The notes: generated by a model not told the origin, from the sequence alone. A stretch of DNA of 64,000 nucleotides from a virus (IMGVR_UViG_3300042471_000650:1-64000), one strand, 5' to 3'. Counted from the stretch's first letter, positions 1-64,000 are shown. Program-made: numbers and translations.

Positions 1-1744
1 TTGTAATTGTGCCGACACCAGTGTAAGTAAGTCTGGTGCCAGAAATATCAGTTACAATACCGACATCAATATTGGCATTATTAGCATTCAGATTAGTAAA
101 ATCAGAATTTGTATAAGTTACATTTGTGCCACTTAAGGTTGTAATACTTCCAGTAGTTGCATCTAAAGTAGTAATCGTAGCAATACCACTAGTCAATCTG
201 GCGTTAGAAATATCAGTGATGATGCCAGTTACAATGTATCCATTATCTGCGTTCAGATTAGTGAAGTCAGAATTGGTTGATACAATATTGGTACTGTTAA
301 TTGTGGTGATTGTACCGACACCAGAAACATTCAGTTGTGGTGTTTGTAGTGTATCGTAAACAGTAACGCCATATCCAGTGGTCTCAAATTTTTTGAGGTT
401 GTCGTAATAAAGTTCTGCTGAACCATTTCTGTTAAAGTAAGCAGCAGTTTCTGTATCATTAACTCTTATAGCAACATCATCCCAGTTTGATATACTTAAT
501 AGTCCCTGATTATTTGTATATCCAACTCCAGCAGTAAATGCACCATCAACGACTCTGTATAGTGTAGTCGGACCAAAAGCATTAATTACAAATCCACCAG
601 TAGAAGTTGTAACGTTAGTAATCGTAAGATTATCATTAACGTTGACCGTTCCACCATTAGAATCAAGTGTTAAATTACCAGTGACGGTATCAATTGTATT
701 ATCATCAGTAATTCCAATTTGAATATTATCAATCGTAGCTCCGCCGTTCGCATCAATCGCACCATCAAATGTAGAAATACCAGAAACATTTAGATTGGTT
801 AGATTAGTCTGAGTGCTATTCAGTGTGGTAATCGTGCCAACACCAGTATAATTCAGATTTGTGCCACTGATATTAGTTATAATTCCACTATTAATATAAG
901 CATTGGTAGAATATAATGTAGCGATACTACCAATACCACTGTTCAGAAGATTATTGGTTAGATTATTAATTGTACCAGTTGAACTATCTAAAGTAGTAAT
1001 TGTAGCGATACCACTTGAAAGTCTTGTGTTTGTGAGGTCTGTTACGACACCAACATTAATATAACCATTCGATGCATAAAGATTGGTAATCGTGCTAGTA
1101 CCAACAACTTCTCTAGTAACATCTAGATTTGTAATTGTACCGATACCAGTATAGTTAAGTCTTGTACCAGAAATATCGGTTACGATACCTACATCAATAT
1201 AAGCATTATTAGCATTTAGATTAGTAAAATCGGAATTAGTTGAAGTAATATTAGTGCTATTCAGAGTAGTGATTGTGGCAATACCACTCACCATTCTTAA
1301 ATTATTAATATCAAGAATTGTTGCAGTATTGGTGTTAAGAGTCGTAATAGTACCGACACCAGTATAATTCAGTCTTGTTCCTGAAATATCGGTTACGATG
1401 CCTACATCAATATTTCCAAAATTAGCATTTAAATGATCAAGATCATTATTAGTAGAAACAATCGTTGTGGCGTTGATTTGAGTAATAGTGGCAATGCCGC
1501 TCAACATTCTTAAATTATCAAGATCAAGAATTGTTGCAGTATTACTATTAAGAGTTGTAATAGTACCAACACCGCTTGTCAATCTAGTATTGGTTAGATT
1601 GACAATAGTGCCAATCCCAGAGTTAATATTTCCGTTAAATGTCGTAGATGTGACTACACCAGTAACTAATACATCTCCAATAACGTGTAGAGCAGATGTT
1701 GGATTGGTTGTACCTATACCTGTATTAGTCTTAAGTAGTGCCAT
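1..1744 (-). CDS. Repeat-rich tail fibre / virion structural protein (runs off the left edge)
   Basis: Absent from the ORF track because there is no stop in the window. ATG at 1744 gives MALLKTNTGIGTTNPTSALHVIGD..., followed by many GIATITTL/GVGTIT/VGIVTDI beta-repeats. Late-promoter-like TAAATA upstream. Confidence 0.8.
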   Translation of the reverse strand, partial: MALLKTNTGIGTTNPTSALHVIGDVLVTGVVTSTTFNGNINSGIGTIVNLTNTRLTSGVGTITTLNSNTATILDLDNLRMLSGIATITQINATTIVSTNNDLDHLNANFGNIDVGIVTDISGTRLNYTGVGTITTLNTNTATILDINNLRMVSGIATITTLNSTNITSTNSDFTNLNANNAYIDVGIVTDISGTRLNYTGIGTITNLDVTREVVGTSTITNLYASNGYINVGVVTDLTNTRLSSGIATITTLDSSTGTINNLTNNLLNSGIGSIATLYSTNAYINSGIITNISGTNLNYTGVGTITTLNSTQTNLTNLNVSGISTFDGAIDANGGATIDNIQIGITDDNTIDTVTGNLTLDSNGGTVNVNDNLTITNVTTSTGGFVINAFGPTTLYRVVDGAFTAGVGYTNNQGLLSISNWDDVAIRVNDTETAAYFNRNGSAELYYDNLKKFETTGYGVTVYDTLQTPQLNVSGVGTITTINSTNIVSTNSDFTNLNADNGYIVTGIITDISNARLTSGIATITTLDATTGSITTLSGTNVTYTNSDFTNLNANNANIDVGIVTDISGTRLTYTGVGTIT

Positions 1745-1785
1745 CTTATTTCTTTATATAAGGTTATTTATTTGCCACATTACGA

Positions 1786-2655
1786 CTAATAATTTACGTT
1801 GTAACCAGTATATATGGTCCAACTTGTACCATTACTGTTACCTTCAAAAACATAACTTTGATTTTGCGATAATGTATAAGTCGCATATTGCGTAGTTGCA
1901 CTCGCAACCATTCTTGCACCAGTTAATCGACTATGATTACCGACTAATAATTCAAGAACATTATTGCCACCAGTTACACTTGGATTAAATAATGTAATTT
2001 CAAGAACGATGTTTGGAGAACCCACAATACCAGAAGTTGCTGCAGTTCCTTCATAACGAATTCTTTGATAATCAGTTCCAAAGGCAAATCTAGAAACTCT
2101 TTGATAAGAGTTATCGGCAGAGCCAAAATGAAACTTTGGAACTGGTGGGCGAGTTGCACCTAATGCACCAAGATTTCCATATTCGCTTGCGCCAGCACTG
2201 AATGTCAAATAGGTATTCGAACCCATATAAGTTGTAGTATATCCAGATCCGGCAATATAAAATGTAAATGGAAGGCTAATAGTTAAAAAGTTATCATCTA
2301 CAGAGGCATTTTGTATTCCAGTCCAACTTCCGGTAGGAGGATAAGTTCCACCACCTGTCCCATAAACTGGTAATTTATTACCAGCAACAATACTATAGGT
2401 AGCAGCAGGAGCAGGAGGAGTTACATCACTTACACCAGTCAGTTCATCAAAATAATCATAAACTCTCAAGTCTTTATTATTCACAATTCTCATAGGAACA
2501 GTGCCTGATAATTCTGAAAATGTTCCTTCTTTCATTGTGTTGGAGTAAAAAACTCCATACTGGTCTACACTTACATTTCTACTTGGTGAAGAAAACTCAT
2601 CAAATAGATTTGCAAAAAGCACACCATCAGATCTTAATCTTGCTACAGTATTCAT
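1786..2655 (-). CDS. Putative tail tip/adhesin protein with a nidogen(NIDO)-like C-terminal domain
   Basis: N-terminal docking-like module ending FDELTG, PPAPAA linker, then a DDNFLTISLPFTF...YMGSNTYLTF motif; lies in the fibre cluster. Confidence 0.55.
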   Translation of the reverse strand: MNTVARLRSDGVLFANLFDEFSSPSRNVSVDQYGVFYSNTMKEGTFSELSGTVPMRIVNNKDLRVYDYFDELTGVSDVTPPAPAATYSIVAGNKLPVYGTGGGTYPPTGSWTGIQNASVDDNFLTISLPFTFYIAGSGYTTTYMGSNTYLTFSAGASEYGNLGALGATRPPVPKFHFGSADNSYQRVSRFAFGTDYQRIRYEGTAATSGIVGSPNIVLEITLFNPSVTGGNNVLELLVGNHSRLTGARMVASATTQYATYTLSQNQSYVFEGNSNGTSWTIYTGYNVNY

Positions 2656-3314
2656 TAGATAAAGATAAAGTCCAGAGAATTAAGAGCAGCATTATGTTGA
2701 ATTTCAAAACGATTAGAAGACCCACTTGCCTGCACACCAACCGTACCAATTACATCTAGAGTCTCTCTTGGGTTTGTGGTTCCCACACCGACCGTACCAG
2801 AAACGTAAGCACCTCCAGTTACTTGAAGTCGCTGTGATGCTGTTCCTGTTGTTGTACCAGACCCAATGAATACTGGACCATTGTTGAATGTGGAGATGCC
2901 AGAAACTTGTAACTGGGAAAATGAAGTTCCGGCAGAAACAATACGACCAATTGTTGCTCCAGTTCCAATGATATTGGTAATAGTTGCAATGCCAGTGATA
3001 TTAGCATTGCGAATTGTGGCAATACCAGTAACATTAATATTACGAGCAATAAACTCATCAAAAACTAAATCGTCAGCAACATAAAGATCTCCACCAACAT
3101 ACAAGTCACCACCAGTGGTTGTAATTCCTCCAGCAGAAGCAAGTGTAGTAACACCTGTTGTTTGTGTATCACCAATTACATATAAACTTCTACTCCCAGC
3201 GTTTGTCGTCCCGATTCCGACCTTGCCAGTAACCTGAAGCACTGTCCTACTTTCAGTACTTGAGGATACTCCTACATTTAATTGTGATTGTCTACCGGAA
3301 AGAAACTTTGCCAT
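2655..3314 (-). CDS. Tail fibre-like protein
   Basis: VGIGTT, GIATI and GISTF repeats; its stop overlaps the start of the next gene. Confidence 0.7.
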   Translation of the reverse strand: MAKFLSGRQSQLNVGVSSSTESRTVLQVTGKVGIGTTNAGSRSLYVIGDTQTTGVTTLASAGGITTTGGDLYVGGDLYVADDLVFDEFIARNINVTGIATIRNANITGIATITNIIGTGATIGRIVSAGTSFSQLQVSGISTFNNGPVFIGSGTTTGTASQRLQVTGGAYVSGTVGVGTTNPRETLDVIGTVGVQASGSSNRFEIQHNAALNSLDFIFI

Positions 3315-3322
3315 TTAGAGTA

Positions 3323-3664
3323 TTAGTTAAGAGTTTCTAGAACACTAGCAATAAATTTAATATTAGATGCGTTACTTGCAGAAAGAACTAACACATCATT
3401 CGATTCAAGAGTGAGTTTGCCAGAAAGCAAACTTACAGTATCATTGCCCTGAACTGCAAAATCTTTTAAAATTTCAGTTGTTACGGCAATACCTGAAGTT
3501 GTTCTTTGATGTGAAAATGAAACTGTATGAGTTGTATTACTAATATTCGCACACTGTGCAAGCAGAACGACTCCAGTATATCCAACTGGAGCAGTATAAA
3601 TTCCAACCGGATTTATTGTTGCTACTTTAGTAATTGTTTTAAATACATTTAATGGTAATGCCAT
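3323..3664 (-). CDS. Small virion/tail-associated protein
   Basis: Beta-rich 113 aa ORF between fibre genes. Confidence 0.55.
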   Translation of the reverse strand: MALPLNVFKTITKVATINPVGIYTAPVGYTGVVLLAQCANISNTTHTVSFSHQRTTSGIAVTTEILKDFAVQGNDTVSLLSGKLTLESNDVLVLSASNASNIKFIASVLETLN

Positions 3665-3667
3665 TGA

Positions 3668-5521
3668 TTAATCTCCTCCTAATGCTAGGATGAATGGTGT
3701 GAGTGTTGAAAACAAACTTTTAGAATAGAAAATACCAGAGATAGAACCTGTTGTTTGATTGACAACAACACCTTCACCAATTCTAAAGTTTCCTGCTTGG
3801 TCCGTACTTGTATAGACTACAAGACCACCATTTCTCATATCAACTTCATTATCTTGAATTGGAACACCACCTTGATTTGGAAGAGCAGAATTGATATCAG
3901 TTCCAGAACCAATGTATTCAAAAGAGTGTCCAGAAGCAAGAATTCGACTCTGTTTAAAAAATGGAATTGAAGATCCGGCACTTACTACATATGGGACATT
4001 TTCATTCACTGTAATAGTAGTTATCCCTGCAGAAATGGGTGTTGAGCTTAAAATTGCATAATATGTTGGAAGCGTTTCAAGTATTGCAGTTGCTGTATTA
4101 ATACCAACATCAGGAGATGAAATTGTAATTGTGGGTGGAGTCACATATCCTCTACCACTTGAAATTAATTCAATATTAACTACACTGCCGTTTCTAATTT
4201 CAGCAGCAGCTTGAGCACTAACTCCCCAATCTGTAGGAGGTGCTGAAATTGTAACTGTGGGAGCGTTTAGATATCCAGTTCCTGCAGATCCAACACGAAT
4301 TTTAGATACTGTATAATAAAGAGTATTAAAATAAATGACCTGACCATCAAATGGACGAATTAGATTTAGTTTAACTGTTCCACCAGAAACATAAGTATGG
4401 GGTAAAGTAGAAGTTCCAACATTAGCACTGAAAGTATATGTTGTTGGTGTAGATAATACATCAAAAACATATCCATTATTTCCACTCGGATATGTTACAA
4501 TTCCAGGTCCAGAAGGACAAGAAAAATTAAGACCTGCAATTGTAACTCCCATTCCAACTTCAAATCCGTGCTCATTATCAGTTGTAATCGTCACAATGCC
4601 TGTTACATTATTGTAAATTGCATTTGTAACATTAAATGTTGGATTATTAAAAGCTACTGCAAATGTATCTGCATTAACATCACTTGATGTTGAAAGTATT
4701 CCAGAGTATTTTTTAGGTCCAACACCATCAGAAACTAGTCCATAATTTCCAAATGATGCATTAGAATTTGTAAGATCGCAAGCACCACCACTTCCACAAA
4801 ATACTGCGGTGTCTGGGCAGATGGTAAAGAGTGAAACTAACTGTGCATATCCTTCATTTGTAATTGAAACACCAATACCACCTTGATTATATTGAGTATA
4901 AGAGTCAAGGACCATTGATTTAGTTGGTCCAATCGAATATCGCCCATCAACTTTCATTCCAATGCTGCTTGGAATAAAGTTAGTGCAATTTTGAATATAA
5001 GGAGACTGATTGTTATAAACTGGTTTACTAGGGTTAAATGCAAAAATAGCACCTGTATTTGAAGGTCCTACAAACGACATTTCAGCAATATAATTTCCAT
5101 TGCTCACATAAAAGAGATCTCCCTGATTTTGAGGAGTAACTGAAACTTCTCTTAAACTATCACCAACAATACTTACTTGGTTTGGTAGTGCAATTGGATT
5201 ATTTTCTACATAAGATCCAGCAGCAACTTTAATAACAGTTCCCGTTGTTGCTGCTGTGACTGCTGCTCCGATTGTTCTTTTTGCGTCTCCGAGTTTGAGT
5301 CCTGTGTTTGTGTCTTTTCCATCAGGAGTAACATAAAGAATATTTGTAACAGTAGCACCCGCTGCCACCCTAACGACTTCCGATCCAATACCTACTCTAT
5401 TTCTGACAGCATAGAGTTCAGCATCATTAATATTGTAAGCTAATTCGCCATATTGGAGCACTCCTTGTGCAGGTATTTTACCTGGCACGGCAGAGCGTTT
5501 AATTCGAATCGGAGTTGCCAT
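3668..5521 (-). CDS. Virion structural/tail protein with a beta-helix-like region
   Basis: IRIKRSAVPGKIP...GELAYN fibre-type N-terminus, YVTPDGKDTNTG...TIGAA motif and GxGYxxxPTVTIS repeats. Confidence 0.7.
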   Translation of the reverse strand: MATPIRIKRSAVPGKIPAQGVLQYGELAYNINDAELYAVRNRVGIGSEVVRVAAGATVTNILYVTPDGKDTNTGLKLGDAKRTIGAAVTAATTGTVIKVAAGSYVENNPIALPNQVSIVGDSLREVSVTPQNQGDLFYVSNGNYIAEMSFVGPSNTGAIFAFNPSKPVYNNQSPYIQNCTNFIPSSIGMKVDGRYSIGPTKSMVLDSYTQYNQGGIGVSITNEGYAQLVSLFTICPDTAVFCGSGGACDLTNSNASFGNYGLVSDGVGPKKYSGILSTSSDVNADTFAVAFNNPTFNVTNAIYNNVTGIVTITTDNEHGFEVGMGVTIAGLNFSCPSGPGIVTYPSGNNGYVFDVLSTPTTYTFSANVGTSTLPHTYVSGGTVKLNLIRPFDGQVIYFNTLYYTVSKIRVGSAGTGYLNAPTVTISAPPTDWGVSAQAAAEIRNGSVVNIELISSGRGYVTPPTITISSPDVGINTATAILETLPTYYAILSSTPISAGITTITVNENVPYVVSAGSSIPFFKQSRILASGHSFEYIGSGTDINSALPNQGGVPIQDNEVDMRNGGLVVYTSTDQAGNFRIGEGVVVNQTTGSISGIFYSKSLFSTLTPFILALGGD

Positions 5522-5577
5522 TTATGATATGCGGTATCTACCATAAGGTCAGTATTTACTGCCTTTGATATATTTAT

Positions 5578-5949
5578 TCAAGTTGCATTATTGCGTCTTG
5601 GGCGATAAGAAAATAGATTTGTAGGAGGATCTGGTTTCATCCACTCTTCTATTTTATTAAATTTATCTTCACTATAAAAATCTTGCTGGACATACCATAA
5701 CTTCCAGTGCTCGTGTCCCTTCGATTGATTACAAGAATGGCAGCAGCACACTACATTCTTTGTGAAATCTGCACCCCCTTTACATTGTGGAATGATATGA
5801 TCAATTGTTAGATTGTCTTCAGATCCACAATAAGCACATTTATTTTCCCAACTGTCCTTTATGTTTTGTCTCCATAATCGTTTCGCATCCCCACTATTTG
5901 TCACATATAAATGAAACAAATATTCTTGAGGCGAATGGAGAGGAACCAT
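5578..5949 (-). CDS. HNH endonuclease
   Basis: CAYCG...LTIDHIIP..KGG...NVVCCCHSCNQSKG. Confidence 0.85.
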   Translation of the reverse strand: MVPLHSPQEYLFHLYVTNSGDAKRLWRQNIKDSWENKCAYCGSEDNLTIDHIIPQCKGGADFTKNVVCCCHSCNQSKGHEHWKLWYVQQDFYSEDKFNKIEEWMKPDPPTNLFSYRPRRNNAT

Positions 5950-5982
5950 AAAAACCTTTGCTTTTCTTTTATTTATTTTCCT

Positions 5983-6258
5983 TCAGATCAATACTGGGTT
6001 TCCTAGTCCCTCTGGAAGTTTTTCTATAACTTCATCCAAAACCAATGCTGGACCATGAGGAAGTCCAATCTGTCCAGGAAGTTGCTTATCAGTTGTAGAA
6101 GTTACATCGATAATTTGATCTAAAATAAAACGATAACGATTATAAGAACGATTGTTTGGATCTAATCCGACCATCATTATTGCATCGTTTACGTCACCAC
6201 AATGAGCAATGACTCTTCCTGTTCTTGTTTCAGTTACAATCCAGTATTCATTCATCAC
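5983..6258 (-). CDS. Hypothetical protein
   Basis: ORF in tight tandem with its neighbours. Confidence 0.55.
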   Translation of the reverse strand: MMNEYWIVTETRTGRVIAHCGDVNDAIMMVGLDPNNRSYNRYRFILDQIIDVTSTTDKQLPGQIGLPHGPALVLDEVIEKLPEGLGNPVLI

Positions 6259-6583
6259 CAGGCGCCTTTGATGAAATTACTGGATTGCGATTCACATTTT
6301 TAATCACAATGAAAGCATCGTTCTGATAACTTGTGGTTCCATAAGGTTTTGACCACTTCGGATTGGCACCTTCTATTTGCTCAATACCACTGAAAGCAAC
6401 TCCACCAATATGAACTTCTAATTTATCATTCTTATCCCATCCAAGTTTTTCAAGAGCAATTGCCAGTTGTCCCAACATATCACCTGTTGCTTGTATCATT
6501 TTGCTTATCTGTAGTGGAAGTATTATACGACTTTTTTGGAGGATTGTAAAGACCAGGCCAAGTATCTCTAATAATCTCTGCAA
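6248..6583 (-). CDS. Hypothetical protein (true start may be ATG 6499)
   Basis: ORF track; overlaps the start of the next gene. Confidence 0.5.
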   Translation of the reverse strand: MQRLLEILGLVFTILQKSRIILPLQISKMIQATGDMLGQLAIALEKLGWDKNDKLEVHIGGVAFSGIEQIEGANPKWSKPYGTTSYQNDAFIVIKNVNRNPVISSKAPGDE

Positions 6584-6610
6584 GTTTATATGGTGTTTCT
6601 GAACTAATCA

Positions 6611-7321
6611 TCAATATTTCTCAAGTGAATAAATGCCATTTTTCTCTACAATGGCAGAACAAGTATCACACCAATCTCCACAGCACATATAAGTGATTTT
6701 ACCAAAGTTGCGAATATGCCCGTGATGAATATGCCCACAAATCACACCATCATACTTCTTATCTCTTTGAGCACAATATGAAGCAATATCAGTCTCATAT
6801 TGATTAATATAATTTTTTCCACGCACCGTATTCTTCAGAGCATAGACCAAAGAGAATCGGAAAAATCGTTCCAACCAAAAACTTAATGGAGTGATAATCT
6901 CATAACCTTTATTGAATACCAACTGCTTCCAAGACCCAGAAGAATACTCTGAATACTTGTCACCGTGAACACAAAGAAACTTATTTCCGTTTGAGTCCTT
7001 GTGAATATATTCATCTACCATTTTAAAGTTTTTATGCTCAAAATCACAATAGCGACGAATCTGTGCCTCGTGATTTCCAAGAATATAAATGACCTCTGTT
7101 CCTTTCTTTGCAAGGTTAAGAATCTGATGAACACATTCAGTGTGCTCTTTCTTCCAACGAGTATTATATTTTTCCATACAGGCAATATCAATAATATCAC
7201 CAACTAAAACTAATTTCTTGGTCTTAAGTTCTTTAAGAAACTTCAGAAACTTTTGAGTATTACAACGAGGGGTTCCTAGATGAACATCAGAAATAAAAAC
7301 TGTATCGTAAGTCATATTCAA
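6611..7321 (-). CDS. Calcineurin-like metallophosphoesterase (LpxH-like)
   Basis: SDVHLG, VGDIID, GNHE, HGD and GHIH motifs. Confidence 0.85.
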   Translation of the reverse strand: MNMTYDTVFISDVHLGTPRCNTQKFLKFLKELKTKKLVLVGDIIDIACMEKYNTRWKKEHTECVHQILNLAKKGTEVIYILGNHEAQIRRYCDFEHKNFKMVDEYIHKDSNGNKFLCVHGDKYSEYSSGSWKQLVFNKGYEIITPLSFWLERFFRFSLVYALKNTVRGKNYINQYETDIASYCAQRDKKYDGVICGHIHHGHIRNFGKITYMCCGDWCDTCSAIVEKNGIYSLEKY

Positions 7322-7479
7322 GACCTCTTTGGGGTGTAATTCATATCTTCAAGAAGTTCGTCTAGCATTGCTCCATATTCTTTAAATCTTCTGTCTCCTG
7401 CAATAAAACATCTTTGTCTCATCCACACAGCATCTGCTAAAAGTTTGATTTGCTCTTCTGAAAGTGAGAGGGTTTTCAT
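7318..7479 (-). CDS. Small hypothetical protein (53 aa)
   Basis: Read manually: MKTLSLSEEQIKLLADAVWMRQRCFIAGD...; stop overlaps the next gene. Confidence 0.55.
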   Translation of the reverse strand: MKTLSLSEEQIKLLADAVWMRQRCFIAGDRRFKEYGAMLDELLEDMNYTPKRS

Positions 7480-7504
7480 TGTTATGAAGTAACTGTTTTA
7501 TGTA

Positions 7505-7585
7505 TTAAAGTTCTTGTGTAAGGGACATCAGGAAAAGGAAGAATCCAAAGAGTTGGAAGAGTAGGAGGATGAGAAGGAAGGTCAT
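7505..7585 (-). CDS. Hydrophobic micropeptide (26 aa)
   Basis: MTFLLILLLFQLFGFFLFLMSLTQEL; ATGA overlap with the endonuclease stop. Confidence 0.4.
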   Translation of the reverse strand: MTFLLILLLFQLFGFFLFLMSLTQEL

Positions 7586-8103
7586 TGGTGTTTTTGTAGG
7601 TATTTAACTGCACTACTTAATGTATTTAAGTTATCACCAACCAATCCTAACATTCTATTACAATTACTACAGAGCAATCCACGAACTTTTCCAGTCTTAT
7701 GATCGTGATCTACATAAAGACTATTACTATCCTTTCTACCATTAGTATTTGGATTTAAACAAATAGCACACACTTCTTTTTGTTCTTGGAGGATATTTTC
7801 ATATTGCTCCAATCCAAAGTCTTCACCATATGTATATCTTAACATATAGTCTTTCTTCTCACTATAAGAAGGTCTCTTATGTTTATAACTTTCACTATAA
7901 CAACTCTTACACCTTTTATGTCCCTTATAATATTCTGATATTGGTTTTTCTACACTACATTTATTACAGATAATATGAGTTTTACTAGACCAATTTTCGG
8001 CATAAGTTTTTTCCTCACACCTCAAACATCTTCTACGACCTTCTCTAAAATCAGAGACAGGAAGTTCTTTGGTGCAAGTTCTGCAAATCTTCGTGGTTCT
8101 CAT
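7582..8103 (-). CDS. Free-standing homing endonuclease, endonuclease VII family (F-CphI-like)
   Basis: Two N-terminal CxxC...CxxC repeats and a C-terminal CAIC...VDHDHKTGKVRGLLCSNCN motif; directly downstream of psbA. Confidence 0.85.
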   Translation of the reverse strand: MRTTKICRTCTKELPVSDFREGRRRCLRCEEKTYAENWSSKTHIICNKCSVEKPISEYYKGHKRCKSCYSESYKHKRPSYSEKKDYMLRYTYGEDFGLEQYENILQEQKEVCAICLNPNTNGRKDSNSLYVDHDHKTGKVRGLLCSNCNRMLGLVGDNLNTLSSAVKYLQKHQ

Positions 8104-8124
8104 TATGGTATTTAATCTTTTAAG

Positions 8125-8132
8125 TATTTATA
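8125..8132 (-). promoter_or_regulatory. T4-type late promoter for the endonuclease
   Basis: TATAAATA about 20 nt upstream of the ATG at 8103. Confidence 0.7.
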
Positions 8133-8156
8133 AAATCTTAAAGTCCATCATAACAT

Positions 8157-8184
8157 AAAAAAAGAGACCCGTAAAGGGGTCTCC
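8157..8184 (-). terminator. Intrinsic terminator after psbA
   Basis: GAGACCC-ctttac-GGGTCTC followed by a U-run. Confidence 0.8.
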
Positions 8185-8191
8185 AATTTTA

Positions 8192-9497
8192 TCAACCGAT
8201 GGTTGGAGCAGTAAGAGCAACAGGAGTTGCTTCTACACTAGCAAGGTCCAAAGGAAAATTATGTGCATTTCTTTCGTGCATTACCTCTAAACCGAGTCCA
8301 GCACGATTAAGAATGTCTGCCCATGTATTAATTACATGACCTTGACTATCTTGAATTGACTGATTGAAATTAAAACCGTTACTCTGTTCCCTTAAATTTA
8401 CCATCTTTAAGGAGAGGACTATATCTTCATCCCAGTAGGATGTTGGGCGCTATTGGTGTATTACATCTCACGCTTGAGAAACCACCTAGTCTCTGAACCT
8501 TCCACAGAAGCGTCTGTGGCTTGGCTGCTGATTGCCCGTTTAGGAGGGATTCCAGCAATTCACCCAAAGTTTACCGTCAAATTGCTAGGACGGGACCCCG
8601 ACGATTGAGGTTAAATGCCATCGTAGAAACACCAAGAGCAGTAAACCAAATACCAATTACCGGCCAAGCAGCCAGGAAAAAGTGGAGACTGCGTGAGTTA
8701 TTAAAGGACGCATATTGAAAGATAAGTCGTCCAAAGTATCCATGTGCAGCCACGATGTTGTATGTCTCTTCTTCTTGCCCGAACTTATAACCATAGTTCT
8801 GACTTTCAGTTTCGGTTGTTTCACGAACCAACGATGAGGTTACTAATGAACCATGCATGGCTGATGCGAGAGAACCACCGAAGACACCAGCAACTCCAAG
8901 CATATGGAAGGGGTGCATCAGGATGTTGTGCTCTGCCTGGAACACCAGCATGTAGTTGAAGGTTCCAGAGATACCCAGAGGCATCGCATCAGAGAAAGAA
9001 CCTTGACCGAAAGGATAGACCAGGAATACGGCAGATGCAGCAGCGACAGGAGCACTGTAAGCAACACAGATCCAAGGACGCATACCTAGACGGTAAGAAA
9101 GTTCCCATTCACGTCCCATATAAGCATAGATACCGATGAGGAAGTGGAACACAATCAGTTGGAAAGGTCCACCGTTATAGAGCCATTCATCAAGACTTGC
9201 TGCTTCCCAAATAGGATAGAAGTGAAGACCAATGGCGTTGCTTGAAGGAACAACAGCACCAGAAATGATGTTGTTTCCGTACATAAGTGAACCAGCAACA
9301 GGTTCACGAATACCGTCAATGTCCACCGGAGGTGCGGCAATGAAGGCGACGATGAAACATACAGTTGCAGCAAGCAGTGTAGGAATCATCAGGGTTCCGA
9401 ACCAACCAACATAAAGACGGTTGTTCGTTGAAGTAACCCACTGGCAAAATTGTTCCCAGGAGTTAGTAGATTGTTTTTGTGCAATAGTAGCAGTCAT
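8192..9497 (-). CDS. psbA: Photosystem II D1 protein, spliced: exon 1 9497..8608, exon 2 8381..8192 (359 aa)
   Basis: Clear D1 sequence. Joining AAC CT|T AAC GGT restores MAFNLNGFNFNQ, and 890+190 nt = 360 codons. E130 marks the high-light type. Confidence 0.97.
8382..8607 (-). mobile_element. Group I intron (226 nt, no ORF) in psbA codon 297
   Basis: Exon ends in U and intron ends in G. Core elements P AAUUGCUGGAA, Q AAUCAGCAG, R GUUCAGAGACUA and S AAGAUAUAGUC are present. GGGU can pair with exon ACCU (P1). Confidence 0.93.
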
Positions 9498-9544
9498 TTT
9501 TCGTTAAAGGGTAAGTAAAAGTCCAGGGGGTTCTGGATGTTACA

Positions 9545-9615
9545 TTATTCCCCACACTACCCTCCAGTGTGGGTATGAGAGACTGTGTTTTACCTCCCCA
9601 TAGGTCTCGGTTGAA
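9545..9615 (-). ncRNA. Structured psbA leader, PhotoRC-II-like RNA motif
   Basis: GAGAC...GTCTC and CCCACACT...AGTGTGGG hairpins in the psbA 5' UTR; family assignment from recall. Confidence 0.6.
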
Positions 9616-9660
9616 AGAGGACAACATTAAGGATTTGTTACATTCCTTAACTTGTTGTTG

Positions 9661-9694
9661 TATTTATCATAGCATTGTCAGGAAATCCTGTCAA
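9661..9694 (-). promoter_or_regulatory. psbA sigma70-type promoter with an overlapping late promoter
   Basis: TTGACA-N17-TATGAT, overlapped by ATAAATA. Confidence 0.7.
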
Positions 9695-9707
9695 TAGGTA
9701 TGAGTGC

Positions 9708-9938
9708 TTACTTGGGTTGCTTTTTTGCTTTTGCCACTTTCTTATCAATTTCTGGGTTTCCAGTTGGTGGCATCGACATTGCACTTGTCTTGTCTAGAGT
9801 GTTATACATACCATCTCTTTGACCATAATCCTGATGAAATCCATTAGGCAATTGTCTTGGTGGTTCTTGATCTGGAAATCCATTTGGGGATGGTTGTCCT
9901 GGATATAATGCTTTTTGAAATTGTTTGAATGTTTTCAT
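9708..9938 (-). CDS. Hypothetical protein, possible capsid-internal protein
   Basis: Starts MKTFKQF, resembling T4 internal-protein leaders. Confidence 0.55.
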   Translation of the reverse strand: MKTFKQFQKALYPGQPSPNGFPDQEPPRQLPNGFHQDYGQRDGMYNTLDKTSAMSMPPTGNPEIDKKVAKAKKQPK

Positions 9939-9939
9939 T

Positions 9940-11544
9940 TTATATACCTAAATTAATTCCCATAGACTTAAGTTTATTTGCATTATTTGATCCTGGTTTT
10001 ATGTGTTGCTTTAATTGATCCAATGCATTATTCCTTGTTTGTCCTGACGGACTTTTCAAAACAATACCAGCAAGAGTTGAAATTTCCAAAGGATTTAATC
10101 CAGAAGCAACTTGCCCATAATCCTTTTCCATTTTACTTGTATCAAATGTTGATGCAGCGGTTGCAGCATTTTCTTCTGCAGATTTACTCCAAGTATTATA
10201 AGAAGCTTCTTTACCAATTGGAGATTGTTGAAAATCACGAATACCAGAAGAATTGGAACCTGGAAAATTAGAACCAAACTTTGTAGTTGTATACTCCTTA
10301 CTTGCTCTCAATTGTTCCATTACTTTTCTATATCGTTCTCCTGGAGTTCCTTTCTCATTGTCTCCGACACGAATAAAAGAAACTGCTTCAGGAGAATCTA
10401 ATGGGACAAGAACACTTACGGGAGTTCTTCTTTGAAAGTTTAAATTAGTAATACCGTAAGTCAGAGGATTTTTTCCATACTTAACTCCATCTATGGTAAT
10501 GATAGTATCCGAAAAATCAATAAGAATAGCATTCCAAAGCGCCAAATAATCATCACCACCAAATGCTTGAGTAAGTCCTTCAACTGGTGAAGGATAACCA
10601 GGAACACTTGGCCAACCACCACCAGTATATTCATCTTGCAATGTTGCCCATAATTGAAATAATAATGTAGTTAATGATGAATTATTAATATCAAATTGAT
10701 TATAGTCTAATAGAATTTGACTACAAATAATTGATGCACTTTCATTCATCTCACTCGGATGCACATTAGTTATTACTTGCCCCTCTAGACGTTCAGAATA
10801 TAGAGGCGGATTTAATTCTTGCAAATAGAATGCTACATTTTTATCCTTTGCTTCTGCTGGCAATGCAAAAGAAAATCTACCAGAAGAAGAATTTTTAGGA
10901 ATAAATCCAAGAAAACCTCCAGAAGTATCAGAATACCAAATGACGTATAAGTCATTGTTTGGTATTACTGCCCCATTTGTTCCATTTCCAATAAAGGCAT
11001 CTATGGTTATATGTGTATAAGTTTCGGTGTTTGTTGTAATAAATGCAGCATCTCTAGAATAATTACCACCTTCAATCGGCAGAGCAACACCATCAAACTG
11101 CAAATAGTCTCCACTACTATCAGTGAATCCACCATCAGCAACTTCTGTTCCAACTCCATTAAAGGTGAAAGAATCTTGATTTCCTGCAGATATAGTTTCT
11201 AAATTTACTTCCCCGGTTGATTGGTAATCATTAAAAAATACTCCGGAAGATGTCATACCTTCATTCATTTCCGTTCTCCAATTGGATTTCAAACGATCGG
11301 GAACTTTGGTTTTAACTTCTTCAATAATTTGTGTTTCTTGATTCTCCTCAACAAATAAATCACTTCTCCAGTCTGATTTTAATGGTGAAGAAAGTTTTTT
11401 AATTTCCTTTATTTCTTTTTGCCCTTCTTTAATAAATTGTTTTTTTTCAAAAGACGAAAGTTTCTGCTCATCAAGAATGCGATGATGAGTTTTTTTGAAA
11501 TCTTTATGATTTACGTGCCTTAAGGCTTTCGAATATATACTCAT
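9940..11544 (-). CDS. Hypothetical late protein (534 aa)
   Basis: Long ORF with upstream TAAATA; charged N-terminus with two KS(D/N)WR motifs. Confidence 0.7.
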   Translation of the reverse strand: MSIYSKALRHVNHKDFKKTHHRILDEQKLSSFEKKQFIKEGQKEIKEIKKLSSPLKSDWRSDLFVEENQETQIIEEVKTKVPDRLKSNWRTEMNEGMTSSGVFFNDYQSTGEVNLETISAGNQDSFTFNGVGTEVADGGFTDSSGDYLQFDGVALPIEGGNYSRDAAFITTNTETYTHITIDAFIGNGTNGAVIPNNDLYVIWYSDTSGGFLGFIPKNSSSGRFSFALPAEAKDKNVAFYLQELNPPLYSERLEGQVITNVHPSEMNESASIICSQILLDYNQFDINNSSLTTLLFQLWATLQDEYTGGGWPSVPGYPSPVEGLTQAFGGDDYLALWNAILIDFSDTIITIDGVKYGKNPLTYGITNLNFQRRTPVSVLVPLDSPEAVSFIRVGDNEKGTPGERYRKVMEQLRASKEYTTTKFGSNFPGSNSSGIRDFQQSPIGKEASYNTWSKSAEENAATAASTFDTSKMEKDYGQVASGLNPLEISTLAGIVLKSPSGQTRNNALDQLKQHIKPGSNNANKLKSMGINLGI

Positions 11545-11570
11545 CCACTCTTTGTGTTTTTATCTATTTA

Positions 11571-11732
11571 TTATACCCTATATTCTTCTATCTTATCTAA
11601 TACCTTGTTCAAATACTTATGAGCAAGTCCCTTTGGGTCTGAAGTATATCCGATATTTTCTTCATATAATTCGTGCTTATACATCAACAATATTCTCTTT
11701 ATTTCTTGCTTCGTCAGTTGTCCGCGTGGCAT
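11571..11732 (-). CDS. Small hypothetical protein (53 aa)
   Basis: Read manually: MPRGQLTKQEIKRILLMYKHELYEE... Confidence 0.55.
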   Translation of the reverse strand: MPRGQLTKQEIKRILLMYKHELYEENIGYTSDPKGLAHKYLNKVLDKIEEYRV

Positions 11733-11736
11733 ATAC

Positions 11737-11769
11737 AAAAAAACTCTGCCTTATTTAGGGGCAGAGTTT
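11737..11769 (-). terminator. Intrinsic terminator
   Basis: AAACTCTGCC...GGCAGAGTTT hairpin with a U-run. Confidence 0.7.
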
Positions 11770-11789
11770 CAGTAATATTACCTATTATA

Positions 11790-12317
11790 TCAGACTTGTG
11801 CGGTTTCCCTCACAGTTGACTTGATATATTCTAAAACTGCTTCGGGGGTTGATGCCTCATAGGGGTCCGAGTCTGCGTTGTCACGTAGACCCTCTTCAAC
11901 GAAGAGTTTTTCAATGATTCCATTCTCCACCACAGCAGCATAACGCCAACTGCGCTGACCGAAACCAAGATTAGACTTGTTAACCAGGTAACCCATACTA
12001 CGGGTGAAATAAGCGTTTCCATCGGGGATAAATTTTACTTTTTCAATATTTTGATCTTGTGCCCAAGCATTCATAACAAATCCATCGTTAACAGAAACGC
12101 AGTAAATAGCGTCGATGCCGAGACCAATAAAGTCGTCATATTTCTCTTCGAATCCAGGCAACTGATAGGCACTGCAAGTAGGAGTGAAAGCACCAGGCAG
12201 GCTAAAAATGACCACACGCTTCCCATCAAAAAGTTCTGCAGTTGTGCGAGTTACGAATTCACCAGACTCACGGAAAACAAATTCAACTTGTGGAACTTGA
12301 TAACCTTCTTTACGCAT
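11790..12317 (-). CDS. Peroxiredoxin (Prx5/type II)
   Basis: SLPGAFTPTCS, SVNDGFVMNAW and DGNAYF motifs; GGAGG RBS before ATG 12317. Confidence 0.92.
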   Translation of the reverse strand: MRKEGYQVPQVEFVFRESGEFVTRTTAELFDGKRVVIFSLPGAFTPTCSAYQLPGFEEKYDDFIGLGIDAIYCVSVNDGFVMNAWAQDQNIEKVKFIPDGNAYFTRSMGYLVNKSNLGFGQRSWRYAAVVENGIIEKLFVEEGLRDNADSDPYEASTPEAVLEYIKSTVRETAQV

Positions 12318-12330
12318 TTTAACCTCCATT

Positions 12331-12450
12331 TCACCATACATTTGGAATAATCTGCCCGGTCGTCAGATAAGCACCAACGGCAGCAACGAATCCAATCATT
12401 GCAAGTCTTCCATTCAGACGTTCTGCTGCTTCAGTAAAGATTTTGTCCAT
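12331..12450 (-). CDS. hli: High-light inducible protein (39 aa)
   Basis: Below the ORF-track cutoff: MDKIFTEAAERLNGRLAMIGFVAAVGAYLTTGQIIPNVW; AGGAG RBS. Confidence 0.92.
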   Translation of the reverse strand: MDKIFTEAAERLNGRLAMIGFVAAVGAYLTTGQIIPNVW

Positions 12451-12462
12451 TGTTTTTTCTCC

Positions 12463-12549
12463 TTAAAATGTTTCAGAAAGTTGATTAATAGCATGTGCCA
12501 GAAGCACAAAGAAAGCAATACTTGTAAGAGTAAAAATAACTTCAGTCAT
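12463..12549 (-). CDS. Single-TM micropeptide (28 aa)
   Basis: MTEVIFTLTSIAFFVLLAHAINQLSETF; TGATG coupling to the upstream hli. Confidence 0.55.
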   Translation of the reverse strand: MTEVIFTLTSIAFFVLLAHAINQLSETF

Positions 12550-12743
12550 CAGAAGATTCCGAAGAAGAGTTTACCAGTGAGAGCATAAGAAATAAACCCA
12601 GCAATAATACCGACCATTGCCCAGCGTCCATTGATGCGCTCCTTTACTTCTGCGGGGGAATACATCCCATAATTCTCATAATACATTTGTGGTTCTTTAG
12701 CAAACATATTTTGCTGCCCACGGTCATTAGTCGTTACGGTCAT
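12549..12743 (-). CDS. hli: High-light inducible protein
   Basis: ERINGRWAMVG motif; QQNMFAKEP N-terminus. Confidence 0.9.
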   Translation of the reverse strand: MTVTTNDRGQQNMFAKEPQMYYENYGMYSPAEVKERINGRWAMVGIIAGFISYALTGKLFFGIF

Positions 12744-12794
12744 TTCGTTTTATTACGAAGTGTTACACAATTATATAGGAAATCTTAAGACCTG

Positions 12795-13604
12795 TCAAGG
12801 GGTCTGCGCTTGAGAGGGGTGAGTAATTCTTCCCAAAAACGGATCATAATTCATCAAATCGTCAATCTTCATATCGTGACCCTGCTGCTCCCAGAATTGC
12901 AGAAGTCCATCGTGACTTGCTCTGTGGAAAACATCAATGTGCTCTGGATGAATTGAAGACCCTAATTCAATTCGATAAAGAAAAATAGGAATCGAATATG
13001 TATTTCCAGAGTTGTAAACCAAATCATCAGCAACTGCTCTTGGTTTTACACCATTATCAAGTTTATACTTATCATCACGAACGTGAAACTTAAGAAGTTT
13101 TTCTGCGTGATGACGAGTAATCATATATGCGGCAGTAGAGAAATCATTGACAAATCTCTTGTGCAACTTAACGTGCAAATCTCCAGTGCAGATAATTGCA
13201 AGTTGCACTACATCCCAATCGTAAGGAATCTTGGAGACAAAATCTGCCCAAGTAAAATCCCAAAATCTTGCAAGTTGAATATCAACATCATCTTCCATAA
13301 TGATTGCATATGGAGAATCAGAAGTTTCATACCAATGTTTAATTGCTTTTAGGTGAGAAGTTGTGCAACCAATCTCCCCAGAAGTCATCGTGTCTGGATA
13401 TCTACCTTTAATGATATCTCCCAAATCATCATCACGACCATCATAAGCAGAGATACGAGTATAATTCTCAATCTCCCAATACTTAAATTGGTCTTCCATA
13501 TATTGCTTTCTTTCTGGTTGACCATCTAAATTCAAGTAATAGATTGGTCCAATATTTTTAAGTTTATATGCTGATTTGTTTTTGTCCATCACATTCTCAT
13601 CCAT
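12795..13604 (-). CDS. Glycosyltransferase family 25
   Basis: YYLNLD..PER, GEIGCTTSH and IMEDDV motifs. Confidence 0.85.
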   Translation of the reverse strand: MDENVMDKNKSAYKLKNIGPIYYLNLDGQPERKQYMEDQFKYWEIENYTRISAYDGRDDDLGDIIKGRYPDTMTSGEIGCTTSHLKAIKHWYETSDSPYAIIMEDDVDIQLARFWDFTWADFVSKIPYDWDVVQLAIICTGDLHVKLHKRFVNDFSTAAYMITRHHAEKLLKFHVRDDKYKLDNGVKPRAVADDLVYNSGNTYSIPIFLYRIELGSSIHPEHIDVFHRASHDGLLQFWEQQGHDMKIDDLMNYDPFLGRITHPSQAQTP

Positions 13605-14395
13605 CTTTCTGGAATTAAATCTTTAGTGTTTTTATCTTTACAGGTTTCCCCAAACCAATTTATAGGTGCAACGACGTGGTTAGAATTAGACAACCAAGCA
13701 CCCCACCAGGAGAATGAGGAATTAGCAATAATATGATGTTTGCAGAGAGACATTAGACATAGGTCAACATACTGGTCTCCAGATTCAGAAAGCATAAACC
13801 TCTCATCAGAGAAGATTTCCTGCTCCCTGCACCACTCAATATCATCAGAAAAGATAATGACTGGAAGATTCGAATCAAACTGTTGAAGTGCTGTTTGATA
13901 ATACTCCAAGTCAAGAGCAGTGTGATTTGGATTTTGAAGGTAGTCTGTGCGACGAATATGAAGACTGATTGCTTCTCCGACAGACCCCATCATTTCTTTA
14001 CAAGGTTCTAGAATCTCATCCTTGAAAGAAAAGTCAATCCGAATCTCATCTGTAATATGTGCAAAATATTTTTCTGACTGAAAAAATCCAGCAAGAGTAA
14101 TTTCATCTGGACACATATTGAAGAGAATCTCATCAAAGTGAAAATGCCTTTCTTCTGCTACTGGAGCATATCCCCTATCAAGAAGTTTAATGTTATGAGG
14201 AAGGACATACGACATCTTAAATGGATAGAAGATTTCAATCTTCAAATCAAATCCATAAGGGTCCTTAACAACTTGACTATGATTTGGAACGCAAAAATCG
14301 TATCCTCTATTAGAAGCAATACCTCTCAAAGAGGCATACTGAAACATTTGATTTCCTAATCTGCCCAGTCTACCAAGATGATTAAACGCCAGCAT
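13589..14395 (-). CDS. Alpha-1,2-fucosyltransferase (GT11)
   Basis: GRLGNQMFQYA, HIRRTDY, FSDD and NSSFSWWGAWL motifs. Confidence 0.88.
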   Translation of the reverse strand: MLAFNHLGRLGRLGNQMFQYASLRGIASNRGYDFCVPNHSQVVKDPYGFDLKIEIFYPFKMSYVLPHNIKLLDRGYAPVAEERHFHFDEILFNMCPDEITLAGFFQSEKYFAHITDEIRIDFSFKDEILEPCKEMMGSVGEAISLHIRRTDYLQNPNHTALDLEYYQTALQQFDSNLPVIIFSDDIEWCREQEIFSDERFMLSESGDQYVDLCLMSLCKHHIIANSSFSWWGAWLSNSNHVVAPINWFGETCKDKNTKDLIPERWMRM

Positions 14396-15209
14396 TCAGT
14401 TGTCTCCTTCTTTCTTTAACATAATTTTGGTCTTCATAGTATCTTATTATAGCATCTTTATCCAATGTTCGGATTACCTGCCAAAGATTATGATTGTCCA
14501 TAAACTTTGGATTGTGATAGTGTGAGTTGAAAGTCCGAGAGTGGTCAAAATGATAAACCATATCATTTACTCTTCCTACATTATATCCAAGTGCTTGCAG
14601 GCGATAATAATATTCACAGTCTTCAGCACCCCAAGAGATGAAGTTTTCATTCCACATATAAGAGTCAATATAAACTTGACGCTTAATCATTTGACCCCAA
14701 CCCATTACAGAAGGTTGCAGTTTACAATTTGGTTGCAAAACAGATAGGTTAAATTCAGATGAAATAAAAGCATCAAAAAGAGAAATGGGATAATCAACTG
14801 CCCATTGATAAACTCCACAACCATATGGATAGACTGCATCAAATCCACCTTGAGTAATCATATTATAAGCAGTGGTATAACTTGATACTGGGTAGACAAC
14901 ATCAACATCGTAATTATAAACTACCTCTGTCTTTGCTGCAAGAAGTAGGTCATTCAAAATACGTGTCTTGTAGAAGAATTTATCTTCAGATTGTTCAAAG
15001 ATGTGATAGAGATTTGACGGAATATCTCCAACAATTCTTTCAATAACGGGAAGTGCCTTATCTTGAAAAACAGATTGCCTATCATTCTCCTTGACAATAA
15101 TAGGAGATTGTGGGAAATGGTGCGTGATATAACTGATTGAAGTGATAATGTTTTTCAGTCGGTCTTCACTTTCAATTCGACAAGGCATTAAGAATGTAAG
15201 ATTATTCAT
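14382..15209 (-). CDS. GT-A glycosyltransferase (GT2/GT7C-like)
   Basis: YDVDV and WNENFISWGAEDCE motifs. Confidence 0.75.
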   Translation of the reverse strand: MNNLTFLMPCRIESEDRLKNIITSISYITHHFPQSPIIVKENDRQSVFQDKALPVIERIVGDIPSNLYHIFEQSEDKFFYKTRILNDLLLAAKTEVVYNYDVDVVYPVSSYTTAYNMITQGGFDAVYPYGCGVYQWAVDYPISLFDAFISSEFNLSVLQPNCKLQPSVMGWGQMIKRQVYIDSYMWNENFISWGAEDCEYYYRLQALGYNVGRVNDMVYHFDHSRTFNSHYHNPKFMDNHNLWQVIRTLDKDAIIRYYEDQNYVKERRRQLNAGV

Positions 15210-16053
15210 AACTTACCTCCACCCATCTCTCTGGCAGAAGGTCTTCCATATTGTAATGATCATACATCGACCCAAACCAAGGATTAGGTGCAACAATCGG
15301 TTGTGTAGGATTCTCAATCAACCAGGCACCCCACCAACTCATTGTGCTGTTGGCAATAACACCACCATTACACAGAGACATCATACACAAATCAAAGTAA
15401 GGAATCAATGCCTGTTGACGACCTTGAAGTGTATCACAAGTTTGTGGATACTTTTCAGTATATTCCGAAAGCATAAACCTGTCATCTTGAAACAATTCTT
15501 GCTCTCCACACCACTCAATATCATCAGAGAATACAAGCACTGTAGAATTTTCATCAAAGTGAGTCAGTGCCTTCTCATAATACTCAATAGGACAAGCAGG
15601 GTGTGCCTCTGGTTTGACCAGATAATCTCCCCTCCTTACGTGAAGGAAAATAGGATTCTCAATCTCGTCGATGATTTCTTTACAAGGTTCTAGAATATCA
15701 TCTTTGAATGTGTAATCTTTACGAATAACATCTTCTACATTCAGAAAGTATTTTTCGGAGGTAAAGTAATCGTGAAGATTTACATTGTCAGGACACTCAT
15801 CAAAAAACTTTTGAATGAAATGAAACTCTCCAGTAGAGACACTAGGAGAATTTAAGATTCCAAAATTACTCTCTTGGACTGATTCCATTTTGAAACAATC
15901 AAAGAGACCATAGTTGGAATCTCCATAACTATCTGGACGAGGAATCAACCAATCAAATCCTCGATTTGCAGCAATGCCACGAAGAGCAGCATACTGAAAC
16001 ATCTGATTGCCCAGGCGCCCATTAGAACCTAGTCGATTATAACTGATTGTCAT
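15202..16053 (-). CDS. Alpha-1,2-fucosyltransferase (GT11), second copy
   Basis: GRLGNQMFQYA, HVRRGDY and NSTMSWWGAWL motifs. Confidence 0.88.
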   Translation of the reverse strand: MTISYNRLGSNGRLGNQMFQYAALRGIAANRGFDWLIPRPDSYGDSNYGLFDCFKMESVQESNFGILNSPSVSTGEFHFIQKFFDECPDNVNLHDYFTSEKYFLNVEDVIRKDYTFKDDILEPCKEIIDEIENPIFLHVRRGDYLVKPEAHPACPIEYYEKALTHFDENSTVLVFSDDIEWCGEQELFQDDRFMLSEYTEKYPQTCDTLQGRQQALIPYFDLCMMSLCNGGVIANSTMSWWGAWLIENPTQPIVAPNPWFGSMYDHYNMEDLLPERWVEVSYE

Positions 16054-16054
16054 T

Positions 16055-16672
16055 TCACTTCCTCACATAAAGAGCATCTCCCCAGAGAGTTCCTGCCCAA
16101 TCAGTTTCAACTCTTTCCATACTGTAGTCAGCAAGAAATACATCCAAATCTTCTACAAAAGCATTTCCTTCATAAAGTTCATCACGATTGATTTCACAAT
16201 AAACATAATCAACGTGCTTCATTGTTTCAGCACCACCCTTCAAAACTTCAAGTTCATATCCTTGAACATCCATATTGATGAAATTAAAGTTTTGGGTTTC
16301 ATCTGCAAAACTATCCAGACGCTTCATTTCAACTTCTTCTGTTCCAGGAAATCCAACACCAGGATGCAATTGAAGATGAACTTTGGGACGCAACACAGAA
16401 CTGCTAATCAAATCATTGTCACTCAAATACATTGTGACATTCTTTTCTTCATTGCCAAGAGCAACCTGATAAGCAGAGATATTGGCATTTACATCCTGCA
16501 TTCGCTTCTCAAGAATATTAAAGTTTAAACTCACAGGTTCAAACATAATAATATCTTGGACACCATTATCAACATATTCTTCAATCTCTTGTCCTCGATG
16601 AGCACCAATATGGATGATACCTTTGATATCCATATTGTATTTTTTCACCATACTGGTAAAACTTAAAATCAT
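16055..16672 (-). CDS. FkbM-family SAM methyltransferase
   Basis: HIGAHRG, FEP and MDVQGYELEVLKG motifs. Confidence 0.88.
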   Translation of the reverse strand: MILSFTSMVKKYNMDIKGIIHIGAHRGQEIEEYVDNGVQDIIMFEPVSLNFNILEKRMQDVNANISAYQVALGNEEKNVTMYLSDNDLISSSVLRPKVHLQLHPGVGFPGTEEVEMKRLDSFADETQNFNFINMDVQGYELEVLKGGAETMKHVDYVYCEINRDELYEGNAFVEDLDVFLADYSMERVETDWAGTLWGDALYVRK

Positions 16673-17490
16673 AATTCTTGTAGATAAGTTTTGTAAATGT
16701 AGTCTTCGTTGATGGGATAATTTTTAACTCTTTCCAGATTATCCTTGACTGCTTCCAGTTTATCATAATAAAGGTCTGAAGTCAATTGAGAAACATCAAA
16801 GTCATCAGTTAAGAAAATAATACCATCAGGATTAAAAAACTTTCCAATATCTGGAGACCCATAATAAACTGGAATTGTCCCAGTGGCAAAGCAGTCTTGA
16901 ATCTTTTCGGTGAAATAAGTCTCATAACAGGCATTCTCAATTGCAACCGAAAACATATAGTCTGCTAGACCTTCTTCTTTCGATTGAATCTCATTGAAAC
17001 CACGACCATAGAAATCAACTTTGCCCTGAAGTTTTTGTGCCCAAGACAAACGATGTTGATGCCCCTCACACATTAACTTGTTGGAGCAAATCATTGAAAC
17101 TAATTTACTCTTTTCATAGAGTTGTGGTTCAGTAATCCAACTCCCATACAAAGGAGCAAATTTAAATTTGGGATGCAGTTTAATTAATTCTTGATGATGC
17201 GTAAAAATAGCATCATAAACTCTCACATAGTGAAGATAATTTCTTTTTACATCTTCCAAAACATCAGGACAGATGTTTGCAGACTCCAATAACCAAGCGT
17301 ATTTTTTCTTACTTGTATCATCGTCAAATGCTAATCCAATGTATCGGTCCACATAGAAGGTTTCCTCTGCTCCAGAATCTACCCACTCTATAAACTTGGA
17401 CTCTTGTTTATGAATGGAAGATGCTTTGTTTCCATTATCATAATTGTTGAATCCGCCGCCGACCAAATTATACGGTTTTTTCGCAGTCAT
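16669..17490 (-). CDS. GT10-like fucosyltransferase
   Basis: YMFSVAIEN...YFTEKI.DCF..GTIPVYYG motif. Confidence 0.8.
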   Translation of the reverse strand: MTAKKPYNLVGGGFNNYDNGNKASSIHKQESKFIEWVDSGAEETFYVDRYIGLAFDDDTSKKKYAWLLESANICPDVLEDVKRNYLHYVRVYDAIFTHHQELIKLHPKFKFAPLYGSWITEPQLYEKSKLVSMICSNKLMCEGHQHRLSWAQKLQGKVDFYGRGFNEIQSKEEGLADYMFSVAIENACYETYFTEKIQDCFATGTIPVYYGSPDIGKFFNPDGIIFLTDDFDVSQLTSDLYYDKLEAVKDNLERVKNYPINEDYIYKTYLQEL

Positions 17491-17514
17491 ATATAATAAA
17501 GATTTTATAATAGT

Positions 17515-18198
17515 ATGAAAAAAGTCATTTCCTTTTCATTATACGGTGATAATCCGAAATATACAATCGGAGCAATCAAAAATTCAGAATTAAAAGAAAC
17601 TTATTTTCCTGGTTGGGAAATGAGAGTCTATCATAATGACTCTGTTCCTAACTATGTATTAGAGCAATTAGAAGCAAATAATGTAGTTTTAATCAATACT
17701 GGAGTAGACCAGGGTTTCTGTAATGCAATGTGGAGATTTGCTCCAGCATCAGAAAAGGTAGAATGCTTTATTTCTAGAGATTGTGATTCCCGTTTATTTG
17801 AAAGAGATGCTGTAGCAGTCAATGAATGGTTAGAATCTGGCAAGTGTTTTCATATCATTCGTGACCATCCTGGCGGACACGCTTGGGAAATCAGTGCTGG
17901 TATGTGGGGAGCAAGAGGATGTTTTGTGGAAAACATTCAAGATAAAATTAACGAATATATTCAAACAAGTTCTTGGGTGAATGACAGAGCAGTAGATCAA
18001 AGATTCCTACAAGAAATAATTTATCCAAGAGCTTGTGAAAGTCTTTTTCTCCACGATGAATACTTTAATTATGAAGGTATTGGAACTGCAATTAAAAGAA
18101 ACCGCCAATTAGATGACTTTGCTTTTATTGGAGAACCATTTGATGAAAATGATAATCAATTATCAAATCATCGTGATATGATTATTCAAAGATACTGA
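17515..18198 (+). CDS. Putative glycosyltransferase-like protein, inverted within the island
   Basis: ISFSLYG, ISRDCDSR, IRDHP and DQRFL motifs. Confidence 0.6.
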   Translation: MKKVISFSLYGDNPKYTIGAIKNSELKETYFPGWEMRVYHNDSVPNYVLEQLEANNVVLINTGVDQGFCNAMWRFAPASEKVECFISRDCDSRLFERDAVAVNEWLESGKCFHIIRDHPGGHAWEISAGMWGARGCFVENIQDKINEYIQTSSWVNDRAVDQRFLQEIIYPRACESLFLHDEYFNYEGIGTAIKRNRQLDDFAFIGEPFDENDNQLSNHRDMIIQRY

Positions 18199-18893
18199 AG
18201 ACATTCTGGAAGAATTTTTCTTTGGTATAAACCCATATTGTGCTGATAGATTGCGTGGTCTTTTGGATGAGACGTTGCAACTTTACTAGCAGGTAGAGAG
18301 CAGACTTTGATATGCCTTAAGTCTTTAACCTTATATCCAAACTGGTAGGCACGATAAGACATATCTCCATCGGCACAGTAATATTCATATTCTGGATTAT
18401 ACATTCCAATCTCTTTAAAGATTTTCTTTCGATACAATCCATAATTCATCACAATTTCCCCACCAGAATCTGCAATATTACACAGACACCATCCGTCACT
18501 ATGGTCTCTACCCTTTAACCATTCTGGGTTTTTTGTATCTTCATAAGTCCCATACTTCCAATTGAAAAGATAGAAGTCGTGATTTGATTGAAGTTCTAGA
18601 AATACTTCAGACCACTCATTACATAAAATTACATCATCATTCCATTGGCAAATAACATCGTATGTTGCTGCTTGAATGCCCAGATTCATAAAGTGTGGAT
18701 ATGAACTACGACCACCAACTTCAATTAGTTTAATCTGTGGGTGATTAAGTTTTTGAATATAATCAATCGTGCCATCATTGCTTCCACCATCAACAAGCAC
18801 AAGTTCTAATCTTTCATCAGATAAAACCGTATTTGCAATGAGTGCAGGAAGCATACCTACACGATTTAAGGTTCCAGTTACAATACTAATCAT
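18186..18893 (-). CDS. Glycosyltransferase family 2
   Basis: VDGGSNDGT, WNDD and ADGD motifs. Confidence 0.82.
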   Translation of the reverse strand: MISIVTGTLNRVGMLPALIANTVLSDERLELVLVDGGSNDGTIDYIQKLNHPQIKLIEVGGRSSYPHFMNLGIQAATYDVICQWNDDVILCNEWSEVFLELQSNHDFYLFNWKYGTYEDTKNPEWLKGRDHSDGWCLCNIADSGGEIVMNYGLYRKKIFKEIGMYNPEYEYYCADGDMSYRAYQFGYKVKDLRHIKVCSLPASKVATSHPKDHAIYQHNMGLYQRKILPECLQYL

Positions 18894-19570
18894 TAGTTTA
18901 TCTCAATAAAAGGATTAAGACCAGAGGAGTTCATTGACTCATCATATTGCCTTACGTAGTTATGCTGATACAGTTTGGGTTTATCTAACTTGTAGGAGCA
19001 CATTAACTCTTTGAAAGAAGACTGCATAAAATGAATCTCTTCTGCATTTTCAATCAGAGTAATATAATCAAAAACATTGAATCTCTTATCATTCATAATC
19101 ACTTTGTATTCAGTTTCAATTCGATTCATATCGATTGAGAATCCACGAGAGGCATCATCGTGTACAAAAATATATCTCTCACCAGTTGGATTCAGAGTAT
19201 TCAATACTTCTTTCTCCTTTCCCAAATCCCGTTCAAAGTAAAACTCATCAAACCTAACTGAAAAATCTAATCCGGCAAGTTTATAGAATGCCTTATCGAA
19301 TGGAAATTCTGGCATTACTCCAGACAAATCACCAAATCCAATCTTTAAGCAATCCAACTTTTGATTTGAAATATAATAGTCTGCTTGAGCATCGCTTTCC
19401 ACTCCAAGAACTTGAAACTTCTCTAGGTCACGATACATATACTGCACATTTTTTACATTATGATTGTATGCAAATAGTGTAATTGCACCATATTCCTTGT
19501 AAAAATGTCTAACCATACCATTATTAATGATATGGTCACCTAGTCCCAAATGATGATAGATATATTTCAT
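18893..19570 (-). CDS. Putative GT-B-type glycosyltransferase
   Basis: HHLGLGDHII N-terminal motif; island context. Confidence 0.5.
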   Translation of the reverse strand: MKYIYHHLGLGDHIINNGMVRHFYKEYGAITLFAYNHNVKNVQYMYRDLEKFQVLGVESDAQADYYISNQKLDCLKIGFGDLSGVMPEFPFDKAFYKLAGLDFSVRFDEFYFERDLGKEKEVLNTLNPTGERYIFVHDDASRGFSIDMNRIETEYKVIMNDKRFNVFDYITLIENAEEIHFMQSSFKELMCSYKLDKPKLYQHNYVRQYDESMNSSGLNPFIEIN

Positions 19571-20337
19571 TAATTTAAATTAAGAATTGTTTGATGATGA
19601 TTTGCCCCCATAATCAATGCTAGGAGACTGACATTCGAAAAACTATACAAAAAGTGACTACAACTTGAAAGAATAAAAACGCTCGATAATACTTCTTCAT
19701 TGATTATATCTCTATTGGGTAAATTATGCAATGGAGCATTATCTGAACTAATATGAATTGTATCGTCATATACGACTACATTTCCATATCTTTCTTTGAT
19801 AGGATTTAGATACTTAATATCATCTGTTGCCAAAAAGATATTTTGTATGTCCACCATATCAAAGTATCTGTCAATTTTTTGAATAATATTATCTATACTT
19901 GGTTCAGGTATCTCATTTTTCTTATCTGTGCCTCTAATTTGAATCCCAAGTGTTTTATCAGTAATTCCTAAATCGGCAAACTTCTTTTCAAATAGTTTTC
20001 TTTTATCGTCTTTAATCTTAAGAATACTATCAAACACTTTATTCTTCAATTTTAAATTTTCTACATTAGCAATTGTATGTGCAGTGTAGTCAGAATGATG
20101 CAATTGATTCTGAAAAAATCTATCTAACCACCAAGACCCCGCATCATATTCATCATCACCATCCTCATAGACATTATCAAAGAGTTTAAGAGTTTGTGAT
20201 TCAAAAACAGAGCAGTTTAAGTTTTCATAGACACAATAATGCTCCAATGCAATATCAATAATTGCACATACGATGGAGCAGAATCCTTTGTATGAATAAT
20301 TGAATCTAGGGTCTTGAAGAGTTATGCAGGCATTCAT
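19570..20337 (-). CDS. NodZ/GT23-like fucosyltransferase
   Basis: GIQIRGTDK, IFLATDD and SNVS motifs. Confidence 0.7.
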   Translation of the reverse strand: MNACITLQDPRFNYSYKGFCSIVCAIIDIALEHYCVYENLNCSVFESQTLKLFDNVYEDGDDEYDAGSWWLDRFFQNQLHHSDYTAHTIANVENLKLKNKVFDSILKIKDDKRKLFEKKFADLGITDKTLGIQIRGTDKKNEIPEPSIDNIIQKIDRYFDMVDIQNIFLATDDIKYLNPIKERYGNVVVYDDTIHISSDNAPLHNLPNRDIINEEVLSSVFILSSCSHFLYSFSNVSLLALIMGANHHQTILNLN

Positions 20338-20675
20338 AGTCCAGTGTCTCTATCTAAATTATAAGCATATGCAGTTTTAAGACCGCTTGGTTTTTTATCG
20401 TTGAATAATATCCTTTCACCTATAGGCAAATCATAAATGATATGGTCAAATCTAATATTATTTTCTTTAAGAAACTTTTCAGTAATTTCTTTATACTCTA
20501 AAGACCTTGCAGTTAGAATAACAATTTTATCATCCTTTGAAATCTTTGAGAAAAAATCCTTCACACCAGGAAGCAATTCTTCACCGGCATTCTTATAACC
20601 ATTATGTTTGACTAATGTCCCATCCATATCAAACAACCAGGTTTTATTTAAATTAGAGTAATTGCTTCCGTCCAT
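20334..20675 (-). CDS. Minimal HAD-family phosphatase
   Basis: FDMDGTL, LTAR and ND motifs. Confidence 0.8.
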   Translation of the reverse strand: MDGSNYSNLNKTWLFDMDGTLVKHNGYKNAGEELLPGVKDFFSKISKDDKIVILTARSLEYKEITEKFLKENNIRFDHIIYDLPIGERILFNDKKPSGLKTAYAYNLDRDTGL

Positions 20676-22171
20676 AACTCACATCCTTTATAAAATGAAT
20701 ACAAAACCGCATCAATATCTTCCTTTACATAACCAGATAAAGAAAACCAAATACCAGCGTGGAGTAAAATCATTTCAACTTTGGTCATTCTTGACCTCTG
20801 AATAATATACTCACCAAACTGCTCATACCCATTGGATTCAATATCCAATTTGATACCATTGCTCATATCTACACTAAACTTTTTAGAATTAATTTTATCA
20901 TAGTTTCCCACTGCAGAATAATAAAGTTTTGCCCAATCATATCTGGGGTCTCCGTAGATTTTATTTCCCCCAAAAGTTCCTCTGGGGTCAATAAACCAAA
21001 CTTGATTCTTGTCATCGACCAGAGTGTTACTAAAAGTGCAGTCACCGTGAATAACCGTATAATGAAGATTCTTGAGAAGATTATTTTCCATAATCTCTTC
21101 AAAACTTCTCATATCACAAAAAGGATTCCTACAAGACTTACGATTGATTTGAATTACTGGTTTAGAGAAGTCTTCTATAATATGCCTAACCTGCATCACT
21201 CTCTGATAAGGTTTAAACATATAGGTATCGGCACAATCATAATCATTATTTGGAGCACATTCATTAATTGAATGTAATTCTTGAAGTGCATTACAATAAT
21301 TTTCAATTATCCAATCCTTACCTTGCTTTATATCCCAAGCGTGTTTTCCTTCCACTTTAGACATAATTAAAGGTTCTGTGGAATAAATCTTTGGTATTCT
21401 TTGAAAATCATTCTTTACATAGGCATACCATTCTTTTTCTGCCTGATGAACTTTATCATACTTTGAGTCAATACATCTTTTATAGACTTTATCATCTTCT
21501 ATTTTAACTTCATTAAAGAATCGATGATTGACTGATTTATTCAATAATTCCTCATACTTATCCACAGTTCCAACCTCAAAGCAATCATGATTTGTAAAGG
21601 ATGATATCTCATAAGGCATATAAGTATCAGATAAAAATCCTCTCACCAATGACTTATCAGTTTTTAAATTTTCAAATCTTTGCTTATTTTTAAAAGCAAA
21701 AAATCCAGATACTCCCTTTTCTTGAGAAGGAATGTTTTTAAAGACTCCATTCTCTAATGACCACCGACAATCAAAATTGCCTGCAAGTCCCACAAGCATT
21801 TCATTGTCAAACTCAAACTCCTGCTCCCGTTCAAAGAACAAATCAGACCAGGTGATAATAAATGGTTCTCCATCAGGAACATTTTGAAGTGCTGATTGAA
21901 TACCTGCAGCAGTGCCCTCTTCTTCAGTCTGCATAAGAATATAATTATCAAAATTACTAATCTCACAAATATAATGCAAAAGCATTTTAAAGTGAGTATC
22001 GCCAATAATAATGACAGTTTTGTCTCTGTATGTTTCCAAAGTCTGCTCAATCATTGGTTTACCATAAACTGGCACCAAACACTTTGGGCGATTCATCGTA
22101 TATTTGCCCAGACGAGTGCCTTTACCACCCGCCTGGACAATTACATACTTAATATCTTTATGAGTAATCAT
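20648..22171 (-). CDS. Fused sugar nucleotidyltransferase and APH/choline-kinase-like phosphotransferase
   Basis: N-terminal QAGGKGTRL..PKCL and WSD; C-terminal HGDCTFSN, IDPRG and GDPRYDWAK. Confidence 0.82.
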   Translation of the reverse strand: MITHKDIKYVIVQAGGKGTRLGKYTMNRPKCLVPVYGKPMIEQTLETYRDKTVIIIGDTHFKMLLHYICEISNFDNYILMQTEEEGTAAGIQSALQNVPDGEPFIITWSDLFFEREQEFEFDNEMLVGLAGNFDCRWSLENGVFKNIPSQEKGVSGFFAFKNKQRFENLKTDKSLVRGFLSDTYMPYEISSFTNHDCFEVGTVDKYEELLNKSVNHRFFNEVKIEDDKVYKRCIDSKYDKVHQAEKEWYAYVKNDFQRIPKIYSTEPLIMSKVEGKHAWDIKQGKDWIIENYCNALQELHSINECAPNNDYDCADTYMFKPYQRVMQVRHIIEDFSKPVIQINRKSCRNPFCDMRSFEEIMENNLLKNLHYTVIHGDCTFSNTLVDDKNQVWFIDPRGTFGGNKIYGDPRYDWAKLYYSAVGNYDKINSKKFSVDMSNGIKLDIESNGYEQFGEYIIQRSRMTKVEMILLHAGIWFSLSGYVKEDIDAVLYSFYKGCELWTEAITLI

Positions 22172-22743
22172 ACAACTGTCTTTCCAATACTACCACCTGG
22201 ATGATTTTGCACAAACTGTTTGAGTGTAAGATTTTTTCTTCTTGATATTTCACAAGCAACAGATTGAAGAAAAATTGTAAATATCGCAATTGAAGAAGTT
22301 GGCACAATATTCAAGTGGTCTGCTTCTTTATCGACGTGCAAGTTAATATCAAGAGATGAATATTTTTGAGATTGATTACCATTATTAGAGTGAATGGATA
22401 CAATCTTACAGTTTTTATGACTTACGTGATGTAAAAAATTAACCAGTTCATCAGTGTTTCCACTTTTTGATACTGCGATTAAAAGGTCATTCTCATCAAT
22501 TACCCCCATATCACCGTGAACACTATCAACAGCATCAATAAAAAAACAAGGGACTCCGATTGAAGATATTGTAGATGTTGCTTTAGCAGCAACGTGACCG
22601 TTCTTTCCAATACCTGTAAAGAGTATTTTGCCCTTACAATTCATAATAAGGTCTATCATCTTCTCTACATTTTCATCCTCAAGATGCTCATAAGAAGTCT
22701 GAATTGATTCAATATGAGATTTATAAAAGTCCCTTACCGACAT
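22168..22743 (-). CDS. SIS-domain arabinose-5-phosphate isomerase (KdsD/KpsF-like, no CBS domains)
   Basis: TGIGKNG, HGDMG, SKSGNTDEL, PTSS and HPGGSIG motifs. Confidence 0.85.
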   Translation of the reverse strand: MSVRDFYKSHIESIQTSYEHLEDENVEKMIDLIMNCKGKILFTGIGKNGHVAAKATSTISSIGVPCFFIDAVDSVHGDMGVIDENDLLIAVSKSGNTDELVNFLHHVSHKNCKIVSIHSNNGNQSQKYSSLDINLHVDKEADHLNIVPTSSIAIFTIFLQSVACEISRRKNLTLKQFVQNHPGGSIGKTVV

Positions 22744-23681
22744 TCTTTATACCAATGATAAGTTGACTCAATACCTTCACGAAGTCCAATCTTTGGTTGC
22801 CATCCAAGTGCTTTAATCTTATCTACATTCAAAACTTTGCGAGGAGTGCCATTTGGTTTAGTTGTATCCCAATTAATATCACGAGCGTATCCAACAACAT
22901 CAGCAATCATTTCTGCAAGTTGTTTGATTGTTACATCTTCACCAGTCCCAACATTGATGTGCTCTGCTTCTTCATATTTTTGCATACAAACATAACACGC
23001 TTCTGCAAGGTCATCGACGTGCAGAAACTCCCTCATTGCCGACCCATCTCCCCACAATTTAACTTCATAATGCTCACTATGCTGAAGAGCACCGTGAAAC
23101 TTGGCAATCAGTGCTGGAAAAACGTGGGATGTCTCTAGATTAAAATTATCATTAGGACCATAAAGATTTGTAGGCATCAACGAAATTGCATTGAAACCAT
23201 ACTGTTGACGATATGCCTGGCACATCATAATTCCAGCAATCTTTGCAATCGCATATGCATCATTCGTTGGTTCCAGAGGACCAGTCATTAGTTGGTCTTC
23301 TGTGATTGGTTGCATTGCAAACTTGGGATAAATGCAGGATGAACCAAGAAACAGAAGTTTCTTCACACCAAAATTATAAGACTGTTGAATGATATTAGTT
23401 TGAATTTGAAGATTCTCTGTAAGAAAATCTGCCTTATAGTTATTGTTTGCCATAATGCCACCAACTTTGGCAGCAGCAAGAAAAACATATTCAGGTTCTT
23501 CTGAAGAAAAATATCTTTCTACTTCTTCTTGATTTGTAAAGTCTACATCTTGACGAGTGCCTTTGATGATATTTGTATAACCTTTGCTCTCAAGATTTCT
23601 AACGATTGCTGACCCAACCATCCCATTGGCGCCAGCAACTAATACTCTAGAATTATTGTCCATAAATGCACATATCCTCAA
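22734..23681 (-). CDS. fcl: GDP-L-fucose synthase
   Basis: [28 protein letters not shown] and [10 protein letters not shown] motifs. Confidence 0.95.
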
Positions 23682-24654
23682 TCAATTGGTCAAATGTAAT
23701 TTTAGGTTCCCATCCTAATTGTGTTTTTGCCTTCGTGGCATCCCCCAATAAGGTTTCTACTTCAGCGGGTCGAAAATATTTAGGATTGACCTTAATAACC
23801 TCTTTTCCGGTAAAAACATCATATCCAATCTCATCCAAACCCTCACCCCTCCAGGTAATTTGCATTCCAAAGTAAAGTGCTGCTTTTTCAACAAACTCAC
23901 GCACAGAGTATTGTTCTCCAGTAGCAATCACATAATCTTCTGGAGTTTCCTGCTGCAGCATCAACCACATTGCTTCAGCGTAATCTTTTGCGTGACCCCA
24001 GTCTCTTTTAGCATTTAGATTACCAAGATATAAACAATCTTGAAGTCCTACTGAAATTTTTGATAATCCTTGAGTTATTTTTCTAGTAACAAACGTCTCA
24101 CCCCTGCGAGGAGATTCGTGATTAAAAAGAATTCCTGTGCAGGCATACATTCCGTATGCTTCACGATAGTTTTTAGTAATCCAGTAGGCATAGAGTTTTG
24201 CTACACCATATGGAGATCTTGGATAGAATGGAGTGGTTTCTTTTTGGGGAATCTCCTGCACAAGACCATACAATTCACTTGTAGATGCTTGATAGATTCT
24301 TACTTTATCTTCCATACCCAGAAGACGCACTGCTTCTAGAATACGAAGAGTGCCAACACCATCAACATCAGCAGTATATTCAGGCATTTCAAAGGATACC
24401 TTCACGTGACTTTGGGCACCCAGATTGTAAATCTCATTGGGTTGAACCTGCTGAATGACTCTTACCAGATTTGTAGAATCAGTAAGATCCCCATAATACA
24501 ACTTAATCCTGTTGTAAATATGGTCGATTCTTTGAGTGTTAATTTGAGATGCACGACGAATAATGCCGTGAACTTCATATCCCTTTTCTAAAAGTAATTC
24601 TGCAAGATAAGAACCATCTTGTCCTGTAATGCCAGTAATTAATGCTTTTTTCAT
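23653..24654 (-). CDS. gmd: GDP-mannose 4,6-dehydratase
   Basis: [26 protein letters not shown] and [15 protein letters not shown] motifs. Confidence 0.96.
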
Positions 24655-25481
24655 ACTTCACAATTTGTAAAATCTATTTGACCATTTCTGGTTGCCCAGA
24701 TTGGATACTCTTTACCATAAGTATTCCAAACATTTGCTTGTGCGTGACCAACCGGAATACCGGTCATTCCAGTAGCATTCCAAATTGTTTCATAGGTGTC
24801 ATCCTCGTGAAAAGTAAAGTCGTGAGATTCTGCCTGCTGTTTCAAAAGCAAAGACAAGATAGATTGGTCGTGCCTATTTTCTATAAAAATGGAATCATTA
24901 GATAGACTTGAACGACTATCATCTAAATACTTTCCACCATCCTCAACACAAATATCCATCCATTTCCTAACCAACTCTCTCATCATAAGAGTATTCTTGA
25001 GAAAGAAGATACCAGAAATAATTTGCCGAGTCATCAGATATTCATCATTATCTCCAAGTATATGGCGATATGTGTCCATCTTCGTCCATTGAATCTCTGG
25101 TAGGTCTAGTGTAAAAAATACACCTTCAGTCTCTACACATTCCTGATAATATTGCTGAAGTTTCTCTAATCCATTCTTATTCAACTCACAACCAGAATCC
25201 ACATAAAGAAGAACCTCATTTTCAGGAATACTTTCAAGTGCTTTTAAAACAAAGTAAGGTTTACAAGCGTAATACCCATAATATCGTCCAGGCATTCCTA
25301 AACGAGGTGCCATCATTGGTTTGGCGTATTCTTCCCAGAATGCATTGTTTTCTAAATCAGATTCTCCAAATTCCAGAATAGAATCAAATACTTCAAAATT
25401 TTCTGCTTGTTTTTTAATTCTACTTTTACCTATAGAGAAATTTTCATCTCCAAAGTAAGTTAAATGCAACTTCATACACAC
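24651..25481 (-). CDS. Putative GT-A glycosyltransferase
   Basis: KP..., YVDSG and RHDQSILS motifs. Confidence 0.55.
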
Positions 25482-25507
25482 TAAAGTATTATTCTGGTAT
25501 TATAGCA

Positions 25508-25535
25508 AAAAAGGAGAGTTTATGCAACTCTCCCT
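25508..25535 (-). terminator. Intrinsic terminator
   Basis: GGAGAGTT..AACTCTCC followed by a U-run. Confidence 0.7.
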
Positions 25536-25564
25536 TTAGTATATAACGGAGTTGCGCTTCTCCA

Positions 25565-25662
25565 GGTTGCTCGCCACTTGCCCTTTGACTGGAGGCAAGA
25601 AACCAGGCGGGGTTTCCCCATCCGCACCACTTACTTTTTAATGGGAAAGCAAGAAACCAAAT
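25565..25662 (-). ncRNA. wcaG-like RNA motif
   Basis: Two hairpins each followed by UGGYG (GUGGUGCGG, GUGGCGAGC) with a GGGG-aaa-CCCC stem between them; upstream of the gmd/fcl operon. Family assignment from recall. Confidence 0.65.
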
Positions 25663-25801
25663 ACTTATACCACAAAATATCATAAAAATAGTAAAGTAGA
25701 AATAACCCAATATTTAAAATAATTGATGTTGCAATTCCAGTAAATAATGAAGTGAACAAGATTGCAATTATTCTAAATCCTACTGCTTTAAAAAACAACA
25801 T
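25631..25801 (-). CDS. Small membrane protein (56 aa)
   Basis: Read manually: MLFFKAVGFRIIAILFTSLFTGIATSIILNIGLFLLYYFYDILWYK... Confidence 0.5.
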   Translation of the reverse strand: MLFFKAVGFRIIAILFTSLFTGIATSIILNIGLFLLYYFYDILWYKYLVSCFPIKK

Positions 25802-25806
25802 AGATT

Positions 25807-26307
25807 TTAATTTTTTGGTGGCATACTTGAGAAAAAGGTAAGTGTCATCCTACTGTTTTCTTTATTATCACCAAATAAATCGGTTGGTCCATGCATATTT
25901 CTTGCATTGTAGAAAATCATTCTATTGAACACATTTTCTACAGATGATAGTAGATTGCGGTTATCATCATAAAATGATGTTCCAGTATTGGAAGGTGGGT
26001 TTGGTGTGAGATACACTAACCCAGCATAATCGCAAAAATCAGGATGTACTTTCCATTGATGAAAATCATATGGACAAGTCCATTTATTCTTTTCTAGAGA
26101 ATATCTAAAAACAAAATAAAACCTTTCAATTTCTTTAGATTCACTAACGCAATTATGAATCATATTAGTAAACTTATTTGAAAGATTTTCATCAGTTACA
26201 TAATGTGTATATCCCAGAAAAGGATCTTCAAAATATTCAGATTTAAGAGAAATGTCTCTTATTTCATCCGGATATTGGAAAAAATTTTCTACTATTTTAA
26301 CGTTCAT
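25807..26307 (-). CDS. 2OG-Fe(II) oxygenase family protein
   Basis: HPD, YAGLVYLTP, FNRMIFY, distal H and R residues. Confidence 0.75.
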   Translation of the reverse strand: MNVKIVENFFQYPDEIRDISLKSEYFEDPFLGYTHYVTDENLSNKFTNMIHNCVSESKEIERFYFVFRYSLEKNKWTCPYDFHQWKVHPDFCDYAGLVYLTPNPPSNTGTSFYDDNRNLLSSVENVFNRMIFYNARNMHGPTDLFGDNKENSRMTLTFFSSMPPKN

Positions 26308-26333
26308 AAGAGGGGGTCTTTTGGTTCCACCAC

Positions 26334-26573
26334 CTAGTTTACCGACAAACTAGGAAAGGTTAGTTGAATGAGTTTTGGAACTTCAATTGCGGCATAGAAA
26401 CCACAAAGAATGAGAATGTCCCAAAACTTATACTTGATTGCAAATGGAATGACAAAAGCATTTCCAACACATTTTACAAGTAATCCAACTCTGGGATCTC
26501 CCCATAAAAGGACAAAGTATCCTGATAAGAGAAGAATGTTTCCAATGTATCTTGATACATCAGTATTTTTCAT
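26334..26573 (-). CDS. Hypothetical membrane protein
   Basis: Hydrophobic ORF, likely start MKNTD. Confidence 0.55.
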   Translation of the reverse strand: MKNTDVSRYIGNILLLSGYFVLLWGDPRVGLLVKCVGNAFVIPFAIKYKFWDILILCGFYAAIEVPKLIQLTFPSLSVN

Positions 26574-26598
26574 AAGGGTTTGCTCCCGACCAGTACTT

Positions 26599-26868
26599 TT
26601 AGAGACTCTCCGTGTCTTCATCATCTCCTTTCACATAAGCAGGAACCCTATCAGGATCTAACCAGCAAGTATAAGAAAAATCCTCCATTGCAGTCATAAG
26701 TTGCATTTCATTGTCCAAAAGATACATATCTCGGTATCTTCCAGTATATGAGTCTACTTTCTGAATGCGATAGTCAGGTTTGCCATTGATTTCTAGAATG
26801 CCGCATTGAATATAGCGATATGGAAACCGCTCAAGAAGAACGGTTGGTTTCCTAACAACTTTCATCAA
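26599..26868 (-). CDS. Hypothetical protein
   Basis: ORF coupled to the upstream gene. Confidence 0.65.
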   Translation of the reverse strand: MMKVVRKPTVLLERFPYRYIQCGILEINGKPDYRIQKVDSYTGRYRDMYLLDNEMQLMTAMEDFSYTCWLDPDRVPAYVKGDDEDTESL

Positions 26869-27080
26869 GCAACCTCTACAGTTTCAAGATCTTGAGCGAC
26901 ATACTCCATAAGCATTTCATAGTCGTCCAGAGGGTCACCCGAAAATACAACCCCTACATTTTCATAGTAGCGGCGCACCTTTTTATAAAGTTTCGGATTC
27001 TTTACATCAAGGTAGATTTCCCCGTTAGCAGCAAGACGAAGAGTGCTAACATCTTTCTTGAATTTTGAGATCAGAGACAT
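26865..27080 (-). CDS. Hypothetical protein
   Basis: First ORF after a consensus promoter. Confidence 0.65.
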   Translation of the reverse strand: MSLISKFKKDVSTLRLAANGEIYLDVKNPKLYKKVRRYYENVGVVFSGDPLDDYEMLMEYVAQDLETVEVA

Positions 27081-27103
27081 TGTTTTGTTTTGTTTGCTCT
27101 AGT

Positions 27104-27155
27104 ATTATAAGGTGTTTGAGACTTTATGTCAAGTGTGCCAGTGAAGAAACTGGCA
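27104..27155 (-). promoter_or_regulatory. Early-type promoter with upstream palindrome
   Basis: TGCCAGT-N6-ACTGGCA, then TTGACA-N17-TATAAT. Confidence 0.75.
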
Positions 27156-27156
27156 A

Positions 27157-27228
27157 TCCAGAAGGTTGGGATCGAACCAACGTCTTCACCGCCCCAAACG
27201 GTGCCGTCTACCGCTGACTTACTCCTGG
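27157..27228 (-). tRNA. tRNA-Pro(UGG)
   Basis: Cloverleaf; anticodon arm CACCG-TT-TGG-GG-CGGTG; TTCGAT T-loop; own TTGACA-N17-TATAAT promoter. Confidence 0.9.
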
Positions 27229-27349
27229 TTACACCGTTATTTAGTTCGGTGTATAAGCATTATACCCATAACGGGCGGAACTGTCAAGCACATCCCAATG
27301 ATAAAGAGTCCTATCGGACTATTCAATATAGTTTCTACAATATGAAAAA

Positions 27350-27535
27350 TCATACCCCCCTCCAATTTTTATATTCGTAATGAAAGTATTGGTCTACTGT
27401 ATTATCCAGTGGTGGTGTTACATCCCAATCTGACCATTCTCTACAAAACTGTTTGATATATTCATCATTCAATACACTTCTACCATAAGACCTTACAAAA
27501 CAGGTCATAGCAAAACTATATCTTTGCTTATCCAT
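27350..27535 (-). CDS. Hypothetical protein
   Basis: Member of a coupled small-ORF chain. Confidence 0.55.
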   Translation of the reverse strand: MDKQRYSFAMTCFVRSYGRSVLNDEYIKQFCREWSDWDVTPPLDNTVDQYFHYEYKNWRGV

Positions 27536-27614
27536 ATGCGTGAGTCAAACCCCATTGAATGAATAAAGCGATTGTCAAAAAAAGTATAACTGCTGATATT
27601 AAAGTATTAGTCAT
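27528..27614 (-). CDS. Single-TM micropeptide (28 aa)
   Basis: MTNTLISAVILFLTIALFIQWGLTHAYG; overlaps both neighbours. Confidence 0.5.
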   Translation of the reverse strand: MTNTLISAVILFLTIALFIQWGLTHAYG

Positions 27615-27720
27615 CTTCTTCGTCCTCATAAGTTGAAGGTTCTTCAAAAAGTTCTTCTATTTTTTGTTTGAAAACTCTTTTTTGGAGTTCTTTTATATCT
27701 TCTTCTGTAATTGTTGCCAT
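27607..27720 (-). CDS. Acidic micropeptide (37 aa)
   Basis: MATITEEDIKELQKRVFKQKIEELFEEPSTYEDEEDD. Confidence 0.5.
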   Translation of the reverse strand: MATITEEDIKELQKRVFKQKIEELFEEPSTYEDEEDD

Positions 27721-27923
27721 TAATTTAATGTAATTTTAAGAAATGGTAGTAATGGTGGAATAATTCCAATCAACCTTAATAGTCCTTCAGCAAATAAAGC
27801 AAGAACCACCCAACCGACGCACATACTAATGATAGAAGCATTACGATTGTGTCTCCGTATAGCAGCATCGATCATCTCCTGAACTTCAGAACGACTCACA
27901 TATTCATCATAAGGTTCCATCAC
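27720..27923 (-). CDS. Hypothetical membrane protein
   Basis: ORF track; one hydrophobic segment. Confidence 0.6.
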   Translation of the reverse strand: MMEPYDEYVSRSEVQEMIDAAIRRHNRNASIISMCVGWVVLALFAEGLLRLIGIIPPLLPFLKITLN

Positions 27924-28069
27924 TTTTCATCTCCAAGATACTTTGCGAGAGGATCTCTTTTAGTTTTGACTATTTCACACGCTCTTCGGTAAAACATATT
28001 ATCAGTATTACCAGAAGATTCAAAAGTTGCCTTGATCTTCACCCAATTTTGGTAAGTGTGGTCATCCAT
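27920..28069 (-). CDS. Small hypothetical protein (49 aa)
   Basis: MDDHTYQNWVKIKATFESSGNTDNMFYRRACEIV... Confidence 0.55.
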   Translation of the reverse strand: MDDHTYQNWVKIKATFESSGNTDNMFYRRACEIVKTKRDPLAKYLGDEK

Positions 28070-28166
28070 TGGGATTTAAGTTGAATACTACTAGTTATGC
28101 TAGTGAGTATTTTGGCGGTGTCAACTATGTTAGGATTTGATGATAGTGGTTAAGAAAATATTAAAT

Positions 28167-28403
28167 TCAGAGTCCCAGAAGTTCTTTGAGTTCTTCTACT
28201 GTAAGTCCTGCTGCTTCAAGTTTTTGTTGTGGTGTTAGAGGTTCTGGTTCAGGTTCTGGGTCTGGTGGTAATGGTTCGTTTCCTTCTTCTAACCATTTTA
28301 GGTATTCTTCCCATCTTGTAGCGTCACCAGACATTCTAATTAGTCCATCATCATCTATTTTACCAACGATAGTTTGTTCTTGATTTAAAAATTTGTAATT
28401 CAT
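28167..28403 (-). CDS. Tail fibre assembly/chaperone-like protein
   Basis: WEEYLKWLEEGNEPLPPD; coupled to the upstream fibre gene. Confidence 0.6.
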   Translation of the reverse strand: MNYKFLNQEQTIVGKIDDDGLIRMSGDATRWEEYLKWLEEGNEPLPPDPEPEPEPLTPQQKLEAAGLTVEELKELLGL

Positions 28404-29746
28404 AGTTCTGCGCTCCATCCTAGATATGCAGCAGTATTTGCTGCAACAGCATAAGTTGAATTACCCGCAGTTAATCCACCTGAAACAGTAAAAGCTGTTT
28501 CTCCGTACCATAATCCAGCTATATTATATGATGGTACGGCAGTGCAAACAATACCCGACCCAACAGAGTTAAAAATTTGATAATGACTTGCAGTTCCACT
28601 TTGTTCTACACTAGTGGGAACAGTTCGCATTTCCACTGGAAAAGGAGTTACTGCAATCGCTCCGTTAGAAGCATATGCAAATCCTGAGGTAGATAATCTA
28701 GAATTTGAGATATCACGTTTTACACGATAGTAATACCGCTGACACAATGCCAGTTCTTGTCCATAACTTCTTCTCTCAAACGGGGTAGCAACGGTTCCTG
28801 CTTCTAGTTGAACTCCAGTGATTTGCCAAGTTCTACCAGCAGTTCCCATAATATTAGTTGTTCCACTTGCTCCTCTATTTGCAGCAGCTCCATTAAACCA
28901 AGTATTGAAAGAAGTGGTGGTTGAAGCTCCACCACCGTCTCCTAAATGCCAATATACTCTCATCCATCCATTGATTCCGTTATCATCAACAATTCCATAA
29001 CTCGTATCACCAACAAAAGTCATAGTTTTATATTCCCAAGTATTAGTTGAGTTAACTGTGTATGTAACATTGTTCCATCTTTCTTGAACACCATCATAAT
29101 GTGTCATATTAACTGTATAAAGACCGGCAACACTCGCCTTTACCCAAAAAGATAACGTAACAGGACTAGCAGATGAAGTTCCCCATTTTAAATCGCTAAC
29201 ATTAAATCCTTCAATTCTTTGATGAAATGCCCCCCAATTAGTTGTGCCTCCAAAAGTTGTAGACCCAGCTGTATATTTTACCGAACTAATAAATCCTACG
29301 GGAGCATCAGCAACTCTTTGTATTGATCCTGCATTTGATGAAACGGATTGTTCAAAAGAAAATCTATCCACTGGAAATGTATTAGAAGATGTGGTGACGT
29401 TAACGCTTGCCCCAGCATTTCTTTGATCAATTCTAAAATCTCCATTAATAATTCTATTCCTTGCACCAGAAAGAGGACCGTCATTTACTGAACCAATATA
29501 AGCAGTAGTAATACCAGCTGTTGTTACACCTACAATACTTGTTGCTCTTAAAGTTGTAACAGTAGAAACTCCACTACTATTAACGTTGCCATTAACATTA
29601 CCAGTTACATTCCCAACAAACCCACTCGCAGTAACAATACCAGTTGCATTTAAGTTCGTTACAGCAGACAATTCGGCACCACTGACGGTCAAGGCACCAT
29701 CAATCGCTGTAATAGTATCAGTATTTCCGTTTATCTGAATACCCAT
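28400..29746 (-). CDS. Tail fibre / receptor-binding-like protein
   Basis: GIVTA repeats, RNRIINGDFRIDQR and VQLEAGTVATPFERR..ELALCQRYY motifs; TATAAATA upstream at about 29768. Confidence 0.75.
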   Translation of the reverse strand: MGIQINGNTDTITAIDGALTVSGAELSAVTNLNATGIVTASGFVGNVTGNVNGNVNSSGVSTVTTLRATSIVGVTTAGITTAYIGSVNDGPLSGARNRIINGDFRIDQRNAGASVNVTTSSNTFPVDRFSFEQSVSSNAGSIQRVADAPVGFISSVKYTAGSTTFGGTTNWGAFHQRIEGFNVSDLKWGTSSASPVTLSFWVKASVAGLYTVNMTHYDGVQERWNNVTYTVNSTNTWEYKTMTFVGDTSYGIVDDNGINGWMRVYWHLGDGGGASTTTSFNTWFNGAAANRGASGTTNIMGTAGRTWQITGVQLEAGTVATPFERRSYGQELALCQRYYYRVKRDISNSRLSTSGFAYASNGAIAVTPFPVEMRTVPTSVEQSGTASHYQIFNSVGSGIVCTAVPSYNIAGLWYGETAFTVSGGLTAGNSTYAVAANTAAYLGWSAEL

Positions 29747-29778
29747 TAGTCTCAAAGACTTTTCTGGTATTTATAAAG

Positions 29779-29861
29779 CGGAGAGAACAGGAATCGAACC
29801 TGCGAAGCTTTTACACCCAGCCGCTTTCAAGGCGGTGTCCTCGACCAACCGGACTCTCTCC
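29779..29861 (-). tRNA. tRNA-Ser(UGA)
   Basis: GGAGAGA acceptor stem, CT-TGA-AA loop, long variable arm. Confidence 0.9.
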
Positions 29862-29899
29862 ATATGTTATAATATACTATATGTATTTGATTTTGTCAA

Positions 29900-30508
29900 G
29901 TGTTTATCAAACCATCACAAAAAAGAATTGAATTTGAAAGACTTCTGCACGAACTTGGATATAAGGACCGACTACCAGTCTATCCAAAAGAAGATAAAAG
30001 ATATCAACAAGTCAATTTCAAGTGCTCTGATGGAGCAATGGCAATTTACACATTCATCATACTCTATCAAACTAAAAAAAGTTATTTGTATTTAGAGTTT
30101 AAAGACCATTATAATTCACCAAATCTGAAAGAAAAAATTCAATCCCTTGCAGAAAAGATTCACTTTCACGAAAAAACCAGAGTTGCTGAAGTTGGTTGGG
30201 AAGTCAAGTATACAAAGCAACCAGATGAGTTTTCATTAGAAGAAAGAAAACAAATCTTCTATCACTTTATGAAATACACATATCAAAATCTTGAAGAAGG
30301 TATGGTAAATCTTTCCCCAAGACCTGGTGATATTTTAGCAGCAAAACCTCACGGTCCAAAAATCAATGAAGGGTTTACAGAGTCTTCATTAGTAATTGGA
30401 AAGCACCAGAGGTCTTTGGTTGCTCGTAAATTTGGATTTGGTGAATTACAAGAAGATGGATTCCAATACGCTCGTTATGATGAAAACTGCGTATTGAAAC
30501 CTATCTGA
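29900..30508 (+). CDS. Hypothetical protein on the opposite strand
   Basis: 202 aa ORF filling a gap with no minus-strand gene. Confidence 0.7.
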   Translation: MFIKPSQKRIEFERLLHELGYKDRLPVYPKEDKRYQQVNFKCSDGAMAIYTFIILYQTKKSYLYLEFKDHYNSPNLKEKIQSLAEKIHFHEKTRVAEVGWEVKYTKQPDEFSLEERKQIFYHFMKYTYQNLEEGMVNLSPRPGDILAAKPHGPKINEGFTESSLVIGKHQRSLVARKFGFGELQEDGFQYARYDENCVLKPI

Positions 30509-30758
30509 CTTCAAAATCAAGTCGTCTTACTTTACGCTGCCTTCTTTCTTCTTGCCACATAATATCAGCATTTGACAAAACATTATTTTTTTGTTTTGCT
30601 TGTGGAGAATTAATCATCACCACTTGCCCTAAATCAAGTGCCGTAATGACACCATTACGAATCGTTGCCATATTTGGACAACCACAAGATACTGACTTTC
30701 CAGAGACGCCTTCTAACTCCTTACCACAGGAGCGGCATCTGATTTTAATGTTTTCCAT
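30501..30758 (-). CDS. Small Cys-rich protein
   Basis: CRSC...CGC motif. Confidence 0.65.
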   Translation of the reverse strand: MENIKIRCRSCGKELEGVSGKSVSCGCPNMATIRNGVITALDLGQVVMINSPQAKQKNNVLSNADIMWQEERRQRKVRRLDFEVR

Positions 30759-30764
30759 TTAATT

Positions 30765-31199
30765 TCATTCAGTAAAAGATCTTAACATCCAAATAAACTT
30801 TCCGTGTGCTTCATTTAAGTCATCAACAAGATTTGTAGTGCCTCTTGATTTTTGCGATTCTGCTTCTTCTGCAACCTGCCCCAAAAGATCTACAATTTGC
30901 TGATTACACTTAATGAGGTCATTCACCATACCCATTGCATTCAAAGAACTATCTGCTTCTTCAACTTGAGAAACTTCAGTAATTCTTGTGAGAGTGCTAA
31001 CTGGTTTAACTTTAAGAAACCTCATATGCTCGGTGAGACGGTCAATCTCTTCGAACATTTCCTCATATTGTTCACCAAAAACTTTATGGAATTGGTAAAA
31101 GTCTGTCCCTACCACATTCCAGTGATAAACCCAGGTCTTTTGAAACAATACAAAAAGACTTGCTTGAGTATCAGAAAGTAATTTATATAACTTTTCCAT
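30765..31199 (-). CDS. dps: Dps-family ferritin-like protein
   Basis: YHWNVVG..FYQFHKVF...EEIDRLTE and KFIWML motifs; TATAAATA upstream. Confidence 0.9.
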   Translation of the reverse strand: MEKLYKLLSDTQASLFVLFQKTWVYHWNVVGTDFYQFHKVFGEQYEEMFEEIDRLTEHMRFLKVKPVSTLTRITEVSQVEEADSSLNAMGMVNDLIKCNQQIVDLLGQVAEEAESQKSRGTTNLVDDLNEAHGKFIWMLRSFTE

Positions 31200-31225
31200 T
31201 ATACCAGTTTTTTAGGTATTTATAA

Positions 31226-31297
31226 TGGGCGGTGAGGGATTCGAACCCCCGTCCCTTTCGGTGTAAACGAAACGCGCTACCACTGTGCCAACCGCCC
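31226..31297 (-). tRNA. tRNA-Val(UAC)
   Basis: Anticodon arm TTTCG-TT-TAC-AC-CGAAA. Confidence 0.9.
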
Positions 31298-31305
31298 ATA
31301 AAAAG

Positions 31306-31470
31306 TCAAGACTGACTTAACATATATTCTACTGTATTTGCAATATCATTCATAGCATCACGAAGATTTTCTCTTTGACCCGACTCTTGTTTAATGATTG
31401 GACGAAAATCCTGAACAAGAGTCCAACGCCAAAGATTCATATCTTTACAGTGCCAGAGATTAATTTTCAT
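31306..31470 (-). CDS. Small hypothetical protein (54 aa)
   Basis: MKINLWHCKDMNLWRWTLVQD... Confidence 0.55.
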   Translation of the reverse strand: MKINLWHCKDMNLWRWTLVQDFRPIIKQESGQRENLRDAMNDIANTVEYMLSQS

Positions 31471-31618
31471 TTTTAAAGTGCTCTAGTTCAATCCAGCGAA
31501 GAAGAGTATTAAACGCTGTAATAGATGCTTGAGTGCAATTATCTTCTTCTAATTTACGAATATAATACTCAAGTGCTTCAATGACCATTTCACGGTCCAT
31601 TTGAGAAATGAGAGACAT
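31460..31618 (-). CDS. Small hypothetical protein (52 aa)
   Basis: MSLISQMDREMVIEALEYY...; GGAGG RBS and TTGACA..TATAAT upstream. Confidence 0.6.
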   Translation of the reverse strand: MSLISQMDREMVIEALEYYIRKLEEDNCTQASITAFNTLLRWIELEHFKNEN

Positions 31619-31685
31619 AAACCTCCTGACTCGATACTTATTATACTAAAGGGGGGAGTCTTTGTCAACCCCCCCCCTATGTATA

Positions 31686-32654
31686 TTACTGACCGATACG
31701 ATTTACAGCAAGTCGTGAGCGATTCAAAATGCTTCCAGAAAGAGGCACATAACCCAAGTCATCAGCAATTCCTTGTGCCTTACCACTCAAAGCATAATTG
31801 ATGGCAGCACGAATATCACTTGCTTTAGCACCATTACCATTCTTATAAGCAAGAATCCAAGTCAAAGTAGAAATTGGATAAGCATTTACACCAGCAGGAT
31901 TTGGGTCTTCACCAGCAAGAGTTACAGGATCAAGTTTGATGTTATTCAATGCTGCAGCACCAGACTTTGCGGTAGGAAGAACAAACTTACCTGCCTTATT
32001 CTGAATTGCTGCTGCCTGAAGACGATTTGCCTTCACAAATCCAGTATTCACATAACCAATAGCACCAGGAGTTTGTCGGATGTTTCCAGCAACACCTTCG
32101 TTACCTTTTCCACCAACACCAACAGTCCACTTGACTGCCTTACCTACACCAGGACCCCAACCACCAAAAGCATCCAGAGAATTAGTGAATGCAAAAGTAG
32201 TTCCAGACCCATCAGAACGATATACGACCCTCATCGGACCTGCAGCACAACCGACTTGTTTCCAGTCCTTAATACGACCAGAGAAAATGTCAACGGTTTG
32301 TTTTTGAGTCAGTTTCAGATTACAACCAGGTTTGTTATAGGCAACTGCAATAGTGCCACCAACCATAGGAATCTGAACGACACCGCGCTTGACCTTTGCT
32401 GCTTCTGATGCCTTGATAGGTTCATCAGAGGCACCAAAGTCAACAGTTCCTGCAATATATTGACGGACACCAGCACCAGAACCAACTGACTGATAATTTA
32501 CACGATTACCAGTTTGTTGAGAATAATCTTGGAACCAACGTTGATAGATGGGTGCAGGGAAAGTTGCACCAGCACCATTCAGAGCAGGTCCAGCAAGTGC
32601 AGCAAAAGGAGTGGCAATAAGACTTGCTGCAAAAATTTTAGTAGCGAGTTTCAT
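31686..32654 (-). CDS. pstS: Phosphate-binding protein
   Basis: Signal peptide; GAGATFPAP, YQSVGSGAG, DFGASD and RSDGSGTT motifs. Confidence 0.96.
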   Translation of the reverse strand: MKLATKIFAASLIATPFAALAGPALNGAGATFPAPIYQRWFQDYSQQTGNRVNYQSVGSGAGVRQYIAGTVDFGASDEPIKASEAAKVKRGVVQIPMVGGTIAVAYNKPGCNLKLTQKQTVDIFSGRIKDWKQVGCAAGPMRVVYRSDGSGTTFAFTNSLDAFGGWGPGVGKAVKWTVGVGGKGNEGVAGNIRQTPGAIGYVNTGFVKANRLQAAAIQNKAGKFVLPTAKSGAAALNNIKLDPVTLAGEDPNPAGVNAYPISTLTWILAYKNGNGAKASDIRAAINYALSGKAQGIADDLGYVPLSGSILNRSRLAVNRIGQ

Positions 32655-32677
32655 AAAAATTGATAGACTACGAAAGA

Positions 32678-32717
32678 ATTATAGTATATGAAAGTTAAAG
32701 GATAGTTAAGTGTTAAG
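32678..32717 (-). promoter_or_regulatory. Putative pho box plus -10 element for pstS
   Basis: CTTAACTA-N3-TTTAACTT (11-bp period), then TATAAT. Confidence 0.65.
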
Positions 32718-32723
32718 GAATCA

Positions 32724-32752
32724 TAAAAAACCACCCCAGAAAGGGGTGGTTC
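32724..32752 (-). terminator. Intrinsic terminator between the porin gene and pstS
   Basis: AACCACCCC-tttct-GGGGTGGTT followed by a U-run. Confidence 0.8.
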
Positions 32753-32774
32753 CACTCAAGATGTGAGTAGTTTA

Positions 32775-34253
32775 TCAGAAGGTGAATTTCGTCTGAATCA
32801 CACCACCAACATTGCTGGAAGCACCAGAGAATGCTTGGTTGTTGGAGACATAGAACAGTGCAGGAGTGACACTGATATTATCACTTACGCGATAACGATA
32901 GAACACTTCCCACATCGTTGCGTTTGCAGGGAGTCCTTGAGCATTTCCAGGTTGACCCACAGCAACACCAGCGGCATTACCCTTTGCAAAGACATCGCTC
33001 CACTGAAGACCTGCCATCCAAGTTTGGGAGTTGGTTGCGTTAGAAGGAGTCGAAGGACCAGCAACATAGTTCCAACCATAAGCAGCAGAAACAGAAGGAA
33101 CCCAACCACTCTGCAGAGGTTGCCAGTAAGCATTCAGAGCATAACCGTTAGAACCTTGATTTGAACCCAAAGTTCCAGAAGCACCATTCAGACCATTAAA
33201 GGTGCGAATACGAGTGCCTTGAGTGCCGTAACGATAACCGAAAGCAACACCCCAGTTAGGAGCACGATATCCAACTTGAGCAAGAGTATTCAGACCACCG
33301 GTGGAGTTGAATACGCCAGTTGAACTGTTATCACCGTCTTGTGCAACATAGTTGATACCCGCAACGATTCCACCCTTCTTACCAGGTTGAACATACTGAA
33401 TACCAAAACCTTGACCAGTTGCCTTGTTGTAGACACCAGGAGCACCAGCAACAGCAAAGAAGTCAAGAATATCCGACTTATAAGCAGTAGGAATCCACGC
33501 CATTTCGGTGTTACGAACCAGAGCACCAGCAGTCAGAGTTACACCTTTAGCAAGTGCAGGGAAACTGTAATACAGACGGTCAATAATTACACCATCAGCA
33601 GTGGTTTCTGCTTTGTCCAGTTTGAAGAGTGAAGACGAAGAACCGAAAGGTTGAGCACTGAAGTTACCACTACGCAGACGAGTGCGAAGCAGATCCTTAC
33701 CAGTGAACGATGTATCAAAGTTCAAACGAAGATCATAGTTGAAAGCAGTGTTTCCAACTTGAGTTCCGTTACGAAGATTTGCACCATTGACACCACCAAG
33801 AATGAAGTTTGCTTCACCCTTGAGTTTGGTAGTAGTAGAAAACTGCTGTGCTTCCAGAACACCAACTTTCTTTTCCAGACCATCAACACGACCACGAAGG
33901 ACAGCAAGTTCCGATTGGAATTCTGCCAGAAGACGCTTCAGTTCGTCAGTGGTTTCTGAAACACGGTCAAGGCAAGCATTCAGAAGTGCTGCTGCCTCAA
34001 AACGAGTCATTGCCTTTCCACCAACAAAGGTTCCGTTAGGGTAACCAGCAACACACCCATAACGCTCTACAAGGTTAGAAAGTGCCTGATATGCCCAATC
34101 AGTAGGTTGGACATCAGAGAATTGTGAAACACTTGTAACCTGACTCTCGGAGTATTGATTGACTGCCACCATATTCAGATCTGCGGCATTCGCAGCAACA
34201 GGAGCAACCATTCCCAGAGCAACAGGTGCAAGCATCAGTTGATTGAGTTTCAT
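32775..34253 (-). CDS. Cyanobacterial outer-membrane porin (Som-type: SLH domain + OprB-like barrel)
   Basis: FSDVQPTDWAYQAL..LVERYGC.AGYP SLH motif, coiled coil, FSTTTKL and a terminal Phe. Confidence 0.93.
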   Translation of the reverse strand: MKLNQLMLAPVALGMVAPVAANAADLNMVAVNQYSESQVTSVSQFSDVQPTDWAYQALSNLVERYGCVAGYPNGTFVGGKAMTRFEAAALLNACLDRVSETTDELKRLLAEFQSELAVLRGRVDGLEKKVGVLEAQQFSTTTKLKGEANFILGGVNGANLRNGTQVGNTAFNYDLRLNFDTSFTGKDLLRTRLRSGNFSAQPFGSSSSLFKLDKAETTADGVIIDRLYYSFPALAKGVTLTAGALVRNTEMAWIPTAYKSDILDFFAVAGAPGVYNKATGQGFGIQYVQPGKKGGIVAGINYVAQDGDNSSTGVFNSTGGLNTLAQVGYRAPNWGVAFGYRYGTQGTRIRTFNGLNGASGTLGSNQGSNGYALNAYWQPLQSGWVPSVSAAYGWNYVAGPSTPSNATNSQTWMAGLQWSDVFAKGNAAGVAVGQPGNAQGLPANATMWEVFYRYRVSDNISVTPALFYVSNNQAFSGASSNVGGVIQTKFTF

Positions 34254-34386
34254 AAAAAATTTGTTTTTAGTACTAAACGACATATTGTGTGTTGTGCAAG
34301 TAGTTGAGGCACAATCACTTCACGGTATTTATCTTAACATTTTCTTTGGGATCAGTCAAGCCCTTTCGGTATTTACGATTCTTATA

Positions 34387-34458
34387 AGCGGATTAGGGGA
34401 TTCGAACCCCTGACGAACTGCTTGGAAGGCAGCCATTCTACCACTGAATTAAATCCGC
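34387..34458 (-). tRNA. tRNA-Gly(UCC)
   Basis: CTGC-CT-TCC-AA-GCAG anticodon arm. Confidence 0.9.
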
Positions 34459-34534
34459 AGATGTGGGAGATTGCTCTCCCAGCACACTTCCTTCACACAA
34501 GGATAATATAAGACATAATGAGTATTATGTCAAG

Positions 34535-34606
34535 AGCCCCCGATCTGATTTGAACAGACGGCCGGCGGTTTACAAAACCGCTGCTCTACCACTGAGCTAC
34601 AAGGGC
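34535..34606 (-). tRNA. tRNA-Thr(UGU)
   Basis: GCGGT-TT-TGT-AA-ACCGC; TTCAAAT T-loop. Confidence 0.88.
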
Positions 34607-34609
34607 AAA

Positions 34610-34731
34610 TAGGTATCGAGTGCCCGACACCCGCAGAAGACACTTTCTGCAACTAGCGGGGGTGATCAAGTCCCCGACCTAATAAAAGTTAGGATTTAGC
34701 AAGGAAGACCCAGACATTTCCAGACCTTCCA
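34610..34731 (-). ncRNA. Candidate multi-hairpin ncRNA between tRNA-Asn and tRNA-Thr
   Basis: Five consecutive hairpins, GC-rich, no ORF. Confidence 0.5.
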
Positions 34732-34732
34732 A

Positions 34733-34805
34733 CTCCCCCACCTCGACTCGAACGAGGAACATCAAAGTTAACAGCTTTGCGCTCTGCCAATTGAGCTATA
34801 AGGGA
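34733..34805 (-). tRNA. tRNA-Asn(GUU)
   Basis: CAAAG-CT-GTT-AA-CTTTG. Confidence 0.9.
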
Positions 34806-34826
34806 TTATTTTTTCCCTTTCGGGAA

Positions 34827-34899
34827 TGGAGAATAGGAGACTCGAACTCCTCACCCCCGCCGTGCAAAAGCGGTGCTCTACCAAATGAGCTAATTCCCC
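34827..34899 (-). tRNA. tRNA-Ala(UGC)
   Basis: CCGCT-TT-TGC-AC-GGCGG; G3:U70 pair. Confidence 0.9.
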
Positions 34900-34992
34900 A
34901 GAAGGGTTAAGTGTGGTATGCCTCAAGGACATATCAGGGACTTAACCTCTGTCTTTTATATATTAGGGTATTTTCAAAAATTTGTCAACCCC

Positions 34993-35463
34993 CTACTGAA
35001 ACAAATAGTCCTTCCATTCAGAAACTTTTGTTTTCTGAATATCAAGTATCACTCTACTAATTGGTGCTTGTGGAATACTCTTTAAGACCATATTAGTCTC
35101 TTTAAGAAGTTTATTTCCTTTTTTAAGATTACAAGATGTGCAACAAGCAACTAAATTATCCCAAGTATCTTGACCACCCTTTGAGCGGGGAATTATGTGG
35201 TCAATTGTAAGGTCATTTTTAGACCCACAATACTGACACTCATAATCATCCCGTTTATATATCAGTGCTCTCGTTGGGTAATCTGATCTTCCATAGGAAA
35301 ATGGAATTCTCACATAATTGACCAAACGAATAATTCTTTTTGTAATAAGTTTTGCTTTCTGTTTAAAAAGTAAAACAATTGCACGTTTCCAATTAGTGAA
35401 GTGTAGTGGCTCGTAAGAACTATTCAGAACCAGTATAGTTGAGTATGGTTCTACTAATTCCAT
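34993..35463 (-). CDS. HNH endonuclease within the tRNA cluster
   Basis: LVLNSSYEPL and RDDYECQYCG..LTIDHIIPRSKGG..TWDNLVACC..CNLKKG motifs. Confidence 0.88.
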   Translation of the reverse strand: MELVEPYSTILVLNSSYEPLHFTNWKRAIVLLFKQKAKLITKRIIRLVNYVRIPFSYGRSDYPTRALIYKRDDYECQYCGSKNDLTIDHIIPRSKGGQDTWDNLVACCTSCNLKKGNKLLKETNMVLKSIPQAPISRVILDIQKTKVSEWKDYLFQ

Positions 35464-35515
35464 TTTCCTATCACACCTCTTGTTTCTATTTAGATGGCAC
35501 TTTTTAAAGGTTAAA

Positions 35516-35589
35516 CGTCTTGGGAGGGACTCGAACCCCCGACCAATTCATTAGAAGTGAATGGCTCTATCCATCTGAGCTACCAAGAC
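35516..35589 (-). tRNA. tRNA-Arg(UCU)
   Basis: ATTCA-CT-TCT-AA-TGAAT. Confidence 0.9.
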
Positions 35590-35592
35590 ATA

Positions 35593-35661
35593 AAGTAGGT
35601 TCCTATCGCCGCCATTCCTGAACCTACTGAAGGGGAATGTCGCAGTTGATCTCTCAACCCC
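35593..35661 (-). ncRNA. Candidate H-type pseudoknot leader of tRNA-Arg
   Basis: Interleaved stems CAUUCC/GGAAUG and AGUAGGUUC/GAACCUACU. Confidence 0.55.
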
Positions 35662-35664
35662 CAT

Positions 35665-35693
35665 ATTATAAGGTATTGAGAGTCGCTCGTCAA
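35665..35693 (-). promoter_or_regulatory. Sigma70-type promoter
   Basis: TTGACG-N17-TATAAT. Confidence 0.75.
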
Positions 35694-35878
35694 GCCTTTG
35701 CTTCCTTACGGGCGTTCTTTTCTTCAGTGATTTCGGTTCTACGGGTCTTGACCAGTTTGGCGACTTCCTGAAGTGCTTTACGAGCACGGGTGCCTGCTGC
35801 ATTGTTTCCAGCAGCAAACTTTTCATCTTCTACTTTCCAAGCTTCAACAGCATTCAGTAGTTCTTGTGATACAGACAT
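35690..35878 (-). CDS. Histone H1-like (Hc1-family) small basic protein
   Basis: GNNAAGTRARKALQEVAKL motif; GGAG RBS. Confidence 0.7.
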   Translation of the reverse strand: MSVSQELLNAVEAWKVEDEKFAAGNNAAGTRARKALQEVAKLVKTRRTEITEEKNARKEAKA

Positions 35879-35911
35879 AATCATCTCCAAAAATAAGGTA
35901 TGTTTATATAG

Positions 35912-36319
35912 TTAATTTTTAGGGCAATCTTCAACCCAAGAAGCACAGATTCTCATTTCTCCACCCAAAAGTTTTGATTCTCCTGTTTGAAGAGTTGGAT
36001 CAATTGGTTTTTCGGAATATCTTGGTCGATACTTTTGATCCGCTTCTCTAATAATTCTACCATACTCTGGTGTTACATCACGAATTGCTCTGTCTACATC
36101 TCTTACAATTCTACGATTCAGTTTTTCAGGATCTTTAAGTATAAACTCATTAAGGATAGTTTGTGGGAAATATTTTCTTTGAATTTCGTCCAGTAAGTCC
36201 CAAAGTCCATTTTTAGATACTCCAGTGCATTGTGAGAGTGCTGCAATAATAGAAGATAATACAATTCCTATAATTGCATATTGTTTTATATCTGGTTTCT
36301 TTTTACCAAACTTAAACAT
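35912..36319 (-). CDS. Membrane-anchored hypothetical protein
   Basis: Basic N-terminus, TM segment, then a Cys. Confidence 0.6.
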   Translation of the reverse strand: MFKFGKKKPDIKQYAIIGIVLSSIIAALSQCTGVSKNGLWDLLDEIQRKYFPQTILNEFILKDPEKLNRRIVRDVDRAIRDVTPEYGRIIREADQKYRPRYSEKPIDPTLQTGESKLLGGEMRICASWVEDCPKN

Positions 36320-36351
36320 AAGAAAGGGGAGCATTAAACTCCCCTTATATA

Positions 36352-36999
36352 TTAAACTTCTACCTTGATCAGACGGGATGCATAATCATAAGCATAAGAT
36401 GTACGAGCACCATGATGCCCCCATCCAATCCAACTATACGCATAGTCCATATAACGATTGATAGACTTACCAGGAGTTTTCATCCTACTTTCAATCTCTT
36501 TCCATTGGACTTCATTCGTAAGATAACGAAGTTGCGTGTGAAGTGCTGATGGTGAACCACCAAACCTCTTTGCAAAATCACCCAATCCATAATAACGATT
36601 GGCAGATGTCCATTGAATCAGTCCGTAACCGCCACCGCAGTTACTCCAACTGGTTCTGCTACCACCTTCACAAATGTTAGGAATAAAAGTTGATTCCTGA
36701 CGAATATTGCCCATAATGGTAGCAAGGGCGTTTCTGTCTTTAATACCACGTTCCTGGAAGTATGCCAGGGTAGCATTCTCATGTTCATTACACCCTTTAC
36801 AAATTAACCTTGTCTCTTTAGGTTTTTCGGGAGCAACCTCGCGGATTGCTGTCTTTGATGTAGGCTCCTCTTGAACAATTGCGAAGGGTGGTTTTGGAGG
36901 ACCACTCACAGGTGGAGGAGGAAACACTGAAGGCAGTGATGCCGTTGTGGTTGTAACCGTTGCCAGAAGAGGCAGGGTTACTGTAAAGAAATTTTGCAT
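36352..36999 (-). CDS. Secreted phage-tail-lysozyme-like muramidase
   Basis: Signal-like N-terminus, Pro linker, IMGNIRQES and GYGLIQWT motifs. Confidence 0.8.
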   Translation of the reverse strand: MQNFFTVTLPLLATVTTTTASLPSVFPPPPVSGPPKPPFAIVQEEPTSKTAIREVAPEKPKETRLICKGCNEHENATLAYFQERGIKDRNALATIMGNIRQESTFIPNICEGGSRTSWSNCGGGYGLIQWTSANRYYGLGDFAKRFGGSPSALHTQLRYLTNEVQWKEIESRMKTPGKSINRYMDYAYSWIGWGHHGARTSYAYDYASRLIKVEV

Positions 37000-37129
37000 T
37001 TAAATTAATTGAACTCTACATCCGTATAGAAGGGGGGTCCACCTTTTTCTCAAAAGGCACCTTCCACGGCTCTGGGTGTCACGGTCAAAGACTCATAAAA
37101 AGAAACCCTGCTCATAACAGGGATTTTAC

Positions 37130-37181
37130 ATAATAAGTTAATATTTAGGATTTGTCAAGTATGACAGTTTGTAAAGTGGCA
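37130..37181 (-). promoter_or_regulatory. Early-type promoter with upstream palindrome
   Basis: TGCCACT-N6-ACTGTCA, 3 nt upstream of TTGACA; same geometry as 27104-27155. Confidence 0.6.
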
Positions 37182-37210
37182 CATAAATAAATTGTTATGC
37201 CTCTACACCA

Positions 37211-37315
37211 ATGGCAAAATCACCAAATAAAGGCAAGAAAGGATCTGCTGGCAGTAAGCAGAATCAAGGTAATGCGACTGCGAAAAAAGCAAAGAACGGT
37301 GGCAAGAAAAAGTGA
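37211..37315 (+). CDS. Lys/Gly-rich basic micropeptide (34 aa)
   Basis: MAKSPNKGKKGSAGSKQNQGNATAKKAKNGGKKK, downstream of ATAAATA. Confidence 0.55.
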   Translation: MAKSPNKGKKGSAGSKQNQGNATAKKAKNGGKKK

Positions 37316-37321
37316 GGTCAT

Positions 37322-37513
37322 ATGCCACGAGAGTGGAATACACCAAAGCGTGAGCCTTGGAATGCCCCCATCCATCAGATTTTAAAAGCAATTGATAATC
37401 ACACTCACGAATACTTCATGAGTGGTAATACTTGGCACCTAGAAAAAGCAGAGATATTAAGAAAATATGTTAGTGAATTAAAAACCTGGATTCATCAGCA
37501 AGAGGAAAAATGA
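37322..37513 (+). CDS. Hypothetical protein
   Basis: GAGG RBS; coupled to the next ORF. Confidence 0.6.
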   Translation: MPREWNTPKREPWNAPIHQILKAIDNHTHEYFMSGNTWHLEKAEILRKYVSELKTWIHQQEEK

Positions 37514-37749
37514 AACTCAATCTCACCAAACTAATTTTTATAGTTTGTTTTTCTGCGATTGGGTTTGTCAGTATCAATTTTATTGCTTGTAACTTTATGA
37601 TTCCAGGAACAATCAATAGAGCAAACGTAAAAGGAGAATTGAAAAATCCTCCCCCTTTAGATTGCAAAGAATCTGAAAGAAGAGGATATGAAACACTTTT
37701 AACGATATTAACTACTGTGATTGCATTAAGAACTAAAGTGGAAGATTAA
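37510..37749 (+). CDS. Small membrane protein (possible lysis accessory)
   Basis: Hydrophobic segments; converges on the lysozyme gene. Confidence 0.55.
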   Translation: MKLNLTKLIFIVCFSAIGFVSINFIACNFMIPGTINRANVKGELKNPPPLDCKESERRGYETLLTILTTVIALRTKVED

Positions 37750-38210
37750 GACATCCAAAGTTTTCCTTCAGCAATTCTTCTTCTTCGTAGTCCTGCTTCT
37801 ACTTTTGTGCCAGGATTACGATACAATTCTAGAGTCGCAGGAATACCTTTCCAATCTCTTTCTCTCAACTTTCTGGAGATCGTATTGAATCCAGGAGCAC
37901 CATAAAAATCAGCGCCAAGATTATAACTGAAAGAAAGCAGTGCTCCTTTTTGTTTGTCATTCATTTCACTCCAATAAGGAATCTTCGTTAATTTTGGAAG
38001 AAAACGATTGAGTATATCGTGCTCTAATAAACGATCAGCATAGTCTTGAGTAATAACTCTATCTCTCTTGAATGGAGTGTAGTCAAAGTCCCGAGTACTT
38101 CCCCAACCGATTGTGATTGGAAGTCCTCCAGTTAATGGATCTGGATATGCTTTTAGATGACACCCCTCAAACTCTTTAATTAATTTAATTCCGGGTGCTG
38201 GAATTTTCAT
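37746..38210 (-). CDS. Lysozyme (GH24)
   Basis: IKEFEGC.LKAYPD....PITIGWGST, FSYNLG and GLRRRR.AE motifs. Confidence 0.9.
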   Translation of the reverse strand: MKIPAPGIKLIKEFEGCHLKAYPDPLTGGLPITIGWGSTRDFDYTPFKRDRVITQDYADRLLEHDILNRFLPKLTKIPYWSEMNDKQKGALLSFSYNLGADFYGAPGFNTISRKLRERDWKGIPATLELYRNPGTKVEAGLRRRRIAEGKLWMS

Positions 38211-38908
38211 TGCTTTTTTGCGTCAAAGATTCTCCCCCAACCATCATTACCTTTAGGGCACCAGCGGCGAACTAAATCTGAACGCTTATAGACGACACCC
38301 TTACCATTTGTGACTGGACCAGTGTATCCATCATTCAGAGAACCATAAGGATCATTAATCACATAATCTTCTCCTCTTTTACCAATGACTACACATATGT
38401 GCCCACCAGTAGGTGCAGATAGAGAACCGCGATGAAGAATCCCGATACATACAGGTCTACCAGCGGCAAGCTCCCTATCAAGGTTAGCAAAAGAAAGATT
38501 GTAACTAAACTGTGACTTAATACCATAAGACGCAAGAACTTTGGTTTGAACCGTGTGATCTGTCGTGTCACCAATTGCGAAAACCTTGCGAATATATGCA
38601 TCATCGCCCTTTGGTCCAGAAAGTGTGCCTGGTTTAAAGTATTCTAATACCATTGCACAAGAAGATGAATTACAGGTTCTGTTCGCATCTCTGTAATTAT
38701 CTGTCTGTGGATAAAAAGGAACGTCAAGAACGCCAGGAGTCTTTGGTGCTTCTACTTTGGATCTAAAAATTCTCACCCAATTTGCATCATCATCCATTAA
38801 GTCTTCTGCTTTTGCCAGAAGATCCTTTTCAAGTTGCTCTACTGCCGCAACGTGCTTTGGATTCTTCTCATCATAAAATCTAAAGAAGTTATGAAGATCG
38901 ATTTGCAT
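38207..38908 (-). CDS. C39-like cysteine peptidase
   Basis: VPFYPQTDN...CNSSSCAM, GHI and NDPYG motifs. Confidence 0.8.
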   Translation of the reverse strand: MQIDLHNFFRFYDEKNPKHVAAVEQLEKDLLAKAEDLMDDDANWVRIFRSKVEAPKTPGVLDVPFYPQTDNYRDANRTCNSSSCAMVLEYFKPGTLSGPKGDDAYIRKVFAIGDTTDHTVQTKVLASYGIKSQFSYNLSFANLDRELAAGRPVCIGILHRGSLSAPTGGHICVVIGKRGEDYVINDPYGSLNDGYTGPVTNGKGVVYKRSDLVRRWCPKGNDGWGRIFDAKKQ

Positions 38909-38909
38909 T

Positions 38910-39086
38910 TTATTCTCCGATATATTCTAATGAAAAAATATCATGCTCTGGAATATCAGGATTCAACCATTCACTAAACTCAGATTGAATTGAATGTGCA
39001 TCTTCTAGATCTTTTTCACTCAAATAATGAATACGATCAATTGCCCAATCATGAGAAGTTTTGAGGGTTTGTTCCAAAGTCACCAT
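38910..39086 (-). CDS. Small acidic hypothetical protein
   Basis: Likely start MVTLEQTL within the longer ORF-track call. Confidence 0.5.
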   Translation of the reverse strand: MVTLEQTLKTSHDWAIDRIHYLSEKDLEDAHSIQSEFSEWLNPDIPEHDIFSLEYIGE

Positions 39087-39170
39087 AGTATTTAGAGTTT
39101 GATGGGTTTTTTTAAGTCTATCACTTTTAGGTATGAAAGGCAAGTCTAAATAGGAAAATAAGGTATGCTT

Positions 39171-39596
39171 ATGAATTGGCAATATAATGGTGAGGTCTTT
39201 ACTGAAGTTCCCAAAGGAATGGAAGGATTTGTTTACATAATTACGAATCTTACGAACAATAAAAAATACATTGGTAAAAAACATTTTTGGACAAGGCAGA
39301 AAGATAGAAAAACTGGACGTAGAAAAACTTTAGAAAGTGATTGGAAAAATTACTTTGGTTCTTGTGATGAATTAAATGAGGACGTTAAGACTTTGGGTAA
39401 AGAACACTTTCTTCGTGAAATCCTATATCTTTGTCCTCATAAGAAGTCAATGAGTTATTATGAAACCTATGAACAGTTTAAAAGAAATGTTTTATTAAGT
39501 GAAGACTATTATAATACAAATATTGGCGGTACTTTTTATATGAGTGAGTCTGAAAGAATTTATGGTGCGGTCCTTAAGAGCTCAAAGTATTATTAA
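39171..39596 (+). CDS. GIY-YIG nuclease-family protein
   Basis: GFVYIITN..NNKKYIGKK, YFGS and YYNTNIGG motifs. Confidence 0.8.
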   Translation: MNWQYNGEVFTEVPKGMEGFVYIITNLTNNKKYIGKKHFWTRQKDRKTGRRKTLESDWKNYFGSCDELNEDVKTLGKEHFLREILYLCPHKKSMSYYETYEQFKRNVLLSEDYYNTNIGGTFYMSESERIYGAVLKSSKYY

Positions 39597-39684
39597 ATAT
39601 AACTTATCTTCAACGGAGACAAACCTAGTCTAGCAATAAAAAAGCACCCTGTCAAGAGGGTGCTTTGAATTATGTTAGGATTTA

Positions 39685-40824
39685 TCAATCCTTCTTTGGC
39701 ATTTTAGCGCCAGTTTTATGTCTTTCAACACCTGCAGAATCCCTATAGGTTTCACTTTCTCTTCTTGGTGTTACATAACCAACTCCAGGAACCGCACCAG
39801 TTTGTCCAGCATCTCTAGCAGCATTTCTTGCTGCTGCTCTTTGTGCTGCTCTCTTACGATTTCTATCGTATTTTGCATCTTCATTAATAACTTCTTCGAC
39901 AATATCACGGATGACTTCTGCATCCATTTCCATCATTACATAGAGTGCTTCATCTACAGTCTCTACGTGCCCGTTGTCGATGAGATACTCAAGGACTAAA
40001 TCAAAAGCATCATACTCATAGGACTGGTTTAGCATCTTCTCTCTAGCGGTCTGCCTAGGCGCTACAGGGGTTGGTTTGGGGGTTGCAGCAAGGGCAGCGG
40101 TCTGCTTAACTTCAGGTGCTTTAAATGCTTTTGCACCTGCTTCCTGACCCGCTGATTGAATTTTAGCGGTCGTGCCAGCAGACTTTGCTGCTTGAAGTGC
40201 TTTTTCTGCAGAAGCACCAGATGCTCTTGCTGCTTGTGCTGCCTTTAATTCAGCAGAAGTTGGTGTTCTTCTTTCGAATGAAGTTTTGCCCAACATTCCG
40301 GTTGCAGGTTTTGCAGATGCTGCAGGTCTAGTAGGGGCAACTTTAGCAGCAGCAGGGGCAGCTGCAGGTCTTGCAGGAGTGCCGGCTGCAGGTCTTGGTG
40401 CTGCAGGGGCGCCAGCAGGTCTTGGTGCTGCAGGGGCGCCAGCAGGTCTTGGTGCTGCAGGGGCGCCAGCAGGTTTTGCTTTTAAATTTTGAGCTCCTTG
40501 TTTAAAAACTGATTGAAAAGTTGCTCCAGGCTTGAGCAATGCCGCTCTTCCGCCGCCTGCGGCAAATGTTCTTTGCAGTCCAGATTTCGTAGCTTCTGAT
40601 CCAAGATCTTTTAATTGTTGCTGATTTAATTTAATTTCTTCTAGATATGCCTCATACATCTCTTCCCAAGTATACTCACTCAAATCATAACCTTCTTCTA
40701 AAAGTGAGTTGACCCAGTTTTCAACTTCTTCCCAAATTTGCTCTTCAGTGATTTCTTGTGGCGCATAAATTGCAGCATATGCTTCCATCAAACTCTTTGC
40801 TTCACTGCCAGTAATTCTAGACAT
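39685..40824 (-). CDS. Late low-complexity protein with acidic terminal modules
   Basis: Ala/Pro/Lys-rich core; TATAAATA upstream. Confidence 0.75.
   Translation of the reverse strand: MSRITGSEAKSLMEAYAAIYAPQEITEEQIWEEVENWVNSLLEEGYDLSEYTWEEMYEAYLEEIKLNQQQLKDLGSEATKSGLQRTFAAGGGRAALLKPGATFQSVFKQGAQNLKAKPAGAPAAPRPAGAPAAPRPAGAPAAPRPAAGTPARPAAAPAAAKVAPTRPAASAKPATGMLGKTSFERRTPTSAELKAAQAARASGASAEKALQAAKSAGTTAKIQSAGQEAGAKAFKAPEVKQTAALAATPKPTPVAPRQTAREKMLNQSYEYDAFDLVLEYLIDNGHVETVDEALYVMMEMDAEVIRDIVEEVINEDAKYDRNRKRAAQRAAARNAARDAGQTGAVPGVGYVTPRRESETYRDSAGVERHKTGAKMPKKD
40388..40474. repeat. 27-bp perfect tandem repeat, 3.2 copies (encodes PAGAPAAPR)
   Basis: GCAGGTCTTGGTGCTGCAGGGGCGCCA starting at 40388, 40415 and 40442. 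Confidence 0.95.
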
Positions 40825-40882
40825 TTCTTCTTTGTAATGCTTTTATAAATTTATTTATAAAAAAAGAGGGTCTTAACGACCC

Positions 40883-41029
40883 TCAATAAACATCATTACC
40901 TTCTGCTTCTTTCCAAATATAGGAATAATCAAAGTCTCCAAATAAAAACTTATCGGATTCTGCTGCTTCTTTATAAGCATTTTTCATTGCTTCAATATCC
41001 CATTCTATGTTGGGACTTTCAGTATTCAT
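40883..41029 (-). CDS. Small acidic hypothetical protein (48 aa)
   Basis: ATGA overlap with the nrdB stop. Confidence 0.5.
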   Translation of the reverse strand: MNTESPNIEWDIEAMKNAYKEAAESDKFLFGDFDYSYIWKEAEGNDVY

Positions 41030-42207
41030 AGTTTAAACCCAGCAAAAGTATCATTCTTCATATCTTGCTTAATGCCACCAATCAAATATTGTTCAATTTC
41101 TACTTCTTGGGGGGCATTTTGAAGACTTCGGGAATTTAACCAGTGGTCCGTCCACGGAAGTGGATTATTCTTTGCGGAAACATCATAAAGTGGTTTGAGT
41201 CCGATTGCTTTCATTCTGCGATTGGCAACCCATTCAACATATTGCTGAAGAAGTTTATCATTTAAACCAATCATTGATCCATTTTTAAACAGATATTCTG
41301 CCCAAAGTTTTTCTTGATTGACTGCCTTCTCAAAGGTCTTATAAACCCACTGTTCCTCTTCTTGTGAGATTTTCTTCATATCGGGGTCATCACCCTCTTT
41401 CCATTTGTTTAGAATGTTTTGTGTGATGACCAAATGTTGACTTTCATCTCTTGCAATTAGAGAAATTATCTTTGCACTTCCTTCCATAAGTTTGAGCTCG
41501 CCAAATGCAAAACTGCAAGCGAAACTGACATAAAAGCGAATACCTTCAAGAATATTAACATTTGCAACTGCTCTGAACAATTTTCTTTTAAGTTCATATC
41601 TTGTTTCTTGTGCGGTGGGAACTTGTTCTAACGCATGAATCCAATCATTAGATGTTCCATATTGTTGGGCACAGTTGATAAAATCATTATAAGATTCAGT
41701 AACACTTACCGCCCTTTCCATTATGCGGTCGTCTTTAAGAATCGTATCGAAAACTTCAGAGGGATCCGAATAAACATTTTTAATAATGTATGTATAAGAT
41801 CTGGAATGAATCATTTCCATGAATTCCCAGACCTTCATACACGCTTCTAATTCGGGAAGAGAACAATATGGCGCAAATGCCATACCAGGACCACGACCTT
41901 GAACTGAATCAAGCATAATCTGATATTTTAAGTTACTCGTAAAAATATGTTTTTGTTCTGGACGAAGAGTTTGATAGTCCCCCCTGTCCTTTTGTAAGGA
42001 AATTTCTTCAGGTCTCCAAAAGTAACCTAATTGTTGTTGAGTTAATTTATCAAAAACTGGATATTTGTATTGGTCATAACGTTGTAGACCTAATGGTTGT
42101 CCAAAAAACATTGGTTGCTTTTTAGTATCTACCTCTTGAGAATTGAAAACGGTCATTGATTCGACCATTGATTTCTCCTCTGAATTTTTTCTGAAATTAA
42201 AAACCAT
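41026..42207 (-). CDS. nrdB: Ribonucleotide reductase class Ia beta subunit
   Basis: FWRPEEI, EMIHSRSY, EGIRFYVSFAC and RDESQH motifs. Confidence 0.97.
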   Translation of the reverse strand: MVFNFRKNSEEKSMVESMTVFNSQEVDTKKQPMFFGQPLGLQRYDQYKYPVFDKLTQQQLGYFWRPEEISLQKDRGDYQTLRPEQKHIFTSNLKYQIMLDSVQGRGPGMAFAPYCSLPELEACMKVWEFMEMIHSRSYTYIIKNVYSDPSEVFDTILKDDRIMERAVSVTESYNDFINCAQQYGTSNDWIHALEQVPTAQETRYELKRKLFRAVANVNILEGIRFYVSFACSFAFGELKLMEGSAKIISLIARDESQHLVITQNILNKWKEGDDPDMKKISQEEEQWVYKTFEKAVNQEKLWAEYLFKNGSMIGLNDKLLQQYVEWVANRRMKAIGLKPLYDVSAKNNPLPWTDHWLNSRSLQNAPQEVEIEQYLIGGIKQDMKNDTFAGFKL

Positions 42208-42256
42208 ACTTCCCTCAATAGATTAACTTTAACTCACACTGTAATATTTAACTGAA

Positions 42257-44557
42257 TCAGATTTTGCAACTTTCGCAATCTTCTTCACCACTTTCCATAA
42301 TGTCATCAAGAAGTGATTGCAATTCTTGCTTGGAATCTTCAACTACTTCATCGGTCTTAATATCGTAAGTATTCTGATAGTATGAAGTCTTCCAACCATA
42401 ACGATAAGTAGTCAACAAGTCATTTGCCATTACGCTAACAGGGACTTCATTATCTGGATAATTTTGCGGGTTATAGGACCAGTTTCCACTAATCGCTTGA
42501 TCGAAGAATTTTTGCATAACAGCAACAATATTGATGTAACCACTATTGCTAGGCATATCCCAAAGAAGTGTATAATTGTTCTTAAGTGTTTGATACTGGG
42601 GAACAATTTGCTTAAGGGGACCTTTCTTGGACTTCTTAACGGACAGGTATCCTCTAGGTGGTTCGATTCCGTTGGTTGCGTTTGACACAACGGAACTGCT
42701 CTCCGATGGCATCTGTGCGGACAGTGTTGAGTTCCGTACTCCATACTGCTTAACCTGCTCCCGTAATGACTCCCAATCATACTTAAGTTCGTTAGGTACA
42801 ATCTCATCTACATCTTTCTTGTAAGTATCTATAGGAAGAATTCCTTGAGCATATTTTGTTCGATTAGAATACTCGCAAGGTCCTTTTTCTCTGGCAAGTC
42901 TTACGGTTGCCTGAATCAAATAATACTGAAATGCTTCGGTAAGATCGTGTACTAGTTTCCAAGCGCCAGGATCGTCGTAATGCTCCCCGTGCTTGGCGAG
43001 ATAGTGTGCAAGACCAATATAACCAACCCCAAGAGAACGACGTGCTCTAGTGGCGATTTCTGCTGCTCTGACGGGATATCCCTGAAAATCAATAAGTTCG
43101 TCAAGACTCCTAACTGTAAGGTCACAGAGACTCTCTAATTCGTCATTTGATTTTAATTTACCAACATTGATGGCAGAAAGAATACAAAGAGCAATTTCAC
43201 CATCAGGATCATCAATATGCTGAATGGGTTTTGTGGGAAGAGTAATTTCTTGACAGAGATTGCTCATCTCAACTTTATCCATAAAGGATGAGTGGGAGTT
43301 GCAATGGTCAATATTCATAATGTAAATACGACCAGTTTCAGCACGTTCTTTCAGGAGGTCCAGAAAGAGTTCTTGAGCGCCGATAGTTTTTCTTGGAATA
43401 GACTCATCTCGTTCATAACGAAGATATAACTCGTCAAATCCATCAGTGCCAAAAGCATCATACAGACCAGGAACAGCGTGGGGAGAGAAGAGTGAGACTT
43501 CTTCGTTACGGATGAATCGTTCATAGAACAGTTTGGAGATTTGGATGGAGTAGTCTAACTTACGAACACGGTTATCTTCAGTTCCTTTGTTATTTTTTAG
43601 TACTAGGATATCTTCGATTTCTTGGTGCCAGATTGGAAAGTGGACAGTAGCACTTCCACCACGAATCCCGTTTTGTGTACAACATCTGACAGTTGCCTCA
43701 AACTTTTTGAGGAATGGGACAACACCAGTATGCTGAACTTCTCCGCCTCTGATTTTAGCGTTGATACCCCGGATGCGACCTGCGTTGATGCCAATTCCTG
43801 CTCTTTGAGCAACATAGCGACCAATTGCCATATCAGAGCTGAAGATGCTATCAAGGGTGTCATCAACATCAACAAGAACGCAACTTGCATATTGACGAAG
43901 TGGGGTTCTAACACCTGCCATGATTGGCGTAGGAATGTTGATTTTGTGCTTTGAGATTGCGTCATAATACTTCTTAACGTAATCTAGACGGGTTTCTTTA
44001 GGATACTTTGAAAAGATAGTCGCCGCAATCAAAAGATACATGAATTGTGGCGTTTCATAAAGATTGCCAGTGCTTCTATCTTGTACAAGATACTTGTCTA
44101 CAACTTGACGAAGACCGGCATAAGTAAACAGATAATCACGTCCATGATCTATAAAACTCTCAAGTTTTTCAAATTCTTCTTCAGAATAAAGATCTAGAAT
44201 TTCAGCATCATAGACTCCCTTCTCAACACACCTCTTCGTATGCTCCAATACAGTTGAGTTGTCATACATTCTTCCAAAAATTTGCTTGCGAATCGCAAAC
44301 AAAAGAAGACGAGCAGCAACAAACTGATAATTGGGATGCTCAAGATCAATCAAATCAGAAGCAGATCGAATCAGAATCTCTTGAATCTCTCCAGTAGTAA
44401 TTCCATTATAAAATTGAATTCCAGACTGCATTTCAACTTGTGAAGCAGAAACTCCAGCAAGATCTTTACACGCCTCTTCAACCATTACATGAAGTTTGTT
44501 TAGATTGAGAGATTCAGTATCACCACTTCTTTTAACAACTTTTGTTCCGTTACTCAT
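42257..44557 (-). CDS. nrdA: Ribonucleotide reductase class Ia alpha subunit
   Basis: ATP cone, SCVL, SNLCQEI and C-terminal CESC. Confidence 0.97.
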   Translation of the reverse strand: MSNGTKVVKRSGDTESLNLNKLHVMVEEACKDLAGVSASQVEMQSGIQFYNGITTGEIQEILIRSASDLIDLEHPNYQFVAARLLLFAIRKQIFGRMYDNSTVLEHTKRCVEKGVYDAEILDLYSEEEFEKLESFIDHGRDYLFTYAGLRQVVDKYLVQDRSTGNLYETPQFMYLLIAATIFSKYPKETRLDYVKKYYDAISKHKINIPTPIMAGVRTPLRQYASCVLVDVDDTLDSIFSSDMAIGRYVAQRAGIGINAGRIRGINAKIRGGEVQHTGVVPFLKKFEATVRCCTQNGIRGGSATVHFPIWHQEIEDILVLKNNKGTEDNRVRKLDYSIQISKLFYERFIRNEEVSLFSPHAVPGLYDAFGTDGFDELYLRYERDESIPRKTIGAQELFLDLLKERAETGRIYIMNIDHCNSHSSFMDKVEMSNLCQEITLPTKPIQHIDDPDGEIALCILSAINVGKLKSNDELESLCDLTVRSLDELIDFQGYPVRAAEIATRARRSLGVGYIGLAHYLAKHGEHYDDPGAWKLVHDLTEAFQYYLIQATVRLAREKGPCEYSNRTKYAQGILPIDTYKKDVDEIVPNELKYDWESLREQVKQYGVRNSTLSAQMPSESSSVVSNATNGIEPPRGYLSVKKSKKGPLKQIVPQYQTLKNNYTLLWDMPSNSGYINIVAVMQKFFDQAISGNWSYNPQNYPDNEVPVSVMANDLLTTYRYGWKTSYYQNTYDIKTDEVVEDSKQELQSLLDDIMESGEEDCESCKI

Positions 44558-45525
44558 ACCTTTTTCCAATTGTTGAATTTAATTTTTGCTTCTAAACCAA
44601 TGTGTGTATTTGATTTTAACATATCCATAACGTTATGTCCAGCGAGTACAAGGTCATTAATATCCTTTTCCTTTAGGTTACTGGACCAAATCACTACTTT
44701 GTCACCTCTGTCGATGGTCTTTGATATTCGGTTGACGATTTCTCTATTGCGTGGTTCATTATCAAAGACGTAAATATAATCGCGCCAACCAAACGACCTA
44801 ATATCAATGTCGGACCCACACATAGCAACAGCATTTTCGATAAACGTGGAGTCGAAAGGTCCTTCAACGATGTAAATGGATTTTGATGAATCCACTTTTT
44901 CAAGTCCGTAAATTTTTGGCGCATCATCAGAAAGCATCACGGTGATGTATTTATTTGGAGAGGGTCCAAGTGCTCTTCCCTGAAATCCTATCAAATTATA
45001 GTCTTTATCATACATTGGTATAATAATGCGACTCTCATCCCTAGTGATAGTGTTAAAAGTTTGTTTTTGCGTGTTTACCCACTGCTTAAATTTGTCAGCG
45101 AAATAAAACTTTTCCGGATCTACTTTTCGCCTTTCCAAATATTCTTTGGCAATTGGAATTTCCGATGCTTTAGGTAAATCAAGTTTCTTTTTAAAAACTG
45201 GTTTGTCAAAATCAAACTTTGGTTCCTCAACCACAAAGTTTTTGCCAGTATGCCCCTCCTTAAACTTCTCCATAATATACTGCTTATGAAGAGTTGAATC
45301 AAGTTCTTTAAGAAAGTTATTAAATGACAAACTTGCACCACAATTGTGACACTTGAAGTTTGTATTATTTTTGACTTGATAAAAATATCCCCTTGTCTTA
45401 CTTTTATTTTTCTGGGAATCGCCACAAAGAGGGCAGCGGAAGTTATAGAGATCTGCCTTAACTCTCTTAAATTTTTGAAGACGCGAAGATACGAGTCCAA
45501 TATACTTGGAGTCAATCAGATCCAT
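44554..45525 (-). CDS. DNA primase (gp61)
   Basis: FRCPLCGDS..KCHNC zinc finger, EGPFDS and DNEPRN motifs. Confidence 0.95.
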   Translation of the reverse strand: MDLIDSKYIGLVSSRLQKFKRVKADLYNFRCPLCGDSQKNKSKTRGYFYQVKNNTNFKCHNCGASLSFNNFLKELDSTLHKQYIMEKFKEGHTGKNFVVEEPKFDFDKPVFKKKLDLPKASEIPIAKEYLERRKVDPEKFYFADKFKQWVNTQKQTFNTITRDESRIIIPMYDKDYNLIGFQGRALGPSPNKYITVMLSDDAPKIYGLEKVDSSKSIYIVEGPFDSTFIENAVAMCGSDIDIRSFGWRDYIYVFDNEPRNREIVNRISKTIDRGDKVVIWSSNLKEKDINDLVLAGHNVMDMLKSNTHIGLEAKIKFNNWKKV

Positions 45526-45538
45526 TATAAAGAGGTTA

Positions 45539-45952
45539 TTATTTCGTGCTCTCTATTCTAACAGGTTGTGAGTCTGGTGTCAATATATCTACAACCATAT
45601 GGGATTGTGAAACTGCAAAAGAAACTACAACAGCAATTCCAACAACAATCCAACGAAACTTTGCAATATCTTCAACTTTCATTTCCAATGCTTTAATTCT
45701 ATCTGTTACACCCTTATGCTGATCTCTATTTTCATCCTTCAATTCACCAATCATTTTAGAAATCATCTCATCCGTTTTACCACACTGCTCAATTTTTTCA
45801 TCATGAACTGCCAGCATCTTACTGATGTTTTGACTGGTTTTACCCATAATTTGAATTGCTTCATCAATCTTTTTTAGCAAAAGTTCGTATGATGAAAGAC
45901 GCTCTTCTAATACAGCAATTTTGGTGTCGGATGAGGTGTTTTGATTAAACAT
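45539..45952 (-). CDS. Coiled-coil membrane protein
   Basis: Heptad region plus a C-terminal TM segment. Confidence 0.65.
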   Translation of the reverse strand: MFNQNTSSDTKIAVLEERLSSYELLLKKIDEAIQIMGKTSQNISKMLAVHDEKIEQCGKTDEMISKMIGELKDENRDQHKGVTDRIKALEMKVEDIAKFRWIVVGIAVVVSFAVSQSHMVVDILTPDSQPVRIESTK

Positions 45953-45995
45953 TTTTCTTTCTGGTAAGATTTGCTCATAACAAATCTAATACTAT

Positions 45996-46205
45996 TTATT
46001 TACCCTTCAAATACTGCAACCACCACTTACGTGATCCTCTTCCACCTTTTGCATATCTCTTTTTTTTCTTTGAAGGGAACACTGGAGGAGTACCGGTGTT
46101 GATATTATATCCAAGAGATTTTTCACCATCGCCAACCACGTTTGCAATCTCACCTTCTTCTTTAAGGGTATGAATAATTTGAATTAGTTTATCTAGTTTA
46201 TTCAT
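45996..46205 (-). CDS. Small basic hypothetical protein
   Basis: ORF track; coupled to the upstream gene. Confidence 0.6.
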   Translation of the reverse strand: MNKLDKLIQIIHTLKEEGEIANVVGDGEKSLGYNINTGTPPVFPSKKKKRYAKGGRGSRKWWLQYLKGK

Positions 46206-46576
46206 TAGATTGTTTGCAAATGTGCTAGACAGTCTTCATCTTCTTTAATATTATGCATCTGCGTTTTTGGATATTCCGGAAACCGATTCAGAAATAAAAG
46301 AAAACTTTTTATTGCTGGCCAAAGATCACTATCTAAATTATAAAACAATAATGGGACAGCAGCATCATTAAAGACATTGAAAAGTATTGTCAAGTGATTC
46401 AAAATAAGGTGAGTTCTAAGCTCACCTGTATTTTTATATTTTTTCAACAACCTTTTCACATAACGAATTCGCTTCAAGTCAGATTGAAAATCCTCCATCG
46501 TAAGTGCTTGAGGATTGTCATAAAATTTTATAGCAAATAACAAATAATTGTCTTCATTCAATTCATCAAATCTCAT
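46205..46576 (-). CDS. Conserved T4-like hypothetical protein
   Basis: YDNP...EDFQSDLKRIRYVKRL...LILNH. Confidence 0.7.
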   Translation of the reverse strand: MRFDELNEDNYLLFAIKFYDNPQALTMEDFQSDLKRIRYVKRLLKKYKNTGELRTHLILNHLTILFNVFNDAAVPLLFYNLDSDLWPAIKSFLLFLNRFPEYPKTQMHNIKEDEDCLAHLQTI

Positions 46577-46585
46577 ACCATATTA

Positions 46586-47140
46586 TCAGCTATCTGGAAA
46601 TCTTGAATCATCGTCAGCGTCACCAGTAATGCTACTACCAGCAACTAATACTTCACTCTTAACTCTGAAGTTGCCATGATTGTCAACATAAGTTGTAACA
46701 CCAACCCATCCAGCGTGAGCAACTGCATAAGCAGCATTTTTACCACCGACAGTTCTTCCGGCAGCAACTGTTGCTTCAGTAGTACCTACACCAAATACTG
46801 CAGAGAATCTACCACTCTTTACATCAGGAGCAAAGTACTGCCCATCTTCAAGAGTGTACTTTGGTTTTTGATTTACTGTGTAAGCAACGCCAGCAATTGA
46901 ACCATTAAGAGGAATTAAGAACTGGGTTGAACCAATAGAAAGTTGCGTAGCAGAAGTTACTCCAGTAATTACTGCCTGACCATAAGTAGCTCCGGCGCCA
47001 ACAACCAAAATATCGCCAGCTGAAATTCCAGCAGTTACGAAAGTTGTACCACTTCCAGTTACTACTTCAGTAGCAAGATTGATTGTTATAGTTCCTGTAA
47101 GACCCGTGCTAAAAGAATCTTTATTGCCCCAAAGAGACAT
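46586..47140 (-). CDS. Virion structural protein
   Basis: MSLWG...HAGWVG...RVKSEVLVA; TATAAATA upstream. Confidence 0.7.
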   Translation of the reverse strand: MSLWGNKDSFSTGLTGTITINLATEVVTGSGTTFVTAGISAGDILVVGAGATYGQAVITGVTSATQLSIGSTQFLIPLNGSIAGVAYTVNQKPKYTLEDGQYFAPDVKSGRFSAVFGVGTTEATVAAGRTVGGKNAAYAVAHAGWVGVTTYVDNHGNFRVKSEVLVAGSSITGDADDDSRFPDS

Positions 47141-47231
47141 ATGCTTTACCTAATAAATTTCTTTTCTAGTAATATTTATAAAAAAAGGAGACCTTATAAA
47201 AAGATCTCCTTTATTTTTATTTTGTTAACTC

Positions 47232-47417
47232 TCAAGGAGTTAAATCTTTTGCACCTTTCTTTTTGAGGTGCTCTTGTGCTTGAATAAGAATAAATGAAAG
47301 AATTCCATTTGCTTTAACTTTTGGATTAGCACCAACTGCTTCTGAAATCAGAAACAAAATAGTTGCAATTAGACCTTCATTTGCTGCAACCCAAGCCCAG
47401 ATAGCTGCGACTGTCAT
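47232..47417 (-). CDS. Small membrane protein (holin-like)
   Basis: GGAGG RBS, hydrophobic N-half and basic tail. Confidence 0.55.
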   Translation of the reverse strand: MTVAAIWAWVAANEGLIATILFLISEAVGANPKVKANGILSFILIQAQEHLKKKGAKDLTP

Positions 47418-47457
47418 AATGTCCTCCGTGTGAAGAGTATCCTGATATATTTAGGAA

Positions 47458-48981
47458 TCAGTCAGATTCACCAGCTCTTGGTTTGTACATATCTTGTGCC
47501 CTTCTTTCTGCAGCAGATTGTTGTACTTTTTTCTTTGCAAGTCTATCTGCTGTAGTTTGACCTTTTGGTGTGGGAGCACCAGGAGTCTTTTTGACTCCCC
47601 TTTCACCTTCATGTTGAGCAACCGTTTTTCCACTTCTAGTCATAAGACCTTGACGAGTGCTTGGCATTTTTCTTAGCATTTCTATAGCACGATCACGTGG
47701 TTTTCTTTGAGTTCCTTTTTCTTCACGTCTTCTTTCATCAAGAATTTCAGTTTCTTCTGTTGAAACCATCACAATAGGATTTTTAGCACCCATCGCTCTT
47801 GCATAATTTTTGGCAAGATTAACTGCGGTTGGAAGGGATCTAGGATCCTTTTCTTCCATTTCCTTTTTTGCTTTATTGTCTGCTTGAGTAACAGTTTCTT
47901 CCTTCATAGAAGTTTTCTTTTCAGGAAGTCCTTTATGAGAAGTTTTAGCAAACTTTTTAGCTTCCTTTTTACTCATTCCAGAAGCTGCCTTTGCAACCTC
48001 TGGAGATGCTGGCATTTCACCTTTCTTTGCAGCGTAAACCATTCCCATAAACTTTTGTTGTGCTTTGCTTACTGCTTTTTCAACAACAAAAGATCCTTTA
48101 ATATCATAATGTGCTAGTTGCATACCATAATTAGATTTTCCACTGTTTGATCCTGGCGCTTCAGGATTGACCTTTACTGTATTTTTTCCTTTCATCACAT
48201 CAATCTTTTTTGCATTTGCATCAGGATTGGATGATTCATCATTAACTTCGCCAATGTATTCTTCCTTTACACTCGAAGTATCTTGACCGTCTGGGGTTCC
48301 ACCTTTTTTACGCTGAATAGCGTTGTGAACTGCACCACGATATTCTTTAGCACCACTTTCTACTTTACCATCTCCATCATAATCTTTTCCTGCTTTTGCT
48401 CTTGCAGTTTGCTCACCCTTCTTCTTTTCACCTTCATAAGGTTCGCCATAACCAGTCATTTCAACTGATTCAATATTTGAATTTGCACGAAGTTCACTAA
48501 TCTTTTGACGATCTGCATATCTAACATATGAACGACCGTCCTTTCCAGTAACTCTAACTTTATATTTTTTATGCTCCGAAGTTTCTAACTTCTCCATATA
48601 AGTTAAACGAATTGGTTCTTGCTCCTCTTGAACCCCTTCAACAAATACTTTAAAGAGTGCGTTTGCTACGCTAGAAGAAGCTAAATCCTCAATGTTAAAA
48701 TCTTCTGCTTGCATACCACCTTTACCAAAAAGTTTTTGCTTTACTATCGTTTTTTCTTGCTGACTCATACTACTGTTTTGCATATATTGAGTGTATGCTT
48801 GGCGAAGAGGAAGTTCTTCTCTCCTAGCTCTATAACGAATATCGTAAATTGCTTGCTTTGCTCTTTTTTCTGGAGATTTTCCACCATCTTTTTTCCCTTC
48901 TTCACCACCCTTTTCAGATGAAGGTGCCTCAACTGGCGAGTGTTTTCTTGCTGGAAGCTCTTCAGCAATATGTTTTTTCAT
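47458..48981 (-). CDS. Modular charged protein containing a DUF3008-like segment
   Basis: AVSKAQQKFMG...KKFAKTSHKGLPEK and DYDGDGKVE motifs. Confidence 0.75.
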   Translation of the reverse strand: MKKHIAEELPARKHSPVEAPSSEKGGEEGKKDGGKSPEKRAKQAIYDIRYRARREELPLRQAYTQYMQNSSMSQQEKTIVKQKLFGKGGMQAEDFNIEDLASSSVANALFKVFVEGVQEEQEPIRLTYMEKLETSEHKKYKVRVTGKDGRSYVRYADRQKISELRANSNIESVEMTGYGEPYEGEKKKGEQTARAKAGKDYDGDGKVESGAKEYRGAVHNAIQRKKGGTPDGQDTSSVKEEYIGEVNDESSNPDANAKKIDVMKGKNTVKVNPEAPGSNSGKSNYGMQLAHYDIKGSFVVEKAVSKAQQKFMGMVYAAKKGEMPASPEVAKAASGMSKKEAKKFAKTSHKGLPEKKTSMKEETVTQADNKAKKEMEEKDPRSLPTAVNLAKNYARAMGAKNPIVMVSTEETEILDERRREEKGTQRKPRDRAIEMLRKMPSTRQGLMTRSGKTVAQHEGERGVKKTPGAPTPKGQTTADRLAKKKVQQSAAERRAQDMYKPRAGESD

Positions 48982-48990
48982 GAGGAAACT

Positions 48991-50307
48991 TTACTTCTTA
49001 TTTTTTCTATACTTATTTATGAAATTAAGACCGTATGCTCTTCCACCTTGTTGAAGATTTTCCTTTCCCGTGCCAATTGCACCTGGTGTTTGCTTTGCAG
49101 CATACTTAAAATATCCCAAGGTTCCAACTAAAGTATTTGGTTTTCCTGGTTGGCGATATTCTTTATCCATTTTAACTTCCGTATATTCACGTAAGTCTTT
49201 AATCCAAGATTTGAACATTTGACCAGATTCGGTGACACAAATCAAATAATTAGTGCCTCTGCGAATAATACGTCCCATTAATCCAGTATTCAAATTTTCA
49301 ACTACTTCGCCAATTTTGAAAATAGATTCTGTAATATAATTTTCACGAAGAGATTGAAAATCAAGTTTAGGTGCAATTTCCCAAATATCCCAACCTTCCT
49401 TCACATTCATCGCACCACGAAGAATATTAAATAATTCCTTTGCTTCTGCTGGTTTGACTTCTGGGGGAAGACCTGAACGGAAAGTTTTAAAATCTCCTTC
49501 TGCTGCAGCAAGTCTCATTCTTGATGCAGACATTCCTTCAACACCCTTTGCATCAGGATCTCTGTCTCCAGCAGAAACTACTTCAATATTATCAAAGTTA
49601 TAAAGTTGCCCATTATACTGGTTAGAAAGTTTTTCAAATTCCTTAACTCTATCAGCACCACCAATAATTCTTACCCCAGCATATCCATTATTATGCGCCA
49701 TTTTTAAGACATCAAAAATTGTCTTTGTATTGGCATCATTTACAATATTTCCAGCGTGCTGTGGATAAAACTTTTGCATATAAGCAATCTTTGTATCAGG
49801 ATCAAGAGGATTCTTTTTCTTATCCTGACTTCTTGATGGGAAAATTAAATATTCACCACCATCTTCCTGCGCCGCAGATTGTGCTGCAACATCCATTAAT
49901 TGTTGATGTCCAATTGTGGGAGGATTAAAACGTCCAAATGCAATTGTCAAAGTGCCTTTAGTTTTTGGAACTGGAAGATATCGTGCCGGTGGTTGCTCCT
50001 GTGCTGCTGCTTGTTGCTCTGGTGCAGGTGGTTGCTCTGCAGGCGCCTGTTGTTGAGCGGATTGTTGAGCAGTTGCTGGATCTTGATATCCAGGAGAAGC
50101 AATTGTTTTTTCCTTTTCTGTTTGTTTTGGATCTTTTGCCCCAACTCTTTGACGCTTATTATAAAACTTGAGTTTTCCACCCTCTGTTTTTGCGACAAAC
50201 TCACCTTGACGGTCATACCATCCTCCGTGCCCGTCTCCAACAAGACCAAGACGTTGTGCTTGTTGTGAGGCAGATGCTTCTGATATAAATTGGAAAAAAC
50301 TTTTCAT
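48991..50307 (-). CDS. Cytidylyltransferase-like (HIGH) nucleotidyltransferase
   Basis: FGRFNPPTIGH, KKNPL, GADR and MSASRMR motifs. Confidence 0.85.
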   Translation of the reverse strand: MKSFFQFISEASASQQAQRLGLVGDGHGGWYDRQGEFVAKTEGGKLKFYNKRQRVGAKDPKQTEKEKTIASPGYQDPATAQQSAQQQAPAEQPPAPEQQAAAQEQPPARYLPVPKTKGTLTIAFGRFNPPTIGHQQLMDVAAQSAAQEDGGEYLIFPSRSQDKKKNPLDPDTKIAYMQKFYPQHAGNIVNDANTKTIFDVLKMAHNNGYAGVRIIGGADRVKEFEKLSNQYNGQLYNFDNIEVVSAGDRDPDAKGVEGMSASRMRLAAAEGDFKTFRSGLPPEVKPAEAKELFNILRGAMNVKEGWDIWEIAPKLDFQSLRENYITESIFKIGEVVENLNTGLMGRIIRRGTNYLICVTESGQMFKSWIKDLREYTEVKMDKEYRQPGKPNTLVGTLGYFKYAAKQTPGAIGTGKENLQQGGRAYGLNFINKYRKNKK

Positions 50308-50357
50308 TATTTACTTTGAATTATGTATCAGATATCTTTATAATATGTATTTATCAA

Positions 50358-51692
50358 TCATTCTAATTTATAATATGGAGCAGAATAAGTTGCTTGAGAG
50401 CTAGCATAAAGATAAAAATCTTGCACCACATTATCTCTGGTTTCACCAGATATTGAATTTATTATTTGAAATAACTTCATAACAAGATATTTCGAATACC
50501 TATACTTATTTGATTTTTTTTGTATGGCATCTGCAATATCTTCAATTTGTTGTGGTTTAATTATACCATTTTGTGCCATTAATTGAGATATATTCATACA
50601 ATGCTCTATTGTATTTTTTGTAGCAAGAGAAGCTGATTCCGTAGAAGATGGAATTTCCGATAATCCATATCTTCTTAAAATAAAATTTATTGGACCTAAA
50701 GAAATTTTTCCTTGATTAGCAGATGCACCTTTAATTTCTCCCTGCCAACCTGTCAAAGATGTTTCGCCACCAAAACTTCTAAATTGAATTTTTTCATTAT
50801 TAAGAGATCCCCATTGGATATATCCATCCATAGAATCTACATTACTAGTTGTTCCATAAAATTTTGCCTTATTTACTTTCGTATCTGCTGGAAAATTTTT
50901 CTTTGATATTTTTCCACTACCATACATTTTTTTAAGAGATACACCAATGACTTTATTATTTTGGATAAAGTCATACATTTTAGCATTTAATGATCTTAAA
51001 GATCTCTCTTGACTTAATTCCCCCAAATTAGCATTATTACTGATCAGGTAAATATCTGCTGGACTCCATTTATTTAAATTTCCAAATGCCTTTTCATCTT
51101 TATTAATTCTACTAAAAACTGACTCAATTAGTGAAACTTCACTAGAACCTCGGTGAAACGTAAAAGTTCCTTTACCCCTAAAGGTTCGGTATAAAGCATT
51201 TGCACCCAAAATAGATGAATTTATCCAATCATCAGGAAGATCATTAATTATACTTTGGAGAGAAGAATCAATTAATGCTGTAGATGATGCCTTTACAAAA
51301 TTATCTTTTGTAACATCTATAATACTCATTTCCCTTTTCAAAACATTAAATACAACTGCCGCATATAATGCTTGTGCAGATTCGGATAATTTTGTAAGAG
51401 CAGCACCTGCCCCAGATCCCCCACCTCCAGATTTTTTATAAATTAACTTAATTATCGATGCAGATTTCGGTAAAACAATTTTAGTTACTGGAAATGATGA
51501 TTCACTTTTATCAATTTCATTTTTAAAATTAATTCTTCTTGCCTTCAATTGTTTAGATATATTATCCTGATCTTCTGCTCTTTGTGATGATATTATTCTA
51601 ATCTTATCTACCTTTGGTCCAGTTTTAACAACTTTAGTTTCATATCCGGACAACACAGAATTTAAAGCCAATAATATCTCCGAATCCGTCAT
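50358..51692 (-). CDS. Hypothetical protein, possible PD-(D/E)xK nuclease
   Basis: ESAQ, NKWSPADIYL and IGVSLKK motifs. Confidence 0.6.
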   Translation of the reverse strand: MTDSEILLALNSVLSGYETKVVKTGPKVDKIRIISSQRAEDQDNISKQLKARRINFKNEIDKSESSFPVTKIVLPKSASIIKLIYKKSGGGGSGAGAALTKLSESAQALYAAVVFNVLKREMSIIDVTKDNFVKASSTALIDSSLQSIINDLPDDWINSSILGANALYRTFRGKGTFTFHRGSSEVSLIESVFSRINKDEKAFGNLNKWSPADIYLISNNANLGELSQERSLRSLNAKMYDFIQNNKVIGVSLKKMYGSGKISKKNFPADTKVNKAKFYGTTSNVDSMDGYIQWGSLNNEKIQFRSFGGETSLTGWQGEIKGASANQGKISLGPINFILRRYGLSEIPSSTESASLATKNTIEHCMNISQLMAQNGIIKPQQIEDIADAIQKKSNKYRYSKYLVMKLFQIINSISGETRDNVVQDFYLYASSQATYSAPYYKLE

Positions 51693-51723
51693 AGATCTTT
51701 TTTATTTTATTTTTATTTAGAAG

Positions 51724-51796
51724 TGCCCGTGAGAAGATTCGAACTTCCACTGTATGGATTCTAAGTCCACCCTCTCTACCATTGGAGTACACGGGC
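51724..51796 (-). tRNA. tRNA-Leu(UAG) with a short variable region
   Basis: GCCCGTG/CACGGGC acceptor stem; GTGGA-CT-TAG-AA-TCCAT. Confidence 0.85.
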
Positions 51797-51805
51797 AAAA
51801 ATAGA

Positions 51806-52204
51806 TTAACGTATGGGCATAAGATCAAATAGTTCTGGATGAAGTCTCCCATACTTCCTCATAATTTCACCTGCCTTAGCATTTGCTTCGTTTTCGGCAG
51901 GACTTCCTGGATGTGATGTAATTTTTTTACCATCCACGATTTGCTTATAGTGTATAAACTCATGAGATACCGTTCTCAAAATGTCAATGGGATGACGATT
52001 GACAATACTAATATAAAGCACGTTTTTTTTCATCATCCCAAATGCCATATGATCTTTAGCAAAATCAGAATCATCTATTAAAACATATGGAATGTCATAT
52101 GTCAAATGAAGTTCTCTTTTAAGAAAGACTAAAAATCTTTTAAGAAGAGCGTCAAACTGCATTCTTGTAGTCGGTCTTCCTTTTCTTTTGCCGATCAAAG
52201 ACAT
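51806..52204 (-). CDS. HExxH metallopeptidase-like protein
   Basis: TVSHEFIHYKQ...ENEANAKAG. Confidence 0.7.
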   Translation of the reverse strand: MSLIGKRKGRPTTRMQFDALLKRFLVFLKRELHLTYDIPYVLIDDSDFAKDHMAFGMMKKNVLYISIVNRHPIDILRTVSHEFIHYKQIVDGKKITSHPGSPAENEANAKAGEIMRKYGRLHPELFDLMPIR

Positions 52205-52219
52205 TTTTTTAAATATTTA

Positions 52220-52405
52220 TTAGACACCAAGAACAGCACCAATGTTATCGTCAATATCTTTAATCACTCCACGAATATCAGTAATACGAGGAGGAACACT
52301 CAATTCATCATAAGTGTATCCCTTCTGAGCATCGAATAGGACCTGACGAATTGCAGCGGCGCACCTGGCATCCATTTTAAGTGTTACTTGTTTTTCTTTA
52401 GTCAT
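52220..52405 (-). CDS. Hypothetical protein
   Basis: Coupled to mazG. Confidence 0.6.
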   Translation of the reverse strand: MTKEKQVTLKMDARCAAAIRQVLFDAQKGYTYDELSVPPRITDIRGVIKDIDDNIGAVLGV

Positions 52406-52815
52406 CGATCGTCAGCAGCACGGTTTTCTGAAAAGTATGAGTCAAAAGCACCTTCAGGATAACGCTTCAAAAGTTTTTGAACATTACGAGCAACAACTTC
52501 GTCAAGAGTGACATCAAGTGCAATACACGCTTGAGCAACATACCACATAATATCCCCCAGTTCAATAATCAGATGCTCACGGTTGTCTTCACTATAAGGT
52601 TTGCCCTGAAAGATCATCTTCTTGACAATTTCCATAAACTCACCACCTTCCGCATTGATACCAACAGCACCAGTTAGAAGTCGCTCAATATTTGCACCCT
52701 TTTCGTCCAGAGCAACAAGACGGTCAGAAAGTGCAAGAAAATCTTTAGATGCATCAGATGTGACTACATCCACAAATTCAGCATACTTGTCAAAATTAAC
52801 GTGTTTGGTTTCCAT
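52402..52815 (-). CDS. mazG: MazG-like nucleotide pyrophosphohydrolase
   Basis: EGGEFMEIVKK, ELGDIMWY and KRYP motifs. Confidence 0.92.
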   Translation of the reverse strand: METKHVNFDKYAEFVDVVTSDASKDFLALSDRLVALDEKGANIERLLTGAVGINAEGGEFMEIVKKMIFQGKPYSEDNREHLIIELGDIMWYVAQACIALDVTLDEVVARNVQKLLKRYPEGAFDSYFSENRAADDR

Positions 52816-54194
52816 TAAAATTTAAATCCCTCAAATGATTTTTTAGGTTTTTTGTCTTCGTAATCATTATACTCGTCTTCGTTTCCAGAGTCAAGTATAT
52901 CTTTTTGTGCTGTTTGTTCGCAATCATAAAGACGCATTTTAGCACGGTCAATTCCTACAATAAAACGTTTGTAAATTGTAGGGTCATTGTATCGGTTCTT
53001 CAACTGCTTCACCATAATCTGTCCCAACTGCTCAAGCTCTTCTGTACTAATAAGGGCAAACATAAGATCAGCAGTAGCAGGCAGACCAAAGGACTCACTA
53101 GTATCAGTAAGTTCAACATCAGAAGAACCAAAACCTGAACGAGTGGTCTGAGTAGCGGAGACAATTGGGACATTAAACTCGACGGCGAGTCCACGCAATT
53201 CCTCAGCAATTGCTTTGATATACGAATATGAATTGACAGAAAGGTTTGATTTATACCTACTGGAAGCACATATATTAAGGTAATCAATGAAAATAATATC
53301 AGGTCTAAATGACTTCTTAAGTGCAAGTTCGTTAAGAAGTGCTTTAAAATGTCCACTATGTGCAGATGCAGTTGGATATTCCTTAATTATAAGGGTTCCT
53401 TGAGTTTTCTTGGAAAGACTTGTGACCTTATTTTCAAACATCTGGCGAGGAAGGTCTACCAGTTGCTGAATTGGCACATTCAATAAGTTTGCGTCAATTC
53501 TTTCAGCAATGCGTTCTTCTGCCATTTCCATCGTAATGTACAAAACGTTCCGTCCTTGGAGCAAGACGGAGCTAGCCACATGGCACATGAATAGAGATTT
53601 CCCGACACCCGTACCAGCAAGAGCGATATTAAGAGTTTTGTTAGGGATCCCACCTTTGGTAATTTTGTTAAAGTATTCAAGATCAAATTCGATTTTGTCT
53701 TCTTTTCGGTGATAAAACTCATATCGTTCCTCATAATTTTGTAAGTAGTCGTGTCCAATATTATTGTCAAAAGATACTGCTAATGCATCAGAAAGAATAC
53801 TGGGAATAGCATCCCGATTCTTTTTTTCATTATTACCATCAGCAATATGAATTGACTCCATAAGTGCTAGATAAATTGCACGGTCACGACACCACTTTTC
53901 AGTAGTATCGAGTAACCATTGTTTTTCTACAAGAGCATCATTTAGAGATTTATTAATTTCTCTGACTTCTTTTATTTGCTCCTCTGTTAAATCTGTGCGA
54001 TTTTCTATTTCAATGCTGAGTGCTTCAATGGTGATTGCCGAACCATACTTAACAATAAATTGGACAATCTCTTCAAAAATGACCTTTTCGGTCTTTTTCT
54101 CAAAATAATCTGGTTGTATGAAAGGAATAACTTTGCGTGAGTAGTCTTCATTAAATATTAGGTTTCTGAGAATTGTGGTCTCAATTCGTTCCAT
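52815..54194 (-). CDS. Replicative helicase (gp41)
   Basis: AGTGVGKS, IDYLNIC and LKNRY motifs. Confidence 0.96.
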   Translation of the reverse strand: MERIETTILRNLIFNEDYSRKVIPFIQPDYFEKKTEKVIFEEIVQFIVKYGSAITIEALSIEIENRTDLTEEQIKEVREINKSLNDALVEKQWLLDTTEKWCRDRAIYLALMESIHIADGNNEKKNRDAIPSILSDALAVSFDNNIGHDYLQNYEERYEFYHRKEDKIEFDLEYFNKITKGGIPNKTLNIALAGTGVGKSLFMCHVASSVLLQGRNVLYITMEMAEERIAERIDANLLNVPIQQLVDLPRQMFENKVTSLSKKTQGTLIIKEYPTASAHSGHFKALLNELALKKSFRPDIIFIDYLNICASSRYKSNLSVNSYSYIKAIAEELRGLAVEFNVPIVSATQTTRSGFGSSDVELTDTSESFGLPATADLMFALISTEELEQLGQIMVKQLKNRYNDPTIYKRFIVGIDRAKMRLYDCEQTAQKDILDSGNEDEYNDYEDKKPKKSFEGFKF

Positions 54195-55194
54195 AAGAGA
54201 ATTGCTGTTTCGCGGCAGCATCAAGTTGCTGCATTACTTCTTCTGTAAAATATTGATCTGGGTTTTTCAGGATTTCCTTCCCATAAATTTTCTTACCATT
54301 AATCTCATAACGTCCCGCAACATTCTTCCAGAGTCCAGCGAGTTCCCCGAGTTCCAGAAGACCATAATAACGGTCAAGACCACGCTCATCGTAAAATAGA
54401 CGGACTTCAACTTCTTGATTCTCCTTACTCAAACGCGACTTAGCAGTCTTTGCTTTGATAATGTTTCCAACAACTTCTGTTCCATCCTTTTCTTTCTTTT
54501 TACCAAGATATATGATAGTAGAAGCGGCATACTTAAGACCACTACCACCACCCATCTCTTTAGTAGGAACATAAGAACCAATAACATCGTAGGTATGATT
54601 GGTTACAATCATTGGGATGTTTGCCTGACCCAGTTTAAGAGTGAGCATACGGAAAGCACCTTTCACAAGTTGCGATTTAGTCATATCACGAACTTGCTTA
54701 TCATTCAGTGCGTCAGTAATCTCTTTCTCGGTTGAGAGCATACCCAAAGAGTCTAACACAAACATACAAGGTTTGCGGTCTTCTACAGGTTTTTTTAAGT
54801 ATATATCAACTGCCTTGAGTGCCTTACCACGAAACTCTTCTACAGTAACAACATTTACAACCACAAGACGATTAGTATCAATTCCACGCGATTCTAATAG
54901 AGATTTAGTAATGGCAGCTTCAGTATCAAAGTAGAGACAATAACCATCGGAGTTATTATCAAGAAAATTCTTAACCACAGCGAGAGAGAAGAAAGTTTTT
55001 CCAGTAGAAGACTCTCCAGCAATAGCAGTAATCTTATTCCCAGATACACCGCCAAATATGCTACCTGAAACCAGTGCATTAAAGATGTACGAACCCGTGT
55101 CAACATAAGTCTCAGTCTCATCAATATCAGAAGCGAGTTTGGTATACTCACCTCCAACTTCTTTTACAATTTCTTTAAGAAAGTCCATGGTCAT
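54181..55194 (-). CDS. uvsX: RecA-like recombinase
   Basis: GESSTGKT, DSLG and MGGGSG motifs. Confidence 0.95.
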   Translation of the reverse strand: MTMDFLKEIVKEVGGEYTKLASDIDETETYVDTGSYIFNALVSGSIFGGVSGNKITAIAGESSTGKTFFSLAVVKNFLDNNSDGYCLYFDTEAAITKSLLESRGIDTNRLVVVNVVTVEEFRGKALKAVDIYLKKPVEDRKPCMFVLDSLGMLSTEKEITDALNDKQVRDMTKSQLVKGAFRMLTLKLGQANIPMIVTNHTYDVIGSYVPTKEMGGGSGLKYAASTIIYLGKKKEKDGTEVVGNIIKAKTAKSRLSKENQEVEVRLFYDERGLDRYYGLLELGELAGLWKNVAGRYEINGKKIYGKEILKNPDQYFTEEVMQQLDAAAKQQFSYGTN

Positions 55195-55307
55195 TTGTTC
55201 CTGTTAAAATTAAAAGTCCACAATTTATTGTACAACTGCTTTTCATCAGTTCTTTTAAGCAATTCTAAAATTTTTTTAAATTCACGTTCAGTAATCGGTA
55301 AATTCAT
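55191..55307 (-). CDS. Small hypothetical protein (38 aa)
   Basis: MNLPITEREFKKILELLK...; coupled to neighbours at both ends. Confidence 0.5.
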   Translation of the reverse strand: MNLPITEREFKKILELLKRTDEKQLYNKLWTFNFNRNK

Positions 55308-57808
55308 TAGATAAAAAATGAATCAAGACTTGTTGTTTTCTCTACTTTCCACCCAATTGAATCGAGAATAGATTTAAGGGGGTCAATAAAACTCTTTTCA
55401 AATTGTAAGTCATAGTCAATGTATTTGTCAAGTCCAAGTTCTTTAGGAAAGTCTTGAATAAATGCTATTACATTTTCTTGAATAATATTTGGTTTCTTCA
55501 AAAAAATAAACTTGACTTTTTCTCCATTAGAAATAAGTGAATACTTATTAGTAAGTTTTTTCTCCCTAATATAATGATTGAAAAGAAGTGCTCCACGAAT
55601 ATGAATGGGAGTCTTTTGAGCATAGATTGTTGAAGATGAATGATACTTACGCACATCAGAAGCAGTTCGTGGAAAAGCAATCTGCTCTGGTGGAAGTTTC
55701 TTGAAATCTGAACGACACTTATCAATAAACTCAATTACCTCTTCTTCAGTTCCGCTCATCATCAGTTTCAGACCATCCTTAATCATCTGACGACAAGGTG
55801 CAGGAGTGGAAGATTTAACTGCCTCAATACCCATCATCTTTAGTTTAGGTTCTTCATAACGAACACCTTCACTATCCCAGACATTGAGAATATAACGCTT
55901 CTTCGCAGTCCAGATTCCACGGTCAGCAATATTCTCCCGCTTCATCTGCATCTTCTGGTCATAAGCATTCACATAGTCTGCCAGTTCTTGGTAGCAACTT
56001 TCAATATACTTTTCAAGTTCCACCTTAGCGACCTTATCAAGGAACGAAACAATGCTTTCAGTAGTTTTCTCTCTTCCCTTGAATATAGTTTCAACCAAAG
56101 GACCCATATTAAGATAAATGGAATCGGTATCAGAAGCAATGACATAATCAACATCCTGTGTCTTTAGAACTTTATTCAGATACTTATTAATCTTATCTTC
56201 AATCCAACGAATCGAAACCTGTCCAGAAAGAGTAATTGCTTCAGCATTTGCTAGTTTAAAATAACGGAAATACTGATTGCCGATAGCACCATAAGCAGAG
56301 TTAAGTTGAATCTTCCTTGCCATTTGGATGTTATTGCATCTTGCAATCTCTTTTTCAAGTTCCTTTGTCTTCTTCTTTTCATACTCCTGTTTAGCAGCAA
56401 GCATCTTCTTTTTATAGATGGTGCGGTCTTCATAAATCTTTTCCATCAATTCTGGAAGAAACCCACGCACATCTTTGCGATACATTGCACCGTTAGCACA
56501 AACTGCATAATCCTTATACAGTTCAAAATTAATTTGCTGATTAAGTATTTTATCTACAGTTACAGAAGGATGCCTCTCATCCAAAAGGGTTTCAGGACTA
56601 ATGTTATATTGCATAATCAGGTGAGGATATAGACTATTAAGGTCAAAGTTCACTACCCAATCATACTTTCCAGGAATAGGTTCCTTAACATAAGCACCAG
56701 CATACTTAGAATCTTTATCTGATTTTTCTTTAGGGGGAATTACAATGTTTCTCTGTTTCAAATAATTGTAGATGATTGTATCCCACATTCGAACTTGAGA
56801 GAAAACATCAGAATAGTTTGCTTTAGCGTCATATGCCATCGTCAAAGCAAGTTCAATGAGTTTCATCTTGTCTTCCATACGGTCAACAAGTTCCACGTCA
56901 ATGATGTTGTACTCTACAAACTTTTGCCAACCTTTAGTATAGAAGTCTTTGAAAGTATCAAACTCAGAGTGATCCAGTTTTTTCTGTCCGAGTTCTACAC
57001 TTGCAATATAGTCAAGACGATAAGATTCCTGTGCCTTATAAGTAAACTTTTTATAAAGATTCAAATAATCAAGTTGACTAATACCACCAACATCGTATGA
57101 AATGTGTTTACGACCGGCAACATAAATTTCACTCTCTGTTACGAGTCCCCACGGTGACATACGCTTCATTAGTTTTTCACCAAGAACACGATCCAAACGA
57201 CGAACCAAATATGGAATATCATACAGTTCAGTATTCCAACCAGTTACAACTTCTGGAGTATTCTCTTCTACCATCCACCAGTTAATAAAACCCATCAGCA
57301 GATCACGCTCATTATCAAACGAATGATAAATCACATTCTTTTGTTGATTCTTAAACGGACCCATACCCCAAGTACGAATCTGTTTAGAAGAATAATCCTG
57401 AATAGTAATCAAAAGAACTTCTTCAGCAGCAGACTCCACATCAGGAAATCCATTCTCTGATGCAACCTCAATGTCCAAGGTAGTAACTTTTACTTTACTA
57501 ATATCAAATTTCAGTTCTTCCTCCGGATACATTTCGGAGATATACTGATAAATGTATTGACTATTTCCATAGATCTTAAAGTTTTCTACACCTTCATACT
57601 TTTTAATAAACTCACGACAGTCACGGACAGAACCAGGTTGAACTGATTCAACATATTCCCCATTCAGAGTTTGGTATTTTGTTTTCTTTTTTGAGGGGAC
57701 AAAAAGAGTCGGGTAAAACTTCTCACGGGTCATAAAATGTTTACCATTTTCATAACCACGGACCAAGAAGTGATCCCCGACCATCTGCACGTTTGTATAA
57801 AATCTCAT
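55307..57808 (-). CDS. DNA polymerase family B (gp43)
   Basis: DIE exonuclease motif, DLNSLYP, KIQLNSAYG, DTDS and SLDSFF clamp-binding motif. Confidence 0.98.
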   Translation of the reverse strand: MRFYTNVQMVGDHFLVRGYENGKHFMTREKFYPTLFVPSKKKTKYQTLNGEYVESVQPGSVRDCREFIKKYEGVENFKIYGNSQYIYQYISEMYPEEELKFDISKVKVTTLDIEVASENGFPDVESAAEEVLLITIQDYSSKQIRTWGMGPFKNQQKNVIYHSFDNERDLLMGFINWWMVEENTPEVVTGWNTELYDIPYLVRRLDRVLGEKLMKRMSPWGLVTESEIYVAGRKHISYDVGGISQLDYLNLYKKFTYKAQESYRLDYIASVELGQKKLDHSEFDTFKDFYTKGWQKFVEYNIIDVELVDRMEDKMKLIELALTMAYDAKANYSDVFSQVRMWDTIIYNYLKQRNIVIPPKEKSDKDSKYAGAYVKEPIPGKYDWVVNFDLNSLYPHLIMQYNISPETLLDERHPSVTVDKILNQQINFELYKDYAVCANGAMYRKDVRGFLPELMEKIYEDRTIYKKKMLAAKQEYEKKKTKELEKEIARCNNIQMARKIQLNSAYGAIGNQYFRYFKLANAEAITLSGQVSIRWIEDKINKYLNKVLKTQDVDYVIASDTDSIYLNMGPLVETIFKGREKTTESIVSFLDKVAKVELEKYIESCYQELADYVNAYDQKMQMKRENIADRGIWTAKKRYILNVWDSEGVRYEEPKLKMMGIEAVKSSTPAPCRQMIKDGLKLMMSGTEEEVIEFIDKCRSDFKKLPPEQIAFPRTASDVRKYHSSSTIYAQKTPIHIRGALLFNHYIREKKLTNKYSLISNGEKVKFIFLKKPNIIQENVIAFIQDFPKELGLDKYIDYDLQFEKSFIDPLKSILDSIGWKVEKTTSLDSFFI

Positions 57809-58062
57809 CAGGCAGTTAATTCAAGATACTTTTCAACAATTTCTTCTTTTGGATCAACAATAGTAAGAATACTATCAGAATGAATCATCATTTCTCTTTG
57901 GTCAGTTACATCTGGCCAAGGAGTAAGATTTCCTTCTACATCAATACGATATGGATTAATGAGTTTACAATCTGGTTCTCCTAATTCAGATCCAACCTCA
58001 ATAATTTCAGTAACAATCACATTATCAACTTTTAACAAAAGACACTTAACTGTTTTTTCCAT
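57808..58062 (-). CDS. Small conserved hypothetical protein
   Basis: GEPDCKLINPY; resembles its upstream neighbour. Confidence 0.7.
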   Translation of the reverse strand: MEKTVKCLLLKVDNVIVTEIIEVGSELGEPDCKLINPYRIDVEGNLTPWPDVTDQREMMIHSDSILTIVDPKEEIVEKYLELTA

Positions 58063-58354
58063 TTACTCTTTCCTCATAAAGTTCTTTAACTGAATTAAGC
58101 GGTTCAACAATAGTCACAACCCAATCTAACGGAACTAAAATCTGATCATCCTGCGTAAGAAGTATCCAAGCAGACAAAGATACTTGAATTTTTGCATCAT
58201 AATCTACATCTTCGGTTAAAAGAATAGACCTTTCTGTAAGGACCTTATAAGGTTTATTGAAAATGTATCCACAAGGTTTTTCTTCAGAAACAATTTCTTT
58301 AATATCAGAAATAACGGTTTCGCCAGATTTTAATAGTGCTAATTTAATTGACAT
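58046..58354 (-). CDS. Small conserved hypothetical protein
   Basis: IKLALLKSGETVISD. Confidence 0.7.
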   Translation of the reverse strand: MSIKLALLKSGETVISDIKEIVSEEKPCGYIFNKPYKVLTERSILLTEDVDYDAKIQVSLSAWILLTQDDQILVPLDWVVTIVEPLNSVKELYEERVNGKNS

Positions 58355-58448
58355 TTTTATTTTCTCCCTCAACTCATTATACCCAAAAAAATGGGAGGTG
58401 TCAACTGGATTGTGCCAGTTACCTCCCTGCGGCGACGATACTTAATAT

Positions 58449-58889
58449 TTAGATATAGTCTTTACGGGCGTGATGCTCTGGCACTACTTTTCCAAGTACG
58501 ATTCGTAGAAGTCCGTCTTCAAATGTGACTTCTCGTACTTCTGTGTCGTCGGATAAAGTCCACGCTCGTTTAAAACTTCTGCTAGCCACTCCCTTGTGGA
58601 TAAACGTCCTATCCGATTCGGAATCTGCTTTTTGCCCTTCGACAAAAAGTTTTCCATACTCTGTGAAAACATTGACCTCTCCTTTCTTGAATCCTGCTAA
58701 TGCGAGTTCCAAATGAGATTCAACATTATTTATTTGGACTAGGTTATAAGGAGGGTAGTTGGTTGTAGTTTCGTGAAGATTAAATAAACGATCAAAATAT
58801 TCATCCATCCCAATGCTATTGCGCGTAATTCTTTCCATCAAGGCAGGAAGATCCGCAGCAGTAAACCGTGATGTTGCAAGGTTAGTCAT
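58449..58889 (-). CDS. hsp20: Small heat-shock protein
   Basis: NYPPYN, ALAGF and FEDGLLRI motifs. Confidence 0.93.
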   Translation of the reverse strand: MTNLATSRFTAADLPALMERITRNSIGMDEYFDRLFNLHETTTNYPPYNLVQINNVESHLELALAGFKKGEVNVFTEYGKLFVEGQKADSESDRTFIHKGVASRSFKRAWTLSDDTEVREVTFEDGLLRIVLGKVVPEHHARKDYI

Positions 58890-58996
58890 TATGGTAGCTC
58901 CTTAAAAAGCGAGTTTGTGTTTTGTGGACCCTTTCGGCATCCGTATATAATTATACTACTTCTTACAAAAAAGGCGGGTGTAAAACCCGCTCTTTT

Positions 58997-59437
58997 TCAT
59001 TCGGCATCCTCTACCTTTTTCTTTTTAGCACCAATATTATATTTGGTTTCCAGAATCCAGTCTCCCTTATCCTTATAAGCAAGGACTTTAATTTGATTCA
59101 AAGGAGCAATGTCTTGAATCTTACTTACATCTACAATAGTAATTAGACCCCAATCTGCAAGAAGTTGGGCAATACGATTGCGACGTTGAACATCGTTTAC
59201 GGTCAGGTTTGCGTGTTTGCCATCCAGAGCAAACAATTCCTTAAAGTGAACGAGATAATACCTACCTTGCTTGTGCAGAATATGGCAAGACTGATAGATT
59301 TTCTTTTCTTTTCTTGAAGCAACTCCGATACGGGTCAAAGTCTCACGAACCTTAAGAAAATCATCGGGTTCATTAAGAATCACTTCCACCATTTGGTCGG
59401 GCGTCCACTTCACTTCAGGTTCTTGAACGACACTCAT
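58997..59437 (-). CDS. regA: Translational repressor
   Basis: FLKVRETLTRIGVA..CHILHKQG.YYLVHFKE. Confidence 0.96.
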   Translation of the reverse strand: MSVVQEPEVKWTPDQMVEVILNEPDDFLKVRETLTRIGVASRKEKKIYQSCHILHKQGRYYLVHFKELFALDGKHANLTVNDVQRRNRIAQLLADWGLITIVDVSKIQDIAPLNQIKVLAYKDKGDWILETKYNIGAKKKKVEDAE

Positions 59438-59814
59438 TTTGTTCCTCCAGTTTCAAATTTCGATTTAATAAATGTTAGTTGTTCTTTGGTAAGAATCCTC
59501 AAAGCTTGTTTTGCCTTTTCATTACTATAACCATAATAACGTTTGACATACTCAAGGTCTTTGATTTTATCTTGTCGGAGCCAGGGAGAAAATCTCTTCT
59601 TTTTCCTCAGACTATTTATAAAAAAGTCATATTGCATCTTCTTTGGGAGGAAATGAAAGCGATTCATTTCATTCGCAAACATAATGCAGTCAATGTGCCC
59701 AGAAAAGCAGCGATTGATAATATAAGGTGCATATTCCTTCTCAAGTGAAGGGTCTTCGTCAATCAGGTGTTGCTTCGTTTGATTGATCGAGTTTAACCAG
59801 TCCTTCAATTCCAT
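59434..59814 (-). CDS. Clamp loader small subunit (gp62)
   Basis: DWLNSINQTK, YIINR and RKKKRFSPW motifs. Confidence 0.92.
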   Translation of the reverse strand: MELKDWLNSINQTKQHLIDEDPSLEKEYAPYIINRCFSGHIDCIMFANEMNRFHFLPKKMQYDFFINSLRKKKRFSPWLRQDKIKDLEYVKRYYGYSNEKAKQALRILTKEQLTFIKSKFETGGTK

Positions 59815-60631
59815 AATTAAAAAGCAATAGTTCTTTTCTTTGTTTTTGCTCACGCATATATTCACCAACAGAACGCATCGTATAAGTCAAATCAAACTCT
59901 GCAGCGTTCCAGTTCTTAAACCTATCTTTCACAAGTTGGTCAGAATTATAACTAATCAACTGATCCATATTGTTAGTGTCGCAATCAGCAACAAACTTAT
60001 CGTGATCGAATCCTTTATGCATTGATCCCTTTCTCCCATAGAGATTATCCTTAATATCATAAGGAGGATCGAGATACATAAAAGCACCTTTGTTTCCATC
60101 CATCAGATAATCGTAGGAGTAATTAGTTATGTGCCAGTGAGCAATTAACTTGGAATACTCGGGCAATTTATAGATTCCTCGCAGGGAGAAATTGGAGTTA
60201 CTTGCTTGCTCTGAAAAAGATGAACTTTCGGTAAGACCACTAAAAGAACATTTATTAACAATATAGAAAGCGACAGCACGATTAAAGTTCGATTCAGACT
60301 CATCATTAATATGCTCCTTTGACTTAGTAAATAACTCTCTTGCTAATTCTGGGGTATTATATGCTGTTTTTAAATCCACCAATTCACTTTTTAAATCATA
60401 TCCAAACATCTGGAGTTGCTGCCAGAAGTTTACAAGAGGTTCGTAAAGATCATTGACCCATATATCTAGGTTGGGATATTTTTTAGTAATGTAAATCGCA
60501 ACGCTTCCACCACCAAGAAATGGTTCACGAAACTCATCATAGTTGCGAAGATCTGGAAAGTAAGGCCCCATCTTTTCACAAGCACGGGACTTACCTCCGG
60601 GATATCGCAATGGCGTCTTAAGAGACTTCAT
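59759..60631 (-). CDS. dam: DNA adenine methyltransferase (Dam/D12 class)
   Basis: LRYPGGKS, EPFLGGGS and DPPY motifs. Confidence 0.9.
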   Translation of the reverse strand: MKSLKTPLRYPGGKSRACEKMGPYFPDLRNYDEFREPFLGGGSVAIYITKKYPNLDIWVNDLYEPLVNFWQQLQMFGYDLKSELVDLKTAYNTPELARELFTKSKEHINDESESNFNRAVAFYIVNKCSFSGLTESSSFSEQASNSNFSLRGIYKLPEYSKLIAHWHITNYSYDYLMDGNKGAFMYLDPPYDIKDNLYGRKGSMHKGFDHDKFVADCDTNNMDQLISYNSDQLVKDRFKNWNAAEFDLTYTMRSVGEYMREQKQRKELLLFNYGIEGLVKLDQSNEATPD

Positions 60632-60827
60632 AATCTTTAGGATGATACTTCAAATATTCTCTAAAAGTCAATTTCATTTCTTTCTGCGTCATTCCACAAT
60701 GCTTTGCTGCAGCAGGAAGCGTCATTTTAGCACGAAAGAGACCTTCATTTGCCTCTTTCACATTTTCAGGAGTTGTTTTAACTGGATACTCGTATAGATT
60801 TTTGTAACTTATTTTATATGGATTCAT
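60618..60827 (-). CDS. Small hypothetical protein
   Basis: Coupled to gp44; HTH-like LPAAAKHCGMT. Confidence 0.6.
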   Translation of the reverse strand: MNPYKISYKNLYEYPVKTTPENVKEANEGLFRAKMTLPAAAKHCGMTQKEMKLTFREYLKYHPKDYEVS

Positions 60828-61768
60828 TTAAACTCACACTCCACCATTAGTTCAGTAAGAGCAGCAAGAAGATTTATCTCCTGGTCAGCAACGAACGCAC
60901 ATTGGTATTGATACTTAGCAATAACAAGAACGGCAGCAGGAATAGTTGCGAGTGAAAGGCAATCATAACAGGCGTCATAAACCCTGCGAAGAAGGTGAGA
61001 AGCATCGTTGTCCAAGTTGGCGACCACCCACTTACGGACTTCTGTGAAATTCTTTTCTTTGAGCGATTTAACCAACTCATTTACAGAGATGTCCGAGAAA
61101 GATGCAAGAATTCCAGAGTCAATTTGTCCGCCCACCGAATACCTTTGACATTCGTTGAGAACTCGTCTCCAGTCTGGGAAGTGCTTGTTGATAAGTTCCG
61201 CAAGGACTTTTTGATCATATCGGACGCCTTCCGCATCCAAGATGTTTTGTAGACGCTTGAAAAAGGATCCTGCCAGTGCCGCTTTTTCTTTACCTTTAAT
61301 CCCAAAGTCGATGACAGCACATCGAGAGTGGAGAGGTTCAAGGATTTTGTTTTTGTAGTTGCAGGTGAATACGAATCGGCAATTGCCAGCAAACTCCTCA
61401 ATAAACGCCCGTAGGAGGAGTTGTACGTCGTTTCCTGTGTTATCTGCTTCATCAATAATGACGACTTTGTGTTTAGCAGTTGACGAAAGCGATACGGTCG
61501 AAGCGAAGTTCTTCGCATTGTTTCGGACAGTATCAAGGAATCTACCCTCGTCGGATCCATTGATGACATAAAAATCTACCCCCAACTCATTGCATAGTGC
61601 TTTTGCCACTGTGGTCTTACCAATACCAGGAGGACCTGCAAGAAGCATATTTGGAATTTCACCCTTATTTAGAAACTCCTGAAACATACTTTTGGTAGAC
61701 TCTGGAAGAATACACTCTCCAATAGTTTTAGGGCGATATTTCTCAACCCAAATAAAATCACTGTTCAT
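60824..61768 (-). CDS. Clamp loader large subunit (gp44)
   Basis: WVEKYRP, GPPGIGKT, DEAD and SRC motifs. Confidence 0.96.
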   Translation of the reverse strand: MNSDFIWVEKYRPKTIGECILPESTKSMFQEFLNKGEIPNMLLAGPPGIGKTTVAKALCNELGVDFYVINGSDEGRFLDTVRNNAKNFASTVSLSSTAKHKVVIIDEADNTGNDVQLLLRAFIEEFAGNCRFVFTCNYKNKILEPLHSRCAVIDFGIKGKEKAALAGSFFKRLQNILDAEGVRYDQKVLAELINKHFPDWRRVLNECQRYSVGGQIDSGILASFSDISVNELVKSLKEKNFTEVRKWVVANLDNDASHLLRRVYDACYDCLSLATIPAAVLVIAKYQYQCAFVADQEINLLAALTELMVECEFK

Positions 61769-61898
61769 AATTAAGTCCAATCAGTTTTTTCAAACAACAA
61801 TCTGGGACAACTTCCCACCATTCATTCCCATCAAAAATATACACTGTGTATGTATCTTTGTCAAGAAAAAAATCACCTTTTTTGTATTTTATATCCAT
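61758..61898 (-). CDS. Small hypothetical protein (46 aa)
   Basis: MDIKYKKGDFFLDKDTYTVYIFDGNEWWEVV... Confidence 0.45.
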   Translation of the reverse strand: MDIKYKKGDFFLDKDTYTVYIFDGNEWWEVVPDCCLKKLIGLNYEQ

Positions 61899-62398
61899 TC
61901 AGGTTTACGTTCTGGCATACGAAGATAATTAGATGCAACCCAAGGTTTGGATGCGATATACATCTTGTAAGCAGTAAAAGTATCAATGCTTGTGTCAAGT
62001 TTATACTCATCTGGCATTGCCCTTGCAAATGGTGTTACTTTATTGAGTTTACCTTTAGGAAACAAATAGTATGCTTCAATTAAAGTATTCTGGCACGAAT
62101 GAATTTTATTATATCTCAACGTGTATTCATCACAAAGATTTAGTCCCCACTTAATCAACCAATAAGCATTATCAACTGTTTTTGCTGCCCATTGAGTGCA
62201 AGGATGATTCCTAAATGCACCCTTTTCTGTGGCATAAGCATTGCCGTCTTTCTTATGAATTGGTCCGTAATTATGATACCACTTTGATGCTACAATTGAT
62301 AACATTTGACAACATTCAAGAGGCATTTTGGTTATATGTTTGTCAGGAAGACAAATTGCCGACTCGGCAGGAAATTGATTAGTGACGAAGATATTCAT
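61889..62398 (-). CDS. Pyrimidine-dimer DNA glycosylase-like protein (DenV family)
   Basis: MNIF...DKHITKMPLECCQMLS, NHPCTQW and AMPDEYK motifs. Confidence 0.75.
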   Translation of the reverse strand: MNIFVTNQFPAESAICLPDKHITKMPLECCQMLSIVASKWYHNYGPIHKKDGNAYATEKGAFRNHPCTQWAAKTVDNAYWLIKWGLNLCDEYTLRYNKIHSCQNTLIEAYYLFPKGKLNKVTPFARAMPDEYKLDTSIDTFTAYKMYIASKPWVASNYLRMPERKPEWI

Positions 62399-62808
62399 CA
62401 GAAGCAATACTTGTTTACGTAGTATAGCACTCTCTCTGGTTTATCTTCCAGATAGTATGCTTCAGTTTCATAAACTGGATAAGAATTTTTACTTACCTTA
62501 ACAGAGCGAACGACATCATTAAGTTTATACTTATCTAATGTTGCGTCAGCAATTTTAAGAGATCCTTTCTTACACGCTTGAGCAACATGAACTGCTTCGT
62601 GATAAACAGTTTCGTTTACATAGTGATTTACAGGACTGATAGTATTCTTGATGTTATTCGTACAAATTACAAATCGAGAACCATCTATTCCTCCAAAAAT
62701 TTCCCTGTTCCTACAATATGCAGAGTTTTCTACAACTCTGTAATTTTTCATCATAATTTTACTCACCAGTTCTTGACCGATGGGCGTCAAATAAAGTAGA
62801 AATTCCAT
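62398..62808 (-). CDS. HExxH metallopeptidase-like protein
   Basis: HEAVHVAQAC...ETEAY. Confidence 0.65.
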   Translation of the reverse strand: MEFLLYLTPIGQELVSKIMMKNYRVVENSAYCRNREIFGGIDGSRFVICTNNIKNTISPVNHYVNETVYHEAVHVAQACKKGSLKIADATLDKYKLNDVVRSVKVSKNSYPVYETEAYYLEDKPERVLYYVNKYCF

Positions 62809-63494
62809 TATGCAAAAGTTGAATCAGGTTCCAGAGCAATATAATAGCAGAGATTGTATTTGGGATTCGTGAACTGTGACAGAAGTTTTTGTGATACAAC
62901 TACGTCATAGGCACCAGGAATAATCTTAATGTTTTCAACCTTGAAGTTGAAAGTAAATTCCTTATCAGTCTCACCAACTACAATAGAATATTCGTTAGAA
63001 GTATCATTCTTCTTATCACGAACCACCAGACGAATTACACCTGCATCACCAACTGCCGATAGGTCAGGAAGTTGATAAACTGCTGCTGCCTTCAGAAGTT
63101 TTTCCAGGGTTACACTCTCAAGTTGGAAACAAACATCTTTGGAAGGAAGTTGAATTTCTTTTTCTGGAGGAGAAATGATAACATTCGGGTCGGCAAAGAA
63201 ATACTTCACACGACGCTTACCTTCACGAATAGTAATGTGCGAATCTTCGGCAAAATCAAGGTCTGGGTCCTGATGAAGACTCAAACCATTCAGAAACTGG
63301 TTGAGGTCATAAATTGCAAAGTCACGGGGAAACTCTTCAGTAATATCCGCTTCAGCAAGAATATTCTTTGCAACGGAAATCGTGCGAAGACGATTACCCT
63401 GCTTTACAAGGATGGAGTTGTTAATGCCAGCAAAGTTTTTGAGAAGGGCAAGAGTGTTGTCAGAAAGTTTCATAGTTTGGGGTTTGAGTTTCAC
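62808..63494 (-). CDS. Sliding clamp (gp45)
   Basis: MKLS..TL.LLKNFAGIN.SI, FAIYDLNQFL and IALEPDS motifs. Confidence 0.96.
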   Translation of the reverse strand: MKLKPQTMKLSDNTLALLKNFAGINNSILVKQGNRLRTISVAKNILAEADITEEFPRDFAIYDLNQFLNGLSLHQDPDLDFAEDSHITIREGKRRVKYFFADPNVIISPPEKEIQLPSKDVCFQLESVTLEKLLKAAAVYQLPDLSAVGDAGVIRLVVRDKKNDTSNEYSIVVGETDKEFTFNFKVENIKIIPGAYDVVVSQKLLSQFTNPKYNLCYYIALEPDSTFA

Positions 63495-63868
63495 TTGTTT
63501 TCAACTAGATTGAGATGATTAATCAAAAGAATAGTATAGTGCAATACTTTAAACAAGTCAGCACGAGGAGTTCCTTTTGTGTCATAACGATCAATATACT
63601 TGGTCACATTACCTGCACAAAATCCCTCACGACGATTGTGTTTAATCTTATCAAGAGTTTGTTCAGTTCCACCACCAGTCCTATCAACATAATGCTGACT
63701 ATAAGTTCCAGAAATATATTCTTCAAGTTGCTTGAGAATTTTGTCTTCGTTATATTTCCAAAAATGATTTGAGTTGTCGTTCATAATAGATTCTTTGTCA
63801 ATTGAAATTTTACCGTCACTATTCAAATACATAGTGAATTCATTCATTGGATAAGGATGCTCGTCCAT
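63491..63868 (-). CDS. Conserved hypothetical protein (DUF3310-like)
   Basis: TYSQHY...FCAGNVTKY..RY..KG....DLFK.LHY. Confidence 0.7.
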   Translation of the reverse strand: MDEHPYPMNEFTMYLNSDGKISIDKESIMNDNSNHFWKYNEDKILKQLEEYISGTYSQHYVDRTGGGTEQTLDKIKHNRREGFCAGNVTKYIDRYDTKGTPRADLFKVLHYTILLINHLNLVENK

Positions 63869-63909
63869 AATAAAGGGGGGAGGTCATAGTTTTACCTCCC
63901 CCAATTATA

Positions 63910-64000
63910 TCAGAAAGGAGCGGGTTGGTCAACGTATTCTACAGTCAGTTCAGGACCAGTAGAAGGCATTTGGAAGTCAGCATCAACTTTATCATAGAGT
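63910..64000 (-). CDS. C-terminal end of a probable CobS-like AAA ATPase (partial)
   Basis: LYDKVDADFQMP... and the usual position upstream of gp45; only about 30 codons are visible. Confidence 0.5.
   Translation of the reverse strand, partial: LYDKVDADFQMPSTGPELTVEYVDQPAPF

Follow-up and report, generated by a model that had tools for sequence, protein, structure and literature searches.

The gene cassette at positions 20334-22743 of a viral DNA stretch of 64,000 nucleotides (in the following: the window) raises the question of which activated sugar its three gene products provide and to which acceptor this sugar is transferred. In the preliminary description, three overlapping genes for an isomerase, a nucleotidyltransferase-kinase fusion and a HAD phosphatase had been read as a candidate NDP-D-arabinose pathway with the virion, the host LPS or DNA as conceivable acceptors. 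The source of the window is a freshwater cyanophage; S-SRM01 is a complete relative of this phage.

Gene content of the cassette and assignment of its products

The gene content of the cassette was confirmed by the ORF list and by the Pfam and NCBIfam matches: Three minus-strand ORFs, overlapping by 4 nt and 28 nt, encode a KdsD/GutQ-like, SIS-only isomerase of 191 aa (22168..22743), a protein of 507 aa with an N-terminal sugar-1-phosphate nucleotidyltransferase and a C-terminal APH-like kinase (20648..22171) and a cap-less, small HAD phosphatase of 113 aa (20334..20675). Overlaps are also present at the outer borders (10 nt between the isomerase gene and fcl, 4 nt between the phosphatase gene and the GT23-like gene), and the trio is translationally coupled. 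The dN/dS values versus S-SRM01 (0.05-0.10 for the trio; 0.05 for the isomerase and 0.07 for the fusion) indicate strong purifying selection.

The putative D-arabinose-5-phosphate isomerase was recognized by Pfam (SIS domain, E 4.5e-20), NCBIfam and PHROG. Among the named NCBIfam models, KdsD (2.4e-32), GutQ (4e-32) and KpsF (5.4e-31) matched best and surpassed all other SIS families by approximately 20 orders of magnitude in E-value (GmhA merely 2e-5); the score of 112 bits lies below both curated equivalog cut-offs of KdsD/GutQ (505 and 481), and the tandem C-terminal CBS domains of the latter were detected neither by Pfam nor by NCBIfam. The GxGK(S/N)G, HGD(L/M)G, KEAD and HPGG stretches align with PDB entries 5uqi and 3fxa, in agreement with a KpsF/GutQ-type SIS protein; 3fxa is a SIS-only relative from Listeria that has been reported as glucose-6-P isomerase. 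The best PDB matches (5uqi 5e-28, 3etn 3e-23, 2xhz 6e-19) include arabinose-5-P isomerase entries. In addition, the protein matches phrog_5670 (“arabinose 5-phosphate isomerase”, 8e-42), a family that it has in common with the RB69 gp55-type proteins, and is 31% identical to PhAPEC2 gp047 (E 8e-29). By these matches, the isomerase resembles the SIS-only phage enzymes of phrog_5670 and the entries 3etn and 5uqi rather than canonical KdsD.

The fusion protein, a homologue of AfhE and RB69 gp52:53, has the two-domain architecture of AfhE (Pfam: NTP_transferase at residues 11-115, 2.9e-13; APH at residues 244-418, 1.9e-6). It matches phrog_4098 across residues 8-503 (1.9e-56), can be aligned over its whole length with PhAPEC2 gp045 (residues 7-504; 26% identity, E 1e-35) and is 26.3% identical to the HY126 AfhE locus (E 6e-31, 99% coverage). 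The alignment of the AfhE clade with cellular and viral homologues contains 48 invariant columns, including G16, R20, K30 and D110 of the transferase and K231, E245, H375-G-D377, N382 and D395 of the kinase. The PDB sequence matches of the N-terminal domain include MurU (4y7t) and LicC (1jyk); a full-length relative was not found in the PDB by sequence search.

For the phosphatase, the counterpart of AfhF and RB69 gp51 and a predicted Araf-1,5-bisphosphate 5-phosphatase, the HAD-family matches in Pfam and NCBIfam were weak (NIF 6e-5, HAD-IIIA 1.9e-5); the motifs required for catalysis (DxD, T and D) are all intact, with D16, D18, T55, R57 and D93 being invariant in AfhF and the cellular homologues. 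The protein matches phrog_1238 (4.5e-8), the same family as that matched by the RB69 gp51-like PhAPEC2 gp044 (1e-42). Because pairwise BLAST yielded no alignment with PhAPEC2 gp044, the homology to gp51/AfhF is one at profile level, based on the PHROG match and the common motifs; the identity to the characterised enzyme amounts to 16%.

Comparison with the RB69-type pathway and other known systems

The comparison with the arabinosylation genes of RB69-type phages that had been suggested beforehand revealed that all three proteins share the RB69 PHROG families (phrog_5670, phrog_4098, phrog_1238) in the RB69 order of isomerase, fusion and phosphatase (gp55, gp52:53, gp51). The RB69-type cassette was first flagged in PMC6024577. 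According to PMC13326640, with reference to He et al. (Nat Chem Biol 2026), AfhE of coliphage HY126 acts both as Ara5P kinase and as UDP-D-arabinose pyrophosphorylase and AfhF as Mg-dependent phosphatase with Araf-1,5-P2 as substrate; the same paper describes that UDP-D-arabinofuranose is made by these HY126 homologues and serves phage DNA arabinosylation. The postulated sequence from Ru5P via Ara5P, Ara-1,5-P2 and Ara-1-P to NDP-arabinose matches this reported route of the homologous cassette. In consequence, the pathway, offered before as a candidate, is already published for coliphage DNA arabinosylation, and the cassette alone is no discovery.

The window has families, gene order, fusion architecture and catalytic residues in common with the Afh/RB69-type systems (HY126 AfhE, AfhF and isomerase; RB69 gp55, gp52:53 and gp51; DLP3 gp83-81), and the chemistry predicted from Ru5P would be the same. 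However, its proteins are only 16-31% identical to those of the latter (fusion approximately 26%, isomerase 31%, phosphatase 16%) and lack the C-terminal extension of approximately 55 aa of the Straboviridae fusions as well as the insertion of approximately 12 residues of the Straboviridae phosphatases. Furthermore, the 5-hydroxy-dCMP synthase, the TMK-like kinase and the DNA arabinosyltransferase of the Afh DNA system are not present in the window, and its cassette is placed in a glycan island, whereas the Afh cassette resides in the replication module.

The same four-step logic (isomerase, anomeric kinase for a sugar phosphate, HAD phosphatase for the distal phosphate, nucleotidyltransferase) is found in the nucleotide-heptose pathways (GmhA, HldE or HddA, GmhB, HddC). 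The protein families differ: The kinase of the window has the APH fold, whereas HldE and HddA kinases possess other folds, and the isomerase scores approximately 24 bits with GmhA versus 112 bits with KdsD. Membership in the nucleotide-heptose pathway was rejected, as the GmhA models gave 22-24 bits at cut-offs of 209-276. The pairing of an APH-fold kinase with a nucleotidyltransferase is shared with AmgK/MurU and LicA/LicC; these systems, however, phosphorylate a free sugar or choline and are without linked isomerase and phosphatase in a heptose-like arrangement.

Distribution and phylogeny of the cassette

Among the 75 viral sources (74 fetched loci and the window) and the 80 cellular loci, 63 and 66, respectively, have the phosphatase gene linked to that of the fusion. 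A SIS gene accompanied the fusion gene in 32 of the 75 viral sources according to family clustering (tblastn: 34 of the 74 fetched loci); of the 80 cellular loci, 57 have one, often immediately downstream of the fusion gene; linkage or adjacency of both genes was seen across bacteria, archaea and phages. Approximately half of the fetched viral loci contained fusion and phosphatase without a SIS gene nearby, often together with an unknown family of 241 aa, and in a second large group, consisting of T4-like contigs from the environment, gp32/UvsX-like replication genes were situated close to fusion and phosphatase.

Cellular homologues of the trio occur in bacteria and archaea, in no fewer than 458 genomes (among them Lachnospiraceae, Oscillospiraceae, Gastranaerophilales, Trichodesmium and Prochloron), and represent the closest relatives outside phages, with identities of 34-41% for the fusion (approximately 26% with the Straboviridae clade) and 46-63% for the phosphatase; both cellular loci inspected are glycoconjugate clusters. 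No characterised enzyme of the cellular-type clade was found in the literature searched. In at least one homologue (P0109, 682 aa), SIS and transferase domains are combined in one protein; a SIS-transferase single protein has been described in Butyrivibrio (PMC6024577). The quick maximum likelihood tree, in which Enterococcus phage 9183 occupies a very long branch and is unreliably placed, groups the fusion of the window with cellular and environmental sequences, with the Straboviridae AfhE clade located across a branch of 4.19. Judged from these sequence relationships, the cassette of the DNA-modifying phages branches off as a divergent side line from a far larger family, which is spread through cellular glycan loci and environmental phages.

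The surrounding glycan island

The cassette is situated in a 13 kb island with genes for GDP-fucose synthesis, approximately 10 glycosyltransferases and one methyltransferase. At the head of the island, a wcaG RNA motif (25563..25661, minus strand; Rfam RF01761) was matched by the full-length model with 91.2 bits at a gathering threshold of 42 (E 1.6e-16). It is followed on the same strand by the first ORF of the island (24651..25481, 276 aa), which belongs to no family in Pfam, NCBIfam or PHROG and, like the island, is conserved among related contigs of viruses, and by gmd (23653-24654; NCBIfam 6.7e-172) and fcl (22734-23681; GDP-L-fucose synthase, NCBIfam 2.7e-141), the latter directly upstream of the trio and both in its operon. 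Downstream of the trio, Pfam identified on the minus strand GT23/NodZ-like (19570-20337), GT2 (18186-18893), GT10-like (16669-17490), GT11 (15202-16053 and 13589-14395), GT2/GT7C-like (14382-15209) and GT25 (12795-13604) transferases and an FkbM methyltransferase (16055-16672). Two further genes are unannotated: The minus-strand product of 18893-19570 is probably a GT9-like GT-B enzyme according to its AlphaFold model (pLDDT 82.7), the top Foldseek matches of which were GT9 heptosyltransferases (3tov, E 1.3e-4; TibC; WaaF). The product of 17515-18198, the sole plus-strand gene of the transferase block, gave a poor model (pLDDT 52) and is a probable GT-A enzyme with conserved SFSLxG and RDCDSR (DxD-like) motifs; its atlas neighbours are viral “glycosyltransferase” clusters, which provide no more than a lead.

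In the most divergent locus (L055), both unannotated transferase genes recur beside the cassette as the only island genes apart from gmd, fcl and the ORF of 24651-25481. An arabinofuranosyltransferase is not assignable, because no glycosyltransferase strictly co-varies with the cassette in the cyanophage-type clade: L014, L015 and L017 pair the trio with other transferases. The earlier suggestion that neighbouring fucosyltransferase-like enzymes are arabinosyltransferases, owing to the resemblance of D-arabinopyranose to L-fucose, loses its basis, since a route via arabinose-5-phosphate locks the ring as furanose; a UGM-type mutase is not present.

Virus glycan islands with GDP-fucose genes are known as wcaG RNA-associated sugar genes of cyanophages and from the capsid glycosylation of chloroviruses. 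The present island is like these in its virus-encoded gmd/fcl, the many glycosyltransferases, the methyltransferase and the wcaG RNA at its head; an NDP-D-arabinofuranose module was not found described for virus glycan islands in the literature searched.

Proposed pathway and acceptor

The comparison established homology and gene order, the integrity of the catalytic motifs, the purifying selection on the three genes, their genomic context and the lack of DNA-acceptor genes. On balance, the trio probably constitutes an NDP-D-arabinofuranose module that is co-transcribed within the glycan island and delivers its product to a fucose/Araf glycan. In this pathway, host ribulose-5-phosphate would be converted to D-arabinose-5-phosphate by the SIS enzyme and phosphorylated at C1 by the C-terminal APH-like kinase of the fusion to Araf-1,5-bisphosphate; the small HAD phosphatase would remove the 5-phosphate, and the N-terminal nucleotidyltransferase of the fusion would couple Araf-1-P with an NTP (assumed to be UTP in analogy to AfhE). 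Module, GDP-L-fucose genes, the approximately 10 glycosyltransferases and the methyltransferase are presumably co-transcribed behind the wcaG RNA leader, and the product most likely enters a partly methylated glycan with fucose and arabinofuranose that is formed in the course of infection, with virion proteins or the host envelope as its carrier; attachment to DNA is improbable. Substrate, nucleotide and acceptor are what we infer from the comparison, and the ring form from the pathway chemistry; given the low identity to the characterised enzymes, the specificity for substrate and nucleotide could differ. None of a priming transferase, a flippase or a polymerase is encoded in the island, which counts against the proposal as regards the transport of a glycan to the envelope.

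Every experimentally studied cassette of this type serves DNA arabinosylation, and this phage, too, might use the NDP-D-arabinofuranose to hypermodify its own DNA in the way of RB69, HY126 and DLP3, with the acceptor base being provided by unrecognised genes. In the five DNA-modifying phages inspected, a ThyA-like gene adjoins the cassette throughout, joined by putative DNA glycosyltransferases in the four Straboviridae among them. This linkage was not found here: The ThyA family (PF00303) was missing from the 78 kb record to which the window belongs, from S-SRM01, from a complete 231 kb psbA/psbD cyanophage with the whole island and from four other large viral records, whereas both ThyA-family genes of the positive control PhAPEC2 were recovered. 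Among the 74 viral loci, a ThyA-like gene lies no more than 10 kb from the cassette solely in L055, and an RB69-type DNA arabinosyltransferase was detected by tblastn in none. As the genome of the window is recovered to approximately 32%, leaving some room for DNA modification, the absence of a DNA-acceptor pathway rests on its relatives. The environmental T4-like contigs with fusion and phosphatase near replication genes would fit a DNA function; the window's cassette, however, lies within a fucose/glycosyltransferase operon outside the replication module, and its fusion belongs to the cellular-type clade. A search for TET/JBP (PF12851) gave no match, the controls being likewise without match. 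DNA, one of the three acceptors considered at the outset, hence becomes the least likely of them, and this use of the cassette is quite improbable; a glycan on virion or host envelope is the likely acceptor.

With respect to the sugar itself, it is conceivable, if unlikely, that the isomerase yields another aldose phosphate and the cassette an NDP-sugar other than arabinose, as might be surmised from the low identity to assayed enzymes, from a score below the KdsD/GutQ equivalog cut-offs and from the many SIS-less viral loci with the 241-aa family. Against this stand the lead of KdsD/GutQ/KpsF over the other SIS models, the arabinose-5-P isomerases among the top PDB matches and the linkage of SIS and fusion genes in bacteria, archaea and phages; SIS-less loci can, moreover, use the KdsD of the host. 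A split function, in which the isomerase merely boosts host Kdo synthesis for the LPS core while fusion and phosphatase, in a LicA/LicC-like fashion, handle an unrelated small molecule, for instance choline, is scarcely credible. Choline kinases do belong to the APH fold and the N-terminal 47 residues of the fusion resemble LicC (1jyk, 4e-5), but the kinase half matched solely APH and, below threshold, TCAD9 in Pfam and no choline-kinase family, and membership in the LicA/LicC phosphocholine pathway was rejected. The lack of KdsA and KdsB stated for the window extends beyond it: KdsA (PF00793) and KdsB (PF02348) had a match neither in the 78 kb record nor in the complete genomes of S-SRM01 and of the related 231 kb cyanophage, and the Kdo pathway (KdsD-KdsA-KdsC-KdsB) was rejected likewise. 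Both objections raised in advance, a LicA/LicC-like kinase and an isomerase feeding Kdo synthesis, thus fail. In addition, the trio is coupled in translation and inherited together as a unit, and the full-length homologue of the fusion is, according to the source cited above, an Ara5P kinase/pyrophosphorylase.

To the published chemistry, the comparison adds that cyanophages place the trio in a wcaG RNA-headed glycan island beside GDP-fucose synthesis and that the larger family is widespread in cellular glycan loci. With evenly balanced confidence, we propose that the cellular-type trio represents a widespread NDP-D-arabinofuranose route by which hundreds of lineages of bacteria and archaea supply their glycoconjugates, independent of the mycobacterial decaprenyl-phosphate route, and that cyanophages captured it together with GDP-fucose genes for a methylated D-Araf/fucose glycan on virions or the infected cell surface; this would be the first non-DNA use by viruses. 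Confirmation would add D-arabinofuranose to the sugars with which phages furnish virions or host envelopes, and a simple annotation rule would result for thousands of genes that at present bear the labels “GlmU-like”, “aminoglycoside phosphotransferase” or “polynucleotide kinase 3' phosphatase”. A cultured test system exists with S-SRM01 and its Synechococcus host. Among cyanophages, the wcaG RNA-headed island is hypervariable.

Gene content of the cassette and its RB69-type homologues

The preliminary description had recognized an isomerase, a nucleotidyltransferase-kinase and a phosphatase at 20334-22743, an assignment confirmed by the ORFs, domain models and motifs. The 191-aa SIS protein (22168-22743, minus strand) was matched by the KdsD, GutQ and KpsF models with E values of ~1e-31 to 1e-32, compared with 1e-5 for GmhA, and no CBS domains were detected in it by domain search; the 507-aa fusion (20648-22171, minus strand) comprises an N-terminal NTP_transferase and a C-terminal APH-fold kinase domain, and the 113-aa protein (20334-20675, minus strand) is a minimal HAD phosphatase whose DxD, T and D motifs are all intact. 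Within the trio, adjacent ORFs overlap by 4 and 28 nt, and the overlaps with the flanking genes measure 10 and 4 nt; the three are therefore translationally coupled. Their dN/dS values between the window and the cyanophage S-SRM01 were 0.05-0.10.

The trio proteins match phrog_5670, phrog_4098 and phrog_1238, the identical PHROGs that are matched in coliphage PhAPEC2 by RB69-type proteins whose annotations note similarity to RB69 ORF055c, ORF052c+053c and ORF051c, and the gene order isomerase, fusion, phosphatase is the same in both. The fusion aligned end-to-end with its PhAPEC2 counterpart (26% identity, E 1e-35) and with the equivalent locus of HY126 (26.3%, E 6e-31), and the isomerase reached 31% identity with that of PhAPEC2 (E 8e-29); the phosphatase gave no match to its PhAPEC2 counterpart in pairwise BLAST and has only the motifs and the PHROG in common with RB69-type phages. 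The fusion alignment of the Straboviridae clade, environmental phages, bacteria and cyanobacteria contained 48 invariant columns, including G-x-G-x-R, K30 and D110 in the transferase half and K231, E245, HGDxxFSN and IDPRG in the kinase half. Identity to the assayed enzymes is low, and the substrate and nucleotide specificity of the trio may differ from theirs.

Predicted pathway and ring form

PMC13326640 (NAR 2026) summarizes work on RB69, DLP3 and HY126, its primary source for the activities being He et al., Nat Chem Biol 2026: Ru5P is isomerized to Araf-5-P, AfhE of the HY126 cassette reportedly acts both as Ara5P kinase and as UDP-D-arabinose pyrophosphorylase, AfhF reportedly dephosphorylates Araf-1,5-P2 to Araf-1-P in a Mg2+-dependent manner, and 5-hydroxycytosine in DNA receives arabinofuranose from UDP-arabinofuranose. 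The four-step route to NDP-arabinose proposed earlier for the window agrees in outline with this pathway of the homologues, so that the interpretation is partly supported and the pathway itself already known (PMC13326640). UDP as the nucleotide is assumed here by analogy. With O5 phosphorylated, the only ring open to arabinose is the furanose, which is then locked by the phosphate at the anomeric position; moreover, no UGM-type mutase was found in the window's record, S-SRM01 or a complete relative. Because of this furanose-locked chemistry and the absent mutase, the suggestion that neighbouring fucosyltransferase-like enzymes use D-arabinopyranose as a fucose mimic is without support. KdsA and KdsB, noted before as missing, were indeed absent from the window's record, S-SRM01 and the complete 231 kb relative.

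Glycan island versus DNA modification

The cassette lies within a single minus-strand island (12795-25481) holding gmd, fcl, two GT11, a GT10-like, a GT23/NodZ-like, a GT25 and two GT2-like genes, an FkbM methyltransferase and three ORFs without annotation. The island is headed by a full-length wcaG RNA motif (25563-25661, minus strand; RF01761, 91 bits) in the leader, ~80 nt upstream of the first ORF. Among small ORFs further upstream, a tRNA gene is present at 27157-27228 (minus strand; RF00005, 51 bits).

This setting differs from that of the DNA-modifying phages, in which a ThyA-like gene was contiguous with the cassette in all five cases inspected (PhAPEC2, HY126, Acinetobacter phage Berthold, Shewanella phage Thanatos-1, Enterococcus phage 9183); within the replication module of the four Straboviridae, the cassette is further joined by a thymidylate-kinase-like gene and by putative DNA glycosyltransferases. 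In contrast, a PF00303 search, which as positive control recovered from PhAPEC2 the true thymidylate synthase as well as the 5-hydroxy-dCMP synthase homologue, revealed no ThyA family member in the window's record, in complete S-SRM01 (thymidylate synthase gene: ThyX only), in the complete 231 kb psbA/psbD-bearing phage, in which the entire island is present with 55-80% identity at the protein level, or in four other large viral records. Among the 74 related viral loci, none encoded an RB69-type arabinosyltransferase homologue and a single one (L055; IMG/VR 3300034104_005609) had a ThyA-like gene within 10 kb of the cassette. There, the gene (215 bits, PF00303) lies ~9 kb upstream on the same 51 kb record, and gmd, fcl and two of the unannotated ORFs are kept around the trio.

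Judged from sequence, the trio most likely constitutes a glycan-serving NDP-D-arabinofuranose module of cellular type. It would be expressed together with the genes for GDP-fucose synthesis and for about ten transferases, and the output during infection would be a partly methylated glycan with fucose and arabinofuranose. The candidate acceptors are virion proteins or the host envelope; for the latter, the island contains no priming transferase, flippase or polymerase that would account for the route. The new elements are the cyanophage glycan-island context and a large uncharacterized cellular clade.

The only candidates for the arabinofuranosyl transfer step are two ORFs without Pfam, NCBIfam or PHROG match. 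The model of ORF 18893-19570 (minus strand) was confident (pLDDT 82.7) with GT9 heptosyltransferases as best structural matches, so that by fold it looks like a compact GT9-like GT-B glycosyltransferase; ORF 17515-18198 (plus strand), whose relatives fall into protein clusters from giant viruses and phages, carries GT-A-like SFSLxG and RDCDSR motifs and is probably a GT-A enzyme, the latter motif being DxD-like. Both flank the trio in L055, the most divergent locus keeping gmd/fcl, but since they are missing from other members of the clade they serve as a lead only.

Distribution and phylogeny

The window belongs to a 78 kb IMG/VR record (estimated completeness 32%) and shares 84.5% DNA identity at the trio locus with S-SRM01, a freshwater Synechococcus cyanomyovirus (complete genome, 240.8 kb) in whose paper the trio genes are not discussed. 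Besides two possible source samples, near-identical DNA to positions 19570-24654 (60-82% of sampled words) occurred in 18 lake-water metagenome runs; given these, the phage lineage and its island are common in freshwater lakes.

Among 50,697 phage records, S-SRM01 (two records) was the only close match of the fusion (89% identity); the 362 others were all below 60%, and the matches listed among them showed 22-30%, most coming from T4-like phages (Straboviridae) that infect enterobacteria and Acinetobacter. The fusion also had 3009 relatives in a metagenomic protein collection (E <= 1e-5), 74 loci in IMG/VR and at least 458 matches in GTDB (one genome per bacterial or archaeal species; 34-41% identity), including Trichodesmium, Prochloron, Gastranaerophilales, many Lachnospiraceae and Oscillospiraceae, and archaea. 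In a quick, midpoint-rooted ML tree, from which the direction of transfer cannot be read, the four Straboviridae enzymes were split from all 55 other rows by a branch of 4.19 substitutions per site (support 100), and the window fell into an 11-member clade of related viral contigs (support 100) including S-SRM01 and the 231 kb record. No assayed member of the cellular-type clade was found in the searched literature.

Roughly half of the viral loci fetched, for the most part T4-like contigs, have the fusion and phosphatase without a nearby SIS gene; these may use the host KdsD or act on a different substrate. In a second viral group (L020-L076; e.g. L020:4395-5150, L044:1406-2131), fusion and phosphatase lie in several cases near gp32- and UvsX-like genes, and many loci lack an SIS gene within 10 kb. 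A ~241-aa family without Pfam match, present in 42 loci of this group, usually directly precedes the fusion gene, and further unannotated families recur.

In the 80 fetched cellular loci, the fusion was accompanied by the phosphatase in 66 and by an SIS gene in 57, usually immediately downstream; DNA-modification genes were found in none. The two loci examined for gene content were of glycoconjugate type: that of Robertmurraya contains MptE/Maf-like, methyltransferase, acetyltransferase and SDR genes, the MptE/Maf-like gene beside the trio hinting at flagellin or surface-protein glycosylation, and that of Trichodesmium contains GT61, ABC transporter, full-length SIS+CBS, O-methyltransferase and sulfotransferase genes. 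In many Firmicutes (cellular loci L081-L160) the SIS match directly follows the transferase-kinase gene, and at least one homologue (P0109, 682 aa) joins both in a single protein. On one contig (L091), the fusion and the phosphatase occur together with an fcl-like gene that shares 56% identity with that of the phage; the label of this contig, a Rickettsia typhi MAG, seems to stem from a binning error.
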